Assembly: GCA_963785205.1 (NCBI GenBank)
Contig: CAWAUJ010000002.1
Coordinates: 37,436-101,435 of the forward strand
Reading direction: 5' to 3'
DNA from: an uncultured Solirubrobacterales bacterium
GTDB lineage: Bacteria; Actinomycetota; Thermoleophilia; Solirubrobacterales; Solirubrobacteraceae
Length of the DNA stretch: 64,000 bases
Part shown: positions 1-64,000 of the stretch, piece after piece
Layout: every line of letters begins with the position of its first letter
How positions within the stretch are numbered: position 1 is the stretch's first letter
Notes under the pieces: model-generated
The model's input: the letters and a program-made list of their open reading frames with translations, nothing else
What the model was told of the DNA's origin: nothing
Databases searched by the model: none
Translations under genes and position numbers: made by a program

Positions 1-624
1 ACCGTCGAGCCGCTGGCCATCGGCGACGGCTCCTACACGTTTGCCGTCAAGGGCGACGGCGCGTACTCGGTGTTCAAGTTTGAGGGCGGCACCCACCGGG
101 TCCAGCGTGTGCCGGAGACCGAGTCCCAGGGGCGCATCCACACCTCCACGGCCACGGTGGCCGTGCTCCCTGAAGCCGAGGAGGTGGAGGTGGAGATCGA
201 TCCCGGCGAGCTTCAGATCGACGTGTACCGGAGCACCGGCCCGGGGGGGCAGTCCGTCAACACGACCGATTCGGCCGTCCGGATCACCCACAAGCCCACA
301 GGCATGGTGGTTTCGATGCAGGACGAGAAATCCCAGCTTCAAAACCGAGAGCGGGCCATGCGGGTGCTGCGGGCGCGCCTCTACGAGCGAGCCCTGGCCG
401 AGCAGCAGGCCGAGCTTGCCGCCTCACGTCAGGCGCAGGTCGGTAAGGGCGAGCGGGCCGAGAAGATCCGGACCTACAACTTCCCTGAGAACCGGGTCAA
501 GGATCACCGCGTCAACCTTCTGTCACACAACCTGGACGGGATCCTCGTCGGCGAGCTCGACGAGATCACGGGCGCGCTCCAGGACGACGAGAAGCGTCGG
601 CGGTTGGAGGAGAGCACGGTGTGA
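1..624 (+). CDS. prfA: peptide chain release factor 1, C-terminal part (5' end lies outside the window)
   Basis: Open from base 1 in frame 1. Class-I RF motifs [27 protein letters not shown] and [24 protein letters not shown] (GGQ). 4-nt overlap with the downstream prmC. Confidence 0.95.
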
Positions 625-1472
625 CGGGGCTGGCGGCGGCCACGCTCAGCGTGGCCCGAGCGCTGGATGACGCGACCGCAAAGCTGAGCTCGGCGGGCGT
701 CGATTCGCCGCGACTTGACGCGGAGCTGCTCTTGGCCGAGGTCCTGGGCGTGGCTCGCCATCGGCTTGTGGTAGACGCCCGGGAGGCGGTCGAGCCGATG
801 GCCCTGGCCCGGTTCGAGGCGCTGGTCGAACGCCGGGCGGCCCGTGAGCCGGTGGCCTACATCCTCGGGCGCAAGCCGTTCCGGCAGATCGAGCTGGCCG
901 TCGACCGGCGGGTGCTGATTCCGCGGCCGGAGACCGAGCTGCTGGTAGACGTTGGGCTGACGTTGCCCGAGGGCGCGCGAGTCGTGGACGTTGGCACCGG
1001 TAGCGGGGCGGTGGCCGTGGCCTTGAAAGACGAACGCCCGGACCTCTCTGTTGTCGGGACCGATGTCAGCGCGGATGCTCTGGCAGTGGCTCGGGCCAAC
1101 GCGGCTCGGCTCGGGCTGGAGGTCGAGTTCGTGCAAGCTGATCTCTTAGTGGGGTTGGGCGGGCGGTTCGATGCCGTGCTGGCCAACCTGCCCTACGTGG
1201 CCGACGGATTTGACCTTGCACCGGAGATCTCGCGCTACGAGCCGGTTGAGGCGCTGTTCGCGGGACCGGACGGACTGGGCCTCATCCGGCGCCTGATCGG
1301 GCAGCTCGACGGTGTGGCGAGCGCCGCGCTGGAGATCGGGTTCGGCCAGGCGGCGGCGGTCGACGAGCTGCTGCGCGGAGCGGGATTTGAGTCCGTCGAA
1401 CGCCGGGCGGACCTGGCCGGTCACGCTCGCGTGCTCGTCGGGCGGCGTGATAGCCTCGCCGACGAGGTGTGA
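621..1472 (+). CDS. prmC: release factor glutamine N5-methyltransferase (HemK/PrmC)
   Basis: 283-aa ORF directly after prfA. SAM-binding [13 protein letters not shown] and NPPY-type NLPYV motif. Confidence 0.9.
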
Positions 1473-1479
1473 GCCAACC

Positions 1480-3054
1480 ATGGCGGTGGCGAGGATGGGC
1501 CTGAGCAGGTGGCTGGTGAGACGGTTTGCCTTTGCGGCTGTGGCCGTCATCGGTCCGTTTGCGTTACCGGCGGTCGCGCATGCGGCCACTCACTATGCGG
1601 CGCCGAACGGCGTCACCACGGGTAGCTGCTCCACGCCGCAAACGGCGTGCGAGATCCATTACGCGATCGGCACCGCCCCGCAGGCCAACGGCGACCAGGT
1701 CATCGTTCTGCCGGGCAAGTATCAGGCGGGCACCAGCTCGATCGTCGCCAGCATGGCGATCTCGATCCACGGCGAGGCCGGTAAGCCGATGCCGGTGATC
1801 GAGGGGAGCACAGTCATCAGTGGCAATGACGCCGGGCTGCTCCAGCTCGATGGCGGTCCAGGCACGAAGGTGAGCGATCTGAAGCTGGTGCAGAGCGGCA
1901 GCAACGGACCTCCCGTCGCGTTGTATGACTCCGCCGGAGGCGCGCACATCGATCGCGTATTCGTGGTCTTGGCTTCGGGCGCCACGGGCGTCGCCGTCCT
2001 GCTTGGAAACGGGAGCGTGCTGTCAGACAGCGTCGCCTGGGCTCAATCCCCATCCGCGCAGGAAGACGTCGCCTTGTCGGGGTTCGCGAACGGGCAGGTG
2101 AACGCGCGAGTCGAGAACGTCACCGCGTGGGGCGGCGATGCCGCGATCGCGGCCACGAATCTGGGTTCAGGTTCGGTAGCCCTCACGGTCGAGAACTCGA
2201 CCGCACATGGCACAACCTATGACCTCGCGGCCAACGCAACAATGTCTGGGACTGCATCGATTTCCGCGGACCACTCCAATTACTCCCTCACCACGGGGAC
2301 GATCAACAACGCGGGTCAAAACCAGGCATCCCCGCCCAAGCTGGTTGCCCCCAACGCGGGCAACTTCCGTGAGTTGAAGTCCTCCCCAACCGTCGACGCC
2401 GGAATCGACAGCAGGTTCGTGGGGCGCAAGGACCTTAGCGGTCTGCCCCGCGTGCTCGGCAGGGCGCCGGACATTGGCGCCTACGAGCTTCCGGCGCCGT
2501 CAGTGGCTACCGGAGCCGGCCGCAGGGCAGGCCGCTCAGTGGTCCTCAGTGGCACTGTTAACCCCGAGGGGCTGAGGGTGACCTCCTGCCGGTTCGAGTA
2601 CGGGACCACCGCCGCGTTGGGCTCGATGGTGTCCTGCGCCCGGACTGTGGGCTCCGGAAAGGCTCCGGTCGCCGTCTCTGCCCGGCTGACCGGGCTCGCA
2701 CCGGGAACCTATGACTACAGGCTCGTCGCGACGAACACCGACGGGACCACCCCCGGGGCCGTCCGCCAATTCGTCGTTCCCGCGCCGCCGGAAATGCTGT
2801 CCTCCCCGCACATGACCGGCAGCGGCAGGGTGGGGACCAAGCTCGTCTGCACCCACGGAACGTGGACCGGACGCCCCGCGTTCTCCTACGCATGGCTCCG
2901 CGACGGCCGGCCGATTGACGGAGCGCGGAGCAGTGCTCACAGCGTGACCTCGGCCGACGCTGGCCACGCCATCCAGTGCAGCGTGAGCGCCACCAACGCG
3001 GGTGGGTCGGTGACGGCGCTGAGTAATGCCGTGGTCGGCAAGCCGCACGCGTGA
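1480..3054 (+). CDS. secreted right-handed beta-helix-like protein with C-terminal Ig-like repeats (hypothetical)
   Basis: The ORF track starts at 1312 inside prmC. A plausible start is ATG 1480 (MAVARMGLSRWLVRRFAFAAVAVIGPFALPAVAHA, signal-peptide like). Gly/Ala/Asn-rich repetitive middle, a DIGAYEL motif, then a two-Cys Ig-like repeat (LVCTHGTWTG...YAWLRDGRPI...IQCSVSATNAGG). Confidence 0.6.
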   Translation: MAVARMGLSRWLVRRFAFAAVAVIGPFALPAVAHAATHYAAPNGVTTGSCSTPQTACEIHYAIGTAPQANGDQVIVLPGKYQAGTSSIVASMAISIHGEAGKPMPVIEGSTVISGNDAGLLQLDGGPGTKVSDLKLVQSGSNGPPVALYDSAGGAHIDRVFVVLASGATGVAVLLGNGSVLSDSVAWAQSPSAQEDVALSGFANGQVNARVENVTAWGGDAAIAATNLGSGSVALTVENSTAHGTTYDLAANATMSGTASISADHSNYSLTTGTINNAGQNQASPPKLVAPNAGNFRELKSSPTVDAGIDSRFVGRKDLSGLPRVLGRAPDIGAYELPAPSVATGAGRRAGRSVVLSGTVNPEGLRVTSCRFEYGTTAALGSMVSCARTVGSGKAPVAVSARLTGLAPGTYDYRLVATNTDGTTPGAVRQFVVPAPPEMLSSPHMTGSGRVGTKLVCTHGTWTGRPAFSYAWLRDGRPIDGARSSAHSVTSADAGHAIQCSVSATNAGGSVTALSNAVVGKPHA

Positions 3055-3067
3055 GTCCCTGCCGTAG

Positions 3068-3670
3068 GTGACTGACGCCGCGGACTTCGAGCGCTGCCTG
3101 GCCGATGGTGGGGTGGTGGTGTTCCCCGCTGACACGGTGTACGGCCTGGCCTGCGACCCGCTGAACGCGGAGGCCGTGGAGCGGCTTTACGGCCTCAAGC
3201 GGCGGGCGCTCGGTAAGCCGAGTGCCGTGATGTTCTTTGCTGTCGAGCAAGCGCTGGAATCGCTGCCCGAGCTTGGCGATAGGACCCGTGAGGCCATGGC
3301 CCGGCTGCTGCCCGGGGGTCTGACGCTGCTCGTGCCCAACCCGACGCGCCGTTTCCCATTGGCCTGTGGCGAGGACCCGGCGTCGCTCGGTGTCAGGGTC
3401 CCCGCGCTCCGCTGGGCGGCCGGGGTGAGACGCCCGGTTCTGCAGTCCAGCGCCAACCTCGCCGGCCGCCCAGATCCGCGGCGTTTGGCGGACGTGCCCG
3501 ACTCGATCGGCGCTGGCGCCGACCTGATGATCGATCACGGCGAGCTCCCGGGAACCTCCTCGACCGTGGTCGATCTGCGCTCGTACGACGAGAACGGCTC
3601 CTGGTCTGTCGCACGGTCCGGAGCAGTGGACACCGAGCAGTTGGTTTCAATCCTCGGGCCCAAGCCTTAA
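3068..3670 (+). CDS. tsaC: L-threonylcarbamoyladenylate synthase (YrdC/YwlC/Sua5-domain protein)
   Basis: 200-aa ORF with GTG start. VVFPADTVYGLACDP and SSANLAGRP motifs typical of the YrdC fold. Conserved position downstream of prfA-prmC. Confidence 0.8.
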   Translation: MTDAADFERCLADGGVVVFPADTVYGLACDPLNAEAVERLYGLKRRALGKPSAVMFFAVEQALESLPELGDRTREAMARLLPGGLTLLVPNPTRRFPLACGEDPASLGVRVPALRWAAGVRRPVLQSSANLAGRPDPRRLADVPDSIGAGADLMIDHGELPGTSSTVVDLRSYDENGSWSVARSGAVDTEQLVSILGPKP

Positions 3671-3680
3671 GCTCCCGTCC

Positions 3681-4742
3681 ATGGCGAGGAGAGCGAGGAT
3701 CGTGGGGCCGGTGCTGGTGGGCGCGCTGCTTCTTGCCGGCTGCGGGGGAGGCGGCGGGTCGACCTCTCACGCCGCCACGACCTTGACCGGTGCGCTCGGC
3801 ACCGTCCAGGACTCGAGCTACGCGCGGACGTACCTCGAGTGGAGCGACCTGGCGGCCGTCAGGAAGCTGGCCGGGTTGCCGTCGAGCGCAAAGCAATATT
3901 CGGGCCGCGGGGTCTCGCGGCGCTGGATCAATGTCTTTGGGGTGGGAACGGACGGGCTGGGTGCCCTTGAGCCGGCCATCACCTCGAAGACGTCGATCGA
4001 CTTCCTGGCCGCCCAGAGCGCGATCGGCATCGGCGAGCCGCCCGACCACGCGATGCGAATCGATGGCTCCGGAGTCGACGCCGCGGCGGTCACGCATTCT
4101 CTGTTGGCGCTCGGAGCGAAACGTGAGTCCTCGGCCGGGAGGACGTTCCTTTCGATGGGCGCTCAGCACACGGTCAACCTCAACAGCCCCCTGGTCAAAC
4201 TCGGAGTTGTCAATCAGCTGGACCGCGTCGTGGCCAGTGGGCACACGGTGGCCGGGGGGTCGGCGACCGGACCGGTCAATGCCCTGTTTGGTGGTGGACG
4301 TCCGCTGAGTGCCGACCCCGCCTATACGGCAGCGGCCAGCTGCCTGGGCAACGTGATCGTGGCTGTGATGGCGCCGCCCGCCAAGCTCAACGCGGCCACG
4401 CCGGCCGAGCTCTTGGCCGTCGGCGTCCTGAAGCCACCTTCACCCACCGCTCCGGTCAAGGAGGTGCTCTGCGCCGTTGACACCTCCACCCAGGTGGCAC
4501 AGCAGCAGGCGACCCGGATGAAGGCTGTCCTGGGGCCGGCCGGCCGGGTCAGGGCGCTGCCCCCGCCAAGTTCGACGGTGCAATCGGTCGCGGTCAAAGA
4601 CATAAAGAACAACGGCTTTACCGTTATGCAGGGCACCGTCACCCTGAAGCCGACGGTGTCCGCTGGCTTTCTCTATCAAGCAGTGAGCAACGCAACGATC
4701 GGCCTCCTCCTCGGCGCCGAGATCCACCCGCAGGCCAGCTAG
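3681..4742 (+). CDS. hypothetical lipoprotein
   Basis: N-terminus MARRARIVGPVLVGALLLAGCGGGGG (lipobox LAGC). I recognise no family. Confidence 0.55.
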   Translation: MARRARIVGPVLVGALLLAGCGGGGGSTSHAATTLTGALGTVQDSSYARTYLEWSDLAAVRKLAGLPSSAKQYSGRGVSRRWINVFGVGTDGLGALEPAITSKTSIDFLAAQSAIGIGEPPDHAMRIDGSGVDAAAVTHSLLALGAKRESSAGRTFLSMGAQHTVNLNSPLVKLGVVNQLDRVVASGHTVAGGSATGPVNALFGGGRPLSADPAYTAAASCLGNVIVAVMAPPAKLNAATPAELLAVGVLKPPSPTAPVKEVLCAVDTSTQVAQQQATRMKAVLGPAGRVRALPPPSSTVQSVAVKDIKNNGFTVMQGTVTLKPTVSAGFLYQAVSNATIGLLLGAEIHPQAS

Positions 4743-4760
4743 CGGGCAGCTCGCCGGCGG

Positions 4761-5438
4761 TCAGCCGCTCAGCTGGTCGAAGTAGCGCTCGAACAGGACT
4801 CTGGCCGCGTCGTCGGCCTGGCTATCGCGCTCGCGGGTCTCGGCCAGCAGGGCTTCGGCGTCGATATTTCGCAGCGCGAGCGTCCTGCGGTCGACCTCCA
4901 GCCACTGCTCGATCATGTCCGCCGTCGCCTCGGGATGAAACTGAATCCCCAGATGCCGGCCCCGGGAGAACGCCTGGGGCGCCTCGTCCGTCCAGGCCAG
5001 GGGAACCGCTTCCGGCGGCCAGTCAAATGTGTCCTGGTGCCAGGTGAGCCACGGGCCCGGCGGGATCCAGGCCGCCGCCTCGGAGCGAGCAATCATCTTC
5101 CACCCCACCTCGGGCGCGTCGGCCTTGTGCACCTCCGAGCCGAGTGCGCGAGCCAGCATCTGTGCGCCGAAGCAGATCCCCAGGATCGGCACATCTGATT
5201 CGACCGCCCGGCGCACATACTCGTGCTCCTGGGCCACCCAGGGCACGGAGTCGTCATAGGCCGAGTCATCGGAGCCCAAGACGATGGCGAGGTCGTACTG
5301 CCCGGGCTCTCCGAGCGACCCGATTTCGTTAGGCGTCACGATCTCGGCCGAGATTCCCCGTGAGGCCATCGGTCCCTCGACGCGAGCCAGCGGGCAGCTG
5401 GGGTCGTTCTCAAAGACGAGTGCCTTCATCGTCTCCAT
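4761..5438 (-). CDS. class I glutamine amidotransferase-like protein (GuaA-type GATase1)
   Basis: 225 aa. Nucleophile elbow ILGICFGAQMLA and HxE-like GIQFHPE near the C-terminus. Confidence 0.75.
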   Translation of the reverse strand: METMKALVFENDPSCPLARVEGPMASRGISAEIVTPNEIGSLGEPGQYDLAIVLGSDDSAYDDSVPWVAQEHEYVRRAVESDVPILGICFGAQMLARALGSEVHKADAPEVGWKMIARSEAAAWIPPGPWLTWHQDTFDWPPEAVPLAWTDEAPQAFSRGRHLGIQFHPEATADMIEQWLEVDRRTLALRNIDAEALLAETRERDSQADDAARVLFERYFDQLSG

Positions 5439-5564
5439 GGTAAGCCGGCCTCGGCCCGATCCTCGAGCTTGCGCGAGTACTCTGGGCCGACTGCTCTGGT
5501 GGCTCCATCTGGCGGCCGACGGAGGCCGCTGCGTTCGCCATGATCTCGAAACAAGGAGGGACCG

Positions 5565-5963
5565 ATGATTAGAAGGACCGTGCTACTTCTGCTGGTCGCT
5601 GGATCGATCGCTGGATTGACGGCGGGTTGCGGAGGCAGCTCCAACAACAACTCGAGCACGCCTTCGGCATCCACGGGGACCGGCACTTCTGGCGCCAGCA
5701 CAAGCGGCGGTGGCGCTTCCAGCAATCCGGCCGTTCAGGCGGCCGTGGCGCAATGCAAGCAGCGCATCAACGCCGCGTCGAAGGTCTCGTCCAGCCTAAA
5801 GGCGAAGCTCGTGAAGCTCTGCGATGCCGCAGCTTCCGGAAATCCGGCTCAAGCCAAGAAGGTCGGCGTGCAGGTCTGCAAGGAGATCGTCGCCTCAGAG
5901 CTGCCGAGCGTTACTCCATCAGCCATCAAGAACAAGGCGCTGGCGCAATGCAATAACGCCTAG
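5565..5963 (+). CDS. small hypothetical lipoprotein
   Basis: AAGGAGGG Shine-Dalgarno before the ATG. Signal peptide plus lipobox (LTAGCGG), a Ser/Gly/Thr-rich linker and four Cys in the C-terminal half. Confidence 0.55.
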   Translation: MIRRTVLLLLVAGSIAGLTAGCGGSSNNNSSTPSASTGTGTSGASTSGGGASSNPAVQAAVAQCKQRINAASKVSSSLKAKLVKLCDAAASGNPAQAKKVGVQVCKEIVASELPSVTPSAIKNKALAQCNNA

Positions 5964-5989
5964 CAGTTGCGCATCTGGCGGCCCGCCGG

Positions 5990-6424
5990 CTACGACTCCG
6001 CGGGTGGGCTCCAGATGATCTCCCAGAGGTGGCCATCGGGATCGCGGAAGTAGCCCGAGTAAATACCCCAGGGACGCTCGTGCGGCGGGTCGGTCACGGT
6101 GGCGCCGGCGTCCTCGGCGGTTGACAGCACCGCATCGACCTCGTCACGGCTCGACACGATCTGGCCGATGCTGAACTCCCCGGTCTTGGGCGGACCGGGC
6201 TCCATCGCAGCGTCCTTGGCCAGTTCGGTCCGTGGGTAGAGCGCCAGCTTTGCCCCGCCGTCGAGGTCGAACATCACGACGGCCCCAGCGGGGGTCGCCT
6301 CGTCGCCGGGCCACTGCGTCCCCACGATCCCTGACGTCTCCAGGCCAAGCCCGTCGCGGTAGAAAGTGAGCGCCCGCTCGAGGTCCTCGACGGCGATCGT
6401 GATGACGTCGATGCGTGCGTCCAT
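5990..6424 (-). CDS. VOC (glyoxalase/bleomycin-resistance/dioxygenase) family protein
   Basis: The ORF runs to 6481, but ATG at 6424 ([29 protein letters not shown]) gives the typical VOC N-terminus. C-terminal [11 protein letters not shown] motif. Confidence 0.75.
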
Positions 6425-6504
6425 GGTCGGGTCGACCCTACTGCGAGGACGCCGGGCGTGTGGGTTGGCAAACCCGGCCACCGCCGCTGGTATCGTCGGC
6501 CTCA

Positions 6505-7800
6505 GTGAGCGTCGAGCTACCCGCTGACTACTTCAACCGGCCCCTGGCCGAGGTGGACCCGGACATCGCCGAGGCCCTGGCCTCCGAGCTCGATCGCCAG
6601 CAACGCACGCTGGAGATGATCGCCTCGGAGAACTTCGTGCCCCTGGCCGTGCTCGAGTGCCAGGGCTCGGTGCTGACCAACAAATACGCCGAGGGCTATC
6701 CGGGGCGGCGTTACTACGGCGGCTGTGAGTTCGTCAACGTGGCCGAGCAGCTGGCCATCGACCGGGCGAAGGAGCTGTTCGGGGCCGAGCACGCGAACGT
6801 CCAGCCCCATTCCGGAGCCACGGCCAACGCCGCCGCGTTCCACGCCCTGATGCAGCCGGGCGACACGCTGATGGGGCTCGAGCTGGCGCACGGCGGCCAC
6901 CTCACCCACGGGATGCGGATCAACTTCTCCGGGCGTCTGTACGAGATCGCCGCTTATCAGGTCGACCGTGAGACGAGCCTGATTGACATGGACGGCGTGC
7001 AGCGCCTGGCCGAGGAGCGCCGGCCGAAGGTGATCCTGGCCGGCTGGTCGGCCTATCCACGCGTTCTTGACTTCAAGCGCTTCCGCGAGATTGCGGACTC
7101 TGTCGATGCCTACCTGGTGGTGGATATGGCCCATTTCGCCGGGTTGGTGGCTGCTGGGCTGCACCCCGACCCCGTCCCATATGCGCACGTCGTGACAACC
7201 ACGACTCATAAGACGATCGGCGGTGGCCGGGGCGGGCTCATCCTGTGCACCGAGGAGCTGGCCAAGAAGATCGACTCCGCCGTGTTTCCGGGCCAGCAGG
7301 GCGGGCCGCTCGAGCACGTCATCGCCGGTAAGGCGGTTGCCCTGCGGATCGCCGCGTCCGAGTCGTTCCGTGAGCGACAGGAGAGGACGCTGGTCGGGGC
7401 AAAGGCGCTGGCCGAGCAGCTGCTCCGGGCCGGCCACGGCGTGAGCGTGCTCACGGGTGGCACGGACGTGCATCTCGTGCTGTGCGACCTTCGTGAGTCT
7501 CCGCTGGACGGCAAGCAGGCTGAGGACCGCTTGGCCGAGGTGGGGATCACCGTCAACCGCAACGCGGTGCCATTCGATCCGCGGCCACCCGCCGTGTCCA
7601 GCGGGCTCCGGATTGGAACCCCGGCGCTGGCCACGCGAGGGCTCGGCGAGGAGGACTTCGTCGAGGTCGGCAAGGTGATCGCGGAGGCGCTGACCGCCGA
7701 GGATTTCGAACAGCGACGCGGCGAGTTGACCGATCGCGCAGCCCACATCGCCGAGCGGTATCCGCTCTACGAGAGCCTCCGGCCCGCGGCCGCTGTCTAG
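6505..7800 (+). CDS. glyA: serine hydroxymethyltransferase
   Basis: Strong SHMT motifs ([37 protein letters not shown]; [16 protein letters not shown] with the PLP lysine). In-frame GTG at 6505 fits the usual N-terminus; the ORF track starts at 6415. Confidence 0.93.
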
Positions 7801-7805
7801 ATCGC

Positions 7806-8777
7806 GTGCAGCAGGTCAACCTCGGGAGAACCGGTCTGCGGGTGTCCCGGATCTGTCTGGGCATGATGAGCTACGGCCAGCACGAGAGCCGGCCGTGGGC
7901 GCTCGAGGAGAGCGCCGCTGAGCCGATCGTGCGCCGCGCGGTCGAAGGTGGGATCACGTTCTTCGACACCGCCGACGCGTACAACGGCGGCCAGAGCGAG
8001 ATTGTGACCGGCCGGCTGCTCGGCAAGCTCTTCGGCACGCGGGAGGAGTACGTCCTGGCCACCAAGGTGTACATGCGCACCATGCCCGGCCCGAATGGCG
8101 AGGGGCTCTCCCGGAAGCACATCATGGCCTCGATCGACGCCTCGCTTGGCCGTTTGGGACTCGACTACGTCGACCTCTACCAGATCCATCGCTGGGATCG
8201 GAAGACACCGATCGAGGAAACGATGGACGCACTGCACGACGTCGTCAAATCGGGCAAGGCGCGGTACATCGGAGCCAGCAGCATGTTCGCGTGGCAGTTC
8301 GCCAAAGCGCAGCGTGTGGCGCAGACCCCGTTCGTCTCGATGCAGAACCACTACAACCTGATCTACCGCGAGGAGGAGCGGGAGATGATCCCGCTGTGCC
8401 TGGATCAAGGCGTCGGGGTTATTCCTTGGAGCCCGCTGGCCCGGGGCCTGCTCGCCGGGAACCGCACTCGAGGGGGAGCCAAGAAGACGACTCGCGCGGA
8501 GACCGACGCCTTCGCCGATCATCTCTACAAGCCCGACATCGACTTCGATGTGATCGATCGGCTGGGTGACGTGGCGGCTGAGCGCGGCGCTCCTTCGGCT
8601 CAGGTCGCGCTGTCCTGGCTCCTCGACAAGCCGGGCGTGACCGCGCCGATCGTGGGGGCGACCAAGCTCGAGCATCTCGAGGACGCCCTGGCGGCAGAGG
8701 GGCTATCGCTCAGCGGGCAGGAGATCGGCCGGCTCGAGGAGCGCTACCTTCCGCACGCGGTCGCTGGGCACGCTTAG
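7806..8777 (+). CDS. aldo/keto reductase family oxidoreductase
   Basis: 323 aa with GTG start. N-terminus LGRTGLRVSRICLGMMSYG, then FFDTADAYNGGQSE and LDYVDLYQIHRWD, typical of the AKR family. Confidence 0.85.
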   Translation: MQQVNLGRTGLRVSRICLGMMSYGQHESRPWALEESAAEPIVRRAVEGGITFFDTADAYNGGQSEIVTGRLLGKLFGTREEYVLATKVYMRTMPGPNGEGLSRKHIMASIDASLGRLGLDYVDLYQIHRWDRKTPIEETMDALHDVVKSGKARYIGASSMFAWQFAKAQRVAQTPFVSMQNHYNLIYREEEREMIPLCLDQGVGVIPWSPLARGLLAGNRTRGGAKKTTRAETDAFADHLYKPDIDFDVIDRLGDVAAERGAPSAQVALSWLLDKPGVTAPIVGATKLEHLEDALAAEGLSLSGQEIGRLEERYLPHAVAGHA

Positions 8778-8815
8778 CGCCTGCTGGCCTGCCCGGCTGC
8801 CATCCTTCCCGGTGG

Positions 8816-10138
8816 ATGTCACACCTGGATGCGCTGTATGCCTTCTTGGTGGCGATGGGTTTGGCCACCGTGCTGACACCGCTGGCTGGGCGTTTGGCCC
8901 TGCGGGTGGGTGCCGTGGCCAGGCCGAGCGAGCGGGGCCTGGCCGAGCGCACGACTCCGGTCCTGGGCGGCCTGGCGATTCTGGTGGCGGTGATCGTGGC
9001 CGGGGTGATCTGGATGCCCCACATCATCAGGCTGCATCCCCCGCCCCACGCGGCCAAGGGAACCCACTTCGGAGGGACTGTTCACACCTGGGCGATCCTG
9101 GCCGGAGCGCTCGTGATCGCGCTGGTGGGCGCGGTGGACGACATTCGCGAGCTTCCACCGCTGGGCAAGCTCGTCGGCCAGATCGTGGCCGCGGTGATCG
9201 TGGTCGAGGGCGGCGCGGTCGTCACCGACGTTACGGTCCCGTTCCTCGGCGCACTCCAGTTCCCCAACACGGGCGGCTTTCTGACCGTCCTGTGGCTGGT
9301 GGGCGTGATGAACGTGGTCAACTTCTCCGATGGCGTGGACGGGCTGGCCGCGGGCCTGTGCGCCATCGATGGGATCGCGTTCTCGATCATCGCGTTCGAC
9401 CTGCACGTGGCCGGAGCCGCGATCCTGGCCGCCCTGACCGCCGGCGCCGCGCTCGGATTCCTGTTCAGGAATTTCTATCCGGCCTCGGTTTTCATGGGCG
9501 ACTCAGGTTCGAACCTGCTGGGTTACCTGCTCGGCGTGGCGGCGGTTGTCGGATCGCTGAAGACGCCCGTGGTCGTCGCCCTGGTCGTCCCGCTGATTGT
9601 GCTGGCGGTGCCGTTCCTGGACACGAGCTTCGTGATCGCCAAGCGGCTCAAGTACCGACGCAAACCCTGGCTGGCCGACGCCAACCACTTCCACCACCGA
9701 ATGGCTCGGATCGGATTCAGCCAGCGCCGGACGGTGGCTTATCTGTACAGCTGGACGTTCCTCCTGGCCGGCGTGGCCGTGGCGCTGCGCTTCGTTCCCT
9801 ATTCGGTCCACCACAACGGCCATCATCACTATCAGCCGGTCTGGTTAGCGGTGATGATCTTGCTCGGTCTGCTGGCGATCGCTGCCAGCGTCTATCTGGT
9901 GTACGTACTTGAGATCTTCCGCTTCAAGGTCCGGCGTACGCGAGAGATCAAGCGCCAGGATCCCGCGACCGCCGAGCACGAGATCGTCGAGCGGGTCACG
10001 CGGGACGTCGAGACGGGCGAATTCGAGACCGTGAGCCCTCCAGACGGCGACGGGCGCGAGGGTCGCAACCCGACCGCCGACGCTCGCGCGGCCCACGAGC
10101 CGGGGACGGGCGAGTACGAGACGGTGGGGGGTGGCTGA
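8816..10138 (+). CDS. MraY/WecA-family (glycosyltransferase family 4) polyprenyl-phosphate sugar-1-phosphate transferase
   Basis: Polytopic membrane protein with VDDIRELPP, NVVNFSDGVDGLAAG and FMGDSGSNLLGY motifs. Same position as rfe/wecA before the atp operon in actinobacteria. Acidic C-terminal tail. Confidence 0.85.
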   Translation: MSHLDALYAFLVAMGLATVLTPLAGRLALRVGAVARPSERGLAERTTPVLGGLAILVAVIVAGVIWMPHIIRLHPPPHAAKGTHFGGTVHTWAILAGALVIALVGAVDDIRELPPLGKLVGQIVAAVIVVEGGAVVTDVTVPFLGALQFPNTGGFLTVLWLVGVMNVVNFSDGVDGLAAGLCAIDGIAFSIIAFDLHVAGAAILAALTAGAALGFLFRNFYPASVFMGDSGSNLLGYLLGVAAVVGSLKTPVVVALVVPLIVLAVPFLDTSFVIAKRLKYRRKPWLADANHFHHRMARIGFSQRRTVAYLYSWTFLLAGVAVALRFVPYSVHHNGHHHYQPVWLAVMILLGLLAIAASVYLVYVLEIFRFKVRRTREIKRQDPATAEHEIVERVTRDVETGEFETVSPPDGDGREGRNPTADARAAHEPGTGEYETVGGG

Positions 10139-11222
10139 CGCTCGCGCCGATCCCCGGCGCCACGGACTGAACCGAGCAGAGCAGGCGATCCTGGCCGCGA
10201 TCGCCGTGGTCACGATCCTCGCGGGCGTGACGCGATACGTCCATGGCGTCTCGGAGCCGCTGGCCTTTGCGCTGGCCGCAGTTGCGCTGGCCGGATTGGC
10301 CTGGATGGTCTCCTTTGCTACCGAGCAGGTCGGGTCTCGGTACGGCGCCCCGATCACTGGGGCGCTCCAGTCGACCCTGGGCAACCTCCCGGAATTCTTC
10401 GTGGTCATCTTCGCTCTCAATGCCGGCCAGCTCGTGGTCGCTCAGACGGCCCTGCTCGGCTCGATCCTGGTCAACGCGCTGCTCGTGCTGGGCCTCGTGA
10501 TAGTGGCCGGGGCTCGGCAATCACGAGACGGCCTGATGAGCTTCAGCCCGCGTCTTCCCAACGATACGGCCACCCTGCTGCTGAGCGCGACGTTCATCAT
10601 CGTGCTGATCGGCCTGACGACACTGGCCCACGCGCCGGCAAGCCACCACGTCAAGACCATCTCGATCGTCGGGTCGGCGCTCCTGTTGGTCGTGTACACA
10701 ACCTGGCTGTGGCGGTATCTGCGCTCTGACCCGGGACCCGGCGAGAGCGCAGCTGTGCCGCGGGTGAGCATCGTCGTGAGCATCGTCGTGCTCATCGCCG
10801 CCGGGACGGCTTCGGCCTTCGTGTCTGACTGGTTCGTCCATGCGCTCACCCCAACGATCAACTCGGCCCACATCTCAAAGGCCTTCGCCGGGCTCGTGAT
10901 CGTGGCGATCGCGGGTAACGCGGTCGAGAATGTGGCCGGAATTGTGCTGGCCGCCAAGGGCCAGGCCGACCTGGCGATCTCCGTGGTCAAGAACTCGGTG
11001 GCCCAGATCGCGGCCTTCTTGTTCCCGCTGCTGGTTCTTGTCTCCCTGCTCACCGCCACGACGCTCACCTACTCCTTCTCGGCGGTGTTTGTGGGCGCAT
11101 TATTTGGGACGGCCGTGCTCGTCTGGCAGATCACCGGCGACGGTGAGGCGACCTACTTCGAGGGAGCCGCTCTCGTGGGGGCGTTTGTCGTTCTGGCAGC
11201 CGTGGCCTGGTTCGGGACGTGA
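10131..11222 (+). CDS. Ca2+/cation antiporter (CaCA/ChaA-like) family protein
   Basis: About 11 hydrophobic segments and two alpha-repeat signatures, GNLPEFFVVIFAL and GNAVENVAGIVLA. The GTG start overlaps the upstream stop; the start is uncertain. Confidence 0.75.
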   Translation: MADARADPRRHGLNRAEQAILAAIAVVTILAGVTRYVHGVSEPLAFALAAVALAGLAWMVSFATEQVGSRYGAPITGALQSTLGNLPEFFVVIFALNAGQLVVAQTALLGSILVNALLVLGLVIVAGARQSRDGLMSFSPRLPNDTATLLLSATFIIVLIGLTTLAHAPASHHVKTISIVGSALLLVVYTTWLWRYLRSDPGPGESAAVPRVSIVVSIVVLIAAGTASAFVSDWFVHALTPTINSAHISKAFAGLVIVAIAGNAVENVAGIVLAAKGQADLAISVVKNSVAQIAAFLFPLLVLVSLLTATTLTYSFSAVFVGALFGTAVLVWQITGDGEATYFEGAALVGAFVVLAAVAWFGT

Positions 11223-12508
11223 GCCGGACAGCCTCGCTCACCGAGCCCCGCGCCAATGGCACCGGGGCGCAGATCGACGTCTCGGCTGACCCCCCGCGGA
11301 CGGGCGTCGACCGCCGCGCGATGGCCATGCTCTCTGCCGGGCACCTGTTCACCGACATCTCGCAGGGAGCCGTGCCCGCCCTGCTGCTTTTCCTCATGAC
11401 CCGGGACCATCTGAGCTACGCCGCAGCCTCCGCGCTGGTCCTGGCGGCGACGGTCTCAAGCAGCGTGATCCAGCCCCTGTTCGGCCACCTGTCCGACCGG
11501 CTGTCGCTGCCGTGGCTGATCCCGCTCGGTCCAGGCCTCGGCGGGCTCGGGATCGCGCTGGTCGGAATCGCCCCGTCGTACGGCCTGATCTTCGCGGCCG
11601 TGGTCCTCAGCGGGATCGGGGTGGCGTGCTTTCACCCGGAGGGCTCGCGCTTTGCCAACTATGTCTCGGGCGAGCGGAGAGCCAGTGGCATGAGCCTGTT
11701 CAGCGTGGGCGGCAATCTCGGGTTTGCTCTGGGCCCGGTCCTGGTGACACCGCTGATCCTGGCCTTTGGCCTGCATGGGACCCTGTTTGTCCTGATCCCC
11801 ACCTGGGTGGCGGCCGGTGTGATCCTGGCCGAGCTTCCCCGCTTGCGGACGTTCCGCAGCGACGTCGTGGGGGGGAAGGTGCAGCGCACACAGCAGCCCG
11901 CCGAGTGGCGAGCGTTCAGCGTCCTGGCCGGCGTGATCGCACTGCGCTCGTTCGTCTACTTCGGTCTCGTCACGTTCATCCCGCTGTATTACGTGCACGT
12001 CCTCCATGCCAGCAAGGCGCTGGGCAACTCGGCGCTCGCCGTCATGCTGCTCGGCGGCGCCATCGGAACGTTGCTCGGTGGACCGCTGGCCGATCGCTGT
12101 GGACGGCGGACGGTGCTGATTGGCTCGATGCTCAGCCTGCCGCCACTGATCACAGCGTTTCTGCTCGCCGGACCCGGCGTCGGCCTGGCCCTTGTGGCCG
12201 TGATGGGCGCGGCCACGATCGCGACGTTCGCCGTCACGATCGTGATGGGACAGGAATTTCTGCCCGGGCGATTGGGTGTCTCCTCCGGAGTCACGATCGG
12301 CCTTTCGATCGGACTCGGTGGCGTGGGCGTGCCACTCCTCGGTTTGCTGGCCGATGCCGCGGGCTTGCGGACGGTATTCATCACGATGGCGGCGTTCCCC
12401 GTGCTGGCGCTGATGCTGACATTTGCCCTTCCGCGGCGTCATCCGGGCGCTACCGCCGTTGCCCAGGGGCCTCTCTCTGAGGCAGGAAACGACCGCGCGG
12501 GCACGTAG
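11219..12508 (+). CDS. MFS transporter
   Basis: 429 aa, about 12 predicted TM segments, MFS-like loop GHLSDRLSLPW. GTGA overlap with the upstream gene; the true start may be an internal Met. Confidence 0.75.
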   Translation: MSRTASLTEPRANGTGAQIDVSADPPRTGVDRRAMAMLSAGHLFTDISQGAVPALLLFLMTRDHLSYAAASALVLAATVSSSVIQPLFGHLSDRLSLPWLIPLGPGLGGLGIALVGIAPSYGLIFAAVVLSGIGVACFHPEGSRFANYVSGERRASGMSLFSVGGNLGFALGPVLVTPLILAFGLHGTLFVLIPTWVAAGVILAELPRLRTFRSDVVGGKVQRTQQPAEWRAFSVLAGVIALRSFVYFGLVTFIPLYYVHVLHASKALGNSALAVMLLGGAIGTLLGGPLADRCGRRTVLIGSMLSLPPLITAFLLAGPGVGLALVAVMGAATIATFAVTIVMGQEFLPGRLGVSSGVTIGLSIGLGGVGVPLLGLLADAAGLRTVFITMAAFPVLALMLTFALPRRHPGATAVAQGPLSEAGNDRAGT

Positions 12509-12559
12509 GAGGGCGCATCCCGCCTGTAACTCTCGCGGCCTGAGGCTTTACATTCCGGT

Positions 12560-14269
12560 ATGCCGATGTCAAGCGCCAGATTCGGCGCGCACAAACTTTC
12601 TCGAGCTGTGCCTGCGCTGGCCGCACTCGGGGCTGCCCTGGTTGGGCTCGTCAACGTCGCATCGGCACTGACGCCAAACATCCACTGGCGCGGCCACCTG
12701 CTGATGTCGCTCGAGCCCGTCCAGGCCATGCGTCTGTTCCACGCTTTGGCGTTACCGGCGGGCGCTGCATTGCTGATCGTCGCGCCCTACCTGCGCGGGC
12801 GCCGACGTCGGGCTTGGTGGGTGGCCGTCCTGCTGATGCTGGCGCTCGGGGTCTTCGACCTGCTCAAGGGCCTTGATTTTGAGGAGACCGCGATCACCTG
12901 GGGCGTCGCTGCACTGCTCGTGGCCGGCCGCCGGGGCTTCACGGTGCGCCACGACCCGATCACGCTCCGCTCCGCCCTCTGGCGGGTGCCGCTGCTCGGG
13001 CTGGCCGGGCTGGGCGCGGCTGCCCTGGCAACGTGGGCCTCGCAGGGACACCCCTCGATCGGGTCGGTCCTGACCGAGACAGGAGACCTGCTGCGGTTGC
13101 AGGCGGGGCCGATCCACTTCGAATACCACTCAGCGCTTCATCACCACTTCGCCTGGATTCCGCTGGCGGTCCACCTGCTCGAGCTCGGAACGCTGCTCGG
13201 GATGGCCTACATGGTGTTTCGGCCGCTGGCCGCTCCGCGTGGTCTGCCCGGTCCCGCCACCCGGCATCTCGCCACCGAGCTCGTCCAGGCCCACGGCCAG
13301 GACACGTTGTCGTTCTTCAAGCTCCGCGCCGACCAGCACTATTTCTTCCTGGAGACTGGGGCGGCGTTTGTGGGCTACCGGATCGAGAACGGGGTTCTGC
13401 TGTTGGCCGGCGATCCTGTTGGGCCGGAGGAAGCGGTGACTCCGTTGCTCGATCAGCTCCGCGGTTTTGCCGACGCGAGGGGACTGAGACTCGGCGGCGT
13501 TGGGGCCAGTGAGCGGCTCAGGGCTCTGTACGAGGCGCGGGGGATGAAGACGCTGTATCTGGGCGACGAAGCCGTGATCGAGCTCGATCGCTTCTCGCTG
13601 GAGGGACGGCCGATTCGCAAGGTGCGCCAGTCGGTCACGCGGCTTCACAGAGCCGGGTTCACCGCCGAGCTCGCCCATGTCGATCAGCTCGATCCCGCCA
13701 CTATGAGCGAGATCGAGGAGGTACTGGAGCGAGGCCGGCTGGGCGCGCCCGAGCGCGGCTTCTCAATGGCCATGGACTCCGTTTGGGGACAGCACGGCCT
13801 CCAGACGTCCGTCGTCTTGGCCCGCGACTCGGACAAGCGGGTCCGTGGCGTCCTTCACTTCGTCCCCTGCTACGGGCGCCCGGCGGTGTCGCTTTCGTTC
13901 ATGCGTCGGGATCCTGAGACGCCCAACGGGTTGATGGAGTTCATGGTCGCCCGGGCGACCGAGCTGCTCCGTGACGAGGGTGTGGGAGAGATGTCACTGA
14001 ACTTCGCCACGTTCGCCCGCTGGATGCACAGCCCCGCCCGCTGGTACGAGCGCGTGATGGGGCGGATCGTCGCGCTGGCCAACCCCTTCTTCCAGATCGA
14101 GAGCCTTTACCGCTTCAACGCCAAGTTCTTCCCCCGCTGGGAGCCCCGGTACCTGGTCTACGACGGGGCGTTTGGACTGCCCCGGGCCGCACTGGCTGCG
14201 ATGTGGGCCGAGGGCCAGCTGCCCAAGCCGGCGCTGCGCGCCGGAAGGCGCGCCCCGGTCGCTGCCTGA
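12560..14269 (+). CDS. MprF-like membrane protein with C-terminal phosphatidylglycerol lysyltransferase (DUF2156) domain
   Basis: N-terminal half is hydrophobic (about 6 TM). C-terminal half carries LSFFKLRADQHYFF...GYRIENGVLLLAGDPVG and SLNFATF...YRFNAKFFPRWEPRYLVY, typical of aminoacyl-PG synthase domains. Confidence 0.7.
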   Translation: MPMSSARFGAHKLSRAVPALAALGAALVGLVNVASALTPNIHWRGHLLMSLEPVQAMRLFHALALPAGAALLIVAPYLRGRRRRAWWVAVLLMLALGVFDLLKGLDFEETAITWGVAALLVAGRRGFTVRHDPITLRSALWRVPLLGLAGLGAAALATWASQGHPSIGSVLTETGDLLRLQAGPIHFEYHSALHHHFAWIPLAVHLLELGTLLGMAYMVFRPLAAPRGLPGPATRHLATELVQAHGQDTLSFFKLRADQHYFFLETGAAFVGYRIENGVLLLAGDPVGPEEAVTPLLDQLRGFADARGLRLGGVGASERLRALYEARGMKTLYLGDEAVIELDRFSLEGRPIRKVRQSVTRLHRAGFTAELAHVDQLDPATMSEIEEVLERGRLGAPERGFSMAMDSVWGQHGLQTSVVLARDSDKRVRGVLHFVPCYGRPAVSLSFMRRDPETPNGLMEFMVARATELLRDEGVGEMSLNFATFARWMHSPARWYERVMGRIVALANPFFQIESLYRFNAKFFPRWEPRYLVYDGAFGLPRAALAAMWAEGQLPKPALRAGRRAPVAA

Positions 14270-14360
14270 TCGGGCTCGCAATCAGCAAGCGCCGGGGGTG
14301 GGTGGCCGCTACCCTCCGCGTCCCCACCGGTTTAGCCTGTCTTGAACGACGCCTTCTCAC

Positions 14361-14564
14361 ATGACCAACGGGCGCCCGACCCTGACCGGCCGGGACGTCG
14401 CGGGAGCCGGAGCGCTGATGCTCTCGGTCAATCTGTTTTGCGCGGGCATCGGTGCCGGAGTGGGTGCGCTGGTTGGTCATTTGGCGGCACTCGCGGTCGC
14501 GGGGTTCCTGCTCGGCTTCCTTTTGGGGATCTACGTTGTCAGTAAACGCTTCCGTGACCTTTGA
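14361..14564 (+). CDS. AtpZ/AtpI-family small membrane protein
   Basis: 67 aa with two hydrophobic helices, immediately upstream of the F-ATPase operon. Confidence 0.6.
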   Translation: MTNGRPTLTGRDVAGAGALMLSVNLFCAGIGAGVGALVGHLAALAVAGFLLGFLLGIYVVSKRFRDL

Positions 14565-14928
14565 GCCCCGTACGCCGGCGCTGATCGCCTACCTTGACGT
14601 CGCGCTGGTCGTCCTGGCCGCCCCGATCATGCTGCTGATCGGCGTCTCGGCGGTGGGCTACGGCGCCGGGGCCGGCGCCTGGCTCGTCCTTCGGGTCGTG
14701 GGGGTCGCCGTCGAAAAGGCGGCTGAAGCAGCCGAGCCTCGGACCCAGATCAGCATCCGGATGGGGTACATGCTCGGGCGCCTGTTTCTGCTTGCCCTGG
14801 CCGTGATCCTGGCCCGCAGCAGCAGCGGTCAGGGCGCTGGCCTGGCCGCCCTGGGTGTGGTCGTCGTGGCCTTCACGGTTCAGCTGATGACCGCTGCCCT
14901 GAACCGACCCCGCAGGCGGTCCAGGTGA
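14554..14928 (+). CDS. ATP synthase protein I-like membrane protein
   Basis: In-frame GTG at 14554 inside ORF 14452..14928. Four hydrophobic segments. GTGA overlap with atpB. Confidence 0.5.
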   Translation: MTFEPRTPALIAYLDVALVVLAAPIMLLIGVSAVGYGAGAGAWLVLRVVGVAVEKAAEAAEPRTQISIRMGYMLGRLFLLALAVILARSSSGQGAGLAALGVVVVAFTVQLMTAALNRPRRRSR

Positions 14929-15812
14929 GCCAGACCAAGAAGATCCTGTGGTCGCTGGCTGGCGTGTGGCTCGGCGGGACGATCCTTCTGATCGCCCTGC
15001 TGGGCTTCGGCCACAAGAACAACACGTTCAAGATCCAGAACGAGTTCAAGCTGATCAACTGGGTTCACCTGGGCGTCTTCAGCATCAACCGGGCGGTCGT
15101 CTACCTGTTCCTGGCGGCGCTACTGACCGTGCTCACGATGGTCTGGATCTCCCGGCGCATGCAGGCTCGCCCGAACCGCGTCCAGACGGCCGTCGAGGTG
15201 CTCTACTCGCTGATGCGCGACAACATCGCCCGGGGCAACATGCCGGCTCGGCTGGCCGCTCGCTGGTTCCCCTTTCTGGGGGCGCTGTTCCTGTTCCTGT
15301 GGTGGTGCAACCTGATCGGCTACCTCCCGCTGCCCACCAACAGCCAGGAGAAGTTCAACCTGTTCGGGGCCCACATCCCGGCCTTTGCGCTGTACGCCGC
15401 GACGGCCAACATCTCGGTCCCGCTGGTTCTGGCAATCGTCGTTTTCATCCTCTTCAACGCCGAGGGCATTCGTGCCCAGGGGCCCGTTGGCTATGTCAAG
15501 AGCCTCATTCCCGCAGGCGTCCATGGGCCGATGCTGTTGCTGATCTTCCCCCTCGAGGTGATTTCGACGTTTATGCGCCTGATCTCACTCACAGTCCGGC
15601 TGTTCGCCAACATACTGGCTGGGCATATGATCATCCTGTTCATGGCCGGAGGGCTCGCTGTGATCCTCGGGCTGTCATTCCTCGGCTGGGCCCTGCTGCC
15701 GTTCGGGGTCCTGGTGTACATGTTCGAGCTGGTGCTCATTGCCACCCTTCAGGCATTCATCTTCGCGACTTTGGCTGCCATCTACATCGGCGGCGCCGTC
15801 TCTCATCACTAA
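14925..15812 (+). CDS. atpB: F0F1 ATP synthase subunit a
   Basis: 295 aa. Conserved SLTVRLFANILAGH (essential Arg) motif; operon context. Confidence 0.95.
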   Translation: MSQTKKILWSLAGVWLGGTILLIALLGFGHKNNTFKIQNEFKLINWVHLGVFSINRAVVYLFLAALLTVLTMVWISRRMQARPNRVQTAVEVLYSLMRDNIARGNMPARLAARWFPFLGALFLFLWWCNLIGYLPLPTNSQEKFNLFGAHIPAFALYAATANISVPLVLAIVVFILFNAEGIRAQGPVGYVKSLIPAGVHGPMLLLIFPLEVISTFMRLISLTVRLFANILAGHMIILFMAGGLAVILGLSFLGWALLPFGVLVYMFELVLIATLQAFIFATLAAIYIGGAVSHH

Positions 15813-15831
15813 GACAAGGAGCTGAGTTCAA

Positions 15832-16089
15832 GTGCTTACACACATCCTCTCGTTCGCCTCTTCCTCCGGCGTCGGAGCCGGGCTGGGGATCGGAATCGGC
15901 GGCGGCCTGGGTGCGGTCGGGGCCGGTGTCGGTATCGGAATCATCTTCGGCAAGGTCATCGAGTCGGTGACGCGCCAGCCAGAGATGCGGGACGAGATCA
16001 CGAGCATCCAGTGGTTGGGCTTCGCGCTCACCGAGGCTTGCTTCTTCTACGGGCTCGTGGCCGGCCTGCTCTCCTACGTGCTCAAGTAG
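15832..16089 (+). CDS. atpE: F0F1 ATP synthase subunit c
   Basis: 85-aa hairpin protein. RQPE loop and the carboxylate in LGFALTEACFFYGLV. Confidence 0.95.
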   Translation: MLTHILSFASSSGVGAGLGIGIGGGLGAVGAGVGIGIIFGKVIESVTRQPEMRDEITSIQWLGFALTEACFFYGLVAGLLSYVLK

Positions 16090-16650
16090 ATGGCTCCAGC
16101 CGCGTTCATCACCCCGGTCGCCTCATCGAGCGGCTCGTTTTTGATCTCGCCCAATGTCGGGCTGATGGTCTGGACGCTGCTCCTGTTCGTGATCTCGATG
16201 ATCGTCCTGGCCAAGCTTGCCTTCCCGCGCATCACGGAGGCCCTGGATAAGCGCCAGCACGCGATCGAGGAGTCGATCGACGAGGCACAGCGGATCCGCA
16301 GAGAAGCCGACGGTCTGCTGGAGGAGTACCGCGAGCGCTTGGCCGAGGCCCGGCGTCAGGCCGAGGAGATCCTGGAGCGGGCCCGGCGCTCAGCTGAAGC
16401 CCACGAGCACGAATCCGAAGCCGATGCCAAGGCTCGGCGCGAGCAGCTGCTCGAACAAGCCCGGCGCGACATCGAGATGGAAACCAGGAGGGCGATCCAG
16501 GACATCCGTCGCGAGGTGGCGGACCTGACCGTGATGGCCACGGAGAAGGTCACCCGCAAGACGCTCAGCGAGGAGGATCAGCGGCGTCTGATCGAGGACG
16601 CGCTTTCAGAGCTTGACTTCAGCGCGCTGACGGCGGGAGCTGAGGAGTGA
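16090..16650 (+). CDS. atpF: F0F1 ATP synthase subunit b
   Basis: Single N-terminal TM, then a long charged helix (EAQRIRREADGLLEEYRERLAEARRQAEE...). Confidence 0.9.
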   Translation: MAPAAFITPVASSSGSFLISPNVGLMVWTLLLFVISMIVLAKLAFPRITEALDKRQHAIEESIDEAQRIRREADGLLEEYRERLAEARRQAEEILERARRSAEAHEHESEADAKARREQLLEQARRDIEMETRRAIQDIRREVADLTVMATEKVTRKTLSEEDQRRLIEDALSELDFSALTAGAEE

Positions 16651-16672
16651 CTGCGCGGAGAAAAGGCCTCTA

Positions 16673-17203
16673 GTGGAGGAGGTGGCCGAGGTCTACGCCC
16701 GGGCGCTGTTTGAGGCGGCTCGGGAGGATGACGTCTTAGACGACGTCCACGATCAGCTGGACGAGTTCGCGGACGCCGTCGCTCAGAACCGGGACCTGGC
16801 CGTGTTCTTCTTCTCGCCCTATTTCTCGGCCCAGGAGAAGAAGGACGCGCTTCACAAGGCGCTGACGGACGCGGACACCCGGTTTGAGAACTTCCTCGAG
16901 GCGCTGATCGAGCGCCATCGCATGCCGGTGCTGTTCCGGATCCGGTCGAGATTTGACCAAATGTGGGAGGAGGAGCGCCAGCTCTTGCCCATCTCGATCA
17001 CCTCCGCCGTCGAGCTTGACAAGGACACGGTCCAGAGCATCGGCGACCAGGTGGGCGAGCAGACCGGGCGCACCATCGAACTCACGAGTCAGGTCGACCC
17101 CGACATCCTCGGTGGGATCGTGCTCCGGGTGGGAAACACCATCCTCGACGCGTCGATCCGCCACCGCCTGGAACAACTTCGAAAGCAAGTCGCCCGGGTC
17201 TAG
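16673..17203 (+). CDS. atpH: F0F1 ATP synthase subunit delta (OSCP)
   Basis: 176 aa with GTG start. VAEVYARALFEAA N-terminus and GGIVLRVGNTILDASIRHRLEQL C-terminus. Confidence 0.9.
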   Translation: MEEVAEVYARALFEAAREDDVLDDVHDQLDEFADAVAQNRDLAVFFFSPYFSAQEKKDALHKALTDADTRFENFLEALIERHRMPVLFRIRSRFDQMWEEERQLLPISITSAVELDKDTVQSIGDQVGEQTGRTIELTSQVDPDILGGIVLRVGNTILDASIRHRLEQLRKQVARV

Positions 17204-17235
17204 CTACGCTGGCCCGGCCAAGGAGCCGCCTCTAA

Positions 17236-18921
17236 ATGCAGATCAAGCCAGACGAGATCACCTCAATCCTCCGCGACCGGATTAAAGGACTCGACACCTC
17301 GAGCGCCGACCTGGAGGAGGTCGGCACGGTTCTGTCCGTGGCCGACGGCATCTGCCGGATTCACGGCCTGGAGAACTGCATGTCGTTCGAGATGCTCGAG
17401 CTCCCGCACGACGTGACCGGCCTGGCCCTGAACCTCGAGGCCGACAACGTGGGCGCCGTGCTGTTCGGCGAGTGGGAGAAGATTTCCGAGGGGGACACGG
17501 TCAAGCGCACAGGCAGCCTGCTCGACATCCCGGTGGGGGAGGAATTGCTGGGGCGGATCGTCGATCCGCTCGGCAACCCGTTGGACGGCCGGGGTGAGAT
17601 CGAGACCAAGGAGAAGCGTCCGGCCGAGCACAAGGCTCCTGGCGTGGTGCAGCGCCAGCCGGTGAAGGAGCCCATGCTGACGGGGCTGAAGGCGATCGAC
17701 TCGATGATCCCGATCGGCCGCGGGCAGCGTGAGCTGATCATCGGCGATCGCCAGACGGGCAAGACCGCGATCGCGGTGGACGCGATGATCAACAACAAGG
17801 ACCGCGACCTGGCCTGCGTGTACGTGGCGATCGGTCAGCGGAAATCGACCGTTGTGGCGCTGGCCAAGCAGCTCGAGGACGCCGGCGCGCTCGAGAACAC
17901 GATCATCGTGATGGCCGCCGCCGATGAGGCCGCGCCAATCAAGTTCCTGGCCCCGTACGCCGGGTGTGCGATGGCCGAGTATTTCCTTTACAGCGGCCGG
18001 GCGGCACTAACCGTTTACGACGACCTGACCAAGCACGCCTACGCCTACCGGCAGATGTCGCTGCTCCTGCGCCGCCCCCCTGGGCGCGAGGCCTATCCGG
18101 GTGATGTCTTCTACCTGCACTCACGACTGCTGGAGCGGGCTGTCAAGCTGGCCGATGACCTGGTCGACCCGCGCTCGGGAGACAAGCTCCCCGGGGGCGG
18201 ATCGCTGACGGCGCTGCCCATCATCGAAACGCAGGCCGGGGACGTGTCGGCCTACATCCCCACCAACGTGATCTCGATCACCGACGGGCAGATCTTCCTG
18301 GAGCCCAAGTTGTTCTACTCCGGCGTGCGGCCGGCGATCAACGTCGGCATCTCGGTCTCCCGGGTGGGCGGCAACGCTCAGATCACCCCGATGCGCAAGG
18401 TGGCCGGCCGGCTCAAGCTCGACCTCTCCCAGTACCGCGAGCTCGAGGCCTTCGCCCAGTTCGGCTCAGAGCTTGACCCTGAGACCCAGCGGACGCTGGC
18501 CCGCGGTGAGCGCCTGGTCAAGACGCTCAACCAGGGCGAGCGCCAGCCGATGCCCGCGGAGGACCAGGTGATTCAGATCTACGCCGCCACCAGCGGCTAC
18601 CTGGACCGCCTCGTGGTGGACAAGGTCGAGAAGTTCCTGGCCGGGCTGACCGAGCAGGTCCGCGGAAACGATCGCGAGCTGCTCGAGAAGATCGCCGAAG
18701 GCGACTGGAGCGATGAGACACAGAAGGCCGTGGACGAGGCGGTCAAGCAGTACGCCGAGGACTTTGGTTATGACCTCGACGAGGAAGGCCATCCGCTCGA
18801 GGAAGATGGGGATGAACCGCGGCGCGACGGGCGCTCTGAGAAGAACGACTCCGACACAGCGTCAGAGCCGGAGAGCGCCGAGGAAAGCGAGGACACCGAG
18901 GAGGCGGGAGCGCCCGCCTAG
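17236..18921 (+). CDS. atpA: F0F1 ATP synthase subunit alpha, with an acidic C-terminal extension of about 45 aa
   Basis: Walker A GDRQTGKT and the alpha signature. Tail ...[47 protein letters not shown]. Confidence 0.97.
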
Positions 18922-18927
18922 GACGCC

Positions 18928-21472
<2,545 letters not shown>

Positions 21473-21886
21473 ATGGCCCACGAGAAGTTCCAGGCCGAGG
21501 TCCTGACCCCGGAAGGCAAGGTCTTTGACGACGAGGTCGAGATGGTCTCGACCCGGACCGCGATCGGCTCGATCGGCATCCTGGCCCACCACGAGCCGCT
21601 GCTGGCGATGCTCGACCCGACCGAACTGCGGATCTACCGCTCCGACAGCGACGTGGTTCGCTTCGCCCAGGCCGAGGGGTACCTCCAGGTGGCTGAGAAC
21701 CGGGCGCTATTGCTCGTTCAGGAGGCCTTTCCACCCGAGGACCTCGACGCCGGCCAACTTCGAGATCGTCTCGGCGAAGCCGAGCGACGCCTCGAGTCGG
21801 CCGAGGAGGATTCAGAGGGGCAGCGACAGGCCGAGCGTGACAAGCGGCGCTGGGAGCGCTTTCTTCAGATCGCCGAAGGCAGCTAG
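21473..21886 (+). CDS. atpC: F0F1 ATP synthase subunit epsilon
   Basis: 137 aa directly after atpD. Beta-sandwich plus helical hairpin pattern (FQAEVLTPEGKVFDDEVEMV...). Confidence 0.9.
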   Translation: MAHEKFQAEVLTPEGKVFDDEVEMVSTRTAIGSIGILAHHEPLLAMLDPTELRIYRSDSDVVRFAQAEGYLQVAENRALLLVQEAFPPEDLDAGQLRDRLGEAERRLESAEEDSEGQRQAERDKRRWERFLQIAEGS

Positions 21887-21934
21887 GTCGGTTTACTCGG
21901 GCCGCTCGTTTGCTCCGCCGCTAGCATTTCGCCC

Positions 21935-23152
21935 GTGGGTGGCGAGGGGTTTTCAACCAGGCGGCGCTTTCTGGCTGGCGGCGCCGGCGTTGGGGTGCTT
22001 GGAGCGCTCGGCAGTGGGGTGGCGGAGGCCGCGGCCCCGCAGGGCACAGGCGAGCTGGTCCCGTTTTATGGCCCCCATCAGGCCGGGATCGCCACCCCCA
22101 CCCAGGAATATCTCCAGTTCGCCGCATTTGATGTGCAGACGCGCTCCCTCGAGCATTTGCGAACGCTGCTGCGCACATGGTCCCGGGCGGCGGCGCTGAT
22201 CGCGGCCGGCAAACCCGTGGGCTCCTTCGATGTGGCGAGCCGGCCGTCGGTGGACACCGGCGAGGCGCTCGGACTCGGGCCGGCCAGAGCGACCGTCACC
22301 TTTGGCTTCGGGCCGGGCATCTTTGGGTCAAGGCGGTTCGGGCTGGCCGGAAAGCGACCGGCCCCGCTCGTCGACCTGCCGAAGTTCAATTACGACCATC
22401 TCGATCCGGCCCTGTGCGGGGGCGACCTGGCCGTCCAGGTCTGCGCCGACGACCCTCAGGTCGCATTCCATGCGGTGCATGACCTGATTCGGCTGGCACG
22501 CCCGGTGGCCGCGGCCCGCTGGCTGCTCACGGGCTTCGGTCGCACCGGCAACACGCGCGGCGGGGTCACCCCGAGGAACCTGATGGGTTTCAAGGACGGC
22601 ACGGCCAACCCGGACAGCCAGGACACCGGAGCGCTGAAGCGCTTCATCTGGGCCTCAGAACCGGACTCGCCGTCCTGGATGAAGGGCGGCTCCTACATGG
22701 TGGTTCGGCGCATCCTGATCAAGCTGGCGGAGTGGGATGCGGCCACGCTTGAACAGCAGCAGGACGCCGTCGGGCGGTTCAAGCTCTCAGGCGCGCCGCT
22801 GACCGGCCACCACGAACGTGATCCGATCAATCTGACGGCCCAGCACCGCGGGACGCTGGTGATCCCGTACAACGCACACATCCGTCTGGCCAGCCCGAGC
22901 TACAACCAGGGCGAGCGGATTCTTCGCCGGGGCTACTCGTTCGTGGACGGCCTGGAATCGAGCGGGACGCCTTCGGCCGGGCAGTTCTTCATCTGTTTCC
23001 AGCGCGATCCGCGCAAGCAATTCATCCCGATCCAGCGCCGGCTCAGCGATGACGCCCTGAGCGCGCATACCAAGACCGTGGGCAGCGCGATCTTCGCCTG
23101 TCCGCCCGGCGCCTCACACGGTGAGTACGTGGGGCAGGGCCTGCTCGGGTAG
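21935..23152 (+). CDS. Tat-exported Dyp-type peroxidase (EfeB-like)
   Basis: Twin-arginine signal STRRRFLAGGAGVGVLGA. DyP motifs FGFKDGTANP-like (MGFKDGTANPD) and RRGYSF. Confidence 0.85.
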   Translation: MGGEGFSTRRRFLAGGAGVGVLGALGSGVAEAAAPQGTGELVPFYGPHQAGIATPTQEYLQFAAFDVQTRSLEHLRTLLRTWSRAAALIAAGKPVGSFDVASRPSVDTGEALGLGPARATVTFGFGPGIFGSRRFGLAGKRPAPLVDLPKFNYDHLDPALCGGDLAVQVCADDPQVAFHAVHDLIRLARPVAAARWLLTGFGRTGNTRGGVTPRNLMGFKDGTANPDSQDTGALKRFIWASEPDSPSWMKGGSYMVVRRILIKLAEWDAATLEQQQDAVGRFKLSGAPLTGHHERDPINLTAQHRGTLVIPYNAHIRLASPSYNQGERILRRGYSFVDGLESSGTPSAGQFFICFQRDPRKQFIPIQRRLSDDALSAHTKTVGSAIFACPPGASHGEYVGQGLLG

Positions 23153-23177
23153 CTCCGTTAGCGGGCCTGGCGCCGGG

Positions 23178-24074
23178 CTACCGGCCCCAGTCGGGATTGC
23201 TCGCCACCAGGCTGCTGATCTGGCGGGGAGTGCCACCCACCGATGGGACCACGTTCAGATGGTTGTTGATGAGGCCCACGATCGTCCTGCCGCTGGGAGA
23301 CCAGGATGGATGGGTGAAGCTGTTCGACGAGCTCACGAGCTGATGGTTGTCAGAGCCATCGGCGTCCATGATCCAGGCACCGTCGTATCCATGGTCATAT
23401 GCGATCTGCGAGCCGCTCGGCGACCATGAGGCGTCGAAGGCGACGATGTCCACGATGTGCCGTGGATGCGGGTTGGTCACGTTCGTGACGTAGACGCCCT
23501 GCGTGTTATCGAACGGGATGGAGATCACAAACAGGATCTGGGAACCCTTGGGTGACCATTGCGGCAACGCGTCGTTGTGATTGCTGGTCAGCCTCCGAAT
23601 TTTGCGGGTGCGGACGTTTACGACGCAGATTCCGCCGGCTGAGCCACAGGAGTCGAAGGCGATCTGCTTTCCGTCGGGCGACCAAGACGGATCGGTACCG
23701 GTCTTGATCAGCCGGGACAAACGGTTGCCCGTCTTGATGCAGATCCCGGCAGCAAACTTCGAGTACCTACCGCAGTTGAAGGCGATCGACTTCCCGTTGA
23801 AACTCACGGAAGGATTGGTCTCGTCGGTCTCGGTGAGCTGCCGTGGGTCATTGCCGCCCGGCTGGACCGAGCACAGTCCTGTGAACCCCTGGCCGTGGAT
23901 GCGGCAGTTGTCAAACACAATCACGCCGGGTGGGGCTGTCGTGGACCGACCACTGGCACCCGGGGCGCCCGCCAGGAATGCGAACACGAGCATTCCGGCG
24001 GCAATGGCCATCCCTGTCCGAACCTTCGAGCCCACTTCCGGGAGGAAGATATGCCGTGATCGCGGGCTAGTCAA
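23178..24074 (-). CDS. secreted TolB-like (PD40/WD40-like) beta-propeller repeat protein
   Basis: Repeated DPSWSPDG / PQWSPKG / ASWSPSG / PSWSPSG motifs and a signal-like N-terminus. Start is uncertain: TTG 24074 in a TTGA overlap, or ATG 24011. Confidence 0.7.
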   Translation of the reverse strand: MTSPRSRHIFLPEVGSKVRTGMAIAAGMLVFAFLAGAPGASGRSTTAPPGVIVFDNCRIHGQGFTGLCSVQPGGNDPRQLTETDETNPSVSFNGKSIAFNCGRYSKFAAGICIKTGNRLSRLIKTGTDPSWSPDGKQIAFDSCGSAGGICVVNVRTRKIRRLTSNHNDALPQWSPKGSQILFVISIPFDNTQGVYVTNVTNPHPRHIVDIVAFDASWSPSGSQIAYDHGYDGAWIMDADGSDNHQLVSSSNSFTHPSWSPSGRTIVGLINNHLNVVPSVGGTPRQISSLVASNPDWGR

Positions 24075-24706
24075 GCTGCTCCAGTGCCGTCCTTACGACG
24101 GCGATCATGGCCGAGGACCGCGGTCCAGTTGGCGGCGATCTCACGCTGGGCTCTGGCCAGCGAGATTCGTCCCTCGCACACCGCCTGCCTGAGGGCGTCC
24201 TCCACCCCATCCTTCGGATTGGGTGAAGCGCCGGGCTCGGGCCACAGGTTGCGAGGATCGTTTGTGGCTCCGCCCAACTCCAAAGGAACGAAATGGTCGT
24301 ACTCGTATGAGGCCGGCGACCCGGTGTCACCGTAGGCGGCCATGCTCGCGAACTTCTCCGGCTCGGTGATCGTCTCTGAAGGTCGCACCGTCTCGGTCCA
24401 TCCCTCGACGCAGATCGTCCGGTGGATCGTGGCTTGTCTGACGGCTGGATTCAAAGCCCCGGGCGTGCAGGCCGGATCGGGCCGCTCATACAGCCCGGAG
24501 CCGAACGCATGGCAGGTGCCTTTTGCCGGCTGCGGTTCTACGACGTTGTTGCTGGCCGTCGAATAGGCGAGCCGTGCGACGGAGACCGTGGGCGAGCGAA
24601 CCGGTCGAGTGCCGCTGCCGCAGCCAGCCACCAATGTCAGGACCGCACTCGTGATGGCGACTTGACCGGCGCGTCGAGCTGCCACCGCGGCGGCGAGGTC
24701 GCGCAC
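24071..24706 (-). CDS. lipoprotein with HNH-nuclease-like motif
   Basis: Lipobox LTLVAGCGSG. C-terminal YEYDHFVPLELGGATNDPRNLWPEP matches the D-H...GG...N-L HNH pattern. GTG 24706 is preferred over TTG 24745, which overlaps the upstream gene. Confidence 0.6.
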   Translation of the reverse strand: MRDLAAAVAARRAGQVAITSAVLTLVAGCGSGTRPVRSPTVSVARLAYSTASNNVVEPQPAKGTCHAFGSGLYERPDPACTPGALNPAVRQATIHRTICVEGWTETVRPSETITEPEKFASMAAYGDTGSPASYEYDHFVPLELGGATNDPRNLWPEPGASPNPKDGVEDALRQAVCEGRISLARAQREIAANWTAVLGHDRRRKDGTGAA

Positions 24707-24713
24707 AAATCCA

Positions 24714-25562
24714 CTATCCGAGGCGTGCTGCCCAGACCGGATCAAGCCCGTAGACCTTGCTCAGAGTATGCGGGCTGCCCCCCTGGGCCCAGACCACCTG
24801 GAGGGTGCCGTTCGAGTAGACGATCCGCTTCCCATTTGGAGACCACCATGGCTCCTGGGCTTCGCCATCAGCGACCAACTGGTGGTTGCGGGTCCCGTTG
24901 GCGTTGATCACGTAGACCCCGTTGAAGAGCTGGGTGTACGCGATCTGGGCGCTGTTCGGAGACCACGCCGGACCTGTCGCCTGTCCCGCATAGAGGTGGC
25001 GGGCTCCTCCGCCTCGCGAATTCATGACCCATATGCCGGCCGCTGGATCATCGGACTCCTCGATCGCAAACGCGATCTGACGACCGTTGGGTGACCAGGC
25101 TGGCCATGCCTCGGCTCCGTTGCCCGTCAGACGGTGGACCTTGTCAGTTTCTACGTTGACGGTGCAAAGCCCACCGGCGATGTGGCCCTGCGTGCAGTCC
25201 TCGAACAGCAGCTCGGCGCCGCTGGGCGACCAGACTGGATCGTTTCCGTACCTGGTCACCTGTCGGATTCTGCGCGGACCCCGGACGCATAGCCCGCCGG
25301 AGAACGTATCGCCGCATTCGAAGGCCAGCTCTCCCTTGGAGCTCACCGTCGGATTGCCCTCGCCGGAGTGGGTCAGCTGGCGCAGACCCCGACCGTCGGG
25401 CTGGATCGAGCAGATGCCGGAGGGGAGCGATCCGGGCTGGCACCTGTCAAAGACAATTACGCCGGCTCCCGCGGCGAGAGCTGGTGTTGAAAACAGGGCC
25501 GCAGTGACGACCACCCCCAGCAGTGGAGTGGCCCATCTCAAGACCGGTGCACGATGCCTCAT
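24714..25562 (-). CDS. secreted TolB-like (PD40) beta-propeller repeat protein, paralogue of 23178..24074
   Basis: ATG 25562 is preceded by AAGGAGG. Signal peptide; WSPSG/WSPNG repeats. Shares the Cys pattern VIVFDxC...GxCSxQP with the paralogue. Confidence 0.7.
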   Translation of the reverse strand: MRHRAPVLRWATPLLGVVVTAALFSTPALAAGAGVIVFDRCQPGSLPSGICSIQPDGRGLRQLTHSGEGNPTVSSKGELAFECGDTFSGGLCVRGPRRIRQVTRYGNDPVWSPSGAELLFEDCTQGHIAGGLCTVNVETDKVHRLTGNGAEAWPAWSPNGRQIAFAIEESDDPAAGIWVMNSRGGGARHLYAGQATGPAWSPNSAQIAYTQLFNGVYVINANGTRNHQLVADGEAQEPWWSPNGKRIVYSNGTLQVVWAQGGSPHTLSKVYGLDPVWAARLG

Positions 25563-25668
25563 TACGCCTCCTTGTGCGTCCTGCTCGCCCTTTGCCGCCC
25601 TCAAGGGTATGGGACCGTGTAAAGGCATTCCAAAGCATCGAGCCAAGGACCGCACCTATCCTGCGTAC

Positions 25669-26844
25669 ATGATCGACGAGCGTCTGCTCACCGAACGGCT
25701 GATCGGCTATGACACCTCACGACCGGATGAGCTGGTGGCGGCGGCAGGATTCGTCAAGGGATGGCTCGAATCTCGGGAGATCGAGGTCACCGAGATCCAG
25801 CACGACGGCCTCCCGGTACTCCTGGCCGATGTGGGGCCGCCGCGGGACAACGGGGTGCCGGCCGTGATCCTGCACGGACACCTCGATGTCGTCCCTGGCC
25901 GCCCCGAGCAGTTCGAGCCGCGCCTTGAGGGCGACCGGCTCTTCGGGCGGGGTGCTTATGACATGAAGGGCGGACTGGCATCGATGATGTGTGTGCTGAA
26001 GGACGTTGAGCGCCAGGACCGGGTGGCGGTGCGATTCATGTGTGTCCCGGACGAGGAGTCCGAAGAGCTCGACCATCGGTCCACCGACACGCTGATTGGC
26101 GAGAACTCGCGAGCCGACTTCGCGATGACCGGCGAGCCAACCAACATGCACATCGGTGTCGAAGCCAAAGGCGTGCTGATCATGCGGATCGAGGTTCACG
26201 GCCGCTCGGCTCACAGCTCGACGCCGTGGCTGGGGGAGAATGCGGTGCTGAAGGCGATCGACGTCTTCCGGACGATCGAGACGTTGTCTTTCTCTCGCGA
26301 GTCCTCGGAGATGTTCGATCGCCCGTCGATCAACCTCGGTCGGATCCGGGGTGGGGACGCGCTCAACAAGGTCCCCGACGAGTGTGCGATGGCCGTCGAC
26401 ATCCGCTACCTGCCCGGACAGGACCCCGAGGAAATTCTGGCCCAGGTGCGGGCGATCCCGGGCATCGACGTAACCCGAACGTTCATCCATCCCCCGGTCG
26501 CCGTGCCCCGGAGCAATGTCTACGTTCGGGCGCTCGGTGAAGCCGTCAAGCGCTCGGTCCGGGGCGAGGCCATCAGCGTGGGCCGCGAGGGTGCGTCGGA
26601 CGCGGCTGCGTTCCTGGCCGCCGGGATCCCGGCGGTCGAGTTTGGACCGGAGGGCGACGGCCACCACGGCCCCGACGAGTGGGTCTCGGTCTCGTCGCTG
26701 GCCAGGTACCGCCGGGCGTTGGGCGACTTCATCCGGACCTTGCCGCTCCAGCTCGAGTCTGGCGGGGCCGCCGAGGGCGCGGTGGAGCCCGACCCCGTGT
26801 CGCGCGAAGCCCGCCTTCGCGCGGTCAAAGGAGGCCGGGGCTGA
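25669..26844 (+). CDS. M20-family metallopeptidase (ArgE/DapE/ACY1-like deacylase)
   Basis: ATG 25669 lies inside the long ORF 25087..26844. Motifs LHGHLDVVP, GRGAYDMKGG and PDEESEE. Confidence 0.85.
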   Translation: MIDERLLTERLIGYDTSRPDELVAAAGFVKGWLESREIEVTEIQHDGLPVLLADVGPPRDNGVPAVILHGHLDVVPGRPEQFEPRLEGDRLFGRGAYDMKGGLASMMCVLKDVERQDRVAVRFMCVPDEESEELDHRSTDTLIGENSRADFAMTGEPTNMHIGVEAKGVLIMRIEVHGRSAHSSTPWLGENAVLKAIDVFRTIETLSFSRESSEMFDRPSINLGRIRGGDALNKVPDECAMAVDIRYLPGQDPEEILAQVRAIPGIDVTRTFIHPPVAVPRSNVYVRALGEAVKRSVRGEAISVGREGASDAAAFLAAGIPAVEFGPEGDGHHGPDEWVSVSSLARYRRALGDFIRTLPLQLESGGAAEGAVEPDPVSREARLRAVKGGRG

Positions 26845-28394
26845 AGCTGCTGCCCTCCTCGCGCCGTGGGGCGCTGTGGCGGTTCGCGCTGGGATCGACG
26901 ATCGTGATCCTGTTCACCGCGGCGGCCACAGCGGTGGCCGGGCTGCTCCAGTTCAAGCAGCTCGCGGCGGACATCTCGGTGACCCCACCGATCAAGCACG
27001 CCAATGTCACGATCGCCAATCCCGGCAACCCCCAGACGCTGCTCCTGATCGGCTCCGACCATCGGGCGGGCGAGCCGTGGAAGGCGGCCAACACCGACAC
27101 GATGATGCTGGTGCGGCTCGATCCGTCATCCAGCACGATCAACCTGCTCTCGGTTCCCCGGGACCTGCAGGTGCAGATTCCCGAGGGAGGCGTGATGGCC
27201 AGCGACAAGCTGAATGCCGCCTACTCGATCGGCGGGCCAAACCTCCTGATCAGGGTGCTCCGGCGCGAGGTCTTCCCCGGCCTGCGCATCAACCACATCA
27301 TCGACGTGAACTTCGGAGGGTTCGAGGATCTGGTCAATGCCATCGGCTGCGTGTATGTCGATGTGGACCACCGCTATTACAACAACACCGCCCTCACCGA
27401 CTACTCGAGCATCAACATCCAGCCGGGGTACCAGAGGCTCTGCGGAGCGGACGCACTGGCATTCGTGCGCTTCCGCCACACCGATTCCGACATCGTCCGC
27501 AACGCTCGTCAGCAGGACTTCCTGCGCTGGGTCAAGGATCAGTTCAGCCTGAGCTACCTGGTCTCCAACCGAGACAGGCTGCTGCGCATCTTCGGCGAAC
27601 ATACGCAGACCGATGCCGACCTGCACTCGGTGGACGGCCTCATCAACCTGTTCAACCTGGTCGCGTTCTCGGATGGCCACACGATCAAGCAGATCCCGTT
27701 CCCAGCCATCTTCCTGCCCTGCGGCACCCAGCCTGGCGCGGTTCTCGGTGCAGCTTGCTACGTGACCGCCAACCACTCGGCCGAGAGACGCGCCTACGAG
27801 AGCTTCATGACGCCCACACGCTCCTCTTCGGGCAGTGGCCGCCACCATTCATCGGCCAAGCATTCCGGCCCGCAGTTCGGCTTTACGGGGATCGACAGGA
27901 TCCCGCCGCCGCCGCCGAAGGCCCCCGTAACGGCCGATCCCGCCGACGGCCGGGCGCAGGTGGCGGCGCTCCACCACGCCGGGATGCCCGTCTATTACCC
28001 GCGGATGATCGCCAACGGGTCTTCGTACTGCACGCCGGCCAACGCGAGCTGCTACGTCGAGATCCCGAGCCCAGGGTCCTATCCGCGAGCCTACCGGCTC
28101 GCTAACCGCGCTGGCCACCATTACGCCGCCTACCGGATGACGCTCGCGCTGAACCCGATTCTCGGCGAGTACTACGGCGTCCAGGGGACGACCTGGCAGA
28201 ACCCGCCGATCCTGAACAAGCCGACGTCCAGCACATGGGCGGGCGGAAAGCACCTGGAGCTTTACTACAACGGTGGGAAGCTGAGTCTCGTGGCCTGGCA
28301 CACGTCACGCGCGGCGTACTGGATCTCCAACACGCTGACCGACACGCTCTCGCCCCGGCAGATGATCGCCATCGCCGCTTCGCTCCGGCGCTGA
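26841..28394 (+). CDS. LCP (LytR-CpsA-Psr) family cell-wall glycopolymer ligase with an extra C-terminal domain
   Basis: TM helix WRFALGSTIVILFTAAATAVAGLL, then LLIGSDHR...DTMMLVRLDP...LSVPRDL (LCP core). No ATG/GTG lies near the TM. The candidate start is CTG 26841 (CTGA overlap, AAAGGAGG 6 nt upstream); the alternative is GTG 26679. Confidence 0.75.
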   Translation: MKLLPSSRRGALWRFALGSTIVILFTAAATAVAGLLQFKQLAADISVTPPIKHANVTIANPGNPQTLLLIGSDHRAGEPWKAANTDTMMLVRLDPSSSTINLLSVPRDLQVQIPEGGVMASDKLNAAYSIGGPNLLIRVLRREVFPGLRINHIIDVNFGGFEDLVNAIGCVYVDVDHRYYNNTALTDYSSINIQPGYQRLCGADALAFVRFRHTDSDIVRNARQQDFLRWVKDQFSLSYLVSNRDRLLRIFGEHTQTDADLHSVDGLINLFNLVAFSDGHTIKQIPFPAIFLPCGTQPGAVLGAACYVTANHSAERRAYESFMTPTRSSSGSGRHHSSAKHSGPQFGFTGIDRIPPPPPKAPVTADPADGRAQVAALHHAGMPVYYPRMIANGSSYCTPANASCYVEIPSPGSYPRAYRLANRAGHHYAAYRMTLALNPILGEYYGVQGTTWQNPPILNKPTSSTWAGGKHLELYYNGGKLSLVAWHTSRAAYWISNTLTDTLSPRQMIAIAASLRR

Positions 28395-28419
28395 GCGCGC
28401 CGGTACCCTCCGGCGTCCG

Positions 28420-31032
28420 ATGGCACCCGCGCGGCCACCCATAGCTGTGATCGGCACCGGCTACGTCGGCCTGGTGACGGCCGCTGGCTTCGCCCAGCTG
28501 GGCGCGGATGTGTGGTGTGTGGACATCGACTCGGAAAAGATCGCCCGGCTCGAGCGCGGAGAGGTGCCGATCTACGAACCCGGCCTGGCCGAATGCGTGG
28601 CCGCCAATCGCGAGCGGCTGCACTTCTCAGACCAGCTCGGACCGGCCCTGGAGCATGCCCGGCTGCTGTTCGTGGCCGTCGGAACCCCTCCGACCTATTC
28701 CGGCGACGCCGACCTTTCGGCGGTTCACGCCGTGGTCGATGCGATGCCGTCCTCCGACCATCACGCCCTGGTCATGAAATCGACGGTACCCGTCGGCACC
28801 GGGGCGGCCATAAGGCGGATCCTGGCCGAGCAGGGCAAGGCGAACTTTGCCTATGTGTCGTGTCCGGAGTTCCTGAAAGAGGGGGCCGCACTCGACGACT
28901 TCCTCCATCCCGATCGCATCGTGGTGGGTGATGACGGTGACTGGGCCGGTGACGCGGTGGTCGAGCTCTACGCGCCGCTCGATGCTCCGCTTATCCGGAC
29001 CGACATCGCCAGCGCCGAGATGATCAAGCTGGCCGCCAACGCCTTCCTGGCCACAAAGATCTCATTCATCAACGAGATCGCAAACGTGTGCGAGGAAACC
29101 GGCGCCGACGTCCTCGAGGTGGCCCGCGGGATGGGACTCGATCACCGGATCGGATCGCACTTCCTGCAGCCGGGGATCGGATATGGCGGCAGTTGCTTTG
29201 CCCCTGACGAGACCGTGTTGGTCCGCCATCGAGGCTGGACAAAGCTGTTGACCTTTGAGCAGCTTTGGACTCGCCTGGCGGCTGAGGAGGACGAGTTCGA
29301 GGACGGGGTGATTGAGCCTCCTCGCCTGGAGGTCCTTTCGTGGGCTCCGGGCACCGAGCGGCCCGTTTTCCTGCCCGTGATGTGCGTGACCCGGCGCGAC
29401 TACGAGGGCGAGCTCGTCGAGGTGAGGACGAAGATGGGTCGCCGGGTGCGATGCACCCCGGACCATGGATGGATCGTGGGCGACGGGCGCGGGTCGGAGG
29501 CGTCGTTCAAGCTGGCGGGGAATCTGACCACGGAAGACTGGGTGCCGCTGGCCCTCGGGCGGGCAGAGGAATGGCAGGGGACGAAGGTGGCCGCGCTGGT
29601 GGCGGCGGCGGAGGTGGCCGAGATCGCACCAGAAAAGTTGATCGTGAGGCCGAGGCGGGAGCTGATCGACGAGCTTGTCGGCTGGCCGCTGGAGGCGCGG
29701 CGAGAGGTCTTCGGCCGCTCGTCCGCCGCCGCCCGGAGCGAGTTGGAGATCAGCGACGCGTTCTGGAGGGTCGTTGGGCTGTATCTCGCTGAGGGGTGTG
29801 CGCCCGAGGACAGCAGCAGATGGCGGCTGAAGTGGTCGTTCGATCCCAGTCGTGAGCAGCATCTGGTCGACGAGGTCGTCGCGTATTGGCTGCGGCAGAA
29901 CGTTCGGGCCAGGGTCCATGACTCCGCGACCGCCCGAAACGTCGTCGTGTCATCTCGTCTCCTGAGGACGTGGTTCGTCCACGTCCTGGGCGTGGGACGC
30001 ACCTGCGACGAGCAGCGGCTCCCCGACATGATCTGGGAGCAGCCGGAGTCCGCGAAATGGGCGCTCCTGTCCGGCCTGTTCGAGGGCGATGGTTCGTGGT
30101 CGCTGGTCAACGGAGGACCGAGCGTGATCATTGAGTTGGGAACCGTGAGTGATGAGCTGGCCGACGGGGTCCTCCGCTTGCTGGGCGATCTCGGGATCGT
30201 GGCCTCCCAGCGGATCGGGCGAGCGAGCAAGTCCACGAAGGACACACATTGGATCCGCATTGCTGGTGCGGAGCAGATCGAGCGCGCGATCGAGCTGGTG
30301 CCAAAGCGCGATCGACCGGGTGTCCTGGCCTCGATCGCCCGCCAGCAGAAGCGGATCGCGCCGACCGGGTACCGCCGATTCGGGGACGGGCCGGCCTGGG
30401 TTCGAGTTGCTTCAACGCAGCGAACTGCGTTCAGGGGACCCGTGTATTCGCTCGAGGTCGTTCACGCTCACACCGTCGTCACATCGACCGGCATTACGAC
30501 GCCCCAATGCTTTCCCAAGGATGTCTCGGCCCTCAAGCAGCTGGCCGGCAACTCCGGTTACCACTTCCAGCTCCTGACCGCGGTGATCGAGGTCAACGAA
30601 CTGCAGAAACGGCGGGTCGTGGCCAAGCTCCAGAAGCACCTGGGCCCGCTCGTGGGGCGGCAGATCGCGCTGCTGGGATTGGCTTTCAAGCCGGGCACCG
30701 ACGACATGCGCGAAGCGTCATCGCTGGTGCTGGCGGCCAGGCTCCAGGCCGACGGGGCCAAGGTCCGCGCGTATGACCCGGTGGCTGAGGAGGTGGCGCG
30801 GTCGCTGCTGGTCGGGGTGGAGTTCGCGGCCGACGCGCTCGAGGCGCTGACCGGGGCCGACGCGTGCGTGGTCGTGACCGAGTGGCCGGAGTTCACGGCG
30901 ATCGACTGGACCGAGGCTCAAACGCGGATGAGTGGGACACTTGTGGTCGACGGACGCAACTGCCTGGAACCCTCCTCGGTGACGGCGGCGGGGCTCGTTT
31001 ACGAAGGCATCGGAAGGAGTGCTCCAGAATGA
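28420..31032 (+). CDS. ugd: UDP-glucose 6-dehydrogenase precursor interrupted by an intein
   Basis: N-extein IAVIGTGYVGL...EFLKEGAALDDF...GIGYGGS. C-extein CFPKDVSALKQLA...GLAFKPGTDDMREAS. The joined exteins give a protein of about 430 aa, a normal UGDH length. Confidence 0.92.
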   Translation: MAPARPPIAVIGTGYVGLVTAAGFAQLGADVWCVDIDSEKIARLERGEVPIYEPGLAECVAANRERLHFSDQLGPALEHARLLFVAVGTPPTYSGDADLSAVHAVVDAMPSSDHHALVMKSTVPVGTGAAIRRILAEQGKANFAYVSCPEFLKEGAALDDFLHPDRIVVGDDGDWAGDAVVELYAPLDAPLIRTDIASAEMIKLAANAFLATKISFINEIANVCEETGADVLEVARGMGLDHRIGSHFLQPGIGYGGSCFAPDETVLVRHRGWTKLLTFEQLWTRLAAEEDEFEDGVIEPPRLEVLSWAPGTERPVFLPVMCVTRRDYEGELVEVRTKMGRRVRCTPDHGWIVGDGRGSEASFKLAGNLTTEDWVPLALGRAEEWQGTKVAALVAAAEVAEIAPEKLIVRPRRELIDELVGWPLEARREVFGRSSAAARSELEISDAFWRVVGLYLAEGCAPEDSSRWRLKWSFDPSREQHLVDEVVAYWLRQNVRARVHDSATARNVVVSSRLLRTWFVHVLGVGRTCDEQRLPDMIWEQPESAKWALLSGLFEGDGSWSLVNGGPSVIIELGTVSDELADGVLRLLGDLGIVASQRIGRASKSTKDTHWIRIAGAEQIERAIELVPKRDRPGVLASIARQQKRIAPTGYRRFGDGPAWVRVASTQRTAFRGPVYSLEVVHAHTVVTSTGITTPQCFPKDVSALKQLAGNSGYHFQLLTAVIEVNELQKRRVVAKLQKHLGPLVGRQIALLGLAFKPGTDDMREASSLVLAARLQADGAKVRAYDPVAEEVARSLLVGVEFAADALEALTGADACVVVTEWPEFTAIDWTEAQTRMSGTLVVDGRNCLEPSSVTAAGLVYEGIGRSAPE
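29194..30507 (+). mobile_element. intein with LAGLIDADG homing-endonuclease domain (438 codons) inside ugd
   Basis: Starts at Cys259 (CFAPDETVLV, block A). Block B RCTPDHGW. Dodecapeptide motifs VGLYLAEGCA and LSGLFEGDGSW. Block F/G VYSLEVVHAHTVVTSTGITTPQ, followed by +1 Cys (the UGDH catalytic Cys). Confidence 0.85.
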
Positions 31033-32093
31033 CCATGACTGACCCGGGCAAGCTCGACCGCGAGAGCATCGCGTCGATCGACCGAAGCGGACAGCTCGAG
31101 GACATGCTCGCTTTGCCCGATCAGCTGCGAGACGCTCTGTGGCGCGTCGAGGCCGCCTCGCTGGAGCGCTACGACGCGGCCGACGGACTGATCATCGCGG
31201 GGATGGGAGGGTCGGCGATCGGCGGTGCGCTCGCCCGGGCGGCCCTCGGAGATCGGGTCTTCCGGCCGCTCCTGCTGGCCCGGGACTACGGTCTTCCCGC
31301 GTGGGCCACGCCGGAGACGGCGGTGCTCTGCTCGAGCTATTCGGGCAATACGGAGGAGACGCTGGCCGCCTACGAGGCGGCCGGGGCCGTGGGGGCCAGG
31401 CGCTTCGTGGCCACCACGGGCGGCAAGCTGGCCGAGGTCTCGCGCGCCGAGGCTGTGCCGGTGATACCGCTGCCCGGCGGATTTCAGCCCCGCGCGGCGG
31501 TCGCCTATTCGCTGGTGGTCGCGCTCGAGGTAGCGGCGCTCTGCGGAGTGGGGGATTCGCTGCATTCCGAAATTGATGTGGCCGCGGCCCACACGGAAGC
31601 GCTGATCGCGAGATGGCAGCCGGGAGGCGAGGAGGAGAACCTGGCCAAGGACCTCGCGCTGGGTCTGCACGGAACCGTGCCCCAGATCGCTGGCGCGGGA
31701 CTGACGACTCCAATCGCCTACCGCTGGAAGACCCAGCTCAACGAAAACGCCGAGATACCCGCGTTCTGGGCCGAGTTGCCAGAGCTCGACCACAACGAGG
31801 TCGTGGGGTGGGAGTCCGCCGCGGAGTTTGCCCGCTTCAGCGCCGTGTTCCTGGATGACGCTGATCTGCATCCGCGCGTCCGCCAGCGATTCGAGCTGAC
31901 TCGCGGCCTGATCGCGGCCAACGGCGCGCCCACGTTCAAGGTCGAAAGCGTTGGGGAGACGCGCACCGAGCGCGTCCTGTCGCTGGTCGTGCTGGGTGAC
32001 CTGGTGTCGCTCTATCTGGCGGTGCTCCGAGGCGTCGATCCGACGCCCGTGGCGCCGCTTGATCGGCTGAAGAGCGCCCTGGCCGGAGGCTGA
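31029..32093 (+). CDS. bifunctional phosphoglucose/phosphomannose isomerase (SIS-domain family)
   Basis: ATGA overlap with ugd. GMGGSAIGG, SYSGNTEET and WKTQLNENA motifs typical of the archaeal/actinobacterial PGI/PMI family. Confidence 0.8.
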   Translation: MTMTDPGKLDRESIASIDRSGQLEDMLALPDQLRDALWRVEAASLERYDAADGLIIAGMGGSAIGGALARAALGDRVFRPLLLARDYGLPAWATPETAVLCSSYSGNTEETLAAYEAAGAVGARRFVATTGGKLAEVSRAEAVPVIPLPGGFQPRAAVAYSLVVALEVAALCGVGDSLHSEIDVAAAHTEALIARWQPGGEEENLAKDLALGLHGTVPQIAGAGLTTPIAYRWKTQLNENAEIPAFWAELPELDHNEVVGWESAAEFARFSAVFLDDADLHPRVRQRFELTRGLIAANGAPTFKVESVGETRTERVLSLVVLGDLVSLYLAVLRGVDPTPVAPLDRLKSALAGG

Positions 32094-32125
32094 GGCGACG
32101 GGGCTGGGCCCCGCTGCCTTTAGTC

Positions 32126-34024
32126 CTACCGCAGCTTGATCCCGCGCTGCATGTACAGGCGCCGGTCAGCTGCCGCCAGGAGCGCTTCGACGGAGTGGCC
32201 ATCACGCGGGTAGACAGACATCCCGATCGTGAGGTCCCAATCGTGGTCGAAGCCGAGGGCGGCCCGGGCCCGCGGGAGTTGGGCACGCACGCGGCGCATG
32301 ACGGCCGCCATCCCCTCGACGCCCTGCTCAGTGAGCACCATCGCCAGCTCATCACCGCCGATTCGCCCGACGAGGTCGTGAGACCGGGAAGACCGCGTGA
32401 GCAGCGAAGCCACCTCCTTGAGGAGCTCGTCGCCAGCCTGGTGGCCACGGCTGTCGTTGACAGCCTTGAGCCCCCGGACGTCGACGAATGCCAGGGCCAG
32501 TGGGTGCCCATATCGCTGCGCGCGCTCGAGTTCGCGTTGGGCCGCGGTGGTGAACCCGCGCCGATTGAGGATTCCGGTCAGGGCATCGGTCATGGCATCA
32601 GCCTTGACGGCGGCCACCTCGCCGGCCACGGCTTGGACGCTGCGGCCCCACCGCCAAGCGGCCATGCCGGCCACCCCTGCCATGGACAGAGCCAGCGCGA
32701 GGGTCAGCCACAGCCACCAGGGGATCTGCGCGATGTAGCGCTCGATTACAGGCGGGAACGTCGGGACGCCGACCGGTATCACGGTTCGGGGGGGCGGGGC
32801 GGCCGAATGGGAACCAGTCCCGCCCGCCCGGCCCGCGGCGTGACCGCGACCGCTGACGCGAGCGCCGGTGCCGTTGCCGCGTGGGCCGGTCCCGCTCCCG
32901 TGTCCGCCGGTCGCAACGGTGCCCGGCGCGAGCGGCGTCGTGATCGGGCTGCGGGTGGACGGAGCTGATCCGGTCGCCGCCCCGGTCCCCACACCCGGGA
33001 CGCCGATCCCGATCGCTCCCCCTGGGCCGGAAACGGGTGGAGTGGCGGCTCCGCCTGCGTTCGCGCGGGACGGGGTCGACGGTGGTCTCAGCGCTTTGGG
33101 ACCCGGACGCCGTCCCGTCGAGGGGCCTGACGGGGACGTCGGAGGCAAGACCTGAAGTCGAGGAGCCGTGGGCGGGGGTGGTGCAGCGCATGACGCTTCG
33201 CAGTTGATCGCGCCGGCCCCGTAGCAATGTGCGTGGCATTGGTAATCACCCAGGCCGAAGCAGTAGTCCTGACACCTGAGGTCCTGATTGCCAAAGCACC
33301 CAGCGGCGCAGTGGATGTCGCCGGCGCCGAAGCATCGATACGCACACTGGCTGTTGTTCAACGTGGCTGGGCAGTTGACGTGACAGAGGCTTACGCCGCC
33401 CGGCAGGGGTCCAGGCGGACGAACCCCGGGTGGCGGTTTGAGCACATGGGGTGGTCCCCGCCGCCCGGCGGGGCGGGGCACCTTTTCCCGCGGTCTCGGC
33501 CCCAGGCCCGGGGGCGTTGGGCGGGGTGCTCCAGCGCCGTGGCAGTGGGCCTGGCAGGTGGTATCGCCGGCGCCGTAACAGTGGTCCTGGCATGTCGCGT
33601 CGCCGGCGCCGTAGCAGTGGTCCTGGCAGGCGATGTCCTGCGCCCCGTAGCAATGGGCGTAGCAGCTGGTGTCGCCGGTCCCAACGCAGTAGTCCGTGCA
33701 CAGGCTGTTCCCAACGGCCACGGAACAGTGCTTGGGGCAGAGCCCGCGGACCGACGTGCGTCGCTCCAGGCCGCGGCGAGCCCTGCGCTTCGCCACGGCG
33801 CGAGCGTGCCGTCGTGCTCGCGCCGAGTGCCCGTGCCTGAGAGCGGCGTGGTGGTGGGCGTGATGGTGTCGGGCCCGCATGTGGTGCGATCTCGCCTCGG
33901 CCCCGCCCAAGGTGAACCAGCCCAGCGTGACGAGCACCGCGAGCACCATCGCGATGTTGAACCTGCTCCGCCTGTGAAGAGTGAGTCGTCCGCGCACTTC
34001 GGTTTGGGTGTCTCGAAGGCTCAT
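32126..34024 (-). CDS. membrane-anchored diguanylate cyclase (GGDEF) with His-rich and Cys-repeat extracytoplasmic region
   Basis: C-terminal GGDEF domain (LTGILNRRGF...FVDVRGLKAVNDSRGHQAGDELL...RIGGDELAMV, I-site-like RSHD). Two TM segments flank a loop of about 390 aa with two CxxxC-repeat modules. Confidence 0.85.
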   Translation of the reverse strand: MSLRDTQTEVRGRLTLHRRSRFNIAMVLAVLVTLGWFTLGGAEARSHHMRARHHHAHHHAALRHGHSARARRHARAVAKRRARRGLERRTSVRGLCPKHCSVAVGNSLCTDYCVGTGDTSCYAHCYGAQDIACQDHCYGAGDATCQDHCYGAGDTTCQAHCHGAGAPRPTPPGLGPRPREKVPRPAGRRGPPHVLKPPPGVRPPGPLPGGVSLCHVNCPATLNNSQCAYRCFGAGDIHCAAGCFGNQDLRCQDYCFGLGDYQCHAHCYGAGAINCEASCAAPPPPTAPRLQVLPPTSPSGPSTGRRPGPKALRPPSTPSRANAGGAATPPVSGPGGAIGIGVPGVGTGAATGSAPSTRSPITTPLAPGTVATGGHGSGTGPRGNGTGARVSGRGHAAGRAGGTGSHSAAPPPRTVIPVGVPTFPPVIERYIAQIPWWLWLTLALALSMAGVAGMAAWRWGRSVQAVAGEVAAVKADAMTDALTGILNRRGFTTAAQRELERAQRYGHPLALAFVDVRGLKAVNDSRGHQAGDELLKEVASLLTRSSRSHDLVGRIGGDELAMVLTEQGVEGMAAVMRRVRAQLPRARAALGFDHDWDLTIGMSVYPRDGHSVEALLAAADRRLYMQRGIKLR

Positions 34025-34178
34025 GCTACGCCGCCCCGCGCGGCGCGTGACCGTTCAGTCAGGCAAATCTCATACTTAGGTCAGATTTCGGGCCAATTGC
34101 GCCATTCCGGGCTCCAGGGCCGCTGACGCGCACTGTTTTGGGGCGCACCCGACGTATCAGCCATGGCCATATTCGGCA

Positions 34179-34204
34179 AACCTTGACACGCGCGTGGTAA
34201 GGTT
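34179..34204. promoter_or_regulatory. imperfect 26-bp palindrome, candidate MerR-family operator
   Basis: AACCTTGACACGC|GCGTGGTAAGGTT, with 11 of 13 positions symmetric. It contains TTGACA and lies about 40 bp upstream of the merR-like ATG in the divergent region shared with the GGDEF gene. Confidence 0.4.
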
Positions 34205-34243
34205 GGCGGCGATGATTCGGCCAACCGCCAGCCCAGCCACAGG

Positions 34244-34594
34244 ATGGATGGGCTGACCGTCAACCAGGCCGCGCGAACGACCGGCTGGTCGGCCCGCATG
34301 CTGCGTTATGTGGACCAGGCCGGGCTGGTGACTCCGAGCCGCTCCTCTTCTGGCTATCGCCTGTACGGCCCGGCCGAGCTCCAGCGGCTGCGAACGCTCA
34401 AGGAGCTGTTGCAGCGTTTTGGCCTGGCTCTGTCAGACATCGCCTTCGCCTCTCGCCTCCAGACGAGCGCTGAGTTGCGAGCGGCGGTCCGGGCGTGGCT
34501 CGAGGGCGAGGCCCAGCGGCCAGAACACATCAGTCCGGGAGAGTGGCTCCGGTTCGAGCAGGAAAAGCACGAGCGCCTGCTGGAGGCGGCCTGA
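34244..34594 (+). CDS. MerR-family transcriptional regulator
   Basis: 116 aa. N-terminal HTH LTVNQAARTTGWSARMLRYVDQAGLVTPSRSSSGYRLYGPAELQRLRTLKEL. Confidence 0.85.
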   Translation: MDGLTVNQAARTTGWSARMLRYVDQAGLVTPSRSSSGYRLYGPAELQRLRTLKELLQRFGLALSDIAFASRLQTSAELRAAVRAWLEGEAQRPEHISPGEWLRFEQEKHERLLEAA

Positions 34595-34660
34595 TGCGGA
34601 GCACGAGCGTTCACGCTGGGTGCGCCCGAGTCCAACCTTGACCACCGATACGGAGGAACG

Positions 34661-36157
34661 ATGAGCACGACGACCGTCAATCCCACGAGCCAGGCCTCCG
34701 GCCTTGACTTCAAGGTGGCCGATCTGAGCTTGCACGAGTTCGGGCGCCACGAAATCCGCCTGGCCGAGCACGAGATGCCAGGCCTGATGGCCACCCGACG
34801 GGAGTTCGCCGACGCCGCTCCGCTGCGCGGGGCGCGAATCACTGGCTCGCTGCACATGACGATTCAGACGGCGGTGCTGATCGAGACGCTCGTGGCCCTC
34901 GGGGCCGAGGTGCGCTGGTGCTCGTGCAACATCTTCTCCACCCAGGATCACGCCGCGGCCGCCGTTGTCGTCGGTCCTGACGGGACCCCTGAGAACCCCA
35001 CAGGCGTCTCCGTGCACGCCTGGAAGGGCGAGACGCTCGAGGAGTATTGGTGGTGCACTGAGCAAGCGCTGACCTGGCCGGGGGATCCGGATTCCCACCA
35101 GTCCGCCCCCGGCTCGCCGAACATGATCCTCGACGATGGTGGTGATGCGACGCTGCTGGTCCATCAGGGGACGGAGTACGAGCGAGCCGGATCGGTTCCG
35201 GATCCGTCGACCGCCGAAAACGAGGAGCAAAGGGTCATCCTTGAGCTCCTGACCCGGTCGTTGGCCGAGGATCCTCAGCGCTTCACCCGCGTGGGCGAGG
35301 CGATCAAGGGCGTGACCGAGGAGACCACGACGGGCGTGCATCGCCTCTACCAGTTCGCCGAGAGCGGGAAGCTTTTGTTCCCGGCCATCAACGTCAACGA
35401 TTCGGTTACGAAGTCGAAGTTCGACAACAAGTACGGGTGCCGCCATTCACTCATCGACGGGATCAACCGAGCCACAGACGTGCTGATCGGCGGAAAGCTG
35501 GCGGTCGTCTGCGGCTACGGCGACGTCGGCAAGGGATGCGCCGAGTCGCTGCGCGGGCAGCGGGCCCGGGTCGTCGTGACCGAGATCGACCCGATCTGCG
35601 CGCTCCAGGCCGCGATGGACGGCTACCAGGTGTTGCGGCTCGAGGATGTCGTCGAGACGGCTGACATCTTCGTCACGGCCACCGGCAACCGCAATGTCAT
35701 CACCGCCGAGCACATGTCGCGGATGAAGCATCAGGCGATCGTGGGCAACATCGGCCACTTCGATAACGAGATCGATATCGCGGGCTTGACGGCGACCCCG
35801 GGGGTGCGCCGCCTGCCGGTCAAGCCCCAGGTCGACGAATGGGTGTTCCAGGACGGTCACTCGGTGCTTGTCCTTTCCGAAGGCCGCCTGCTCAACCTGG
35901 GCAACGCAACCGGGCATCCGAGCTTCGTCATGTCCAACTCGTTCACCAACCAGGTGATCGCGCAGATCGAGCTCTTCGGACACGACGAGCGCTACGAGAA
36001 GCGTGTGTACACGCTGCCCAAGCACCTCGACGAAAAGGTCGCCCGACTGCATCTCGATGCTCTCGGCGCGAAGCTGACCGAGCTAACCGAGGATCAGGCG
36101 TCGTACATCGGCGTCCCACGCGAAGGCCCATTCAAGCCAGACCACTACAGGTATTGA
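34661..36157 (+). CDS. ahcY: adenosylhomocysteinase (long bacterial/eukaryotic type)
   Basis: 498 aa. [43 protein letters not shown], and C-terminus [10 protein letters not shown]. Confidence 0.95.
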
Positions 36158-36321
36158 GTCGGAGAGGCCTGGCGTCCGGGGATCGGTGATTGTGCGTCCC
36201 CGGGGTGACCCGCGAGGGCCACTGCCGGCCCTGGGTCCCCGCCTCTTGCCGGCTCGTACGGTCCCCGCGTCTGGCCGGTTCTAGCGGTTGTGGCGCCACA
36301 CAAAGCGCCCGCGGAGGGGCG

Positions 36322-37599
36322 TTGATCCCCGCCCTTCCGCCCCACGACGTCGCGGACCTCTCGCTCGCCGCCGAAGGCGGACGGAGCATCGCTTGGGCGC
36401 GGGGGCAGATGCCGGTTCTCGAGTCGGTCAGAGCGCGTTTTGCCGCTCGGAGGCCGCTGAGAGGTGTGACCGTCGCGGCCTGCCTTCACGTCACGGCGGA
36501 GACCGCGAACCTGTTACTGACGCTGAAGGCCGGTGGGGCGGAGGTCGCGCTGTGCTCGGCCAACCCGCTGTCTACGCAGGACGAGGTCGCCGCGGCCCTG
36601 GTGGCGGGCGAGGGGCTACAGGTCAGGGCGCGCCACGGCGAAAGCCCCGACGAGTACTCACAGCATCTGACCGAGACGCTCGCGCTCCACCCTCAAATCA
36701 CGATCGACGATGGGGCTGACCTGCTCATCACCGCCCACCGGGAGCCGGCGGTCGTTGAAGGATTGATCGGAGGGATGGAAGAGACGACCACGGGTCTAGT
36801 CCGGCTGCGCCGGCTCGAGCAAGACGGAGCGCTGCGATGCCCGGTGCTGGCGGTCAACGAGGCGCACGTCGAGCGAGCCCTCAATGACCGTCACGGCACT
36901 GGGCAGTCAGCCCTGGATGGGATCACCCGAGCCAGCCACGTCCTGCTGGCCGGGCACACGGTCGTCGTGCTCGGGTACGGGTGGGCCGGGAAGGGCATCG
37001 CCGAACGCGCGCGGGGCGCGGGCGCCGCAGTGATCGTGTGCGAGATCGAGCCGCTGCGCGCGCTCGAGGCCCGGATGGCCGGCTACGACGTGATGCCTGC
37101 GCTGGAGGCGGCGCGGCATGGCGACATCTTCATCACCGTGACTGGGTCGCGACGTGTGCTCGCGGCCGAGCATTTCGCGCGGATGAAGGACGGGGCGCTG
37201 CTGGCCAACGCCGGCCACTTCGACGTCGAGATCGACCTTGACGATTTGCGCGAACTGGCGGCCCACGTCGATCAGGTGAGACCGCTGATCGAGCAGTACG
37301 AGCGTGATGATGGAGTCCGCCTGAACCTGCTGGCCGGTGGGCGGGTGGTCAATCTGGCCGCCGCCGAGGGCCATCCCGCGGCCGTGATGGACGTCTCGTT
37401 CTCATTGCAAGCTCTGTGCGTCGAGGAGTTGGTCACGCACGGAGGCGAACTCGGTCCGGCCGTGCATGCCGTCCCGGTGAAGATTGATCGGGAGGTGGCG
37501 CGGCTCAAGCTCGAGGCGCTTGGAGTCGAGATTGATCAGGCCACGCCCGAGCAGGAGCAATACCGGGAATCTTGGGCACGTCCCTCTGAGAGGATTTAG
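36322..37599 (+). CDS. adenosylhomocysteinase-like protein (short archaeal/Thermotoga type), divergent active-site segment
   Basis: In-frame TTG 36322 gives the N-terminus ...HDVADLSLAAEGGRSIAWARGQMPVL. CLHVTAETA, IDDGADL, MEETTTG, GYGWAGKG and AGHFDVEI are conserved, but the TK..DN segment reads NEAHVERALNDRHGTGQS. Confidence 0.8.
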   Translation: MIPALPPHDVADLSLAAEGGRSIAWARGQMPVLESVRARFAARRPLRGVTVAACLHVTAETANLLLTLKAGGAEVALCSANPLSTQDEVAAALVAGEGLQVRARHGESPDEYSQHLTETLALHPQITIDDGADLLITAHREPAVVEGLIGGMEETTTGLVRLRRLEQDGALRCPVLAVNEAHVERALNDRHGTGQSALDGITRASHVLLAGHTVVVLGYGWAGKGIAERARGAGAAVIVCEIEPLRALEARMAGYDVMPALEAARHGDIFITVTGSRRVLAAEHFARMKDGALLANAGHFDVEIDLDDLRELAAHVDQVRPLIEQYERDDGVRLNLLAGGRVVNLAAAEGHPAAVMDVSFSLQALCVEELVTHGGELGPAVHAVPVKIDREVARLKLEALGVEIDQATPEQEQYRESWARPSERI

Positions 37600-37602
37600 G
37601 CG

Positions 37603-38619
37603 ATGAGCGCCACCCGCCCAGCGCAGACCGAAGGCTCATCCTCCCTGTCGGCGCCCGCGCGGGATGGCAGCCGGGGCGGGATAGACCTGGGCGGGACGAA
37701 AATCGAAGCGATCGTCGTCGACGGCGAGAACAACGTCTTGGGCGCCTCGCGCGAGCCAACGCCGACCGAGGGAGGCCCCCAAGACGTGGTTGCCGCGATG
37801 GTCGGAGCGATGGAGGCAGCCTGCGACGCGGCCGCCCTGGACCCGTCTGCTCTGAGAGGCATCGGTGTCGGCTCTCCGGGCGCGGTCGACAAGCAGAAAG
37901 GCACCGTGTCCAGCGCTCGCAACCTGCCTGGGTGGGAGAAAAGCTTCCCGCTTTCCAAGGCGCTGTCCGCGGCGCTCGGCACCGAGGTTTTCGTGGGCAA
38001 CGACGTGCAGGTGGCCACCGAAGGGGAGTTCGAACTCGGTGCGGGGCGTCCATACAAATCCCTGTTGGGAGTTTTCTGGGGTACCGGCGTCGGCGGCGGT
38101 TTGGTCCTCGACGGCCGCCCATGGCTCGGCCGAGGCTCGGCCGGCGAGATCGGTCACACCGTCGTCAAGATGGGCGGCGCGCGCTGTATGTGCGGGCGTC
38201 ATGGCTGTTTGGAGGCGTACGCCGGCCGAGCCGCGATGGAGGCGAAGGCTCGCGAGCGTGTCGCGAAGGGCCATTCGACGGTGCTCTTCAAGTTGATGGA
38301 GGAGCGAGGCCGCACGCGACTGACGAGCGCCATCTGGGCGCACGCGCTGGAGGCTCACGACAAGGTCGCTACCCGCCTGATCGATCGAGCCGTGCAGGCG
38401 CTGGGAGCAGGCATCGCCTCGGCCGTGAACCTGATCGACGTCGAGGCCGTGATCATCGGAGGGGGCCTTGGGGTCCGGTTCGGCCAGCCGTTCGTCGAGC
38501 GGATTGCGAAGGAGATGCAGCCGCACCTGTTCCACGACGAGCGTCCTCCCAAGTTGCACGTGGCCGCCCTCGGGGATTTGGGCGGAGCGCTGGGGGCGGC
38601 GCTGCTCGCCGCGCGGTAG
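37603..38619 (+). CDS. ROK-family sugar kinase (glucokinase / polyphosphate-glucokinase-like)
   Basis: GIDLGGTKIEA, GEIGH, and the zinc motif CMCGRHGCLEAYAG. Confidence 0.85.
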   Translation: MSATRPAQTEGSSSLSAPARDGSRGGIDLGGTKIEAIVVDGENNVLGASREPTPTEGGPQDVVAAMVGAMEAACDAAALDPSALRGIGVGSPGAVDKQKGTVSSARNLPGWEKSFPLSKALSAALGTEVFVGNDVQVATEGEFELGAGRPYKSLLGVFWGTGVGGGLVLDGRPWLGRGSAGEIGHTVVKMGGARCMCGRHGCLEAYAGRAAMEAKARERVAKGHSTVLFKLMEERGRTRLTSAIWAHALEAHDKVATRLIDRAVQALGAGIASAVNLIDVEAVIIGGGLGVRFGQPFVERIAKEMQPHLFHDERPPKLHVAALGDLGGALGAALLAAR

Positions 38620-38921
38620 CGCGCAAGGCCGGGGTCCCTGCAGCCCGCGCGGTAGCGCGCGCGACGCGACACCCACGCGCCAAGCAACCCGACCCGCGCC
38701 GACCCGCGACCACGCGGCAGCGCGCAGAAAAATGGCGCGGGCGATCCGCCCACCGCGAGACCCACCGTTTATCCCCCGTTAGCAGCGACGGTTCCCGCTG
38801 GCGTCCGGGTACGCGTTCTGAGAAGATTGCGCCCAACGGGCGACCGGGGTATGGGGCCCCATTTGATGGGAGAGAGAGATTTGAAGGCGAGCCATCCAGA
38901 TCGGACCCAGCCAGGCAGGGC

Positions 38922-40235
38922 ATGATCGCTCGCATTCTTGCTGTCGGGGCGCTTGGGGTGGCTGTCGTCGTGCTCGCCTTGCTGCTGTTCACGGGGGGCA
39001 ACTCGTACACGCTTCGGCTCGACTTCCAGGATGCGGGCGGCCTGGTCTCAGGCAACCAGGTCATGATCGGACCGGCGGTCGTGGGCACGGTGGGCGGAAC
39101 CACCCTGACCCCCAACGGCGAAGCCCAGGTCACGATCTCGCTGAACTCCCAGTACGCCCCGATGCACCTTGGGACGGTGGCTCACGTCTATGAGAACTCA
39201 CTCTCCGGGAGCGCCAACCGCTACATCGCGCTTGACCCTGGGCCGGCCGGCAACTCGTCGATCCCAAGCGGGAGCGTGATCGGTGAGAGCAACACATACT
39301 CGTTCGTATCGCTCGATCAGCTGTTCAACGCCATCGACCCGAAGACCCGGCAAGGGCTGCGCGACTTCATCCGAGGCGAGGCGGCGTCGATCGCGGGACG
39401 CGTACCAGAGGCACACCGGACGCTTGAGTACTTCGCTCCCGCGCTGGCGGCCACCAGCAATGTGACCGCAGAGCTGACAAGAGACGAGCCGCTGTTCGAC
39501 CAGTTGCTCGTGCAGGGAGCCCGGGCAATGTCACAGCTGTCCTCCCGCGCTCAGGAGCTCACGCAGCTGGTGGCGAATGGCAATGCGGCCACCGGCGCGA
39601 TCGCATCTCAGTCGACCGCGCTCGAGCAGGCGCTGAGCCTCTTTCCCAGCACGCTGACGCGCTCGACCACGACCTTCCGAGGTCTCGACGCGACGCTGCC
39701 GGTGCTGACGAACTTGGTGCAGAAGGCCAAGCCCGCGCTCCGCCGTTTCACCCCCTTCGCCACCGGGTTGCGCTCTCTGCTGAACGTGTCGATCCCGACG
39801 CTGGCCAATCTCGACGCCCTGATCCATAACCCCGCGGGCACCGGGGACCTGACCTCGCTGGCGCTCGAGACACCTTCGCTGGCCAAGCTGGCCAAGACGG
39901 CGTTCCCACGTCTCATCAAGGAGATGAACGACTCTCAGGCCCAGCTGAATTACCTTCGGGAGTACGCGCCGGATGTGGTAGCCGCTTTGACGAACATCGG
40001 ACAGACCGCCGGCTACTACGACGCCAACGGCCATTACGCCCGCACCCAGCCGACGTTCTTCCCGTTCAAGCTCGTCGGAAATACGCTCGAGCCCAGGCCG
40101 CCGTCGCAGCGCTACCAGGGCCTCCAGGTCGTCGAGAACCGCTGCCCAGGAGGGGCGCTGCAGGCCGCACCGGACGGATCGGCTCCCTGGAAGGTTCCGG
40201 GCTGTAATCCAAGCGCGACCCCACCCGGACCATGA
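38922..40235 (+). CDS. MCE-family (MlaD-domain) protein 1 of 6
   Basis: N-terminal TM ILAVGALGVAVVVLALLLF, then YTLRLDFQDAGGLVSGNQVMIGPAVVGTVGG (Mce/MlaD domain). ATG 38922 lies inside ORF 37932..40235. Confidence 0.85.
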   Translation: MIARILAVGALGVAVVVLALLLFTGGNSYTLRLDFQDAGGLVSGNQVMIGPAVVGTVGGTTLTPNGEAQVTISLNSQYAPMHLGTVAHVYENSLSGSANRYIALDPGPAGNSSIPSGSVIGESNTYSFVSLDQLFNAIDPKTRQGLRDFIRGEAASIAGRVPEAHRTLEYFAPALAATSNVTAELTRDEPLFDQLLVQGARAMSQLSSRAQELTQLVANGNAATGAIASQSTALEQALSLFPSTLTRSTTTFRGLDATLPVLTNLVQKAKPALRRFTPFATGLRSLLNVSIPTLANLDALIHNPAGTGDLTSLALETPSLAKLAKTAFPRLIKEMNDSQAQLNYLREYAPDVVAALTNIGQTAGYYDANGHYARTQPTFFPFKLVGNTLEPRPPSQRYQGLQVVENRCPGGALQAAPDGSAPWKVPGCNPSATPPGP

Positions 40236-41602
40236 GAAGGCTTGCCGCCGCGGCCACCACGGCCATCCTGATCGTCTCCGCCGCCACGGTAGCGCTGCTC
40301 GGCACCGGGGCAGGCGGCGGCCCGACGCCGTACGACGTAAGGGCGATCTTCGACAACGCGTCGGCGGTTGTGAGCGGCGAGGACGTGAGGATCGCCGGAG
40401 CGCCCGTCGGCTCGATCGTCGCCGAGAACGTTACGAAGGGCAAGCAGGCGGCGATCACGCTGGAGATCGACAACTCGGCGTTCGTTCCGTTCCATTCCAA
40501 CGCCACCTGCACGATCCGGGTGCAGTCGGTGATCGGCGAGAAGTTCGTCGACTGCCTTCCGGGCACCTCCGCTCACCCGAAGCTGACAAGAATCCGCCGC
40601 GGTCCAGGCGCCGGCGACTACTACCTACCGGTCACGCAGACGCACTCACCGGTCGACTTCGACCTCGTCCAGAACGTCTCGCAGGAGTCTCAGCGCCAGC
40701 AGCTTGCGCTGATCCTCAACGAGCTGGGCACAGGTTTGGCGGCGCGTGGCTCTGATCTCAACGCCGTCATCCGGCGAGCCGACCCGGCGCTGGGATATAC
40801 CGACAAGGTCCTCAAGATCCTGGCCGCGCAGAATCGCCAGCTGGCTCAGCTGGCCAGTGACTCGAACACGGTGCTGAAGCCGCTCGCCGCCTTCAAGCAG
40901 AAGCTGTCCGGCTTTGTCGTCCAGGCCAACAAGACCTCAGTGGCCAGCGCTGCGCGAGCCACCGACGAAGCTCGTTCGTTCCACCTGCTCCCGAGCTTCC
41001 TGAAGCAGCTGCGCCCCCTGATGGCCGACCTCGGGTCGCTGGCCGACCAGGGAACCCCGCTCTTCACCAGCCTCAGCCAGGCGGCCTCCGGGATCAACAG
41101 CCAGTACCGCTTCCTTCCAGCCTTCGCCCGCGCCACCCGCACGTCTCTGATCAACCTGGGGCACTCAGCGGCCGAACAACAGCCGGCGCTCGTCGCCACG
41201 ATTCCGCTGGATCGACGTCTGGAGAGACTCGGAAAGGCTGTGCTCCCCGCCGGCCAGCTGCTCGACAAGCTGCTTGCGAGCTTCCAGAGCACGGGCGGAA
41301 TTCAGGACCTGATGGCGCTGCTGCTCAACGGCACCGGGGCCACAAACGGCTTTGACTCCGTCGGGCACTACATCCGAACGGAATCACTGTTTGGCTCGTG
41401 CACGAGCTACGCCAAGACTCCGTTCCCGGGGTGCTCGGCCAACTTTTCCAATGGAGGGGCGGCCAGCGCGGCGCAGGCCAATCTGGCGCGTCAGGCGCCG
41501 GCGATCCGCTCCGTCGTCCACGCGATCCACCGACCCCATACCGCCCCGTCGACGGGTGACTTCTCCAGCCTGCTGAGCTACCTGATCGGGGGACGGCGAT
41601 GA
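40232..41602 (+). CDS. MCE-family protein 2 of 6
   Basis: ATGA overlap. YDVRAIFDNASAVVSGEDVRIAGAPVGSI...IGEKFVDCLPG. Confidence 0.85.
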   Translation: MRRLAAAATTAILIVSAATVALLGTGAGGGPTPYDVRAIFDNASAVVSGEDVRIAGAPVGSIVAENVTKGKQAAITLEIDNSAFVPFHSNATCTIRVQSVIGEKFVDCLPGTSAHPKLTRIRRGPGAGDYYLPVTQTHSPVDFDLVQNVSQESQRQQLALILNELGTGLAARGSDLNAVIRRADPALGYTDKVLKILAAQNRQLAQLASDSNTVLKPLAAFKQKLSGFVVQANKTSVASAARATDEARSFHLLPSFLKQLRPLMADLGSLADQGTPLFTSLSQAASGINSQYRFLPAFARATRTSLINLGHSAAEQQPALVATIPLDRRLERLGKAVLPAGQLLDKLLASFQSTGGIQDLMALLLNGTGATNGFDSVGHYIRTESLFGSCTSYAKTPFPGCSANFSNGGAASAAQANLARQAPAIRSVVHAIHRPHTAPSTGDFSSLLSYLIGGRR

Positions 41603-43026
41603 GGCCGCGCCGGCGCGGACAGACGGCCTCGACCCCGGTGCTGATCGGCGCGGTGACGGTGCTCGTGGCGATCATCGCCGTGTTCCTCGCCTACAACGCC
41701 GACAACGGACTGCCGTTCGTACCCCGGTACACGATCTACGTCGATTTCAAGAACGCAGAGGAGCTGACGCACGGCGCCGACGTCCATCTTGGAGGGGATC
41801 TGGTCGGCCATATCGACAATGTCGCCGCGGCGCGCGATGCCGCCGGGCAACCGATGGCGGTGGCCACGTTGGCTCTGAACAAGAGCATCCAACCGCTCCC
41901 GGCCAACTCCAGGTTCGTGGTTCGGCTGAAGGGGGCGATTGGCCTGAAATACCTGCAGGTGCTGCCGGGGAACAGTCGCCGGGGCCTGACCGATGGAGCC
42001 ACGGTGCCGATGTCTCAGACGAGCGCCGAGGTAGACCTCGATCAGGTCTACAGCATGTTCGATAAGCCCACACGGGCGGGCGTAACGGCGTCAACGGCTG
42101 GCTTTGCCTACGGACTCGCGGGGAGGGGCTCAGACCTCAACGCCGCCATCCACGCATTCGTACCGCTGGTCACCGATCTCGGGCCGGTGATGAAGAACCT
42201 CTCGTCCTCAAAAACCGATCTGGCCGGCTTCTTCCACGGCCTGGAGTCGTTCTCGCACGCGGTCGTTCCGGTGGCCCAGCAGCAGGCGACCCTGTACGGG
42301 AACCTGGACACGACCTTCACCGCTTTGGCTGGGGTCGCCATTCCCTACCTTCAGGACTGGATCCAGCAAACCCCCCCGACGTTCGAATCGCTGATCACCC
42401 AGGGTCCGACGATCAGACCCTTCGTGCTCGACACGGCCGCTCTGTTCAGGGAGCTGCGACCGGGCTTCGCCACGCTCCGTGTGAGCGCCCCCGTGGTGAC
42501 CCAGGCCGAACTCGCCGGGATCAAGAACCTGCCCGCGACGGCCGGCCTTGATCGGGAGCTGGCTTCGTTGGCGGTGTACCTGAAGCATTACGGCCAGATT
42601 CCGGCGGTCAAGCAGGGGCTGAGCCGGCTGACCCTTACGGCCAACAGCCTGGCCCGGCCGCTGCGTTTCCTGACACCGGTTCAGGCCACCTGCAACTACG
42701 TGACGCTGTTCCTGCGTAACACGGCCAGCCTGCTCTCGGACACGGTTGACACCGGCACCACGCTGGAATTCACGCTGGTGTCGATCAACGACGTCCTCGG
42801 TGCGGAGTCGGTTCCCTCCCAGAAGCCGTACACCACGCCGAACACGAGCACGACCACGCCGCTTGGGCCGGTCCACGTCGATCCGTATCCCAACACCGCC
42901 TCGCCAGGACAGAAGCAGGAATGTTCGGCCGGAAACGAGCCGTATTCCGGAAAAGCAGCCCTGATCGGAAACCCGCCTGGCAACGTCGGCGCAAAGACCG
43001 AGAAGACCAAGGCGAAGAAGTCATGA
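41599..43026 (+). CDS. MCE-family protein 3 of 6
   Basis: ATGA overlap. TM, then YTIYVDFKNAEELTHGADVHLGGDLVGHI...IGLKYLQVLPG. Confidence 0.85.
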   Translation: MRPRRRGQTASTPVLIGAVTVLVAIIAVFLAYNADNGLPFVPRYTIYVDFKNAEELTHGADVHLGGDLVGHIDNVAAARDAAGQPMAVATLALNKSIQPLPANSRFVVRLKGAIGLKYLQVLPGNSRRGLTDGATVPMSQTSAEVDLDQVYSMFDKPTRAGVTASTAGFAYGLAGRGSDLNAAIHAFVPLVTDLGPVMKNLSSSKTDLAGFFHGLESFSHAVVPVAQQQATLYGNLDTTFTALAGVAIPYLQDWIQQTPPTFESLITQGPTIRPFVLDTAALFRELRPGFATLRVSAPVVTQAELAGIKNLPATAGLDRELASLAVYLKHYGQIPAVKQGLSRLTLTANSLARPLRFLTPVQATCNYVTLFLRNTASLLSDTVDTGTTLEFTLVSINDVLGAESVPSQKPYTTPNTSTTTPLGPVHVDPYPNTASPGQKQECSAGNEPYSGKAALIGNPPGNVGAKTEKTKAKKS

Positions 43027-44479
43027 GGCGTCACAAGCCGCGGGTATCCAACCTCCTGGCCGGCCTGATCGGACTGGTGATCGCGGCGTTCATCACCGTG
43101 GTCGTGTTCGACAAGGGTCTGCCGTTCGTGGGTGGCCAGCCGTTCGTGCTCCGGGCGATGTTCACCTCTGTGACCCAGCTGCACATCCCCTCGGATGTCC
43201 GGATCTCCGGCGTGAAGGTGGGACAGGTGGTCTCGGTCCAGCGGGTCGCCGGTTCATCGTCCTCGTCTCAGGCGGCGGTCGTGACGATGGACATCGACCA
43301 GGACGGACTTCCGATCCACGCCGATGCCACGGTGTCCATCCGCCCGAAGCTCTTCCTCGAGGGCAACTACTACGTCGATCTTCAGCCTGGGACTCCCGGG
43401 GCTCGGGATCTCTCGTCCGGGCAAACCTTGCCGGCGGCCAATACCTCCGGTCCCGTCCAGATTGACCGCGTGCTGGCCGCGCTCACAACTCAGCCTCGTC
43501 GCAATCTTCAGACGCTCCTCCAGGGCATCGGCGGCGCGCTGAACGGACGCCCCACAGCGGCGCAGGACGCCACCCAGGACCCGATCGTCCGCGGGCTCAC
43601 AGGAGGCCAGGCGCTCAACCTGTCATTGAAGTATTCGGCTGACGCGTTCGAGGCCTCGTCGATCGTCAACGAGGCGCTCCTGGGCATCCACCCCCACGAC
43701 CTTTCCGGAGTGGTCAAGGGCAACGAGGAGGTGCTCCGCGGGCTGGCGGCAAGCGGCAGCCAGCTCTCGAGCTTCGTCACCACTTTCAACAACACGCTGC
43801 ACGCCCTGGCTGTCCGTCAGGCGGACCTCAGCCAGACGATCTCCCTGCTGCCGCCGTGGCTGTCCGCCACGGATCGCACGCTCGGGCCACTGAACGCCTC
43901 CTTCCCACCGACCCGGGCCTTCGCTCGCGCGATCCTGCCCGGGATCGAGCAGCTCGGCCCGACGATCAATGCCGGCATCCCGTGGCTGCGGCAGGCGACT
44001 GCTCTGTTCTCTCACCCGGAGCTCGGGGAGCTGGTGTCGCTGCTGGCGCCGGCCGTGCAGAAGACGGCGGCTGCGCTGAGCTCGACCAAGCTGTTCATCA
44101 GGCAGTCTGACGAGCTGGCTCGCTGCTTCAACCACACGTTCGTTCCCACCGGGAACGAGAAGATCAGCGATCCGCCGAACACGACCGGGGTCCGGCTCTA
44201 CCAGGAGTTCTTCCAGAGCGCCGTGGGCCTGGCCGGTGCGACACAGAACTTCGACGGCAACGGGCGGTACATCCGGACACTGGCCGGTGGCGGCAGCCAC
44301 CTGGAGCACACGTCGGCCTCTGCCGATCCAGGGCCCGCTGTGGGGCAACTTCGTCGCCCCAGCCGCTCGGCACGCGCCCCGCCTGGACCGGCAAGGCGCC
44401 GCCCGTGCGCGGGAACGTCCCGTGCTACCGGAACGCTCCGGCCAACCTCAACTCGGCCAAGACAGGAGGCACGCCGTGA
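43023..44479 (+). CDS. MCE-family protein 4 of 6; 3' end out of frame in this sequence (one or two frameshifts at about 44316-44360)
   Basis: ATGA overlap start. FVLRAMFTSVTQLHIPSDVRISGVKVGQV...LEGNYYVDLQPG. A protein-like C-terminus (LPIQGPLWGNFVAP, then QPLGTRPAWTGKAPPVRGNVPCYRNAPANLNSAKTGGTP*) continues in the other two frames and ends in a GTGA overlap with gene 5. Confidence 0.7.
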
Positions 44480-45827
44480 GGCGGGCCATCAGGGTCCATC
44501 GGGGAAATTTCACCGCGATCGTGGCGCTGGTCATCGGCGCTGTGGTGGTCAGCGGCTACATCCTGCTGCACCAGCCCGCGTTCACGCTGCTCAAGAACTA
44601 CTACGTCGTCAAGGTGCCGTTTTCGACGGCCGCCGCGGTGACTGCCGGCCAGGGACAGACCGTCAACATCGCGGGCGTGCCGGTGGGCCAGGTCGGCGGG
44701 GTGGACCTGGAGCACGGCAACGGCCGTCGTGACGATGGACATCTACAAGCAATACGAACCGATCTACCGCAACGCGACCGTCCTGCTCAGGCCCAGGACG
44801 CCGCTGAAGGACATGTACCTCGCCCTCGATCCCGGGACACCGAGCGCGGGCAAGGTCCCGAACAACGGCTCGCTGACCGTCGGGGCGACGATGCCCGACA
44901 TCGACTTCAGCCAGATCCTGAGCTCGCTTGACGCCGATACCCGGAACTACCTGCTCCTGCTCCTTTCCGGCGGCGCCCAGGCCTTCCAGAGCAATCCAGC
45001 TCTCGAGTCGGCAAACCCGACCAACGTGGCCGACCTGAGAGGGATCTTCAAGCGCTTCGCTCCGCTGAACCGGGACACGAAGCTGTTCACGACGCTGCTG
45101 GCCCAGCGCCAGCAGGACATCCGAGAGTCGATCCACAACTTCGGGCAGGTCACCGAGGCCCTCGGGAGCGTGGACCGTCGAGCTGACCTCGCTGATCAAC
45201 TCCTCCAACACAAACTTCAAGGCGATCTCCTCCCAGGACGTCCAGTTGGAGCAGGCCTTGGCCCTGTTCCCGGCCACTCTGCGCCAGTCGATCGTGACCT
45301 TCGGGAAGCTCCGCGGCTTCGCCCAGGCCTCGACCTCCGCCAATGCCCGGCTGCTTCCCTTCGCGCATGAGCTCGCTCCGGCACTGAAGGCGTCGCTGCC
45401 GCTGTTCCGCGACACCACTCCGGTGATCCGCAATCAGCTGCGACCGTTTGCGGTGGCCGTGCAGCCGGTGGCTCGCGTCCTCGAGCCGGCGGCGTCCAAG
45501 CTGGCCAAGGCGACTCCGCCGCTGACCCGCGCCTTCGGGGTGCTGAACACGCTCTTCAACACGCTGGCCTACAAGTCCAAGGGCTCTCAGAGCTATCTCT
45601 TCTGGGGCTCCTGGCTGGCCCACAACGCCGACGAGCTGGCTCGACTCCAGGACGCTCACGGACCGACGCTCCAGGGTGTGTTCATGGGTACCTGCTCCGA
45701 GCTCGAGCTGCTCGAGGTCGGCCTCGTCAGTTCAGATCCGGCGATCGGCTCACTGGTCCAGCTCCTGAACGCGCCCAACTACAAAACGCTTCCCGGCGTC
45801 AAGTTCGGGATCTGCCCGGTCGGATGA
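44476..45827 (+). CDS. MCE-family protein 5 of 6; two apparent +1 frameshifts (about 44719-44722 and 45170-45176)
   Basis: Three consecutive ORF pieces (frames 1, 2, 3) read through as FTAIVALVIGAVVV...NIAGVPVGQVGGVDLEHG / AVVTMDIYKQYEPIYRNATVLLRPRTPLKDMYLALDPG... / TVELTSLINSS...ALFPATL...ICPVG. Confidence 0.7.
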
Positions 45828-47296
45828 ACAAACAAGCCCCCAGCGCCGGTCGCATCCTGACGATGATCGCCTTCGCGGGGTCGTGCATCGGGCTGTTGAT
45901 CTTCCTGTGGATCTCGTTTGGCGGCGCGACGCCATTTGCCGGACAGGGTTACCTGCTCAACGCGGAGTTCCCCTCGGCCGTCGAGCTGGCCACCCAGGCC
46001 GACGTACGAATCTCTGGGGTCAGTGTCGGCAAGGTGATCAGCGTGGGCCTCGACCGCCGGACCCACCTCACGCGCGCGGTGATGGAGATCAACTCGCAAT
46101 ACGCGCCCCGGCCCGCCAACACGCGAGCCATCCTGCGGGCCAAGACGCTGCTGGGGGAGACGTACATCGAGCTGACCCCTGGGTCCCAGCATGGTCGGAA
46201 GCTGATCGACGGCGCGACGCTTCCGGCTAGCCAGATCGACGCCACCGTGCAGCTCGATCAGATCCTGTCGACCTTCGATCCGAAGACCAGGCATGCCTTC
46301 CAGGTCTGGCAGCAGCAGTACGGGATGGCGATCACCAACCGCGGCCAGCAATTCAACGAGGCTCTGGCGGAGCTGACCCCGTTCGCCACCAACGTACAGC
46401 GCGTCCTGGCCGTCCTGAACCACGACAGCGTGGCCACCACCACGCTCCTCAGGGACACCGGCGTCGTGTTCGCGTCCCTCAGTCGAGCACCCGCCCAGCT
46501 CCAGGGGTTCATCCGCAACTCGAATGCGACGTTCGCGGCCACCGCCGCGCGGGACGTCGCGCTGGCCGACACGGTGAAGGCGTTCCCGTCGTTCCTGTCC
46601 CAGACGCGGACGACGATCAACCAGCTCGGAGGCTTCGCGCGGGTTGCCAAGCCGCTGATCGACGAGGTGCGTCCGGCGGCTGTCCAGCTCAGCCCCGCGC
46701 TGAAGGAGCTCGTGACGGTGGCGCCGGAGCTGCGCAACCTGATGGTCTACACCGGGCCGCTGACGCGCGCGGCTCACCGCGGAATCCCCGCCCTGCAGCA
46801 TTTCCTCTCAGCCACCGTGCCGCTGCTCTCGAGGCTGCACTCCTACCTCGGCGGGGTCGTGCCGGTGCTCAACTACATCAACGACTTCCGGCACGAGCTC
46901 GCGGGCTTCTTTGCCAACAGCACGGCCAATACGCAGGCCATCACGACCAACAACGCCGGACAAACCAGGCACAACGTCCGGATCTCCAACCCGGTCAATC
47001 CGGAAGTGCTCACGCCGTACGACGGGCGGCTCTACTCCAACCGAGGCAATCCGTACATGGACCCGCTGGGCTATCTGAAGCTGATGGGCGGTCTGGACGT
47101 ATTTGGCAATTACGTGTGCACGAGCCGGCCCCAGCCCAAGATCGGATCGAGCATCCCGCCCAAGACGGCCAAAGTGCTCAGGAACGTCTACTACACGCCA
47201 AAGCCGGGAGGACCCGCGTGCGTTCCGCAAGCGGCGCTAGGCCGGGTGACCACCGGCCAGAATCAGCTATTCCCGCATTTGACGCAACTTCCGTGA
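45824..47296 (+). CDS. MCE-family protein 6 of 6
   Basis: ATGA overlap. TM, then YLLNAEFPSAVELATQADVRISGVSVGKV...LGETYIELTPG. Confidence 0.85.
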   Translation: MNKQAPSAGRILTMIAFAGSCIGLLIFLWISFGGATPFAGQGYLLNAEFPSAVELATQADVRISGVSVGKVISVGLDRRTHLTRAVMEINSQYAPRPANTRAILRAKTLLGETYIELTPGSQHGRKLIDGATLPASQIDATVQLDQILSTFDPKTRHAFQVWQQQYGMAITNRGQQFNEALAELTPFATNVQRVLAVLNHDSVATTTLLRDTGVVFASLSRAPAQLQGFIRNSNATFAATAARDVALADTVKAFPSFLSQTRTTINQLGGFARVAKPLIDEVRPAAVQLSPALKELVTVAPELRNLMVYTGPLTRAAHRGIPALQHFLSATVPLLSRLHSYLGGVVPVLNYINDFRHELAGFFANSTANTQAITTNNAGQTRHNVRISNPVNPEVLTPYDGRLYSNRGNPYMDPLGYLKLMGGLDVFGNYVCTSRPQPKIGSSIPPKTAKVLRNVYYTPKPGGPACVPQAALGRVTTGQNQLFPHLTQLP

Positions 47297-47409
47297 TCGC
47301 CGTGCGTTCTGGGTTCTGGGACGAAATCGTCCACTCACTTGAGCAACCCGCGCCAAGAAGTCTTCAATCGGGTAAGAATTAGCATCGGAAGCCACTAAAG
47401 GAGGAGCAG

Positions 47410-48241
47410 TTGAGACGGATCATCATCATCGGGGCGGCGGCGCTTGTCGTCCTCGGCGGGGCAGCGATTGCGCTTGCCGCCGGCAACTTCAATACCTACA
47501 AGGCCACCGAGACCTTCTCGCCGAACGCGAAGGGAAGCTCGTCCAAGCCCGCGGCGTTCAAGAGCATCACCGAGGATTGGAAGGTCAAGGGCGTCAAAAG
47601 GCCCGCAGGCCCGCTGACCAAGATCGTGGCCAAGAACTACGGGATGAAGACGAACGGCAACGACTTCCCCACCTGCACGGCGGCCAAGATCAACGCGGCC
47701 GGCAATGCCAAGGGCTGGAACAAGGTCTGTCCGAAGGGCTCGCTGATCGGTCAGGGTCCCGTGAACTCGGAGTTCGTCAGCCCGAACCCGCCGTACGGGG
47801 TGGCTGGGCAGTGCAACCCATACCTGTACATCTATAACGGTGGGCCAAAGACGCAGGTGTTCTTCTTCGTCGAGGGCAAGCAGAGCCCGAATCCGACGAA
47901 GTACACGTGCCTGAAGGGCGCGGTCCCGACCGGGTCGGCGCCGGCGTACAACGGCAACATCAGCTACAGCGGCAAGACCTGGGTGTTGACGATCCCGCTG
48001 CCGGCCACTGTGTCGACCAGCGCCGGCGGTACCGGGCTGTACGCCTCACTGCTCCACCTGCACGTGGTGTACAGCAACGCCACCACCAAGAAGGGCGGCA
48101 AGAAGGTCAGCTACGGCGAGTCCATCGCCTGCTCGGGCAGCGAGCCGGCCCTGGTCGTTCACGTTCACCGCCAAGAACTACAACGGTCAGTCACCCGCAA
48201 CGCAGACCACGACGGTCAGCAACAAGCAGAAGTGCAGCTAA
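47410..48241 (+). CDS. secreted Cys-containing hypothetical protein; apparent +1 frameshift near 48148-48151
   Basis: AAAGGAGGA before the TTG start; signal peptide IIIIGAAALVVLGGAAIALAAG. After ...ACSGSEPA the protein-like reading WSFTFTAKNYNGQSPATQTTTVSNKQKCS* continues in the +1 frame. It stops at 48239-48241, just before a terminator hairpin. Confidence 0.55.
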
Positions 48242-48265
48242 CGATCAGTCTGTAGTGGCATCCAA

Positions 48266-48299
48266 AGCCGGGGACCCCGTGCGGGGCCCCCGGCTTTTG
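48266..48299 (+). terminator. rho-independent terminator-like hairpin
   Basis: AGCCGGGGaCCCCgtgcGGGGcCCCCGGCT followed by TTTTG, 25 nt after the corrected stop of the preceding gene. Confidence 0.65.
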
Positions 48300-48419
48300 C
48301 CTTTAAAGGGCGCGGTCGTGACGCTTGTCAGCCGACGTGTGAGGCCGTCGACAAATGCCGCTCGGCGGACTAGGCTGACAGGACCCCGCCCATCCAACCC
48401 ATGAGAAGGAGGTCGGTCG

Positions 48420-48860
48420 ATGCGCATCTCCGTCAAGGGCCGCAACCTGGCCGTGTCAGACGAGCTCCGGGACCACGTCGAAAGGCGCTTCAGCAAGGTG
48501 GCGCGGCAGGTCTCAGAGCTGGCCGAGCTGGAGGTCGAGGTCTTTGAAGAGCGCAATCCGGCCATCGCCGATTCCCAGGTGGCCGAGGCGACGCTGCACC
48601 TCAAACGGGTAACCCTCCGGGCCCGAGACGCTTCGCCGGAGATCGTGCACTCGATCAACCTCGTGGCCGACGAGCTGGCCAAGCAGGTCAAGCGCCACCG
48701 GGAGAAGCGGCGGGGGCGGCGGGAGGCCAGGGCAGCCAGCGCTCAGGTCCCCACCGAGGCCGAGCTGCCCGTGACCGACGACCCGGCCGATCTGGGCGAG
48801 CCGGTGGTGGAGGGAGTGCTCCTGGAGCCGGCTCCCGAGCGGCCGGCCGACGCGGCCTGA
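48420..48860 (+). CDS. hpf: ribosome hibernation promoting factor / RaiA-family protein (short form with charged tail)
   Basis: MRISVKGRNLAVSDELRDHVERRFSKVARQV... matches the S30AE/sigma-54-modulation fold. Conserved position upstream of secA. Confidence 0.85.
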   Translation: MRISVKGRNLAVSDELRDHVERRFSKVARQVSELAELEVEVFEERNPAIADSQVAEATLHLKRVTLRARDASPEIVHSINLVADELAKQVKRHREKRRGRREARAASAQVPTEAELPVTDDPADLGEPVVEGVLLEPAPERPADAA

Positions 48861-48958
48861 GCCGGGCCTGCGGAGCGCTCCAGCCGGGCTCTCCGAGACC
48901 TCAAAAAGGCGCCCCAGCACGGGCCTGAGCGGCCCAGGGCCACTGCTACGCTAGCCCC

Positions 48959-51835
<2,877 letters not shown>

Positions 51836-51882
51836 GGGGTTCGACAGCGTTCGGCCGCGGGGTCCCGTTTTAGACTTTCTGC

Positions 51883-52366
51883 GTGGCTGACCTCCGCGCC
51901 TCAGATCAGGATCGCGAGCGGGCGGCCTGGCAGCTCCGGGAGCACTTCGCCGCGGGGCGCCTGACCCAGGACGAGCTCAACGAGCGCGTGCAGACCGCCT
52001 ACCGGGCCCGGACTCAGGGCGAGCTGGACACGCTCCTCTGGGACCTGCCCATGCTCCCCGCCACTCAGCAGGAGCTGAGGGCCGAGCTCGTCACGCGGCG
52101 CCGGCATCTGCAGCGGCGGCTGATTCAGGAGAGCGGTGGCGGGCTGGCGATCTTCGCGGTGTGCGTGGTCGTGTGGGCGACTCAAGGCCACCACAACGGC
52201 TTCTGGCCGGGATGGGTGGCCCTCGTGTGTCGTCCTGCCTCTACTCCGGAACGGGTGGCGGCTGTACGGCCCCGCGCCTGACCTCGACCGGGTGGAGCGT
52301 GACCTGGAGCGGAAAAGGCGGCAGCACAGCCGCCGGGGCGGCGGCCGTCGCGGGCGGCGCGACTGA
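51883..52366 (+). CDS. DUF1707-domain membrane protein; apparent +1 frameshift near 52226-52229
   Basis: N-terminus LRASDQDRERAAWQLREHFAAGRLTQDELNERVQTAY (DUF1707). The tail VVLPLLRNGWRLYGPAPDLDRVERDLERKRRQHSRRGGGRRGRRD* continues in the next frame. Confidence 0.6.
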
Positions 52367-52370
52367 GCCC

Positions 52371-52769
52371 TCAGCGACCGCCGTAATAGCGAACCCGCTC
52401 GGGCTCGATCACGAACTTGATTCGCTCCTCGCCCGGCTGGCGATAGGGATACTCATCCTGGTCGATGTACTTCTTGGCCAACGCGTTGATGTGTTCATCG
52501 GCGCCGTCGGCTTCATCAGCCTTGCCGCGGATCTCCACGAAGTTGTATGGATTGCCCGCCTCGAACACGAGCACGGTGACCGTGGGATCACGCTTGAGGT
52601 TGCCCGGCCAAACGCGCCCAACAGCACTGTTGACCGCCACATGCCCGTCCTCCTGGCTGATCCAGACGACGGTGTTGTGGATCGAGCCGTCAGGGTTCAG
52701 AGTCGACACGACGCAATAGTTGGGCTGCGAGAGCAGCTCCTGGACTTGGGGATCATTCAAAGTAGCCAT
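52371..52769 (-). CDS. pyridoxamine 5'-phosphate oxidase-family (PPOX class, probably F420-dependent) protein
   Basis: 132 aa. NYCVVSTLNPDGSIHNTVVWI...VAVNSAVGRVWPGNLKRDPTVTV...FVEIRG pattern. Confidence 0.7.
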   Translation of the reverse strand: MATLNDPQVQELLSQPNYCVVSTLNPDGSIHNTVVWISQEDGHVAVNSAVGRVWPGNLKRDPTVTVLVFEAGNPYNFVEIRGKADEADGADEHINALAKKYIDQDEYPYRQPGEERIKFVIEPERVRYYGGR

Positions 52770-52832
52770 GGGTGGCTCCTACCCGGGCCGCGGAGTGCCC
52801 ACCCACTGCTAGGGTTGCCTCCAGTGGCCAGC

Positions 52833-53928
52833 GTGCACTCAGAATCACTTCCCCAACGCCTGTCGGCCATCCGTGAGCAGCTGAAGCTGCTTGCGGATTA
52901 TCTTTGACGTCGCAGCTCTGGCCGAGCGCGTCAGCGCGCTCGAAGAGCAGATGGGGGAGCCGGGGTTCTGGGACGACCAGGAGCGCGCCGCCAAGGTGGG
53001 GGCCGAGCACGCCCGGGCCACTCGCCGGCTCTCGACGTACCGAGACCTCGAGCGTGACGCCGAGGACCTCGAGCCGCTGGCCGAGCTGGCCGAGGAGGAT
53101 CCCGATCTGCTCGGCGAGCTCGAGGACCAGGTGGCGGGGGTCGAGGCACGGCTGGCCGAGCTCGAGGAGCAGCGGCTGTTCTCCGGCAGCTATGACGCCG
53201 GTGACGCGCTGGTGGCGGTGAACGCCGGAGCCGGCGGTACCGATGCTCAGGACTGGGCCGAGATGGTCCTGAGGATGGAGATGCGCTGGGCCGAGAAGCG
53301 CGGTTTCGATGTCGAGCTGCTCGAGGCCTCGCCGGGGGAGGAGGCGGGGATCAAGTCGGCCAGCTTCATCGTCCGGGGCGAGAACGCCTATGGCCTTTAC
53401 ACGAGCGAGAAGGGCGTTCACCGCCTCGTCCGCCTGTCGCCGTTCGACGCCGCCCACCGCCGTCACACGAGCTTTGCCAGCGTCGAGGTCTCACCCGTCG
53501 TCGAGGAGATCCAGGACGTCGAGATCGAGGACGATGACCTTCAGGTCGATACCTACCGGGCCAGCGGGGCCGGGGGTCAGCACGTCAACAAGACAGACTC
53601 GGCGGTCCGCATCACCCATAGGCCGACGGGCATCGTCGTCCAGTGCCAGAACGAGCGCTCGCAGTCCTCCAACAAAGCCGAGGCGATGACGATGCTGCGC
53701 TCCAAGCTGCTCGAGCTCGGAGAGCGCGAGCGGCGCGAGGAGATCGCGCGGGAGAAGGGCGAGGCCCAGGACGTCAACTTCGGCTCGCAGATCCGCTCCT
53801 ACGTCCTGCACCCCTACACGATGGTCAAGGACCACCGCACCGGCTTTGAAATGGGAGACGCCGCCCGCGCGCTGGACGGCGACCTCGACGGCTTTGCCCG
53901 GGCCTACCTGAACCAGGCGGCCCGGTGA
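52833..53928 (+). CDS. prfB: peptide chain release factor 2, expressed by programmed +1 frameshift (join 52833..52904, 52906..53928; alternative start GTG 52824)
   Basis: A short ORF0 ends ...LKLLADYL-TGA at the TAT CTT TGA C site. The +1 frame continues DVAALAERVSALEEQMGEPGFWDDQERA...[23 protein letters not shown] (GGQ). Confidence 0.93.
52899..52908 (+). promoter_or_regulatory. prfB autoregulatory +1 frameshift site (TAT CTT TGA C)
   Basis: Exact CUU UGA C slippery/stop context in frame with ORF0. Only a weak SD-like GCGGA lies upstream. Confidence 0.85.
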
Positions 53929-55412
53929 GCGACCGGCGGCGGCCCTCGGCGCAGCCGACCGCGCCCTACCTGGAGGCCGTGAGCGCGTATGGCTTCCGCG
54001 GCTCGACGCGATTCCATGTTCCGGGCCACAAGGGAGGCGACGGAGCCGACCCCGGGCTGCGGCTCGCGCTGGGGGAGCGCGCGCTCCTGCTCGACATTCC
54101 GCAGGACATCGAAGGGATCGATCTGGGCCCCTCGCCGACGCCCTACGAGCAGGCTGAGCGCCTGGCCGCCGACGCCTACGGTGCCCACCGCGCCTGGTTT
54201 CTGACCAACGGCGCCTCCCAGGGAAATCATGCTCTGTGCCTGGCCCTGGCCCCGCCCCGGACCCCGGTGGTGGTCCAGCGCAACTCGCACGCCAGCCTGG
54301 TCGACGGGCTGATCCTCAGTGGCGGGGCGCCGAGCTGGGTGGCTCCCGAGTATGACGAGGAGCTCGGAATGGCCCACGGCGTCACCCCCGGGGCGCTCGA
54401 GCAGGCGCTGAGCCACACGCCCGAAGCGCGCGCCGCGTTCATCGTCTCACCGACCTACTACGGCATGGCCGCCGACGTCGAGGGCTGCGTCGAGGTTGCC
54501 CATCGCGCCGGAGTGGCACTGATCGTGGACAACGCGTGGGGGTCTCACTTCGGCTTTCACCCCGCGCTGCCCGCGTCTCCGCTCCACCTGGGGGCCGACG
54601 CGATGCTGGCCTCCACCCACAAGATCGTCGGGAGCCTGACTCAATCGGCGATGTTGCTCGTGGCCGAAACCGAGCTGCTGGACATCGAGGCCGTCGGCCG
54701 GGCGATTCGGCTCGTGCGGTCGACCAGCCAGAGCTCGCTGCTGATGGCCTCGCTCGATGCCGCTCGTCGGCAGCTGGCCGTCCACGGTGAAGCGCTCCTG
54801 GACCGGACGCTGAAGGCGGCCTCGGGCGCCCGGGCTGCGATCGCCGAGGTCGAAGGCTGCGCCGTGGTGGGGCAGGGCATGGTCGGTCACCCGGGGGTCG
54901 CCGGCTGGGATCCGCTCCGGATCGTGATCGACGTCCGCGGCACCGGCTGCACCGGGTATGAGGTGGCCGCCGCGCTCCGGGTGACCGACGACATCTACGT
55001 CGAGCTGGCCACCCACGCCACCCTGGTGCTGGTCCTGGGTCTCGGGCAGACGGTCGATCCGCTCGAGCGGCTGGCCCATGACTTCGGCGAGACGGTCAAC
55101 CAGATCAGACGCCCCGGTCAGATGACGGCGATCGCACGTTCGCCGGGGGCGCTCAAGCTCCAGACGGTCGTCTCACCGCGGGAGGCGTTCCTCGGCAATG
55201 GGGAAGCGATCGCGGTCGACGAGGCCGTGGGGCGGATCTCGTGCGAGTCGATCGCCGGCTACCCGCCGGGCATTCCGGCGCTGCTCCCGGGCGAGCGCGT
55301 CACCGACGAGGTGATCGCCTATCTGCGGGAGCTGACCAGCGTGGGAGCTCGGCTGCACGGCGCCGCCGACCCGACGTTCGCCACCGTGCGCGTGCTGGTG
55401 GAGCGCGAGTAG
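53925..55412 (+). CDS. PLP-dependent Orn/Lys/Arg decarboxylase-family (fold type I) enzyme
   Basis: 495 aa; GTGA-type overlap with prfB. FHVPGHKGG, STHKIVGSLTQSAML (PLP Lys), GYPPGIPALLPGERV. Confidence 0.75.
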   Translation: MSDRRRPSAQPTAPYLEAVSAYGFRGSTRFHVPGHKGGDGADPGLRLALGERALLLDIPQDIEGIDLGPSPTPYEQAERLAADAYGAHRAWFLTNGASQGNHALCLALAPPRTPVVVQRNSHASLVDGLILSGGAPSWVAPEYDEELGMAHGVTPGALEQALSHTPEARAAFIVSPTYYGMAADVEGCVEVAHRAGVALIVDNAWGSHFGFHPALPASPLHLGADAMLASTHKIVGSLTQSAMLLVAETELLDIEAVGRAIRLVRSTSQSSLLMASLDAARRQLAVHGEALLDRTLKAASGARAAIAEVEGCAVVGQGMVGHPGVAGWDPLRIVIDVRGTGCTGYEVAAALRVTDDIYVELATHATLVLVLGLGQTVDPLERLAHDFGETVNQIRRPGQMTAIARSPGALKLQTVVSPREAFLGNGEAIAVDEAVGRISCESIAGYPPGIPALLPGERVTDEVIAYLRELTSVGARLHGAADPTFATVRVLVERE

Positions 55413-55422
55413 CGCCCCGGCC

Positions 55423-55450
55423 CCCTCCAGGCCGCAGCCGGCCCGGAGGG
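55423..55450. terminator. GC-rich hairpin between convergent genes (possible bidirectional terminator)
   Basis: CCCTCC...GGAGGG outer stem with inner GGCCG/CGGCC pairing. No clear U-tract. Confidence 0.3.
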
Positions 55451-55468
55451 AGCAGAAGGCAGGAACTG

Positions 55469-56482
55469 CTAGGGCTGGAAGCGGTAGATCGCTCCCAGCT
55501 GGGTGGCACTGACAGCCGTCTGCGCCACGTAGACCCAGCCCTTGTTCACGCCCAGGCCAACGATGTTGCTGCCCTTGGCGAAACCGCTGAGCTCGGTCCG
55601 CGGATTGCCCCCCGCCAGGGGGATCGAGACCACCTGAGCAGGACCACCCACTCCAAACTCGGAGATGTAGAGGCGGTTGCCCAGGATTCCCAAGCCCATC
55701 GCATCGGTGTGCGGCGTGAAGAACTGAAACGGCTTCGCGTAACCGTTGCAGGTCCAGGCCGCCGTCCAGTTGCACTTGGGGAAGCCGTAGTTCTGGCCCT
55801 GCTTGACCTTGAGCACGAAGTCAGGCGGGTTTGTGGCGCCCATGTCCTGGCCCAGATCGCTCACGTACGGCGTCTTGGATCCCTTGGCGAACGCGAACTG
55901 CCAGGGCTGGCGCATGCCTTTGGCAAACACCTTCACCTGCTTGCCCGACGAGGTCATCGACAGGATGTCGTACTGGTAGGGCGCCGTGGCCGGCCCATGG
56001 TCATTCGTCTGGCCGACGTCCACGCCGGCATAGAGCCGGCCGTCCGAGCCGAAGGCCAGACCGTTGAACGCGGGGAAACCCTTCGGGGCCTTGTAGATCG
56101 TCTTTTGCTTGGCGAACTTCGTGCCGTTCCACCCGCTCCAGGCCTCAATGCTCGTGGGCGTGCTCACGTAAAGAGAGCCCTTGTAAAAGGTCACGCCAAA
56201 CGAGAACACGGGCGAGCCCGCGAGCTTTACCGCCTTGCCGCCCTTGATCACGTAGACACCACCGATCCCGGCTGCCTGCTGCGGCGGCGTGCCGTCGCTG
56301 AAGAACACCTGACCGTCGCCGAAGGCAAAGGCGGTCGGGGTGGCGACGTTCGAGGCCACCAGCTGGGCGGCCTTGCCCTTGGGAGTTGTTGGTCCTGTCT
56401 TGCTGGCTGCACCGGCGCTGGCGGCCGCCAGGCCGCCGGCCATGGCCAGCACCAGCGAAATCTTCCCTGCGCGTCTGAGCAT
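55469..56482 (-). CDS. secreted beta-propeller protein, PQQ-dependent sugar (glucose/sorbosone) dehydrogenase-like
   Basis: Signal peptide KISLVLAMAGGLAAASAGAAS. Repeated blade-like segments; MRQPWQFAF and QNYGFP motifs resemble the soluble GDH-B/sorbosone dehydrogenase family. Confidence 0.5.
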   Translation of the reverse strand: MLRRAGKISLVLAMAGGLAAASAGAASKTGPTTPKGKAAQLVASNVATPTAFAFGDGQVFFSDGTPPQQAAGIGGVYVIKGGKAVKLAGSPVFSFGVTFYKGSLYVSTPTSIEAWSGWNGTKFAKQKTIYKAPKGFPAFNGLAFGSDGRLYAGVDVGQTNDHGPATAPYQYDILSMTSSGKQVKVFAKGMRQPWQFAFAKGSKTPYVSDLGQDMGATNPPDFVLKVKQGQNYGFPKCNWTAAWTCNGYAKPFQFFTPHTDAMGLGILGNRLYISEFGVGGPAQVVSIPLAGGNPRTELSGFAKGSNIVGLGVNKGWVYVAQTAVSATQLGAIYRFQP

Positions 56483-56574
56483 GCGTCCTCCTTATCAGAA
56501 GTAGTTCGGTCCCAGGGGCCCCCACCCCAGAGTGTCGAGGATAGCGGGAGTCGGGAGTCAGCCCCGTGCTGTGC

Positions 56575-56646
56575 CCGGACGGTGCATGCACCGTCCGGAG
56601 GGGCGGCACATGTGCCGCCCCTGGTGGGCGCGCATGCGCGCCCACC
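56575..56646. repeat. three contiguous perfect 24-bp palindromes, each centred on CATG
   Basis: 56575-56598 CCGGACGGTGCA|TGCACCGTCCGG; 56599-56622 AGGGGCGGCACA|TGTGCCGCCCCT; 56623-56646 GGTGGGCGCGCA|TGCGCGCCCACC. All verified base by base. Confidence 0.95.
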
Positions 56647-56654
56647 CGCCCCCG

Positions 56655-56709
56655 CTCCAGCGCTGGCCCGCTCGGCATCCAGCCTCGCCACGACCGGGCC
56701 GCGCTGGAG
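56655..56709. other. long imperfect hairpin (15 bp in two stem segments with one bulge, 24-nt loop) following the palindrome block
   Basis: CTCCAGCGC-t-GGCCCG ... CGGGCC-GCGCTGGAG. Lies 51 nt upstream of the nadC ATG. Confidence 0.6.
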
Positions 56710-56759
56710 TCATCCAGCTGCACGGGGGCGAACACCCCTATCTACAATCGAGGCCAGGC

Positions 56760-57602
56760 ATGCTCGACGGGCGCAAGAGCTTGATCGCAGACGTGGTCGC
56801 CCGGGCGCTCGCCGAGGACGTGGGGGAGGGGGACGTGACGACCGCGGCCACGGTGCCGGCCGATGCCCACGCCCGGGCCCGGATCACCCAGAAGGCCCCG
56901 GGCGTCGTGTTCGGCCTGGATCTGGCCGAGGAGACCTTTCGCCAGCTCGACCCCGAGATCGTCTCTAGGTGGCTGGTGGAAGAGGGACTGTGGCGCTCGG
57001 ACGGGCCGGTGCTCGAGCTCGAGGGCTCGGCTCGGGCCATCCTGACCGGCGAGCGCACCGCGCTGAACTTCCTCCAGCGCCTCTCAGGCGTGGCCACGAT
57101 GGCGGCGCGAGCCAGCCAGGCCGTGGCCGGGACGGGGGCAGAGATCCTCGATACGCGTAAGACCACGCCCGGCCTGCGGACGCTCGAGAAGGCCGCGGTG
57201 GCCGCCGGTGGCGCCACCAACCACCGAGCCGGGCTCTACGACGCGATCCTGATCAAGGAGAACCACGCCGCGCTCGCCGGGGGCGTCGGAGCGGCCGTCC
57301 GGGCGGCCCGGGATCAGGCCCCAGGGCTCCCGCTGGAGATCGAGTGCCGCACGCTCGAGGAGGTCGACGAGGCGCTGGCCGCGGGGGCCGACTGGATTCT
57401 CCTGGACAACATGGACCCGGCGGGGCTCCGAGTGGCGGTGGAGCGCGTGGCCGGGCGGGCCAAGCTCGAGGCCAGCGGCGGGGTGACGCTCGAAAACGTG
57501 GGGGAAATAGCCCGCACCGGCGTAGACTTCGTGTCGTTGGGCGCGATCACGCACAGTGCGCCCGCGCTTGATCTGTCCCTGATTCTCGAGCCCTTGCCAT
57601 GA
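56760..57602 (+). CDS. nadC: nicotinate-nucleotide pyrophosphorylase (carboxylating)
   Basis: ATG 56760 lies inside ORF 56532..57602. ALAEDVGEGDVTT, GERTALNFLQRLSG, DTRKTTPGLR, IKENH and LDNM motifs. Confidence 0.93.
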   Translation: MLDGRKSLIADVVARALAEDVGEGDVTTAATVPADAHARARITQKAPGVVFGLDLAEETFRQLDPEIVSRWLVEEGLWRSDGPVLELEGSARAILTGERTALNFLQRLSGVATMAARASQAVAGTGAEILDTRKTTPGLRTLEKAAVAAGGATNHRAGLYDAILIKENHAALAGGVGAAVRAARDQAPGLPLEIECRTLEEVDEALAAGADWILLDNMDPAGLRVAVERVAGRAKLEASGGVTLENVGEIARTGVDFVSLGAITHSAPALDLSLILEPLP

Positions 57603-58561
57603 ACCTCCCGATGCTCGGTGCCCTCGACGCACCCCTGATGCTGGAGAACATCCCGGCCCTCCAGGAGGAGATCCGGTCCCTGGCCGCCGAGCGCGACGCC
57701 CTGATCCTGGCCCACAACTACCAGCTGCCTGAGATCCAGGACGTGGCCGACTATGTGGGGGACTCGCTGGGGCTCTCCCAGCAGGCGGCCGCCGCGGAAG
57801 CCGGGACGATCGTCTTCTGCGGCGTCCATTTCATGGCTGAGACCGCTTCGATCCTTTGCCCTGACCGGAGCGTGCTGATCCCCGATCTCGAGGCCGGCTG
57901 CTCGCTGGCCGACTCGATCACCGCTGAGCAGCTACGGGACTGGAAGGCGCAATTTGATGATCCCGCCGACCCTCCGATCGTGGTCATGTACGTGAACACG
58001 ACGGCCGAGGTCAAGGCCGAGACCGACTACTGCTGCACGTCAGCCAATGCCGTCCGGGTGGTCGAGCACATCTATCGCGAGCACGGCGAAGACGTCGAGA
58101 TCCTGTTCGGCCCGGACATGTTCCTCGGCGCCTATGTCGAGCGCACCCTCGGTCGCCCGATGCACGTCTGGGACGGCGAGTGCCACGTCCATGCCGGGAT
58201 CAGGCCAAGCGACATCGCGGCCGTGCGGGCTGCCAACGCGGGCGCGGACTTCCTCATCCACCCCGAGTGCGGATGCTCGACCAGCGTGATGGAGTACGCC
58301 GCCGCCGGCGACCTCGACCCCGAGGGCGTGCACATGCTCTCGACCGGCGGGATGCTGCGTTATGCGGAGCGGATGCGAGGGGGGACGGCGATCGTGGCCA
58401 CGGAGGTGGGGATGCTTCACCCGCTCCGTCAGGCCGCGCCGGACAGCGAGTTCATCGCGGCCAACGAGGCCGCCCACTGCCGGTTCATGAAGATGATCAC
58501 CCTGCCCAAGCTGTGCGAGTCCCTGCGGGCGGGGGTGCACGAGGTTCGGGTCCCGGCCTGA
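57599..58561 (+). CDS. nadA: quinolinate synthase
   Basis: ATGA overlap with nadC. ILAHNYQLPEIQDVADYVGDSL, FCGVHFMAETA, and Cys ligands (CSLADS, HPECGC, EAAHCRFM). Confidence 0.93.
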   Translation: MNLPMLGALDAPLMLENIPALQEEIRSLAAERDALILAHNYQLPEIQDVADYVGDSLGLSQQAAAAEAGTIVFCGVHFMAETASILCPDRSVLIPDLEAGCSLADSITAEQLRDWKAQFDDPADPPIVVMYVNTTAEVKAETDYCCTSANAVRVVEHIYREHGEDVEILFGPDMFLGAYVERTLGRPMHVWDGECHVHAGIRPSDIAAVRAANAGADFLIHPECGCSTSVMEYAAAGDLDPEGVHMLSTGGMLRYAERMRGGTAIVATEVGMLHPLRQAAPDSEFIAANEAAHCRFMKMITLPKLCESLRAGVHEVRVPA

Positions 58562-58609
58562 GGTCGCCGACCGGGCCAGGGTGGCGATCGAGCGGATGGT
58601 GGCGATCTC

Positions 58610-58967
58610 CTAGAGATCGCCGGTCAGATCCAGGCCATCTTCCACGGCCGTGCGCACCGAGCGCAGCGAACTGCGCTTGCGCTCAAACTCGTCAGGGCGT
58701 GTAGCAGTGGACCTCGGCTCCGGCGCCCATCTCGAGCGCATCCCATAGGGCGCCCGCCTGGTACACGCGCTCGAGCCAGGGCATCCCATCGTAGGCCGCC
58801 GAGACGAGGATCAGGACGTACTCGGGGCCGCGCTCTCGCTGGGGTAGTGCCCCGCGCTCGTCGGCCACCCGGGCTCCTCCGAGGTAGGCGACGTCGATCG
58901 CCCAGCGGTCGCCCACGCGATCGAGGTAGCGGCGCAGCTCCGAGCGGTTGACCGGTGTGGTTTCCAC
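58610..58967 (-). CDS. small nucleotidyltransferase-domain (MNT/Pol-beta-superfamily-like) protein; apparent single-base insertion at 58695-58697
   Basis: GTG 58967; VAYLGGARVADERG...EYVLILV...VHCYT. The expected PDEFERKRSSLRSVRTAVEDGLDLTGDL* then continues in the next frame. The stop lies in the loop of hairpin 58601-58621. Confidence 0.45.
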
Positions 58968-58983
58968 TGTTGCGATTCTCCCG

Positions 58984-59040
58984 CCGGGAGCGGCGGGAGC
59001 GGCGGGAGCGGCGCGAGGGCGGGAGCGGCGGGAGGGCGGT
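58984..59040. repeat. G-rich 9-bp tandem repeat (GGCGGGAGC)n, degenerating 3'
   Basis: ccgggagc ggcgggagc ggcgggagc ggcgcgagg gcgggagc ggcgggagg gcggtgggg... Intergenic, between the divergent NTase-like and DUF559 genes. Confidence 0.85.
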
Positions 59041-59306
59041 GGGGGCGGAGCGAGGTGTGGGGCGGATGGAGTGCCGGGCGCGTGACGAAAGCACCGCGGC
59101 TTGCGACGGAAGTGCAATTTGTGGTGATGGAACGGCGACACCTGGGGATAGGGGCGGGACCCAGGGGTGATCATGCAACGAGTGATCCTCCAGAACCGGC
59201 ATAACGCAGCACAGCTCGACCCCCGTGGGCGTACGTGCTGCGTAACCGCGCCTATAGCCGGCAGAACGCAGCACGTAGCCGGGCGACGCGGTCGCTGGTC
59301 TGCGTA

Positions 59307-60212
59307 ATGCCGGTGCGACCGGTGGACGCGGCTGAGCTCGTGCGCCTCTCCCGAGCTCAGCACGGAGCGCTCAGCCGGCAGCAGCTATGCGACGCCGGCC
59401 TCAGCCGTCATTCGATCGACGCCCGTGTGCAGCGCGGCCGACTGGTGCGCCTCTTCCCGGCCGCGTATGCGGCCGGTGACCCCCAGCTGATGCCGTTGGT
59501 TCGACCCGCCGCCGCCCTGCTTTCCCTCGGAGAAAGGTCATATCTCAGCCACCGCTCTGCCGCCGCACTCTGGGGCATGACCGACGACCAACCGGACGCG
59601 ATCGACGTCACCGTCGTCGGTGGCAGCCCGCGACCCCGCTTGGGGATCTGCCTTCACCGCCTCAAACACCTTCACCCCGCGGACACAGCCACCCACTCCA
59701 ACCTCCGCCTGACCGCGCCCGCCCGTACGCTGATCGACTTCGCGGCCCAGGCGACCAGCTCCGAGCTCCACGACGCGTTCGGAGAAGCGCGGGCCAACGG
59801 GTTGCTCTCCGACGCCGCGCTGACCGCCGCCCTCGAGCGGGCGCCAACGAACCACCCCGGCGCGGCGATTGTCAGGGCCATCTGGCGGGACGGCGGGACC
59901 TACGACCGCTCGAGGGCGGAGCGCATCCTCAGGGGACTCTGCCGCCGGGGCCAGCTCCCACAACCGCTGGTCAACGCCCGCCTTCATGGCTTTCGTGCTG
60001 ACTTTTACTGGCCGGACGCGAAGCTGATTCTCGAGGTGGATGGCTATCTGACCCACGGCGGCCGGCTCGCGTTCGAAACCGACCGCCGGCGCGACCAGGT
60101 CCATACGGCCGCCGGCTTCGTCGTTCTCCGCGTCACCTGGCGCCAGCTCAAGGACGAATCGCTTGCTGTATTGGTGCGGCTTGGCCAGGCGATGGCCCGC
60201 CGCGCGGGCTAG
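59307..60212 (+). CDS. AbiEi-like N-terminal domain / C-terminal DUF559 (Vsr-like endonuclease fold) protein
   Basis: N-terminus LSRAQHGALSRQQLCDAGLSRHSIDARVQRGRLVRLFPAAY. C-terminus ADFYWPDAKLILEVDGYLTHGG...DRRRDQVHTAAGFVVLRVTWRQL. Confidence 0.7.
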   Translation: MPVRPVDAAELVRLSRAQHGALSRQQLCDAGLSRHSIDARVQRGRLVRLFPAAYAAGDPQLMPLVRPAAALLSLGERSYLSHRSAAALWGMTDDQPDAIDVTVVGGSPRPRLGICLHRLKHLHPADTATHSNLRLTAPARTLIDFAAQATSSELHDAFGEARANGLLSDAALTAALERAPTNHPGAAIVRAIWRDGGTYDRSRAERILRGLCRRGQLPQPLVNARLHGFRADFYWPDAKLILEVDGYLTHGGRLAFETDRRRDQVHTAAGFVVLRVTWRQLKDESLAVLVRLGQAMARRAG

Positions 60213-60230
60213 AGCAACGCGCCCAGAGCC

Positions 60231-61508
60231 TCAGCGGAGCCCGGTCGTCAGCTCCTCCACCGTGTGGGGGCCAACGCAGGCCACCGCCAGCTCCTCGCTG
60301 ATCCCCGATGCGACCTGCGCGACGTCGTCGTAGCTCACGCGATCCAGGCGCTCGATGGCCAGGTCGGGGTCGACGTCCTCGCCGTAGACGACCGCCTGCT
60401 GGGCTCCATAGCGGGCCACGGAGCCGGTGTTCTCAAACGCGATCGCCCGCGCCCCGCCGGCGTAGGCCCGAGCCCGCTCGACCTCCTCAGGAGTCGGGCC
60501 CTGCTCTCGTAGTTCGGTGACGATTTCCCGCATCCGCGCGAGCGCCTCCACACACTTGGTGCTGTCAAGGCCGGCCGAGAGCTGGAGCACCGTCACGTCG
60601 GCGTAGGCATGAGCCAGCGAATGGACCGAATAGGCCAGCCCTCGCTGCTCCCGGATCTCGTCGAACAGCCGCGAGGCCATCGAGCCGCCCAGCAGGGTGG
60701 AGTAGATCTGGAGCGCTGCCCGCTGGTGCTGGTCTGAGACCTCGACCGATGAGCGGTAGGACATCCGCAGGTGAGACTGGTTTGAGTCCCGCTCGCGCGC
60801 GAGCACTCGGGGCTCCAGCGGCGGCCCGGGCTCAAACGCCTCGGGCTCCGGAGAGGCGGGGAAGCGCTCGAACAGCTCCTCGACCTCGCCGTCCAGGCTG
60901 TCCAGGTTGCCCACGAGGAAGGCCGCCGCGGCACTCGGGGACCAGCGCCGGTTCCGGAAGGCCAGAATCCGGTCCCGCGTGAAGCTGTCCCGGATGTGCT
61001 CGGCCGGGCCGAGCACCGGCCGGCCGAGCGGGTGGTTACCGAAAGCGGCCTCGTCGATCAGGTGCTCGGCCATCACGGCCGGCTGGTCGTTGGCTCGGGC
61101 GATCTCCTGCACCACCACGCCGCGCTCGCGGTCGAGCTCGTCAGGATCGACTTTCGGCCGGGCCACGAAATCGGTCAGCAAATCGGCCGCCTCGAGCCCT
61201 CGCTCGGCCCGGGCCGTGATGTGGAAGGCGACCAGGTCATGGCTGGTGTACGCGTTCAGAACCGCGCCAATCGCCTCAGCGGCCTGGTTCACCGCACGGT
61301 AGGTCGGATACTTCTCTCCGCCCTTGAACACGAGGTGTTCGAGGAAGTGGGCCATCCCGTTCTCCTCGGCCCGTTCGCTACGGGCCCCGGCGTTAAAGGC
61401 GACCAGAATCGTCACCGCGCGGGTCCCGGGGGTGGCGATCCGGTAGAGCGGCAGGCCGTTTGGAAGCTCGCTACGGTGGATGTCTGCCATCCCTAGAGAA
61501 CGGTACAA
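60231..61508 (-). CDS. M16-family (pitrilysin/insulinase) zinc peptidase
   Basis: 425 aa; inverted zinc motif HFLEHLVFKG. Confidence 0.85.
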   Translation of the reverse strand: MYRSLGMADIHRSELPNGLPLYRIATPGTRAVTILVAFNAGARSERAEENGMAHFLEHLVFKGGEKYPTYRAVNQAAEAIGAVLNAYTSHDLVAFHITARAERGLEAADLLTDFVARPKVDPDELDRERGVVVQEIARANDQPAVMAEHLIDEAAFGNHPLGRPVLGPAEHIRDSFTRDRILAFRNRRWSPSAAAAFLVGNLDSLDGEVEELFERFPASPEPEAFEPGPPLEPRVLARERDSNQSHLRMSYRSSVEVSDQHQRAALQIYSTLLGGSMASRLFDEIREQRGLAYSVHSLAHAYADVTVLQLSAGLDSTKCVEALARMREIVTELREQGPTPEEVERARAYAGGARAIAFENTGSVARYGAQQAVVYGEDVDPDLAIERLDRVSYDDVAQVASGISEELAVACVGPHTVEELTTGLR

Positions 61509-61598
61509 CGCCGATTCCCACCCGTGCGGTGCAAATCCCGTTGCAGAGCCCTCTGGGCGACCCTCAGGCTGAGATCGATGTGTACCCTGGCCGCACCT

Positions 61599-62516
61599 AT
61601 GGCTAGATCAAACCCCGCTCCGCTCCGCCGCCGCCCCTCCAATCAGGCCGAGGCTGGTCCCAGGCGCGCTGGCGCAGCCAAGCCGTCCCAGCAGCCAGCG
61701 CTCCCACCCGTGGTCGAGTTCCGGGGCGTGACCAAGCGCTACGGCCGCGACATCGGGCTTGAGGGGGCCACGTTCTCGATTGCACGCGGCGAGTTCGTGT
61801 TCTTGGTGGGCAGCACCGGGTCGGGCAAGTCGACGGTGATGCGGCTCCTGATCAAGGAGCTCGAGCCCACCGAGGGGACGATCCGAGTGGCCGGCCACGA
61901 TCTTCAGGACATCGTCCGCCGCCGCGTGCCGTTTTACCGGCGCAACCTCGGGGTGGTGTTCCAGGACTTCAAGCTCCTCCCGAGCCGGACCGTGTACGAC
62001 AACGTGGCCTATGCGCTCCAGGTGACCGGGCGCTCGCGCAAGGAGATCCGGGCCAAGGTGCCCGACATCCTGCGCCTGACGGGGCTCTCCCTCAAGCTTC
62101 ACAACTATCCGGATCAGCTCTCGGGTGGCGAGCAGCAGCGCGTCTCGATCGCCCGGGCGTTTGTCAACCATCCGCCGCTATTGCTGGCTGACGAGCCCAC
62201 CGGAAACCTCGATCCTGAGACGAGCATCGACATCATGCGTCTGCTCTACCGGATCAATCGCACCGGGACCACCGTGCTGGTGGCCACGCACGATCACACG
62301 ATGGTGGACAAGATGCGCCGCCGCGTGCTCGAGCTCTCACACGGCCGGATTGTCCGTGACGAGGCCACTGGCCTGTACGCCCGGGACGAGAGCACGCGGG
62401 AGTTCGCCCGCCGCCTGCGCTCCCTCGGGACGCGCCCACCCAGCCTGGACGGACCGGCCGCCCAGGCTGAGCAACCCCAACCTCACGCCGCCCTGCCGTT
62501 CGAGGACGAGCTGTGA
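61599..62516 (+). CDS. ftsE: cell-division ABC ATPase FtsE (with N- and C-terminal extensions)
   Basis: [10 protein letters not shown], Walker [10 protein letters not shown], signature [14 protein letters not shown], Walker [16 protein letters not shown] 61599 is chosen inside ORF 61524..62516. Confidence 0.9.
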
Positions 62517-63397
62517 GGCTGTCGGTTCGCTTCTTCATCCGGGAGGCCCTGCGCGCGATGCGGCGCAATGCCGCCCCCAGCTTTGCCGCCCTGGCCACGG
62601 TTCTGGTCACGATGCTGGTCGTCGGGATCTTCATCCCAAGTGTGGAGGCCAGCGACTACATCGCCAACCAGGTACGCCAGCGACTGATCGTCGACGTCTA
62701 CATGAAGACAGGCGCCAGCACGGCTGCCGAGGCCCGGGTCAAGCGAGAGATCCTGGGGATCCCGCACGTCAAATCGGTTCGCTTTGAGTCAAAGACCCAG
62801 GCTTTTGCTCAGCAATCAAAGGCGAATCCGGCCGCCTACCAGCTGCTGGGCGCAAACCCGCTGCCGGACACCTTCCACGTCTATCCGGACAATCCGGCCA
62901 ACGTGTTGGCGATCCACAAGGCTCTGACGCCAAACGGAGGCACGATCGACCCGGCCATCCAGAGCGTCTCCAACAAAAAGCAGTACACCAAGAAGGCGCT
63001 CGAGCTGACCAACGCGGTCAGGTGGGGTGGGCTGGCCTTCGCCATCCTGCTGGCGATTGCCTCGGTTCTGCTGATCGCCAACACGATCCGCCTCTCGCTC
63101 TACGCCCGCCGGCGTGAGGTCGAGGTGATGAAGCTCGTGGGGGCGACGGACTGGTTCATCCGCTGGCCGTTCGTGATCGAGGGGATCATTGTCGGGGCGA
63201 TCGCTGGGGTCGTGGCCATCGGCGTGCTGGCGGTGGTCAAGGTTGCCCTGCTCAACCCCCTATTCGCCGGCTGGTCGGTGGTCAGCCAGATCCGCACGAT
63301 CTCCTTCCCGCTGCTCGTGCTGATCCTGCTCGGAGCCAGCGCGGTGCTGTCTGCGCTCGGCTCGGGAATCTCACTGCGGCGATTCCTCAGAGTCTGA
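62513..63397 (+). CDS. ftsX: cell-division permease-like protein FtsX
   Basis: GTGA overlap with ftsE. FFIREALRAMRRN, one TM, a periplasmic domain, then three C-terminal TMs (MKLVGATDWFIRWPF). Confidence 0.9.
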   Translation: MRLSVRFFIREALRAMRRNAAPSFAALATVLVTMLVVGIFIPSVEASDYIANQVRQRLIVDVYMKTGASTAAEARVKREILGIPHVKSVRFESKTQAFAQQSKANPAAYQLLGANPLPDTFHVYPDNPANVLAIHKALTPNGGTIDPAIQSVSNKKQYTKKALELTNAVRWGGLAFAILLAIASVLLIANTIRLSLYARRREVEVMKLVGATDWFIRWPFVIEGIIVGAIAGVVAIGVLAVVKVALLNPLFAGWSVVSQIRTISFPLLVLILLGASAVLSALGSGISLRRFLRV

Positions 63398-63445
63398 TCT
63401 GAGCCCGCGCCGTGAGCCGCAGCGCTCCGGCTACTCTCACGGGGT

Positions 63446-64000
63446 ATGGCTCGATTGCGTAGTGCCCCGCGCGTCGCTGCCACCGCAGTCGTCGTGCTGG
63501 GCGTCTTCGTGCTCGGCATATGGCTCGGTGGACATCCCACCTGGCTGCCCCAGAGCTTCCGGAACGCGTTTGAGGCGAACTCGAGCGGAAGCCTGGTCAA
63601 CACGGTGCTGGACACGATCGAGCACGACTACTACCGCCGGGTGAAGCGCGCCCAGCTGGTCAATCTGGGGCTGACGGCGATGGTGGCCAGCCTGAATGAC
63701 CCGTATTCGCATTACTACTCGCCATCGGAATACAACTCATTCCTCAACGAAACCAATCCGAAATTCGGCGGCATCGGCGTGAGCGTGCTCCCCGCGACCG
63801 ATGGTCTGAGGGTGATCGACGTGTTCCCGAACTCGCCGGCGGCGAAGGCGGGAGTGCATCCTGAAGATGTGATCGTGGACGTGAACTCGACCCGCCTGGC
63901 CGGCCGCACGGCCCAGTTTGCTTCCAGCCTGATCCGCGGCAAGCCGGGCACCAAGGTGGGCATCACCGTCCGGCGGGGGAGTCGGACCGCCAGGTTCTCG
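63446..64000 (+). CDS. S41-family C-terminal processing peptidase (Ctp/Prc), N-terminal part (3' end outside the window)
   Basis: ATG 63446; TM AATAVVVLGVFVLGIWL, then LNDPYSHYYSP...FGGIGVSV...VIDVFPNSPAAKAGV (PDZ). Open to the window end. Conserved ftsEX-ctp order. Confidence 0.8.
   Translation, partial: MARLRSAPRVAATAVVVLGVFVLGIWLGGHPTWLPQSFRNAFEANSSGSLVNTVLDTIEHDYYRRVKRAQLVNLGLTAMVASLNDPYSHYYSPSEYNSFLNETNPKFGGIGVSVLPATDGLRVIDVFPNSPAAKAGVHPEDVIVDVNSTRLAGRTAQFASSLIRGKPGTKVGITVRRGSRTARFS

Follow-up and report, generated by a model that had tools for sequence, protein, structure and literature searches.

This locus raises the question of whether an enzyme can still be produced in active form when its gene is interrupted at the codon of the catalytic cysteine by an insert that ends in Pro-Gln, where inteins usually end in His-Asn. 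The gene, ugd, encodes a UDP-glucose 6-dehydrogenase (UGDH) and lies in the 64,000-nucleotide stretch of DNA analyzed here (the window). With high confidence, we read the insert as a genuine class-1 intein of the udp allele that is very probably able to splice; it is placed before the catalytic Cys of the chromosomal UGDH of a soil bacterium of the Solirubrobacterales (Thermoleophilia, Actinomycetota). The features on which the argument relies are given below in window coordinates, with intein residues numbered from Cys1.

26679..28394, + strand: upstream neighbor, LytR-CpsA-Psr (LCP) family protein (Pfam PF03816, E 5e-35)
28420..31032, + strand: ugd precursor gene, UDP-glucose 6-dehydrogenase plus intein, 870 codons and stop (ORF list)
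28420..29193, + strand: N-extein, aa 1-258, ending in GIGYGGS (extein alignment; dN/dS versus relatives 0.04-0.17)
29194..30507, + strand: intein, 438 aa (aa 259-696 of the precursor), class-1 HINT with nested LAGLIDADG homing endonuclease (profiles, AF2, Foldseek)
29194..29196, + strand: Cys1, the block A nucleophile (invariant in the 28-sequence family alignment)
29455..29466, + strand: block B T-P-D-H (residues 88-91) with Thr88 and His91 (T88, D90 and H91 invariant)
29719..29748, + strand: scar of a private 38-aa deletion (SSAAA/RSELE), linker helices/LAGLIDADG helix 1 (alignment gap of 38 columns)
29773..29802, + strand: LAGLIDADG motif 1, VGLYLAEGCA (194-203), acidic Glu200 (G195, L196, Y197 and G201 invariant; E200 in at least 90%)
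30067..30099, + strand: LAGLIDADG motif 2, LSGLFEGDGSW (292-302), acidic Asp299 (G298, D299, G300 and W302 invariant)
30442..30507, + strand: blocks F and G, VYSLEVVHAHTVVTSTGITTPQ (417-438), with Ser419 at F:4, the block F His426 and Val428 (V417 and S419 invariant)
30502..30507, + strand: terminal Pro437-Gln438 (CCC CAA), usual His-Asn absent (PQ in 8 of 183 unique relatives)
30508..30510, + strand: Cys+1 (TGC), the UGDH catalytic cysteine in CFPKD (aligns with GGSCFPKD of solved UGDHs)
30508..31032, + strand: C-extein, 174 aa and stop (dN/dS 0.085-0.22 in PQ/PQ comparisons)
31029..32093, + strand: downstream neighbor, bacterial-type phosphoglucose isomerase, bact-PGI_C (Pfam PF10432, E 1e-49)

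The host gene and the exact insertion point could be established from the exteins. In the precursor, the N-terminal, central and C-terminal UDPG_MGDP_dh domains of Pfam all score above their cutoffs, and TIGR03026 reaches 421 bits (cutoff 189.8). Once joined, the exteins give a protein of 432 aa that is 82 to 91% identical to annotated UGDHs and aligns with the solved UGDHs 3gg2 (E 1e-114) and 4a7p without a gap across GYGGSCFPKDV. Furthermore, the syntenic orthologs L081 and L082, also of 432 aa and 88 to 91% identical, have an uninterrupted GGSCFPKD and are empty at the same codon boundary, which in L082 reads GGCTACGGTGGCTCC followed directly by TGCTTTCCAAAAGAT. At the DNA level, the site is GGC GGC TCG/TGT TTT CCC in the orthologs without the intein and GGC GGC AGT/(1314 nt)/TGC TTT CCC in the window. 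The initial annotation, which saw in the 870-aa frame a UGDH split by 438 codons between GGS and C, is thus exact on both the ortholog DNA and the alignment with solved UGDHs. Boundaries shifted by the "CF" found at both junctions were considered and excluded, since only the given register places a nucleophile at both 1 and +1, and the ambiguity is removed by relatives whose intein starts with CL.

The Cys-x-x-x-Asp motif in GGxCxxKD is present in the window UGDH, and its spacing in CFPKD is that of the human catalytic pair Cys276/Asp280 (PMC3265891). With the insert directly before CFPKD, the +1 nucleophile is the catalytic Cys of the enzyme, as had been claimed, and it follows that no UGDH activity is possible before splicing. 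The proposed gene order LCP, ugd, PGI was likewise borne out by the Pfam matches to PF03816 and PF10432. The pgi start overlaps the ugd stop (ATGA), a 4-nt overlap also found in L081 and L082, where the LCP gene holds the same position. A tblastn search of the 64-kb window gave no related intein and no second UGDH, which, if free of an intein, would relax selection on the interrupted gene.

All the motifs quoted in the initial annotation, from Cys1 and TPDH through the two LAGLIDADG motifs to the block F/G end and Pro-Gln, were found in place. The intein starts with CFAPDE and ends with ITTPQ (CCC CAA), followed by the TGC of CFPKDV. In the 28-sequence family alignment from which residue conservation was read, no substitution occurs at C1, T88, H91, S419, D299 or the +1 Cys, and the +1 residue is Cys at every locatable C-junction among the relatives. 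The profile searches that had been proposed gave scores above the curated cutoffs for TIGR01445 intein_Nterm (37.2 bits, cutoff 24.5) and for LAGLIDADG_3 (PF14528; 51.5 bits, cutoff 22.5; residues 290-368), and with these scores a chance pattern is ruled out. Pfam Intein_splicing remained below its cutoff (27.5 versus 35.8), and the C-terminal profile TIGR01443 gave no match to the native sequence. When PQ was changed to HN in silico, TIGR01443 matched the block F/G segment with 22.4 bits (cutoff 15.6); as judged by this restored match, the C-terminal region is canonical apart from PQ. The AF2 model of the intein (pLDDT 88.7, pTM 0.87) retrieved with Foldseek PI-PkoII 2cw7 (E 3e-23), TliVMA 7qsu, PI-PfuI 1dq3 and PI-SceI, as well as I-DmoI and I-Tsp061I. 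Class-1 inteins typically carry His-Asn at G:6 and G:7, and here these positions are Pro437-Gln438; the class assignment stands despite this, because functional inteins are known with Gln at G:7 and with residues other than His at G:6 (PMC4031507).

The terminus acquires a different meaning when the whole family is considered. This ugd intein occurs in no fewer than 242 genomes of the Solirubrobacterales/Thermoleophilia, and among 183 unique relatives the C-terminal residue is Gln in 27, the terminal pair is Pro-Gln in 8 and the penultimate His is kept in 79, so that loss of this His is the rule in the family and not the exception. The terminal dipeptides within the clade comprise HN, SN, GN, AN, KN, PQ, AQ, HQ, FQ, SQ and LQ, with Pro at G:6 occurring strictly with Gln at G:7. 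In particular, PQ recurs in at least seven species-level lineages of the very large Thermoleophilia intein family besides the window's own; L009, L011, L013, L014, L024, L034 and P0020, all from independent assemblies, end in PQ. A sequencing or assembly error behind PQ could be excluded, given eight independent sequences and the use of both CAA and CAG codons. The unusual terminus singled out in the initial annotation is therefore real, but it is no singular oddity, since other lineages share it and the last two residues are hypervariable.

In a column-association test without phylogenetic correction, the Val/Phe position 428 correlates with a terminal Gln, and Pro437 is seen solely before Gln. 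An association signal at position 283, in the endonuclease domain, is probably a mere clade marker. Parsimony on NJ trees counts 8 to 14 switches between Asn and Gln, but the underlying data are saturated, the trees have a star-like shape and recombination between intein alleles is not taken into account, so that the exact number is unreliable. The nearest-neighbor check, in which 17 of the 27 Gln-ending inteins have an Asn-ending one as closest relative, is more robust, and several independent switches appear supported. The allele is thus common in databases, while experimental characterization was not found: our search of mostly open-access literature for the biochemistry of the udp allele gave catalog-type mentions only, and a search for Solirubrobacter and intein gave nothing.

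Whether such an intein splices can be approached through selection on the flanking protein. Complete open precursors were found at all 79 parsable genome loci, and dN/dS is 0.04 to 0.22 for exteins and 0.13 to 0.31 for inteins, PQ/PQ pairs included, these values being rough because many pairs approach saturation, with dS of about 1 or above. From purifying selection on exteins that lie beside PQ inteins, we infer that the PQ intein probably splices, through cyclization of its Gln. Experimentally, both Gln-terminated inteins and inteins without His at G:6 do splice (PMC4031507, PMC8175363). Three commonly assisting residues are gone from the window copy, which has no His at G:6, no Asn at G:7 and Ser in place of Asp at F:4; this was counted against competence, as was the private 38-aa deletion, taken as some decay of this copy.

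On the basis of the conserved residues and of established intein chemistry, it is possible to hypothesize the following sequence of events. Cys1, assisted by Thr88 and His91 of block B, would form the thioester at the N-junction, and the N-extein would then pass to Cys+1, the catalytic Cys of the enzyme, giving a branched intermediate. Gln438 would cyclize to an aminoglutarimide and free the intein without a penultimate His, presumably helped by the block F His426 on the Ser-F:4 background, as in the Gln-terminated PolII intein of Pyrococcus abyssi (Pab). Finally, an S-to-N shift would restore GGS-CFPKD and yield active UGDH.

The opposite view, that the insert is degenerate, with C-terminal cleavage dead, ugd reduced to a pseudogene or a dead precursor and UDP-GlcA obtained from elsewhere or absent, could invoke the silence of TIGR01443 on the native sequence, the Intein_splicing score below cutoff (27.5 versus 35.8) and the private 38-aa deletion. 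It is nevertheless highly improbable: the 870-codon frame is intact, with a host-like GC3 of 0.81 to 0.86 throughout, all the remaining catalytic residues are in place, and the translationally coupled ATGA overlap with pgi is preserved. Moreover, PQ occurs in at least eight independent sequences with a C-extein dN/dS of 0.085 to 0.22, and Gln termini have been proven competent in other inteins (PMC4031507). A different proposal accepts splicing and makes it a switch, in which Pro-Gln, possibly together with a Cys1-Cys+1 disulfide, slows UGDH maturation or ties it to redox state or temperature, and the intein would then gate the supply of UDP-glucuronate for envelope glycopolymers of the neighboring LCP-linked pathway. 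The PolII inteins of Pab and Methanoculleus marisnigri (Mma), with a C-terminal Gln, splice slowly; in the former, changing Gln to Asn makes C-terminal cleavage 20-fold faster and activity is under the control of a disulfide between Cys1 and Cys+1 (PMC4031507, PMC8175363). The window intein likewise combines Cys1 and Cys+1 with a Ser at F:4, and its place at the catalytic Cys leaves no activity before splicing. However, close relatives, 88 to 91% identical, lack the intein at this syntenic locus, which indicates that the intein is dispensable for regulation of the pathway. In addition, the terminal dipeptide varies freely (HN, SN, GN, AN, PQ, AQ, HQ), in a way that resembles drift among acceptable solutions and not tuning, and the Gln of the Chilo iridescent virus (CIV) RNR intein is efficient (PMC4031507). 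We regard both the slow or conditional maturation and the gating of UDP-glucuronate as unlikely, and the suggestion in the initial annotation that the intein may splice slowly or conditionally, which draws on analogy, is speculative, the intein-free alleles arguing against an indispensable regulatory role. Similarly doubtful is the broader proposal that the Thermoleophilia udp branch has an unusually plastic C-terminal chemistry, with frequent Asn/Gln exchange, a dispensable penultimate His and a Pro accepted solely before Gln on a Ser-F:4/Val-428 background. In this scheme Gln would cyclize to aminoglutarimide by a His-independent, possibly Pro-assisted route, which could set the rate of UGDH maturation, the +1 residue being the catalytic Cys.

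With splicing competence as the preferred reading, the mobility of the element can be considered separately. The LAGLIDADG endonuclease, with Glu200 and Asp299, would be the mobility module, cutting intein-free ugd alleles at GGS/CFPKD. The ugd intein is polymorphic, being present or absent at orthologous syntenic loci, and its dS is below that of the exteins in some pairs and above it in others; this polymorphism and the decoupled divergence of intein and exteins are consistent with ongoing or recent homing in the clade. Foreign composition, considered as a mark of recent arrival, is uninformative, the GC and GC3 of the intein being equal to those of the exteins, and a scan of viral contigs with the family alignment gave no relative and hence no sign of a phage vector. 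As for the window copy itself, splicing may be intact while its endonuclease is inactive or attenuated, the element, late in the homing cycle, being carried along in fixed form and no longer mobile; we consider this possible, if tentative, and the same holds for the corollary that the intein is retained solely on account of the damage that an imprecise deletion would do to the catalytic site. The 38-column gap is unique to this copy in the alignment and takes out a confidently folded module before LAGLIDADG helix 1: in the full-length relative P0002 (intein residues ~181-218), the missing region consists of two helices and a strand with pLDDT 88 to 93, whereas what is left in the window intein is a low-confidence linker, residues 176-180, the sole segment with pLDDT below 50 in the AF2 model. 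Independent and different deletions in the same region of at least six other lineages suggest recurrent erosion. On the other hand, the two LAGLIDADG motifs are undamaged and retain their acidic residues, omega of the endonuclease core is 0.10 to 0.19 in the comparisons involving the window, and the deleted module may be dispensable. Having lost this 38-aa module near its core, the window endonuclease may thus be attenuated.

For annotation, these results mean that the gene is an intein-containing UGDH rather than a fusion or a pseudogene. The window intein is a modest curiosity within a known family and not a new type of element, and the understanding of what inteins are is unchanged. The Thermoleophilia ugd locus is nonetheless a clean and highly populated case in which an intein has inserted at the catalytic nucleophile of its host protein, and natural alleles exist both with and without it. 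The variability of the terminal residues within the clade amounts to a natural experiment of mild interest, in which a single scaffold carries a series of substitutions at G:6 and G:7, with strict coupling of Pro to Gln. This dipeptide series could reveal what makes Gln cyclization efficient without a penultimate His, an insight of use in the design of inteins that are slow or tunable.

Among known systems, the closest is the "udp" (UDP GD) allele, to which, judging from site and homology, the window intein belongs. The allele has been catalogued in Methanocaldococcus jannaschii, as the initial annotation stated, in other Methanococcales, in Halobacteria and in the bacteria Dictyoglomus thermophilum and Fervidibacteria (PMC4071816, PMC2874743); the window allele is therefore bacterial but not the first of its kind (PMC4071816). 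UGDH host, GYGGS/C...CFPKD site and HINT plus LAGLIDADG architecture are shared, and homology was measured on the copy of Methanothermococcus sp. Ax23 (P0280, WP_421077467), which has the identical site (GYGGS/CFHPDE...LIHN/CFPKDV), likewise a Ser at F:4 and 27% identity to the window intein by BLASTP (E 1e-50, residues 1-434). Different from these inteins, the window copy resides in a mesophile-type, high-GC Thermoleophilia bacterium, carries the private 38-aa deletion and ends in Pro-Gln, whereas the sampled distant relatives at the same site almost all end in His-Asn.

With respect to the terminus, the Pab PolII intein named as a Gln-terminated precedent is indeed known and splices (PMC4031507, PMC8175363). 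It shares with the PolII inteins of P. horikoshii and M. marisnigri, and with the window intein, the class-1 character, Cys1, Cys+1, a cyclizing Gln, Ser at F:4 and the block F His (PMC8175363, PMC4031507), and the PolII intein model NCBIfam PRK14715 shows weak local profile similarity (E 1e-11). The PolII inteins are mini-inteins without endonuclease that keep the penultimate His, in a DNA polymerase host of (hyper)thermophilic archaea, while the window intein has a penultimate Pro and a LAGLIDADG domain. Judged on its residues, membership in the Pab PolII type fails at G:6 (Pro, not His) despite Gln438, Ser419 and His426, although by analogy the window intein may work like that type. The CIV RNR intein, from a viral host and another extein and likened here by terminus and not by homology, has a native Gln at G:7 that is efficient and better than Asn (PMC4031507), so that Gln need not imply slow splicing. 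Inteins without a penultimate His, such as Ssp DnaE, make up ~5% of functional inteins, and splicing proceeds in them with another residue at G:6 (PMC4031507); uncommon elsewhere, they prevail in the window family, where only 79 of 183 members keep this His and Pro at G:6 goes strictly with Gln at G:7. Finally, PI-PkoII, the best PDB sequence match (E 2.6e-11), PI-PfuI, TliVMA and PI-SceI have the same bipartite fold (Foldseek E 3e-23 to 1e-15, TM up to 0.70), but at 13 to 18% identity, in other exteins and with canonical termini.

The intein lies within the gene for UDP-glucose 6-dehydrogenase (UGDH), and the features of the window considered here are as follows.

28420-31032, plus strand: ugd, one 870-aa ORF encoding the UGDH precursor
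29194-30507, plus strand: intein, exactly 438 codons
29719-29748, plus strand: deletion scar, intein residues 176 to 185
30502-30507, plus strand: CCC CAA, the intein-terminal Pro-Gln
31029-31032: ATGA, overlap of the ugd stop and the pgi start
32126-34024, minus strand: GGDEF diguanylate cyclase
34595-36154 and 36190-37596, plus strand: tandem S-adenosyl-L-homocysteine hydrolase (AdoHcyase) homologues

In the ORF translation, residue 259 is the first of CFAPDE and residue 697 the first of CFPKDV, and the last intein codons, ACG ACG CCC CAA (T-T-P-Q), are followed by TGC for the +1 Cys, the first C-extein residue. Pfam recognizes three UDPG_MGDP_dh domains, the central one being split by the insert, and the precursor matches NCBIfam TIGR03026 (nucleotide-sugar dehydrogenase) with 421 bits (cutoff, 190). 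Once spliced in silico, the 432-aa UGDH aligns with the solved UGDHs 3gg2 and 4a7p (E of about 1e-114), with GYGGSCFPKDV ungapped across the junction. In C-F-P-K-D, which follows the insert, Cys and Asp have the Cys-x-x-x-Asp spacing that human UGDH shows between Cys276, its catalytic nucleophile (Cys260 in S. pyogenes), and Asp280; the covalent role of this nucleophile is well documented (PMC3265891). The +1 Cys would be the UGDH catalytic nucleophile, an assignment that rests on the conserved motif and on the solved bacterial homologues. The insert coordinates and motifs of the initial annotation were all found in place, with no correction needed, and the boundary that it set at GGS/C (slashes mark the insertion site) and the catalytic role that it gave to the +1 Cys agree with these comparisons.

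The best 120 matches of the spliced UGDH in a collection of 5.8 billion proteins are all intein-free UGDHs of 419 to 441 aa (most of 428 to 432), 82 to 91% identical and mostly labeled Solirubrobacteraceae. Two syntenic intein-free loci, L081 and L082 (88 and 91% identical, respectively), share with the window the gene order M20 peptidase, LCP, UGDH, bact-PGI, GGDEF (minus strand), MerR, and AdoHcyase. Their empty site reads GGC GGC TCG/TGT TTT CCC AAA, and the filled site of the window reads GGC GGC AGT/1314 nt/TGC TTT CCC AAG; at a single orthologous locus, the intein is cleanly polymorphic between presence and absence. Since the 4-nt ATGA overlap is identical in L081 and L082, the operon structure is undisturbed by the intein, the overlap itself implying a putative translational coupling of ugd and pgi. 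Further downstream, the GGDEF protein bears long N-terminal His-rich and Cys-rich repeats (e.g., CYGAGDxxCQxHC, repeated), its L081 orthologue showing a faint match to PF27846 (tSAM_targ_Cxxx_rpt), and the second AdoHcyase homologue is more divergent than the first (E of 5e-49 versus 3e-147).

On the insert, NCBIfam intein_Nterm (37.2 bits; cutoff, 24.5) and Pfam LAGLIDADG_3 (51.5 bits; cutoff, 22.5) score above their cutoffs, Pfam Intein_splicing remains below threshold (27.5 versus 35.8), and the NCBIfam search gave no match of the native insert to intein_Cterm (TIGR01443). In a control, the last 58 residues of a relative ending in His-Asn (HN), the usual pair, match TIGR01443 with 16.3 bits (cutoff, 15.6); the native C-terminal segment of the window does not, and the same segment matches at 22.4 bits after in silico replacement of Pro-Gln (PQ) with HN. 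It follows that the C-terminal splicing region is canonical save for its last two residues. The AlphaFold2 model of the intein, built from a 28-sequence family alignment (pLDDT, 88.7; pTM, 0.87), has as its closest PDB structures PI-PkoII (E of 3e-23), which is also the top PDB sequence match, then TliVMA, PI-PfuI, and PI-SceI, and then free-standing LAGLIDADG enzymes. The same alignment is invariant at C1, at T88, D90, and H91 (block B), and at V417 and S419 (block F) in the splicing blocks, and at G195-L-Y197, G201, G298-D299-G300, and W302 in the LAGLIDADG motifs. Profiles, fold, and boundaries bear out the substance of the initial annotation: this is a true intein, with a homing endonuclease and a noncanonical Pro-Gln end, placed at the UGDH catalytic Cys.

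The intein query retrieved 635 protein clusters at an E of ≤1e-3, the best 120 of which consist, with few exceptions, of UGDH fragments or precursors from Solirubrobacteraceae, Thermoleophilaceae, and Gaiellales MAGs, with 44 to 75% identity. With each GTDB species represented by one genome, a scan found 242 genomes that encode a relative, the best 80 being labeled nearly all as Solirubrobacterales, Thermoleophilaceae, Actinomycetes, or Actinomycetota MAGs; with a highest identity of 73%, this species-level scan did not include the window's own species at high identity. All 79 parsable genome loci hold a complete open precursor. One of them, L015 (CAZZYU010000004.1), is a typical Solirubrobacterales ugd-intein locus with 68% intein identity to the window, and its MAG label in the public record, "Acetobacteraceae bacterium," probably reflects a binning or labeling error. 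Among 1.84 billion cluster representatives, a profile search picked up numerous more distant precursors, some 900 aa long, that have an intein at the identical place (GYGGS/C...HN/CFPKD); one is a named Methanothermococcus protein that matches the window intein along its full length (27% identity; E of 1e-50). The UDP GD, or udp, intein has its classical hosts in Methanococcales and is also known from Halobacteria, Dictyoglomus, and Fervidibacteria (PMC4071816; PMC2874743). Thus, the window intein is a new, uncharacterized member of the known udp allele, which is very common in Thermoleophilia, the bacterial class of the window; same-site homologues are already numerous in the databases. The profile search also returned homologous inteins in paralogous sugar-nucleotide dehydrogenases, at the corresponding cysteine (GxGGH/C...HN/CIPxDP), and in an unrelated, putatively PurL-like protein (YGN/C...HN/CxGVPTxGGE), with profile E values of 1e-36 to 1e-75 for both groups (a first list of non-UGDH carrier proteins comprises P0268, P0314, P0341, P0345, P0346, P0354, P0364, P0373, P0376, P0379, P0381, and P0386; a second, P0303, P0306, P0323, P0353, and P0385).

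The most interesting part of the finding is the family-level variation of the last two intein residues, G:6 and G:7. The Pro-Gln end noted by the initial annotation in place of His-Asn is present, and it is a recurrent variant in the Thermoleophilia family rather than a singular anomaly, being shared by loci L009, L011, L013, L014, L024, and L034 and by protein P0020. Of 110 protein relatives with a visible C-junction, 94 have a terminal Asn and 16 a terminal Gln, and only 59 keep the penultimate His; the 79 genome loci end in SN (35), HN (22), PQ (6), AN (5), GN (3), NN (2), and, once each, AQ, LQ, SQ, HQ, LN, and RN, with Gln encoded six times by CAG and four times by CAA. Pooling and de-duplication gave 183 relatives (156 Asn, 27 Gln), with eight PQ ends and no PN end. 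Across Thermoleophilia, udp inteins end in HN, SN, GN, AN, NN, KN, DN, QN, RN, LN, PQ, AQ, HQ, FQ, SQ, or LQ. Gln-enders are scattered, the most similar sequence ending in Asn for 17 of the 27, and parsimony on rough neighbor-joining trees gives 8 to 14 Asn/Gln changes; L004, the nearest relative of the window in both intein and extein trees, ends in HN. Outside Thermoleophilia, HN terminates nearly every one of the more distant same-site inteins; this end is probably ancestral, and terminal plasticity is a feature of the Thermoleophilia clade.

In associations that ignore phylogeny, Gln is the only terminal residue preceded by Pro at G:6 (8/27 Gln-enders versus 0/156 Asn-enders), and the residue after the block F His-Thr (residue 428) is Val in 25/27 Gln-enders and Phe in 0/27, versus Phe in 84/156 Asn-enders. 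With its strict Pro-Gln coupling, the hypervariable pair G:6 and G:7 is a series of natural mutants for step three of protein splicing. Codons for Asn (AAY) and for Gln (CAR) differ at two positions, and neither Lys nor His, the one-step intermediates, terminates any sampled sequence. L015 (AN) and L017 (AQ) have AAC and CAG, respectively, although their inteins differ by a dN of only 0.04 and a dS of 0.28; L018 versus L020 was a second comparison. Possible routes are double substitutions, passage through Asp and Glu, and recombination among intein alleles.

Filled and empty alleles coexist among hosts with 82 to 91% identical exteins. The intein dS is lower than that of the exteins between L015 and L017 (0.28 versus 0.44 to 0.53) and about twice as high between L009 and L014 (1.17 versus 0.50 to 0.57), a decoupling in both directions that is consistent with homing and allele replacement, or with horizontal intein transfer, among Solirubrobacterales; a scan of viral contigs found no relatives. 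The window intein carries a private 38-aa deletion directly upstream of LAGLIDADG helix 1, as seen against L004, L009, L002, L015, L033, L036, and L069, and residues 176 to 180 are the sole low-confidence segment of its model. In the model of a full-length relative, the missing stretch is folded with confidence into two short helices and a strand (pLDDT, 88 to 93). Different, independent deletions affect this region in at least six further lineages; judging from these sequences, an accessory module, which may function in DNA binding, has evidently been lost repeatedly. Given its deletion beside helix 1, the endonuclease of the window may be weakened.

The precursor frame is intact, and the intein GC3 matches that of the host gene. 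By the Nei-Gojobori method, with many dS values of about 1 or higher and each pairwise omega averaging two lineages, dN/dS is 0.04 to 0.17 for N-exteins, 0.085 to 0.26 for C-exteins, and 0.13 to 0.31 for inteins, the endonuclease core (0.10 to 0.19) being as constrained as the splicing parts. In PQ/PQ comparisons, the C-extein value is 0.085 to 0.135 among L009, L014, and L034 and 0.18 to 0.22 for the window versus L009 or L013. Such constraint would not persist in a C-extein that can never be ligated to the N-extein at the catalytic center; the intact frame, the operon overlap, and selection on the exteins are indirect evidence consistent with a functional PQ intein. No second UGDH was found within the 64-kb window, although these genomes may carry one elsewhere. 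A slow or conditional splicing of the UGDH intein is possible by analogy but speculative, and the existence of empty alleles at this locus speaks against any regulatory role being obligatory.

Experimental precedents are known: some 5% of functional inteins do without His at G:6, and inteins with Gln at G:7 splice slowly in Pab and Mma PolII and efficiently in CIV RNR (PMC4031507). Asp is the commonest residue at position 4 of block F (PMC4031507); the window intein has Ser419 there, like the Gln-terminated Pab PolII intein (PMC8175363) and the Methanothermococcus UGDH intein.

Follow-up and report, generated by a model that had tools for sequence, protein, structure and literature searches.

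Tandem units of 12 residues, each with two cysteines, are the hallmark of the beetle antifreeze proteins TmAFP, DAFP and DhbAFP (PF02420). In TmAFP, each unit builds one coil of a right-handed β-helix, closed by an intracoil disulfide and with every third residue pointing inward, and beetle antifreeze proteins need oxidation to fold (PMC8038014). Two further groups of proteins are relevant here: the Ca2+-binding solenoids, comprising RTX repeats (the GGxGxD nonapeptide) and MpAFP-type proteins, with periods of 9 or 19, and the membrane cyclases of the DgcN/YfiN type. The layout of the latter (transmembrane helix, extracytoplasmic region, transmembrane helix and GGDEF domain with an RxxD I-site) is also that of a 632-aa membrane protein of the GGDEF family from a soil actinobacterium of the order Solirubrobacterales. 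Its gene occupies positions 32126..34024 of the minus strand in a 64-kb stretch of DNA, hereafter the window, to which all coordinates refer; all features of the protein are given on the minus strand. DgcN/YfiN is the best NCBIfam equivalog match, for the GGDEF part only and at 115 bits against a cut-off of 325. Unlike these cyclases, the window protein has neither HAMP nor a PAS-like periplasmic fold, its ectodomain is built from repeats joined by disordered linkers, and it carries GGDEL where they carry GG[DE]EF.

Membrane topology and the GGDEF-type domain

The gene can be considered real because at least 13 orthologues (P0001-P0010 and L002-L004) share its highly conserved C-terminal half, and the peptide strings quoted in an earlier note on this DNA match the translation of the ORF exactly. 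The protein starts with a cytoplasmic tail (aa 1-22, 33959..34024), which has five R/K in the 15 residues preceding TM1 and a V[RH]GRLT motif common to L001-L003. A Tat signal was considered for this tail, where the window protein reads HRRSRFN, and was rejected: the arginine pair is not conserved, the orthologues having KQRNRL, KQRSRL, KQSRIV or PQSWSTL at this position, and no conserved S/T-R-R-x-F-L-K precedes the hydrophobic segment in the window protein or the orthologues compared. Hydropathy then defines TM1, or a signal anchor (aa 23-41, 33902..33958), followed by AEA (33893-33901), after which a signal peptidase may possibly cleave; the sequence around the end of TM1, LTLGWFxLGGA[EQ]A-RSHH, is conserved in P0001 and P0002. 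Kyte-Doolittle peaks at about aa 21-44 and 434-457 place TM1 and TM2 where the earlier note had put them. Since a GGDEF domain is necessarily cytoplasmic, the loop between the two helices should lie outside the cell, as that note had supposed for its sensor region, and the net positive charge, higher on the N-terminal flank of TM1 than on the other flank, agrees with this orientation. The loop ends in a conserved juxtamembrane segment that runs into TM2 (aa 420-458, 32651..32767, with TM2 at 32651-32722 by hydropathy) and contains an IPWWxWL motif, invariant in the orthologue alignment.

No HAMP or PAS domain lies between TM2 and the GGDEF domain (aa 477-625, 32150..32596), which is the sole Pfam or NCBIfam domain of the protein and is recognised by PF00990 (E 2e-35; 122.3 bits, cut-off 23.8) and TIGR00254 (121.3 bits, cut-off 37.4). 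In PDB alignments it matches solved active cyclases over its full length, VDVRGLKAVNDSRGHQAGD and RSHD-LVGRI-GGDEL falling on the corresponding residues. The metal- and GTP-binding residues (D of DxxxxK; N and D of NDxxGHxxGD) are present, as is the RxxD I-site, here RSHD (32375-32386), five residues before GGDEL; the roles of all these residues are established from PleD and WspR. The signature itself departs from GG[D/E]EF: GGDEL (aa 556-560, 32345-32359) is invariant in the 11 of 11 proteins aligned. A passage of PMC4331095 cites GGDEL as abolishing cyclase activity in WspR, and the literature is divided on residual activity. Because of that report, the protein may have an output other than c-di-GMP synthesis, and cyclase activity is regarded here as uncertain. 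The earlier designation of the protein as a diguanylate cyclase is therefore itself in doubt, given GGDEL in every orthologue.

Upstream, a divergent gene encodes a 116-aa MerR-family regulator without Cys (34244..34594, plus strand; Pfam MerR_1), and the intergenic region shared by both genes contains a palindrome (34176-34207). L001-L004 share this arrangement. Wall-polymer genes (LytR_cpsA_psr, UDP-glucose dehydrogenase) are further neighbours in conserved synteny, which may only reflect close relatedness, the syntenic neighbours being 70-89% identical.

Anatomy and conservation of the Cys-repeat modules

The ectodomain opens with a basic tract rich in His and Arg (aa 46-95, 33740..33889), with 14 R and 11 H in 50 residues, as the earlier note had quoted it. 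Orthologues keep the composition ahead of the module (H 7-18, R+K 12-29) and not the sequence, and their modules are preceded by His-rich tracts, HHHHGHHHHHH in P0001 and GHHGGRGHHYGWGHH in others. An Arg-rich tract this close behind TM1 is not usually seen in exported segments, which counts against the reading proposed below.

Two Cys-repeat modules follow. Module 1 (aa 96-161, 33542..33739) comprises an N-cap, CPKHCSVAVGNSL, four 12-residue units and a terminal CQAHC, and module 2 (aa 214-279, 33188..33385) an N-cap, CHVNCPATLNNSQ, four units and a C-cap ending in CYGAGAINCEASC; module 2 is 45% identical to module 1. As counted in the earlier note, they hold 24 Cys, all those of the protein, arranged as six CxxxC pairs per module. 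The strict period of 12 described there applies to the internal units (the spacing is 12 four times), the first spacing of each module being 13. Such regularity is far outside chance expectation: in 20,000 shuffles, C(i,i+4) pairs averaged 0.87 with a maximum of 6 (12 observed) and C(i,i+12) pairs 0.85 with a maximum of 6 (16 observed). At the nucleotide level, TRF reports a 36-nt period at 33534-33678, in the region of module 1. No further ORF of the window has the repeat.

The unit can be written in general form as C1-x-x-[H/Y]4-C5-aromatic6-G7-x-[G/N]9-[D/N]10-x-x, with C-H-D-H-C-Y-G-A-G-D-T-N as the family consensus. Both ends are distinct from it, the 13-residue N-cap following CxxxC-x4-x-N-S-x and the C-cap C-Y-G-A-G-A-x-x-CxxxC; distinct caps are typical of solenoids. 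Across 72 internal units from 10 proteins, Cys1 and Cys5 are present in every unit, Gly7 in 67 and Asp/Glu10 in 62, while His2 is found in 56 and Asp3 and His4 in 55 each. The highest conservation recurs at every third residue (positions 1, 4, 7 and 10), and Cys1, Cys5, Gly7 and Asp/Asn10 form the constant scaffold of the repeat. His2 and Asp3 are subfamily-specific and eroded in the window copy, which has the most degraded H-D-H positions found (H2 in 2 of 12, D3 in 4 of 12, H4 in 6 of 12); P0008 lacks Asp3 in all 8 of its units. The His that the earlier note saw before the second Cys (CxxHC) is therefore a feature of the family, of which the window copy is the poorest example.

The remainder of the ectodomain is low in complexity. 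A Pro/Gly/Arg-rich linker, assigned by composition (aa 162-213, 33386..33541), separates the modules; counted with its two flanking Cys (aa 161-214), it has P17, G10 and R7 in 54 residues, and neither its length nor its sequence is conserved among orthologues. A Pro/Gly/Ala/Thr linker (aa 280-419, 32768..33187) leads to the juxtamembrane segment, with P30, G30, A21 and T17 in the 155 residues of aa 280-434. It contains PLAPGT (32918-32935), an instance of a PLAxGT motif that hardly varies among the orthologues, whether or not they have Cys modules. The closest orthologues also have an IPSD...QPP motif, which the window protein lacks. A compensated frameshift in the linker was rejected, nothing similar being present in the other two frames, and the difference is plain divergence.

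Rarity and cassette-like distribution of the repeat

The earlier note recognised no named domain in the repeat, and the searches made since agree. Pfam-A (a release older than PF27846), NCBIfam and PDB sequences contain no match to the repeat, a module profile run against PDB sequences giving nothing at E<=10. A profile searched exhaustively against 1.84 billion representative proteins returned 33 matches, about a dozen of them genuine; many of the 33 are simple repeats translated from eukaryote-like sequences (P0035, P0039-P0045, P0047-P0049 and others) and were set aside. P0046, in which a related CxxxC repeat has a period of 11/13, was left unassigned. The relatives were recovered by this search and by full-length homology search. 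Word-indexed homology searches recovered nothing with the repeat region alone and only 3 matches with a broadened alignment, the index handling such low-complexity sequence poorly. A scan of 185,579 species genomes yielded three loci, each an orthologue from Solirubrobacterales with its synteny conserved. Repeat patterns run over metagenome DNA matched 187 stretches, none of which was confirmed, and patterns for the GGDEF region added three more distant relatives (L011-L013), none with Cys modules. The conservation of its units and its recurrence in other proteins mark the repeat as a real, selected family.

Within this narrow range, the module has a cassette-like distribution. P0010 and L011-L013 have the same TM2 and GGDEL domain and no Cys module, P0010 and L012 having only a His/Arg tract in its place and L011 and L013 GGPPGQ repeats. 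Because such orthologues exist, the module must be dispensable for the core function of the family, and it may be a replaceable spacer. Conversely, the CHDHC-type repeat also occurs in P0037 and P0050, whose cytoplasmic N-terminus is weakly similar to the CU044_5270 family; one of the two adjoins an ECF sigma gene. Small proteins that are secreted or span the membrane once (P0038, P0056, P0057, P0060, P0062, P0052 and P0053) also have the scaffold, without His2 and Asp3. These non-cyclase relatives retain all Cys, with Thr/Ser in place of His2/Asp3 and Asn at position 10.

Several known repeats come close to the module in one respect or another. With TmAFP, DAFP and DhbAFP it shares tandem 12-residue units with two Cys each and a variable number of units, 6-11 per domain. 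Its most conserved positions recur at every third residue (1, 4, 7, 10), the interval at which TmAFP residues point inward, and AlphaFold models of the module show one strand pattern per unit. The Cys are placed differently, i,i+6 in TmAFP (C2 and C8, spacing 6/6) and i,i+4 here (C1 and C5, spacing 4/8) (PMC8038014). The T-C-T ice-binding motif of the TmAFP unit (TCTxSxNCxxAx) is missing in the Solirubrobacterales module, and, unlike the beetle proteins, the module belongs to a bacterial membrane protein that also has a signalling domain. Homology to TmAFP was rejected on an hhalign E of 0.4 over one column; Pfam PF02420 gave no match to the repeat at E<=1 or E<=10, and the TmAFP structure 1EZG was not retrieved by Foldseek with the 8-unit model. 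The Y-G-A-G-D-T segment (G-x-[G/N]-[D/N]) resembles the Gly/Asp Ca2+-binding turn of RTX and of MpAFP-type xGTGND solenoids. Those repeats differ from the 12-residue unit in period, RTX repeats lack Cys pairs, and the Asn10 of the non-cyclase subfamily would not bind Ca2+ as an RTX-type turn does; Pfam HemolysinCabind found no match in the repeat, which does not conform to the nonapeptide GGxGxDxUx. Finally, PF27846 (tSAM_targ_Cxxx_rpt) is a Cys-repeat model that can be set beside the module by name and by precomputed sub-threshold matches only. These are recorded on P0001 (labelled 'faint'), P0003 and P0004, and neither on the other 7 of 10 orthologues nor on the non-cyclase relatives. A literature search found nothing relevant on PF27846/tSAM, Cxxx or CHDHC repeats, or CxxxC β-solenoids.

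Predicted fold and possible functions

AlphaFold2 places short strands at positions 4-6 and 11 of every unit, giving a coil with period-12 strands at low-to-moderate confidence: pLDDT is 55 for a 6-unit model and 63 for an 8-unit model, in which the central blocks reach 72-74 (pTM 0.52). With mean pLDDT values of 55-63, the models are weak evidence for a solenoid. Foldseek found no matches for the 6-unit model and no significant structural neighbour for the 8-unit model, all 17 of its matches having E>1. These fall into a few groups and include several β-solenoid folds (SV2 luminal domain, CAP C-terminal domain, Qnr/Rfr pentapeptide proteins and pectate lyase). The 12-residue solenoid suggested in the earlier note is therefore consistent with the period-12 strands and the every-third conservation, and its likeness to insect antifreeze proteins does not extend to homology. 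As for the disulfides, the modules lie outside the cytoplasm, the Cys count of complete modules is always even (12, 14 or 16) and no unit has a single Cys. Modules run from C1 to C5 whether they have 6, 7 or 8 units, so that a regular pairing without free thiols would have to join C1 to C5 within each unit. The module would thus probably fold as a disulfide-braced coil.

From these data we infer, tentatively and at somewhat less than an even chance for the reading as a whole, that both modules are copies of a repeat domain not described before: a disulfide-braced, β-solenoid-like extracytoplasmic rod that would bind a ligand or act as a sensor, perhaps of metals or pH. The two-pass protein would have an N-in tail, TM1 (perhaps cleaved after AEA), an extracytoplasmic region of ~390 aa, TM2 and the cytoplasmic GGDEF-type domain. 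Each unit would form one turn of a narrow rod, each CxxxC closing a disulfide within its unit under the oxidising conditions of the cell envelope and positions 1, 4, 7 and 10 facing the core, and the rods would be spaced by disordered Pro/Gly linkers, with the strongly basic His/Arg tract ahead of them. Surface ladders of His2, Asp3 and Tyr6 (family consensus) may bind a ligand from the envelope or the surroundings, with divalent metal ions or protons as the likeliest candidates. The metal or pH proposal draws on the frequency of His2, Asp3 and His4 in the family and on the His-rich tracts ahead of the modules. Occupancy could then alter ectodomain packing or dimerisation and, via TM2, the geometry of the GGDEF dimer. 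The proposed ligand-binding residues His2 and Asp3 are the least conserved, which counts against the ligand proposal. A bolder version, in which the unit defines a new class of bacterial CxxxC solenoid, stacked His-Asp-His triads in the Solirubrobacterales GGDEF family form a multivalent, cooperative metal-ion or proton sensor that sets c-di-GMP signalling from the cell exterior, and the cassette is reused on anti-sigma-like membrane proteins, is rather unlikely.

Other roles for the Cys and the rods have to be weighed against this sensing rod. The ectodomain might be a passive spacer or envelope tether, for instance to anionic wall polymers, that senses no specific ligand, with regulation exerted through PLAxGT and the juxtamembrane segment or from the cytoplasmic side. 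This is unlikely, and it draws on the hypervariable, low-complexity character of the ectodomain across orthologues, the absence of the modules or their replacement by GGPPGQ in L011-L013 and P0010, the presence of PLAxGT and the segment before TM2 as the only ectodomain elements in all orthologues, and the wall-polymer neighbours. That synteny may, however, just mirror kinship; moreover, a plain spacer needs no H-D-H, which is strongly conserved in most orthologues, and P0037 and P0050 carry the same module on small membrane proteins with signalling-like N-termini. The least probable proposal is that the repeats are substrates of a radical-SAM-type maturase that cross-links them post-translationally, as the name of PF27846 would imply. 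It is hardly credible: the precomputed matches behind it are below per-domain significance and missing for most orthologues, the period is 12 and not 4, the region is exported whereas such maturases act on short cytoplasmic peptides, and no annotated radical-SAM gene lies within about 6 kb at any of five syntenic loci (window, L001-L004).

Two proposals give the Cys themselves an active part. In a reduced-thiol metal cluster, similar to metallothionein or Csp, Cys and His would chelate Cu(I), Zn or Ni and so switch the GGDEF domain. In the family, a module offers 12 Cys and up to about 20 His, a CHDHC motif and adjacent poly-His; this is nevertheless quite improbable in an extracytoplasmic region of an actinobacterium, where exported proteins tend towards paired, oxidised Cys. 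AlphaFold predicts a regular β repeat and not a cluster-wrapped coil, no metallothionein or copper-storage match was obtained in Pfam or PDB sequences, and the window copy has lost most His2. Since relatives outside the cyclase family keep every Cys and lack the His, the Cys look structural, which speaks against the thiolate-ligand role that the earlier note had offered as an alternative. A thiol-disulfide switch, by which the redox state of the envelope would toggle the 12 CxxxC pairs and reduction would unfold the rods and alter the output, has less in its favour still and is very unlikely. Many vicinal CxxxC pairs do lie in an oxidising compartment, and the fold would depend on its disulfides as that of the beetle antifreeze proteins does (PMC8038014), but such switches usually use one or two reactive pairs and not twelve buried structural ones. 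The conserved neighbourhood includes no thioredoxin-like or Dsb partner, and orthologues free of Cys exist.

The value of this system is limited by the dispensability of the module in some orthologues and by the window copy being the most degenerate found. Few extracytoplasmic input domains of GGDEF proteins have a known ligand, and the Cys repeat combines compactness and high regularity with great rarity. Should the predicted fold be right, disulfide-braced solenoids with 12-residue coils would have evolved twice, in this repeat and, independently, in the beetle antifreeze proteins, and the repeat would be of interest as a minimal scaffold arraying chosen side chains at 4.8 Å spacing. The invariant GGDEL is a natural test of whether the Phe of the GGDEF signature is dispensable. 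If the His/Asp ladders bind metals, the module would link metal or pH cues in the envelope to c-di-GMP in the little-studied class Thermoleophilia.

Cysteine modules of a membrane GGDEF-family protein

The 632-aa protein, translated from an ORF on the minus strand (32126-34024), belongs to an ordinary protein type, that of membrane GGDEF proteins with an uncharacterised ectodomain. Its hydropathy profile peaks at aa ~21-44 (TM1) and ~434-457 (TM2), with five R/K in the 15 residues before TM1 and three in the 15 after it, and its sole Pfam/NCBIfam match is the C-terminal GGDEF domain (aa 477-625). Since this domain lies downstream of TM2, the ~390 residues between the hydrophobic segments are by topology extracytoplasmic, in agreement with the placement proposed in the earlier note. 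TM1 ends in AEA/RS, a possible signal-peptidase site that also aligns in the orthologues P0001 and P0002, so that cleavage after AEA may occur.

All 24 cysteines fall within two blocks of six CxxxC pairs each, at aa 96-161 (module 1; 33542-33739, minus) and aa 214-279 (module 2; 33188-33385, minus), which share 45% identity. The peptide strings quoted in the earlier note are exact against the translated ORF; its strict period of 12 applies to the last four pair-to-pair spacings of each block, the first being 13. The 12 C(i,i+4) pairs compare with a mean of 0.87 and a maximum of 6 in 20,000 residue shuffles, and the 16 C(i,i+12) pairs with a mean of 0.85 and a maximum of 6 in residue shuffles. 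Tandem Repeats Finder detects a 36-nt period in the DNA of module 1.

A full-length search returned ten orthologues (P0001-P0010), all metagenome-derived, whose modules are organised as 6+6 units (P0003, P0004 and the window protein), 7+6 units (P0001, P0002) or one 8-unit module (P0005-P0009), while P0010 has none. Distinct N-cap and C-cap units, both conserved, flank internal units with the consensus C-H-D-H-C-Y-G-A-G-D-T-N, in which C1 and C5 are present in all 72 internal units, followed by G7 (67), an aromatic residue at position 6 (66), D/E10 (62), H2 (56), D3 (55) and H4 (55). Histidine before the second cysteine, described in the earlier note as frequent in this protein, is common across the family and is found in 6 of 12 units in the window copy. 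At the subfamily-specific positions this copy is the most eroded one (His2 2/12, Asp3 4/12, His4 6/12), and it keeps the scaffold (G7 8/8, D/E/N10 7/8).

Distribution and genomic neighbourhood

The repeat has no match in Pfam-A (local copy), NCBIfam 20.0 or the PDB, which bears out the view that it is not a named domain. A newer Pfam release lists PF27846 (tSAM_targ_Cxxx_rpt) on P0001, where the match is labelled 'faint', P0003 and P0004; it is unrecorded on the remaining orthologues and the non-cyclase relatives, and a literature search for PF27846 found nothing. An exhaustive search of 1.84 billion representative proteins with the module profile (E<=1e-3) gave only 33 matches, and a repeat-pattern scan of 185,579 species (one genome each) confirmed three loci, all in MAGs of Solirubrobacterales/Solirubrobacteraceae (Actinomycetota, Thermoleophilia) and all orthologues with a single 8-unit module.

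Inspection of the profile matches identified two groups of genuine carriers outside the GGDEF family. Both P0037 and P0050 cross the membrane once and carry an extracytoplasmic CHDHC module with an N-cap as in the GGDEF family; their cytoplasmic N-terminus shows weak similarity to the CU044_5270 family, and an ECF sigma-factor gene adjoins P0050. The other group (P0038, P0056, P0057, P0060, P0062, P0052, P0053 and P0066) carries the unit C-x-[S/T]-[Y/H]-C-x-G-N-N-N-x-x (24 units), with no Pfam annotation among members that have a precomputed record. Comparison of both groups therefore defines a constant scaffold of C1, [H/Y]4, C5, G7 and [D/N]10, and His2 and Asp3 are specific to the CHDHC subfamily. 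The number of cysteines is even in all complete modules. The remaining matches, translated simple repeats that are mostly eukaryote-like, were set aside. P0047, a eukaryote-like ankyrin-repeat protein, ends in ~14 copies of CNKQCNSNYDSQ (residues ~990-1158), with C-x3-C, period 12 and D at position 10 laid out as in the GGDEF-family module, and CxxxC-[YF]-G repeats spaced alternately by 11 and 13 occur in P0046 (residues ~118-340), a bacterial membrane protein of low GC.

The window and the syntenic orthologue loci L001-L004 share one gene order: M20 peptidase, LytR_cpsA_psr, UDP-glucose dehydrogenase, PGI, GGDEF gene, MerR, two AdoHcyase genes and ROK. Identity across these loci is 70-89% for neighbouring genes and ~54% for the Cys module. 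This places the window in a member of the Solirubrobacterales and shows that the ectodomain evolves much faster than its surroundings and than the protein's own C-terminal half. Between the GGDEF gene and merR (34244-34594, plus), annotated as a Cys-less 116-aa MerR-family regulator, lies a palindrome with 19-nt arms (GCAAACCTTGACACGCGCGTGGTAAGGTTGGC; 34176-34207) that contains TTGACA, a candidate operator of this regulator; the stretch is apparently kept in L001, L002 and L004 (same ...ARVKV*/...CVKV* reading). The S-adenosylhomocysteine hydrolase genes (34661-36157 and 36190-37599, plus) are tandem paralogues of about 35-38% mutual identity; L001, L002 and L004 likewise keep the pair, and the L003 sequence stops inside the first copy. 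The UDP-glucose 6-dehydrogenase gene (28420-31032, plus) contains a 438-aa insertion (aa 259-696), an intein (about 29194-30507) with a LAGLIDADG homing-endonuclease domain, exactly at the catalytic-Cys site GGS/C/FPKD; the L001-L004 orthologues lack it. This intein starts with Cys and ends in ...TTPQ/C, so that its last residue is apparently Gln, the usual one being Asn.

Fold and possible function of the modules

AlphaFold2 gave a mean pLDDT of 55 for module 1 (14 aligned modules) and of 63 for the 8-unit module of P0006 (15 sequences; 72-74 in central blocks, pTM 0.52, four of five models scoring 58-63). In every unit of both models a short strand covers positions 4-6 and position 11 forms a bridge, a period-12 pattern in line with the suggested solenoid, at this pLDDT of 55-63. 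Foldseek found no significant match for the models in the PDB; several beta-solenoid folds are among its 17 sub-significant matches (E 2-10), namely those of the SV2 luminal domain, the CAP C-terminal domain, Qnr/Rfr pentapeptide proteins and pectate and rhamnogalacturonan lyases, a hint of a solenoid.

Scaffold positions 1, 4, 7 and 10 lie three residues apart, a spacing shared with the beetle antifreeze protein TmAFP, in whose 12-residue coil positions 2, 5, 8 and 11 point inward (PMC8038014). The likeness to insect antifreeze proteins raised in the earlier note extends to this pattern and not to homology with TmAFP, whose Cys register differs. Since modules start with C1 and end with C5 whether they have 6, 7 or 8 units, only C1-C5 pairing within units leaves no cysteine unpaired. 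Together with the scaffold, this pairing suggests one unit per coil turn.

The reading that we tentatively prefer, at somewhat below an even chance, is that disulfides brace the modules into solenoid-like rods outside the membrane, with disordered linkers between them and a very basic, His-rich tract ahead of them. The rods would act as ligand-binding input, their state being relayed via TM2 directly to the GGDEF-type domain, and in most family members their surface would present stacked His/Asp/His and Tyr, suited to divalent metals or protonation. A passive spacer or wall tether is unlikely; the dispensability and hypervariability of the ectodomain speak for it. A cluster of metal bound by reduced thiols is improbable, given the location of the module and the relatives that lack the histidines and keep all cysteines; a redox switch ranks below it as distinctly improbable, and a radical-SAM-modified repeat is scarcely credible, no radical-SAM gene being found within about 6 kb of the GGDEF gene in any of the five syntenic loci.

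A dispensable cassette and its output domain

A second metagenome scan yielded L011-L013, more distant relatives with the same TM2 segment and GGDEL GGDEF domain. The Cys module is absent from all three; the ectodomain consists of collagen-like GGPPGQ/GPPGH repeats in L011 (1735-3663) and L013 (234-1601), and of only a His/Arg-rich tract in L012, as in P0010. The PLAPGT motif of the window protein (aa 364-369; 32918-32935, minus), set in an otherwise disordered linker, is near-invariant in all orthologues, Cys-module-less ones included; the sortase motif LAxTG does not fit it. L011-L013 keep PLAxGT and the pre-TM2 segment, and the module is therefore a cassette whose history in this one family of orthologues includes gain, duplication, change of size and loss.

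The GGDEF domain can be aligned over its full length with solved active cyclases, and its RxxD I-site (RSHD), five residues ahead of the signature, is intact. The signature reads GGDEL (32345-32359, minus), invariant in all orthologues aligned. According to one paper, which cites WspR mutagenesis, a change from GGDEF to GGDEL should abolish activity (PMC4331095), and GGDEL/M is described elsewhere as possibly retaining restricted activity (PMC12900916). With the papers divided, 'diguanylate cyclase' names the family and not a demonstrated activity, and a GGDEL protein with an intact I-site might either synthesise c-di-GMP weakly or serve as its receptor.

Follow-up and report, generated by a model that had tools for sequence, protein, structure and literature searches.

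The three abutting palindromes that lie between nadC-nadA and a divergent gene in the 64-kb stretch of DNA analyzed here (the window) belong to a family of at least ~200 arrays, each composed of 3-8 abutting 22-24-bp palindromes, which two pattern scans located at unrelated loci in Solirubrobacterales. The family is apparently undescribed, since a full-text literature search returned no description of it and it goes unmentioned in a survey of perfect inverted repeats published in 2026. We consider it probable that these arrays constitute a REP/BIME-like, Solirubrobacterales-specific dispersed hairpin-array element that acts at the DNA level.

The palindrome block upstream of nadC

An initial annotation of the window, made from its letters alone, had described three perfect, abutting, CATG-centered 24-bp palindromes and had deemed their chance occurrence negligible. 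Reanalysis confirmed that each of the three units is its own reverse complement, is 24 bp long and is centered on CATG, and that the units abut without any spacer (Table 1). No other perfect palindrome in the window has arms of 10 nt or more, the next longest arm being 9 nt, and, as had been reported, no second copy of the block was found in the 64 kb. With 67% G+C, a 12-nt arm arises at any given site with a probability of 2.2e-7, which translates into 0.014 expected instances per window, and 100 shuffles of the window produced a total of two palindromes with 12-nt arms. For three abutting palindromes of this arm length, the chance expectation drops to ~7e-16 per window, in line with the earlier judgment. 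Given this expectation, the recurrence of the family across sequencing projects with different contig-naming styles and the conservation of arrays at orthologous sites, we assign virtually no weight to the notion that the block is a product of chance or an assembly artefact. The predicted fold of the block comprises three 10-bp hairpins with 4-nt loops, both as single-stranded DNA (-45.5 kcal/mol, z -5.4) and as RNA (-76.4 kcal/mol, z -5.0), reproducing the 10-bp stem and CAUG loop previously proposed for each unit.

All three units have counterparts in other genomes. The 24-mer of unit 1 recurs identically in arrays of at least seven of them (L100, L102, L162, L167, L175, L182 and L194), near-identical copies of unit 2, with sequence CGGGGCGGCACATGTGCCGCCCCG, are found in L176, L188 and L198, and units similar to unit 3 are present in L089, L094, L097, L141 and L156. 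The stretch adjoining unit 1 was assigned, based on its similarity to the family consensus, as a putative A-end flank.

Table 1. Palindromic units, putative flank and neighboring genes, with positions in the window.
Feature	Coordinates	Strand	Remarks
Unit 1, class A	56575..56598		CCGGACGGTGCATGCACCGTCCGG; core GGTGCATGCACC; perfect 24-bp palindrome; 10-bp stem, CATG apex
Unit 2, class B	56599..56622		AGGGGCGGCACATGTGCCGCCCCT; core GCACATGTGC; perfect 24-bp palindrome; middle of conserved module
Unit 3, class E (variant of class C)	56623..56646		GGTGGGCGCGCATGCGCGCCCACC; core GCGCGCATGCGCGC; perfect 24-bp palindrome
Putative class-A-end flank	56566..56574	-	Outward GCACAGCAC; 7/8 match to family consensus AACAGCAC
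p337, divergent 337-aa gene	55469..56482	-	Secreted-looking; weak GSDH-like beta-propeller match; neighbor outside element
nadC, quinolinate phosphoribosyltransferase	56760..57602	+	Pfam QRPTase_N/C, E 3e-57; neighbor outside element
nadA, quinolinate synthase	57599..58561	+	Pfam NadA, E 1e-98; overlaps nadC stop

Pfam searches identified both nadC and nadA next to the block, as annotated, and remeasurement returned the same distances as before, with 114 nt separating the end of the block from the nadC ATG (56760) and 93 nt separating its start from that of the divergent gene (56482). Database searches with the exact NadC and NadA proteins returned no identical entry, and the best NadC identity anywhere was 79%. 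The divergent gene was also upheld, but the one match found in favor of its earlier "PQQ-dehydrogenase-like" label, to GSDH, lies below threshold (E 0.003, 17 bits vs a cut-off of 25).

The block sits between two divergent gene starts, no terminator-like structure was detected in positions 56300-56900 and no T-run follows the block, all of which agrees with the previous contention that it is not a terminator for either flanking gene. A consensus scan of the same intergenic region (56300-56900) detected no sigma-70-type promoter. A -10-like TACAAT element is located at 56743-56748 (+), 11 nt before the nadC ATG; its position suggests a near-leaderless nadC mRNA, in which case the block would probably lie upstream of that promoter. 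On the opposite strand, a TATCCT sequence occurs at 56538-56543 (-), ~55 nt before the start of p337, which is equipped with a strong ribosome-binding site (AAGGAGGA). Two further features were observed in the vicinity. Between the array and nadC, a 14-nt inverted repeat (56655-56668 / 56696-56709; 86% complementary, 27-nt spacer) includes a 10-bp palindrome, CCAGCGCTGG, that is unrelated to the CATG family. Downstream of nadA, the ORF at 59235-60212 (+) presents weak AbiEi antitoxin and DUF559 domains and is possibly a defence or toxin-antitoxin-related gene.

A dispersed family of palindrome arrays

The search for copies elsewhere that had been proposed with the initial annotation was performed with two patterns, and it returned arrays in abundance. 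A GTDB genome scan with the pattern GCATGC..CACATGTG..GCATGC yielded at least 118 stretches; among the matches listed, 116 of 118 are triple-or-longer palindrome arrays in Solirubrobacterales-type MAGs, and the other two come from different taxa, contain no palindromes and match the pattern by chance. The second pattern, consisting of four GCATGC cores at 24-bp spacing with no requirement for a B unit, contributed 83 further arrays. All those with a taxonomic label map to Solirubrobacterales or unclassified Actinomycetota MAGs and the rest are in loci with 65-73% G+C, while 35 matches to this pattern in other phyla proved to be plain direct tandem repeats.

Arrays are scattered along chromosomes, among them complete Solirubrobacterales chromosomes such as OY970221.1, OY970247.1 and OY970204.1. 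Their copy number is low: unbiased samples contain ~1 array per 1-2 Mb, and rich genomes reach ~3 per Mb. In ~2.3 Mb of loci that had been retrieved for different purposes, one or two arrays were present, and the two restrictive patterns detected at most seven arrays on a 2.25-Mb contig. Viral contigs yielded no pattern matches, and BLAST searches of plasmid and phage collections returned no matches to the array; a phage or plasmid origin was rejected on these grounds. Searches of the window and of 18 array loci yielded no Rfam family at its gathering threshold. The weak matches obtained (ftsZ-DE, with 27.7 vs 72.2 bits, che1 and RsmW) were dismissed as generic GC hairpins, and arrays located beside ftsZ or flagellar genes also remained below those thresholds. 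We likewise discarded CRISPR, given that the units differ from one another, are whole palindromes and abut without spacers, and that no cas-like genes are present among the flanking clusters. Avoidance of CATG due to restriction-modification was rejected too, as the observed/expected ratio of CATG outside arrays is 1.02.

The units follow a tightly defined architecture. Among the matches listed, ~94% of the ~980 units examined are perfect over 11-nt arms, and 96-97% are centered on CATG; units repeat every 24 bp in 69% of cases and every 23-26 bp otherwise. Units share a conserved YR-CATG-YR apex, with CGCATGCG, CACATGTG or TGCATGCA as cores and mostly G/C in the next two pairs, and positions 7-12 from the unit center vary freely. 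Pairing holds at 98-100% in positions 1-11 and 84% in position 12, and its collapse to 6% at position 13 delineates a sharp 24-bp unit edge. In a set of 150 distinct units, 98.3% of cells are paired, as opposed to 55% in shuffles, and double-sided changes are observed at all 10 pairs (601 cells; none of 500 shuffles as high), with G·U making up ~1% of pairs. Mismatches in imperfect units are mostly transitions and are commonest at the central A/T, which is unable to pair. The fact that both arms change together indicates that it is intrastrand pairing, in a hairpin or cruciform arm, or the templating of one arm by the other, and not duplex sequence that is preserved, and this covariation rules out plain duplex operator half-sites.

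Units can be grouped into classes A, B and C, with D, E and F as variants. The order C/E/F/D-B-A is the commonest, appearing in 85 of the 127 B-centered triples among the matches listed, with E-B-A accounting for 13 of the 127 in this same set, and the A-B-E block of the window is the minimal three-unit form of this module. The class-A end is often followed by AACAGCA (AACAnCA consensus), whatever the orientation of the neighboring gene, and an AACnnCA flank is found at ~20% of array ends, again independently of gene orientation. The end opposite class A is often preceded by GGAA. Since loci that are otherwise unrelated share this class order and these end flanks, modules of several units must have been copied as a whole to new sites.

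Other structural traits were apparent in parts of the family. The core of class B, CACATGTG, can be read as CATG inserted at the center of CATG, and class B arms resemble class C arms shifted by 2 nt, suggesting that B units may have derived from a C-type unit into whose dyad 2+2 nt were symmetrically inserted. In a minority of arrays, a longer A-end flank, AACAnCATCAGCTTTTTTCAAGCATG, is followed by half units. It takes the form AACAnCATCAGCTTTTTT(C)AAGCATGYG, in which an A+T-rich stretch replaces one unit arm and degenerate units come after, and it was observed at L148 (~3560-3600), L178 (~190-230), L143 (~7040-7080 and 6766-6880), L120 and L191 (~4920-4950), with L143 containing three tandem 38-nt copies of CATCAGCATTTATAAGTCATGCGGCGTCGATCTCCGAT. 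This longer flank is possibly another module of the element, acting as a promoter or an end. Pairing between arms of adjacent units is slightly weaker than with shuffled partners (-8.6 vs -9.1 kcal/mol), and an attenuator-like switch was discarded because adjacent units show no excess of cross-pairing.

Genomic context, gain and loss of arrays

After trimming ORF starts, all arrays are intergenic, and their gene context (99 tandem, 45 divergent and 32 convergent) is near random for intergenic DNA. The genes next to them are unrelated housekeeping genes, such as fbiC-like, ftsZ, gcvT, flgG, lon, glmU, rpsF and acyl-CoA dehydrogenase genes, and clustering of the 214 flanking proteins produced 155 groups of similarly ordinary function. 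No recurrent transposase was detected among the 30 largest flanking-protein clusters inspected. Searches with tblastn, using approximate RAYT-like and IS200-like queries, revealed no RAYT/IS200-like ORF in the window or in ~1.8 Mb around ~200 arrays, with a RAYT-like ORF in the unrelated locus L453 (E 8e-13) providing a positive control. Neither the flanking-protein clusters nor the RAYT/IS200 search near arrays identified a mobilizing or binding protein.

The polarity of the arrays shows no bias with respect to transcription (20:24), to the facing gene end or to local GC skew (76:71, the 8-kb skew being a noisy proxy). Lagging-strand-targeting elements of the IS200/REP type are often biased with respect to GC skew. 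In co-directional contexts, G·U and A·C mismatches on the sense strand are in balance (8 vs 9), with no excess of the former.

The initial annotation had also put forward an operator array for an NAD-biosynthesis regulator and part of a structured leader as candidate functions for the block. We compared nadC loci from 80 genomes (all Solirubrobacterales, with at most 79% NadC identity) and 80 metagenome loci, and none of these 160 relatives presents an array at nadC, so that the conserved locus upstream of this gene contemplated in that annotation was not encountered. Five loci (L002, L011, L012, L015 and L029) retain the p337-nadC synteny, with shorter intergenic regions and no unit. In L040, a triple of CATG-centered 24-bp palindromes, with CACATGTG as the core of its middle unit, lies ~8 kb from nadC, just after an HPF-like gene. 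The lack of units in the five syntenic relatives and in the 80 metagenomic nadC loci points to a lineage-specific acquisition of the nadC copy.

The location of the block upstream of nadC-nadA is what speaks for an operator array or leader through which an NrtR/NiaR/NadR/NadQ-type regulator would control nadCA. This explanation is very hard to uphold in the face of the 160 array-free nadC loci, five of them with the same divergent pair, of the presence of the element beside fbiC, ftsZ, gcvT, flgG, lon, rpsF and other unrelated genes, and of the covarying arms, which are not expected of operators. Restriction of the element to the NAD regulon was rejected based on the syntenic loci devoid of arrays and the copies beside unrelated genes, and the structured leader found no backing in a family that displays neither an orientation preference nor tolerance to G·U on the sense strand. 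To judge from these comparisons, the block was inserted between two divergent promoters in a lineage-specific manner and has no specific link to NAD. Its local role would be, at most, that of a structural or topological element, and a local topological effect or a barrier between both promoters is a matter of conjecture.

Many arrays have orthologs in other species; these are embedded in flanks that are 75-95% identical and maintain the class and order of their units. Across 198 pairs of orthologous units, we observed 376 compensated differences vs 47 one-sided ones, and divergence amounts to 28% at positions 7-12 and ~5% at positions 3-6. The arrays of L189 (6356-6393), L195 (4661-4698) and L163 (5374-5428) include over-long perfect palindromes, whose arms measure 15-19 nt and which have spread over the neighboring unit as template switching predicts. 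Upstream of fbiC, an array is present in 9 of 80 orthologous loci. Among these loci, and in each case at about positions 1350-1500, L279 contains five units, L280 (94% aa identity) has two and is missing a three-unit E-B-A block, and in L281 (90% aa identity) a half unit, CCGGACGGCAC, is all that is left. This series directly displays either loss unit by unit or the insertion of a module, and it shows that arrays come and go as whole units over the time that separates species. Comparisons of L040 with L031/L048 and at the fbiC locus revealed deletions, but no target-site duplication and no clean pair of filled and empty sites at high identity.

Two additional observations concern individual loci. 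In five fbiC loci (L094, L108, L119, L187 and L195), GTCATAGACTC is conserved 7-10 nt before the fbiC ATG, as would fit a -10 element (TAGACT) giving rise to a leaderless fbiC mRNA, and the last unit of the corresponding arrays is located ~8 nt upstream of GTCATAGACTC, at the -35 position. In L258, positions 24-79 form a 56-bp perfect palindrome (arm 28, center ATAT) at the very end of a metagenome contig; possible explanations are a hairpin end, an assembly artefact of the fold-back type and an unrelated element.

Candidate mechanisms and relation to known repeats

The scarcity of wobble pairs, the absence of an orientation preference and the location of about one quarter of the arrays between divergent genes argue for a constraint that operates on DNA, and not on one transcript. 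Under the REP/BIME-like reading that we favor, the element would work and spread as DNA hairpins, which would either fold in single-stranded DNA while it is replicated or repaired, or be extruded as cruciforms by negative supercoiling. Cruciform extrusion of a 24-bp G+C-rich palindrome is costly in vivo. A mismatch in one arm would be copied or repaired from the other, through quasi-palindrome template switching or arm-to-arm gene conversion, and such correction from the opposite arm would account for the near-100% Watson-Crick complementarity of the units, with selection for the hairpin possibly adding to it. Quasi-palindromes are known to undergo template switching, a mutational process through which imperfect inverted repeats become perfect (PMC7202029). 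Such switching would lead to fast, fully compensated divergence with few mismatched intermediates and occasional extension. It would explain the rare mismatches, the rarity of G·T and the extension into neighboring units, but it is a process and not an element, and the apex, the unit length and the spread to new loci are left unexplained by it. The conserved apex and fixed unit length, which go beyond template switching, imply recognition by a mobilizing enzyme or a binding protein. A putative protein of either kind would read the RCATGY apex. Arrays are removed again by unit-wise deletions. Unlike in a purely selfish, decaying element, the apex is kept in old orthologous copies, which suggests some selection or recognition at each locus.

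A function at the RNA level, in which transcribed, very stable GC hairpins would shield mRNA ends, terminate transcription without a U-tract or act as insulators, along the lines proposed for REPs, strikes us as rather unlikely. Each unit can form a 10-bp hairpin, the block reaches -76 kcal/mol as RNA, perfect palindromes are compatible with orientation independence and many arrays are found a few nt after stop codons (median 37 nt), including those located after the HPF-like gene in L040 and after ftsZ in L138. The arrays lying between divergent genes, the one in the window included, have however no 3' end to protect, and G·U pairs, which are normally common in selected RNA stems, are confined to ~1% of pairs and show no excess on the sense strand (8 vs 9). 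The lack of a T-run after the block and of any Rfam family above threshold add to these difficulties.

We find it less plausible still that the arrays are duplex binding sites for a dimeric nucleoid or insulator-type factor contacting a 12-14-bp core, with the outer palindromy as a by-product of template switching. The strong conservation of YRCATGYR and 2-3 flanking pairs, the regular 24-bp spacing, the low copy number and the persistence at orthologous sites are all in keeping with such a factor. A protein reading the core, however, needs neither outer arms that covary up to a sharp edge at position 12 nor units that abut exactly, at least three unit classes in fixed order are hard to square with a single dimer, and the arrays are dispensable at any given locus (9 of 80 at fbiC). 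Somewhat ahead of both these alternatives, and still tentative, is the idea that the arrays represent a new class of structure-coded cis-site, in which a dedicated Solirubrobacterales protein would read the RCATGY apex displayed by rows of DNA hairpins or cruciform arms, arm-to-arm conversion would maintain the stems and C-B-A modules would be copied as such. The dedicated reader could be a structure-specific recombinase, an HUH-like mobilizing enzyme or a cruciform-binding supercoiling sensor or insulator between transcription units.

The initial annotation had listed a REP/BIME-like cluster among its candidates, and the comparison with described repeats indicates that this was the right kind of object, even though the GTAG/CGTC tag, the high copy number and the nearby RAYT gene that go with REPs were not found. 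Like REP/BIME arrays, the family is made up of extragenic stem-loop units (22-24 bp here, 20-40 bp in REPs) that are often clustered in variable number (PMC3733652, PMC3116915, PMC8266576), and both are dispersed on the chromosome, are lineage-specific and vary in presence/absence between relatives. The roles proposed for REPs encompass supercoiling, termination and mRNA stability (PMC3733652, PMC3116915, PMC8266576). REP units carry a conserved GTAG (or CGTC) tag at one end (PMC3733652), whereas the units described here lack this tag and present instead an outward AACAGCA flank (inward TGCTGTT), with internal units abutting; a GTAG-containing variant of this flank, TGTAGTT, was seen at a handful of ~230 ends. 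The units also differ from REPs in being perfect palindromes without a loop spacer and in having stems that differ between units and covary, as opposed to a single consensus, with unit classes arranged in a fixed order (C/E-B-A). REPs reach tens to hundreds of copies per genome, in contrast to the few arrays per Mb found here, and no RAYT/IS200-like gene was found within ~4-8 kb of ~200 arrays using approximate queries.

Similarities with other hairpin systems are more limited in scope. Mitochondrial hairpin elements, double-hairpin elements and GC clusters are also short, G+C-rich intergenic repeats without a transposase (PMC2800124), and mitochondrial hairpin repeats resemble the family in occurring singly or in tandem and in keeping their stems through compensatory change (PMC2800124). 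They are nonetheless organellar/eukaryotic, and have neither perfect 24-bp palindromes with a CATG apex nor a fixed class order. Integron attC sites and IS200/IS605 or REP hairpins, which are read by structure-specific enzymes, share with the family a folded single strand, a small conserved motif and otherwise free, covarying stems, but those sites are imperfect hairpins with extrahelical bases that lie beside cassettes or transposase genes, and no integrase or HUH gene was found near the arrays. MITEs combine terminal inverted repeats with a target-site duplication; in the family, the two short end flanks (GGAA... and ...AACAGCA) do not form an inverted pair.

The Solirubrobacterales, actinobacteria that abound in soil, have been studied almost solely through MAGs. 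Annotation of their genomes will confuse the arrays with operators, terminators, small RNAs or CRISPR-like repeats, and the arrays are likely hot spots for assembly and polymerase errors. With ~1000 units examined, 94% of them perfect, full stem covariation and few wobbles, the family provides an unusually clean natural data set. It can help to address how DNA hairpins are maintained, be it by templated correction or by selection, whether cells make use of short G+C-rich cruciform arrays and how hairpins spread without a transposase. If the structure-coded reading were true, it would constitute a clean natural case both of modules (C-B-A) being copied as a unit and of concerted evolution within a 24-bp palindrome.
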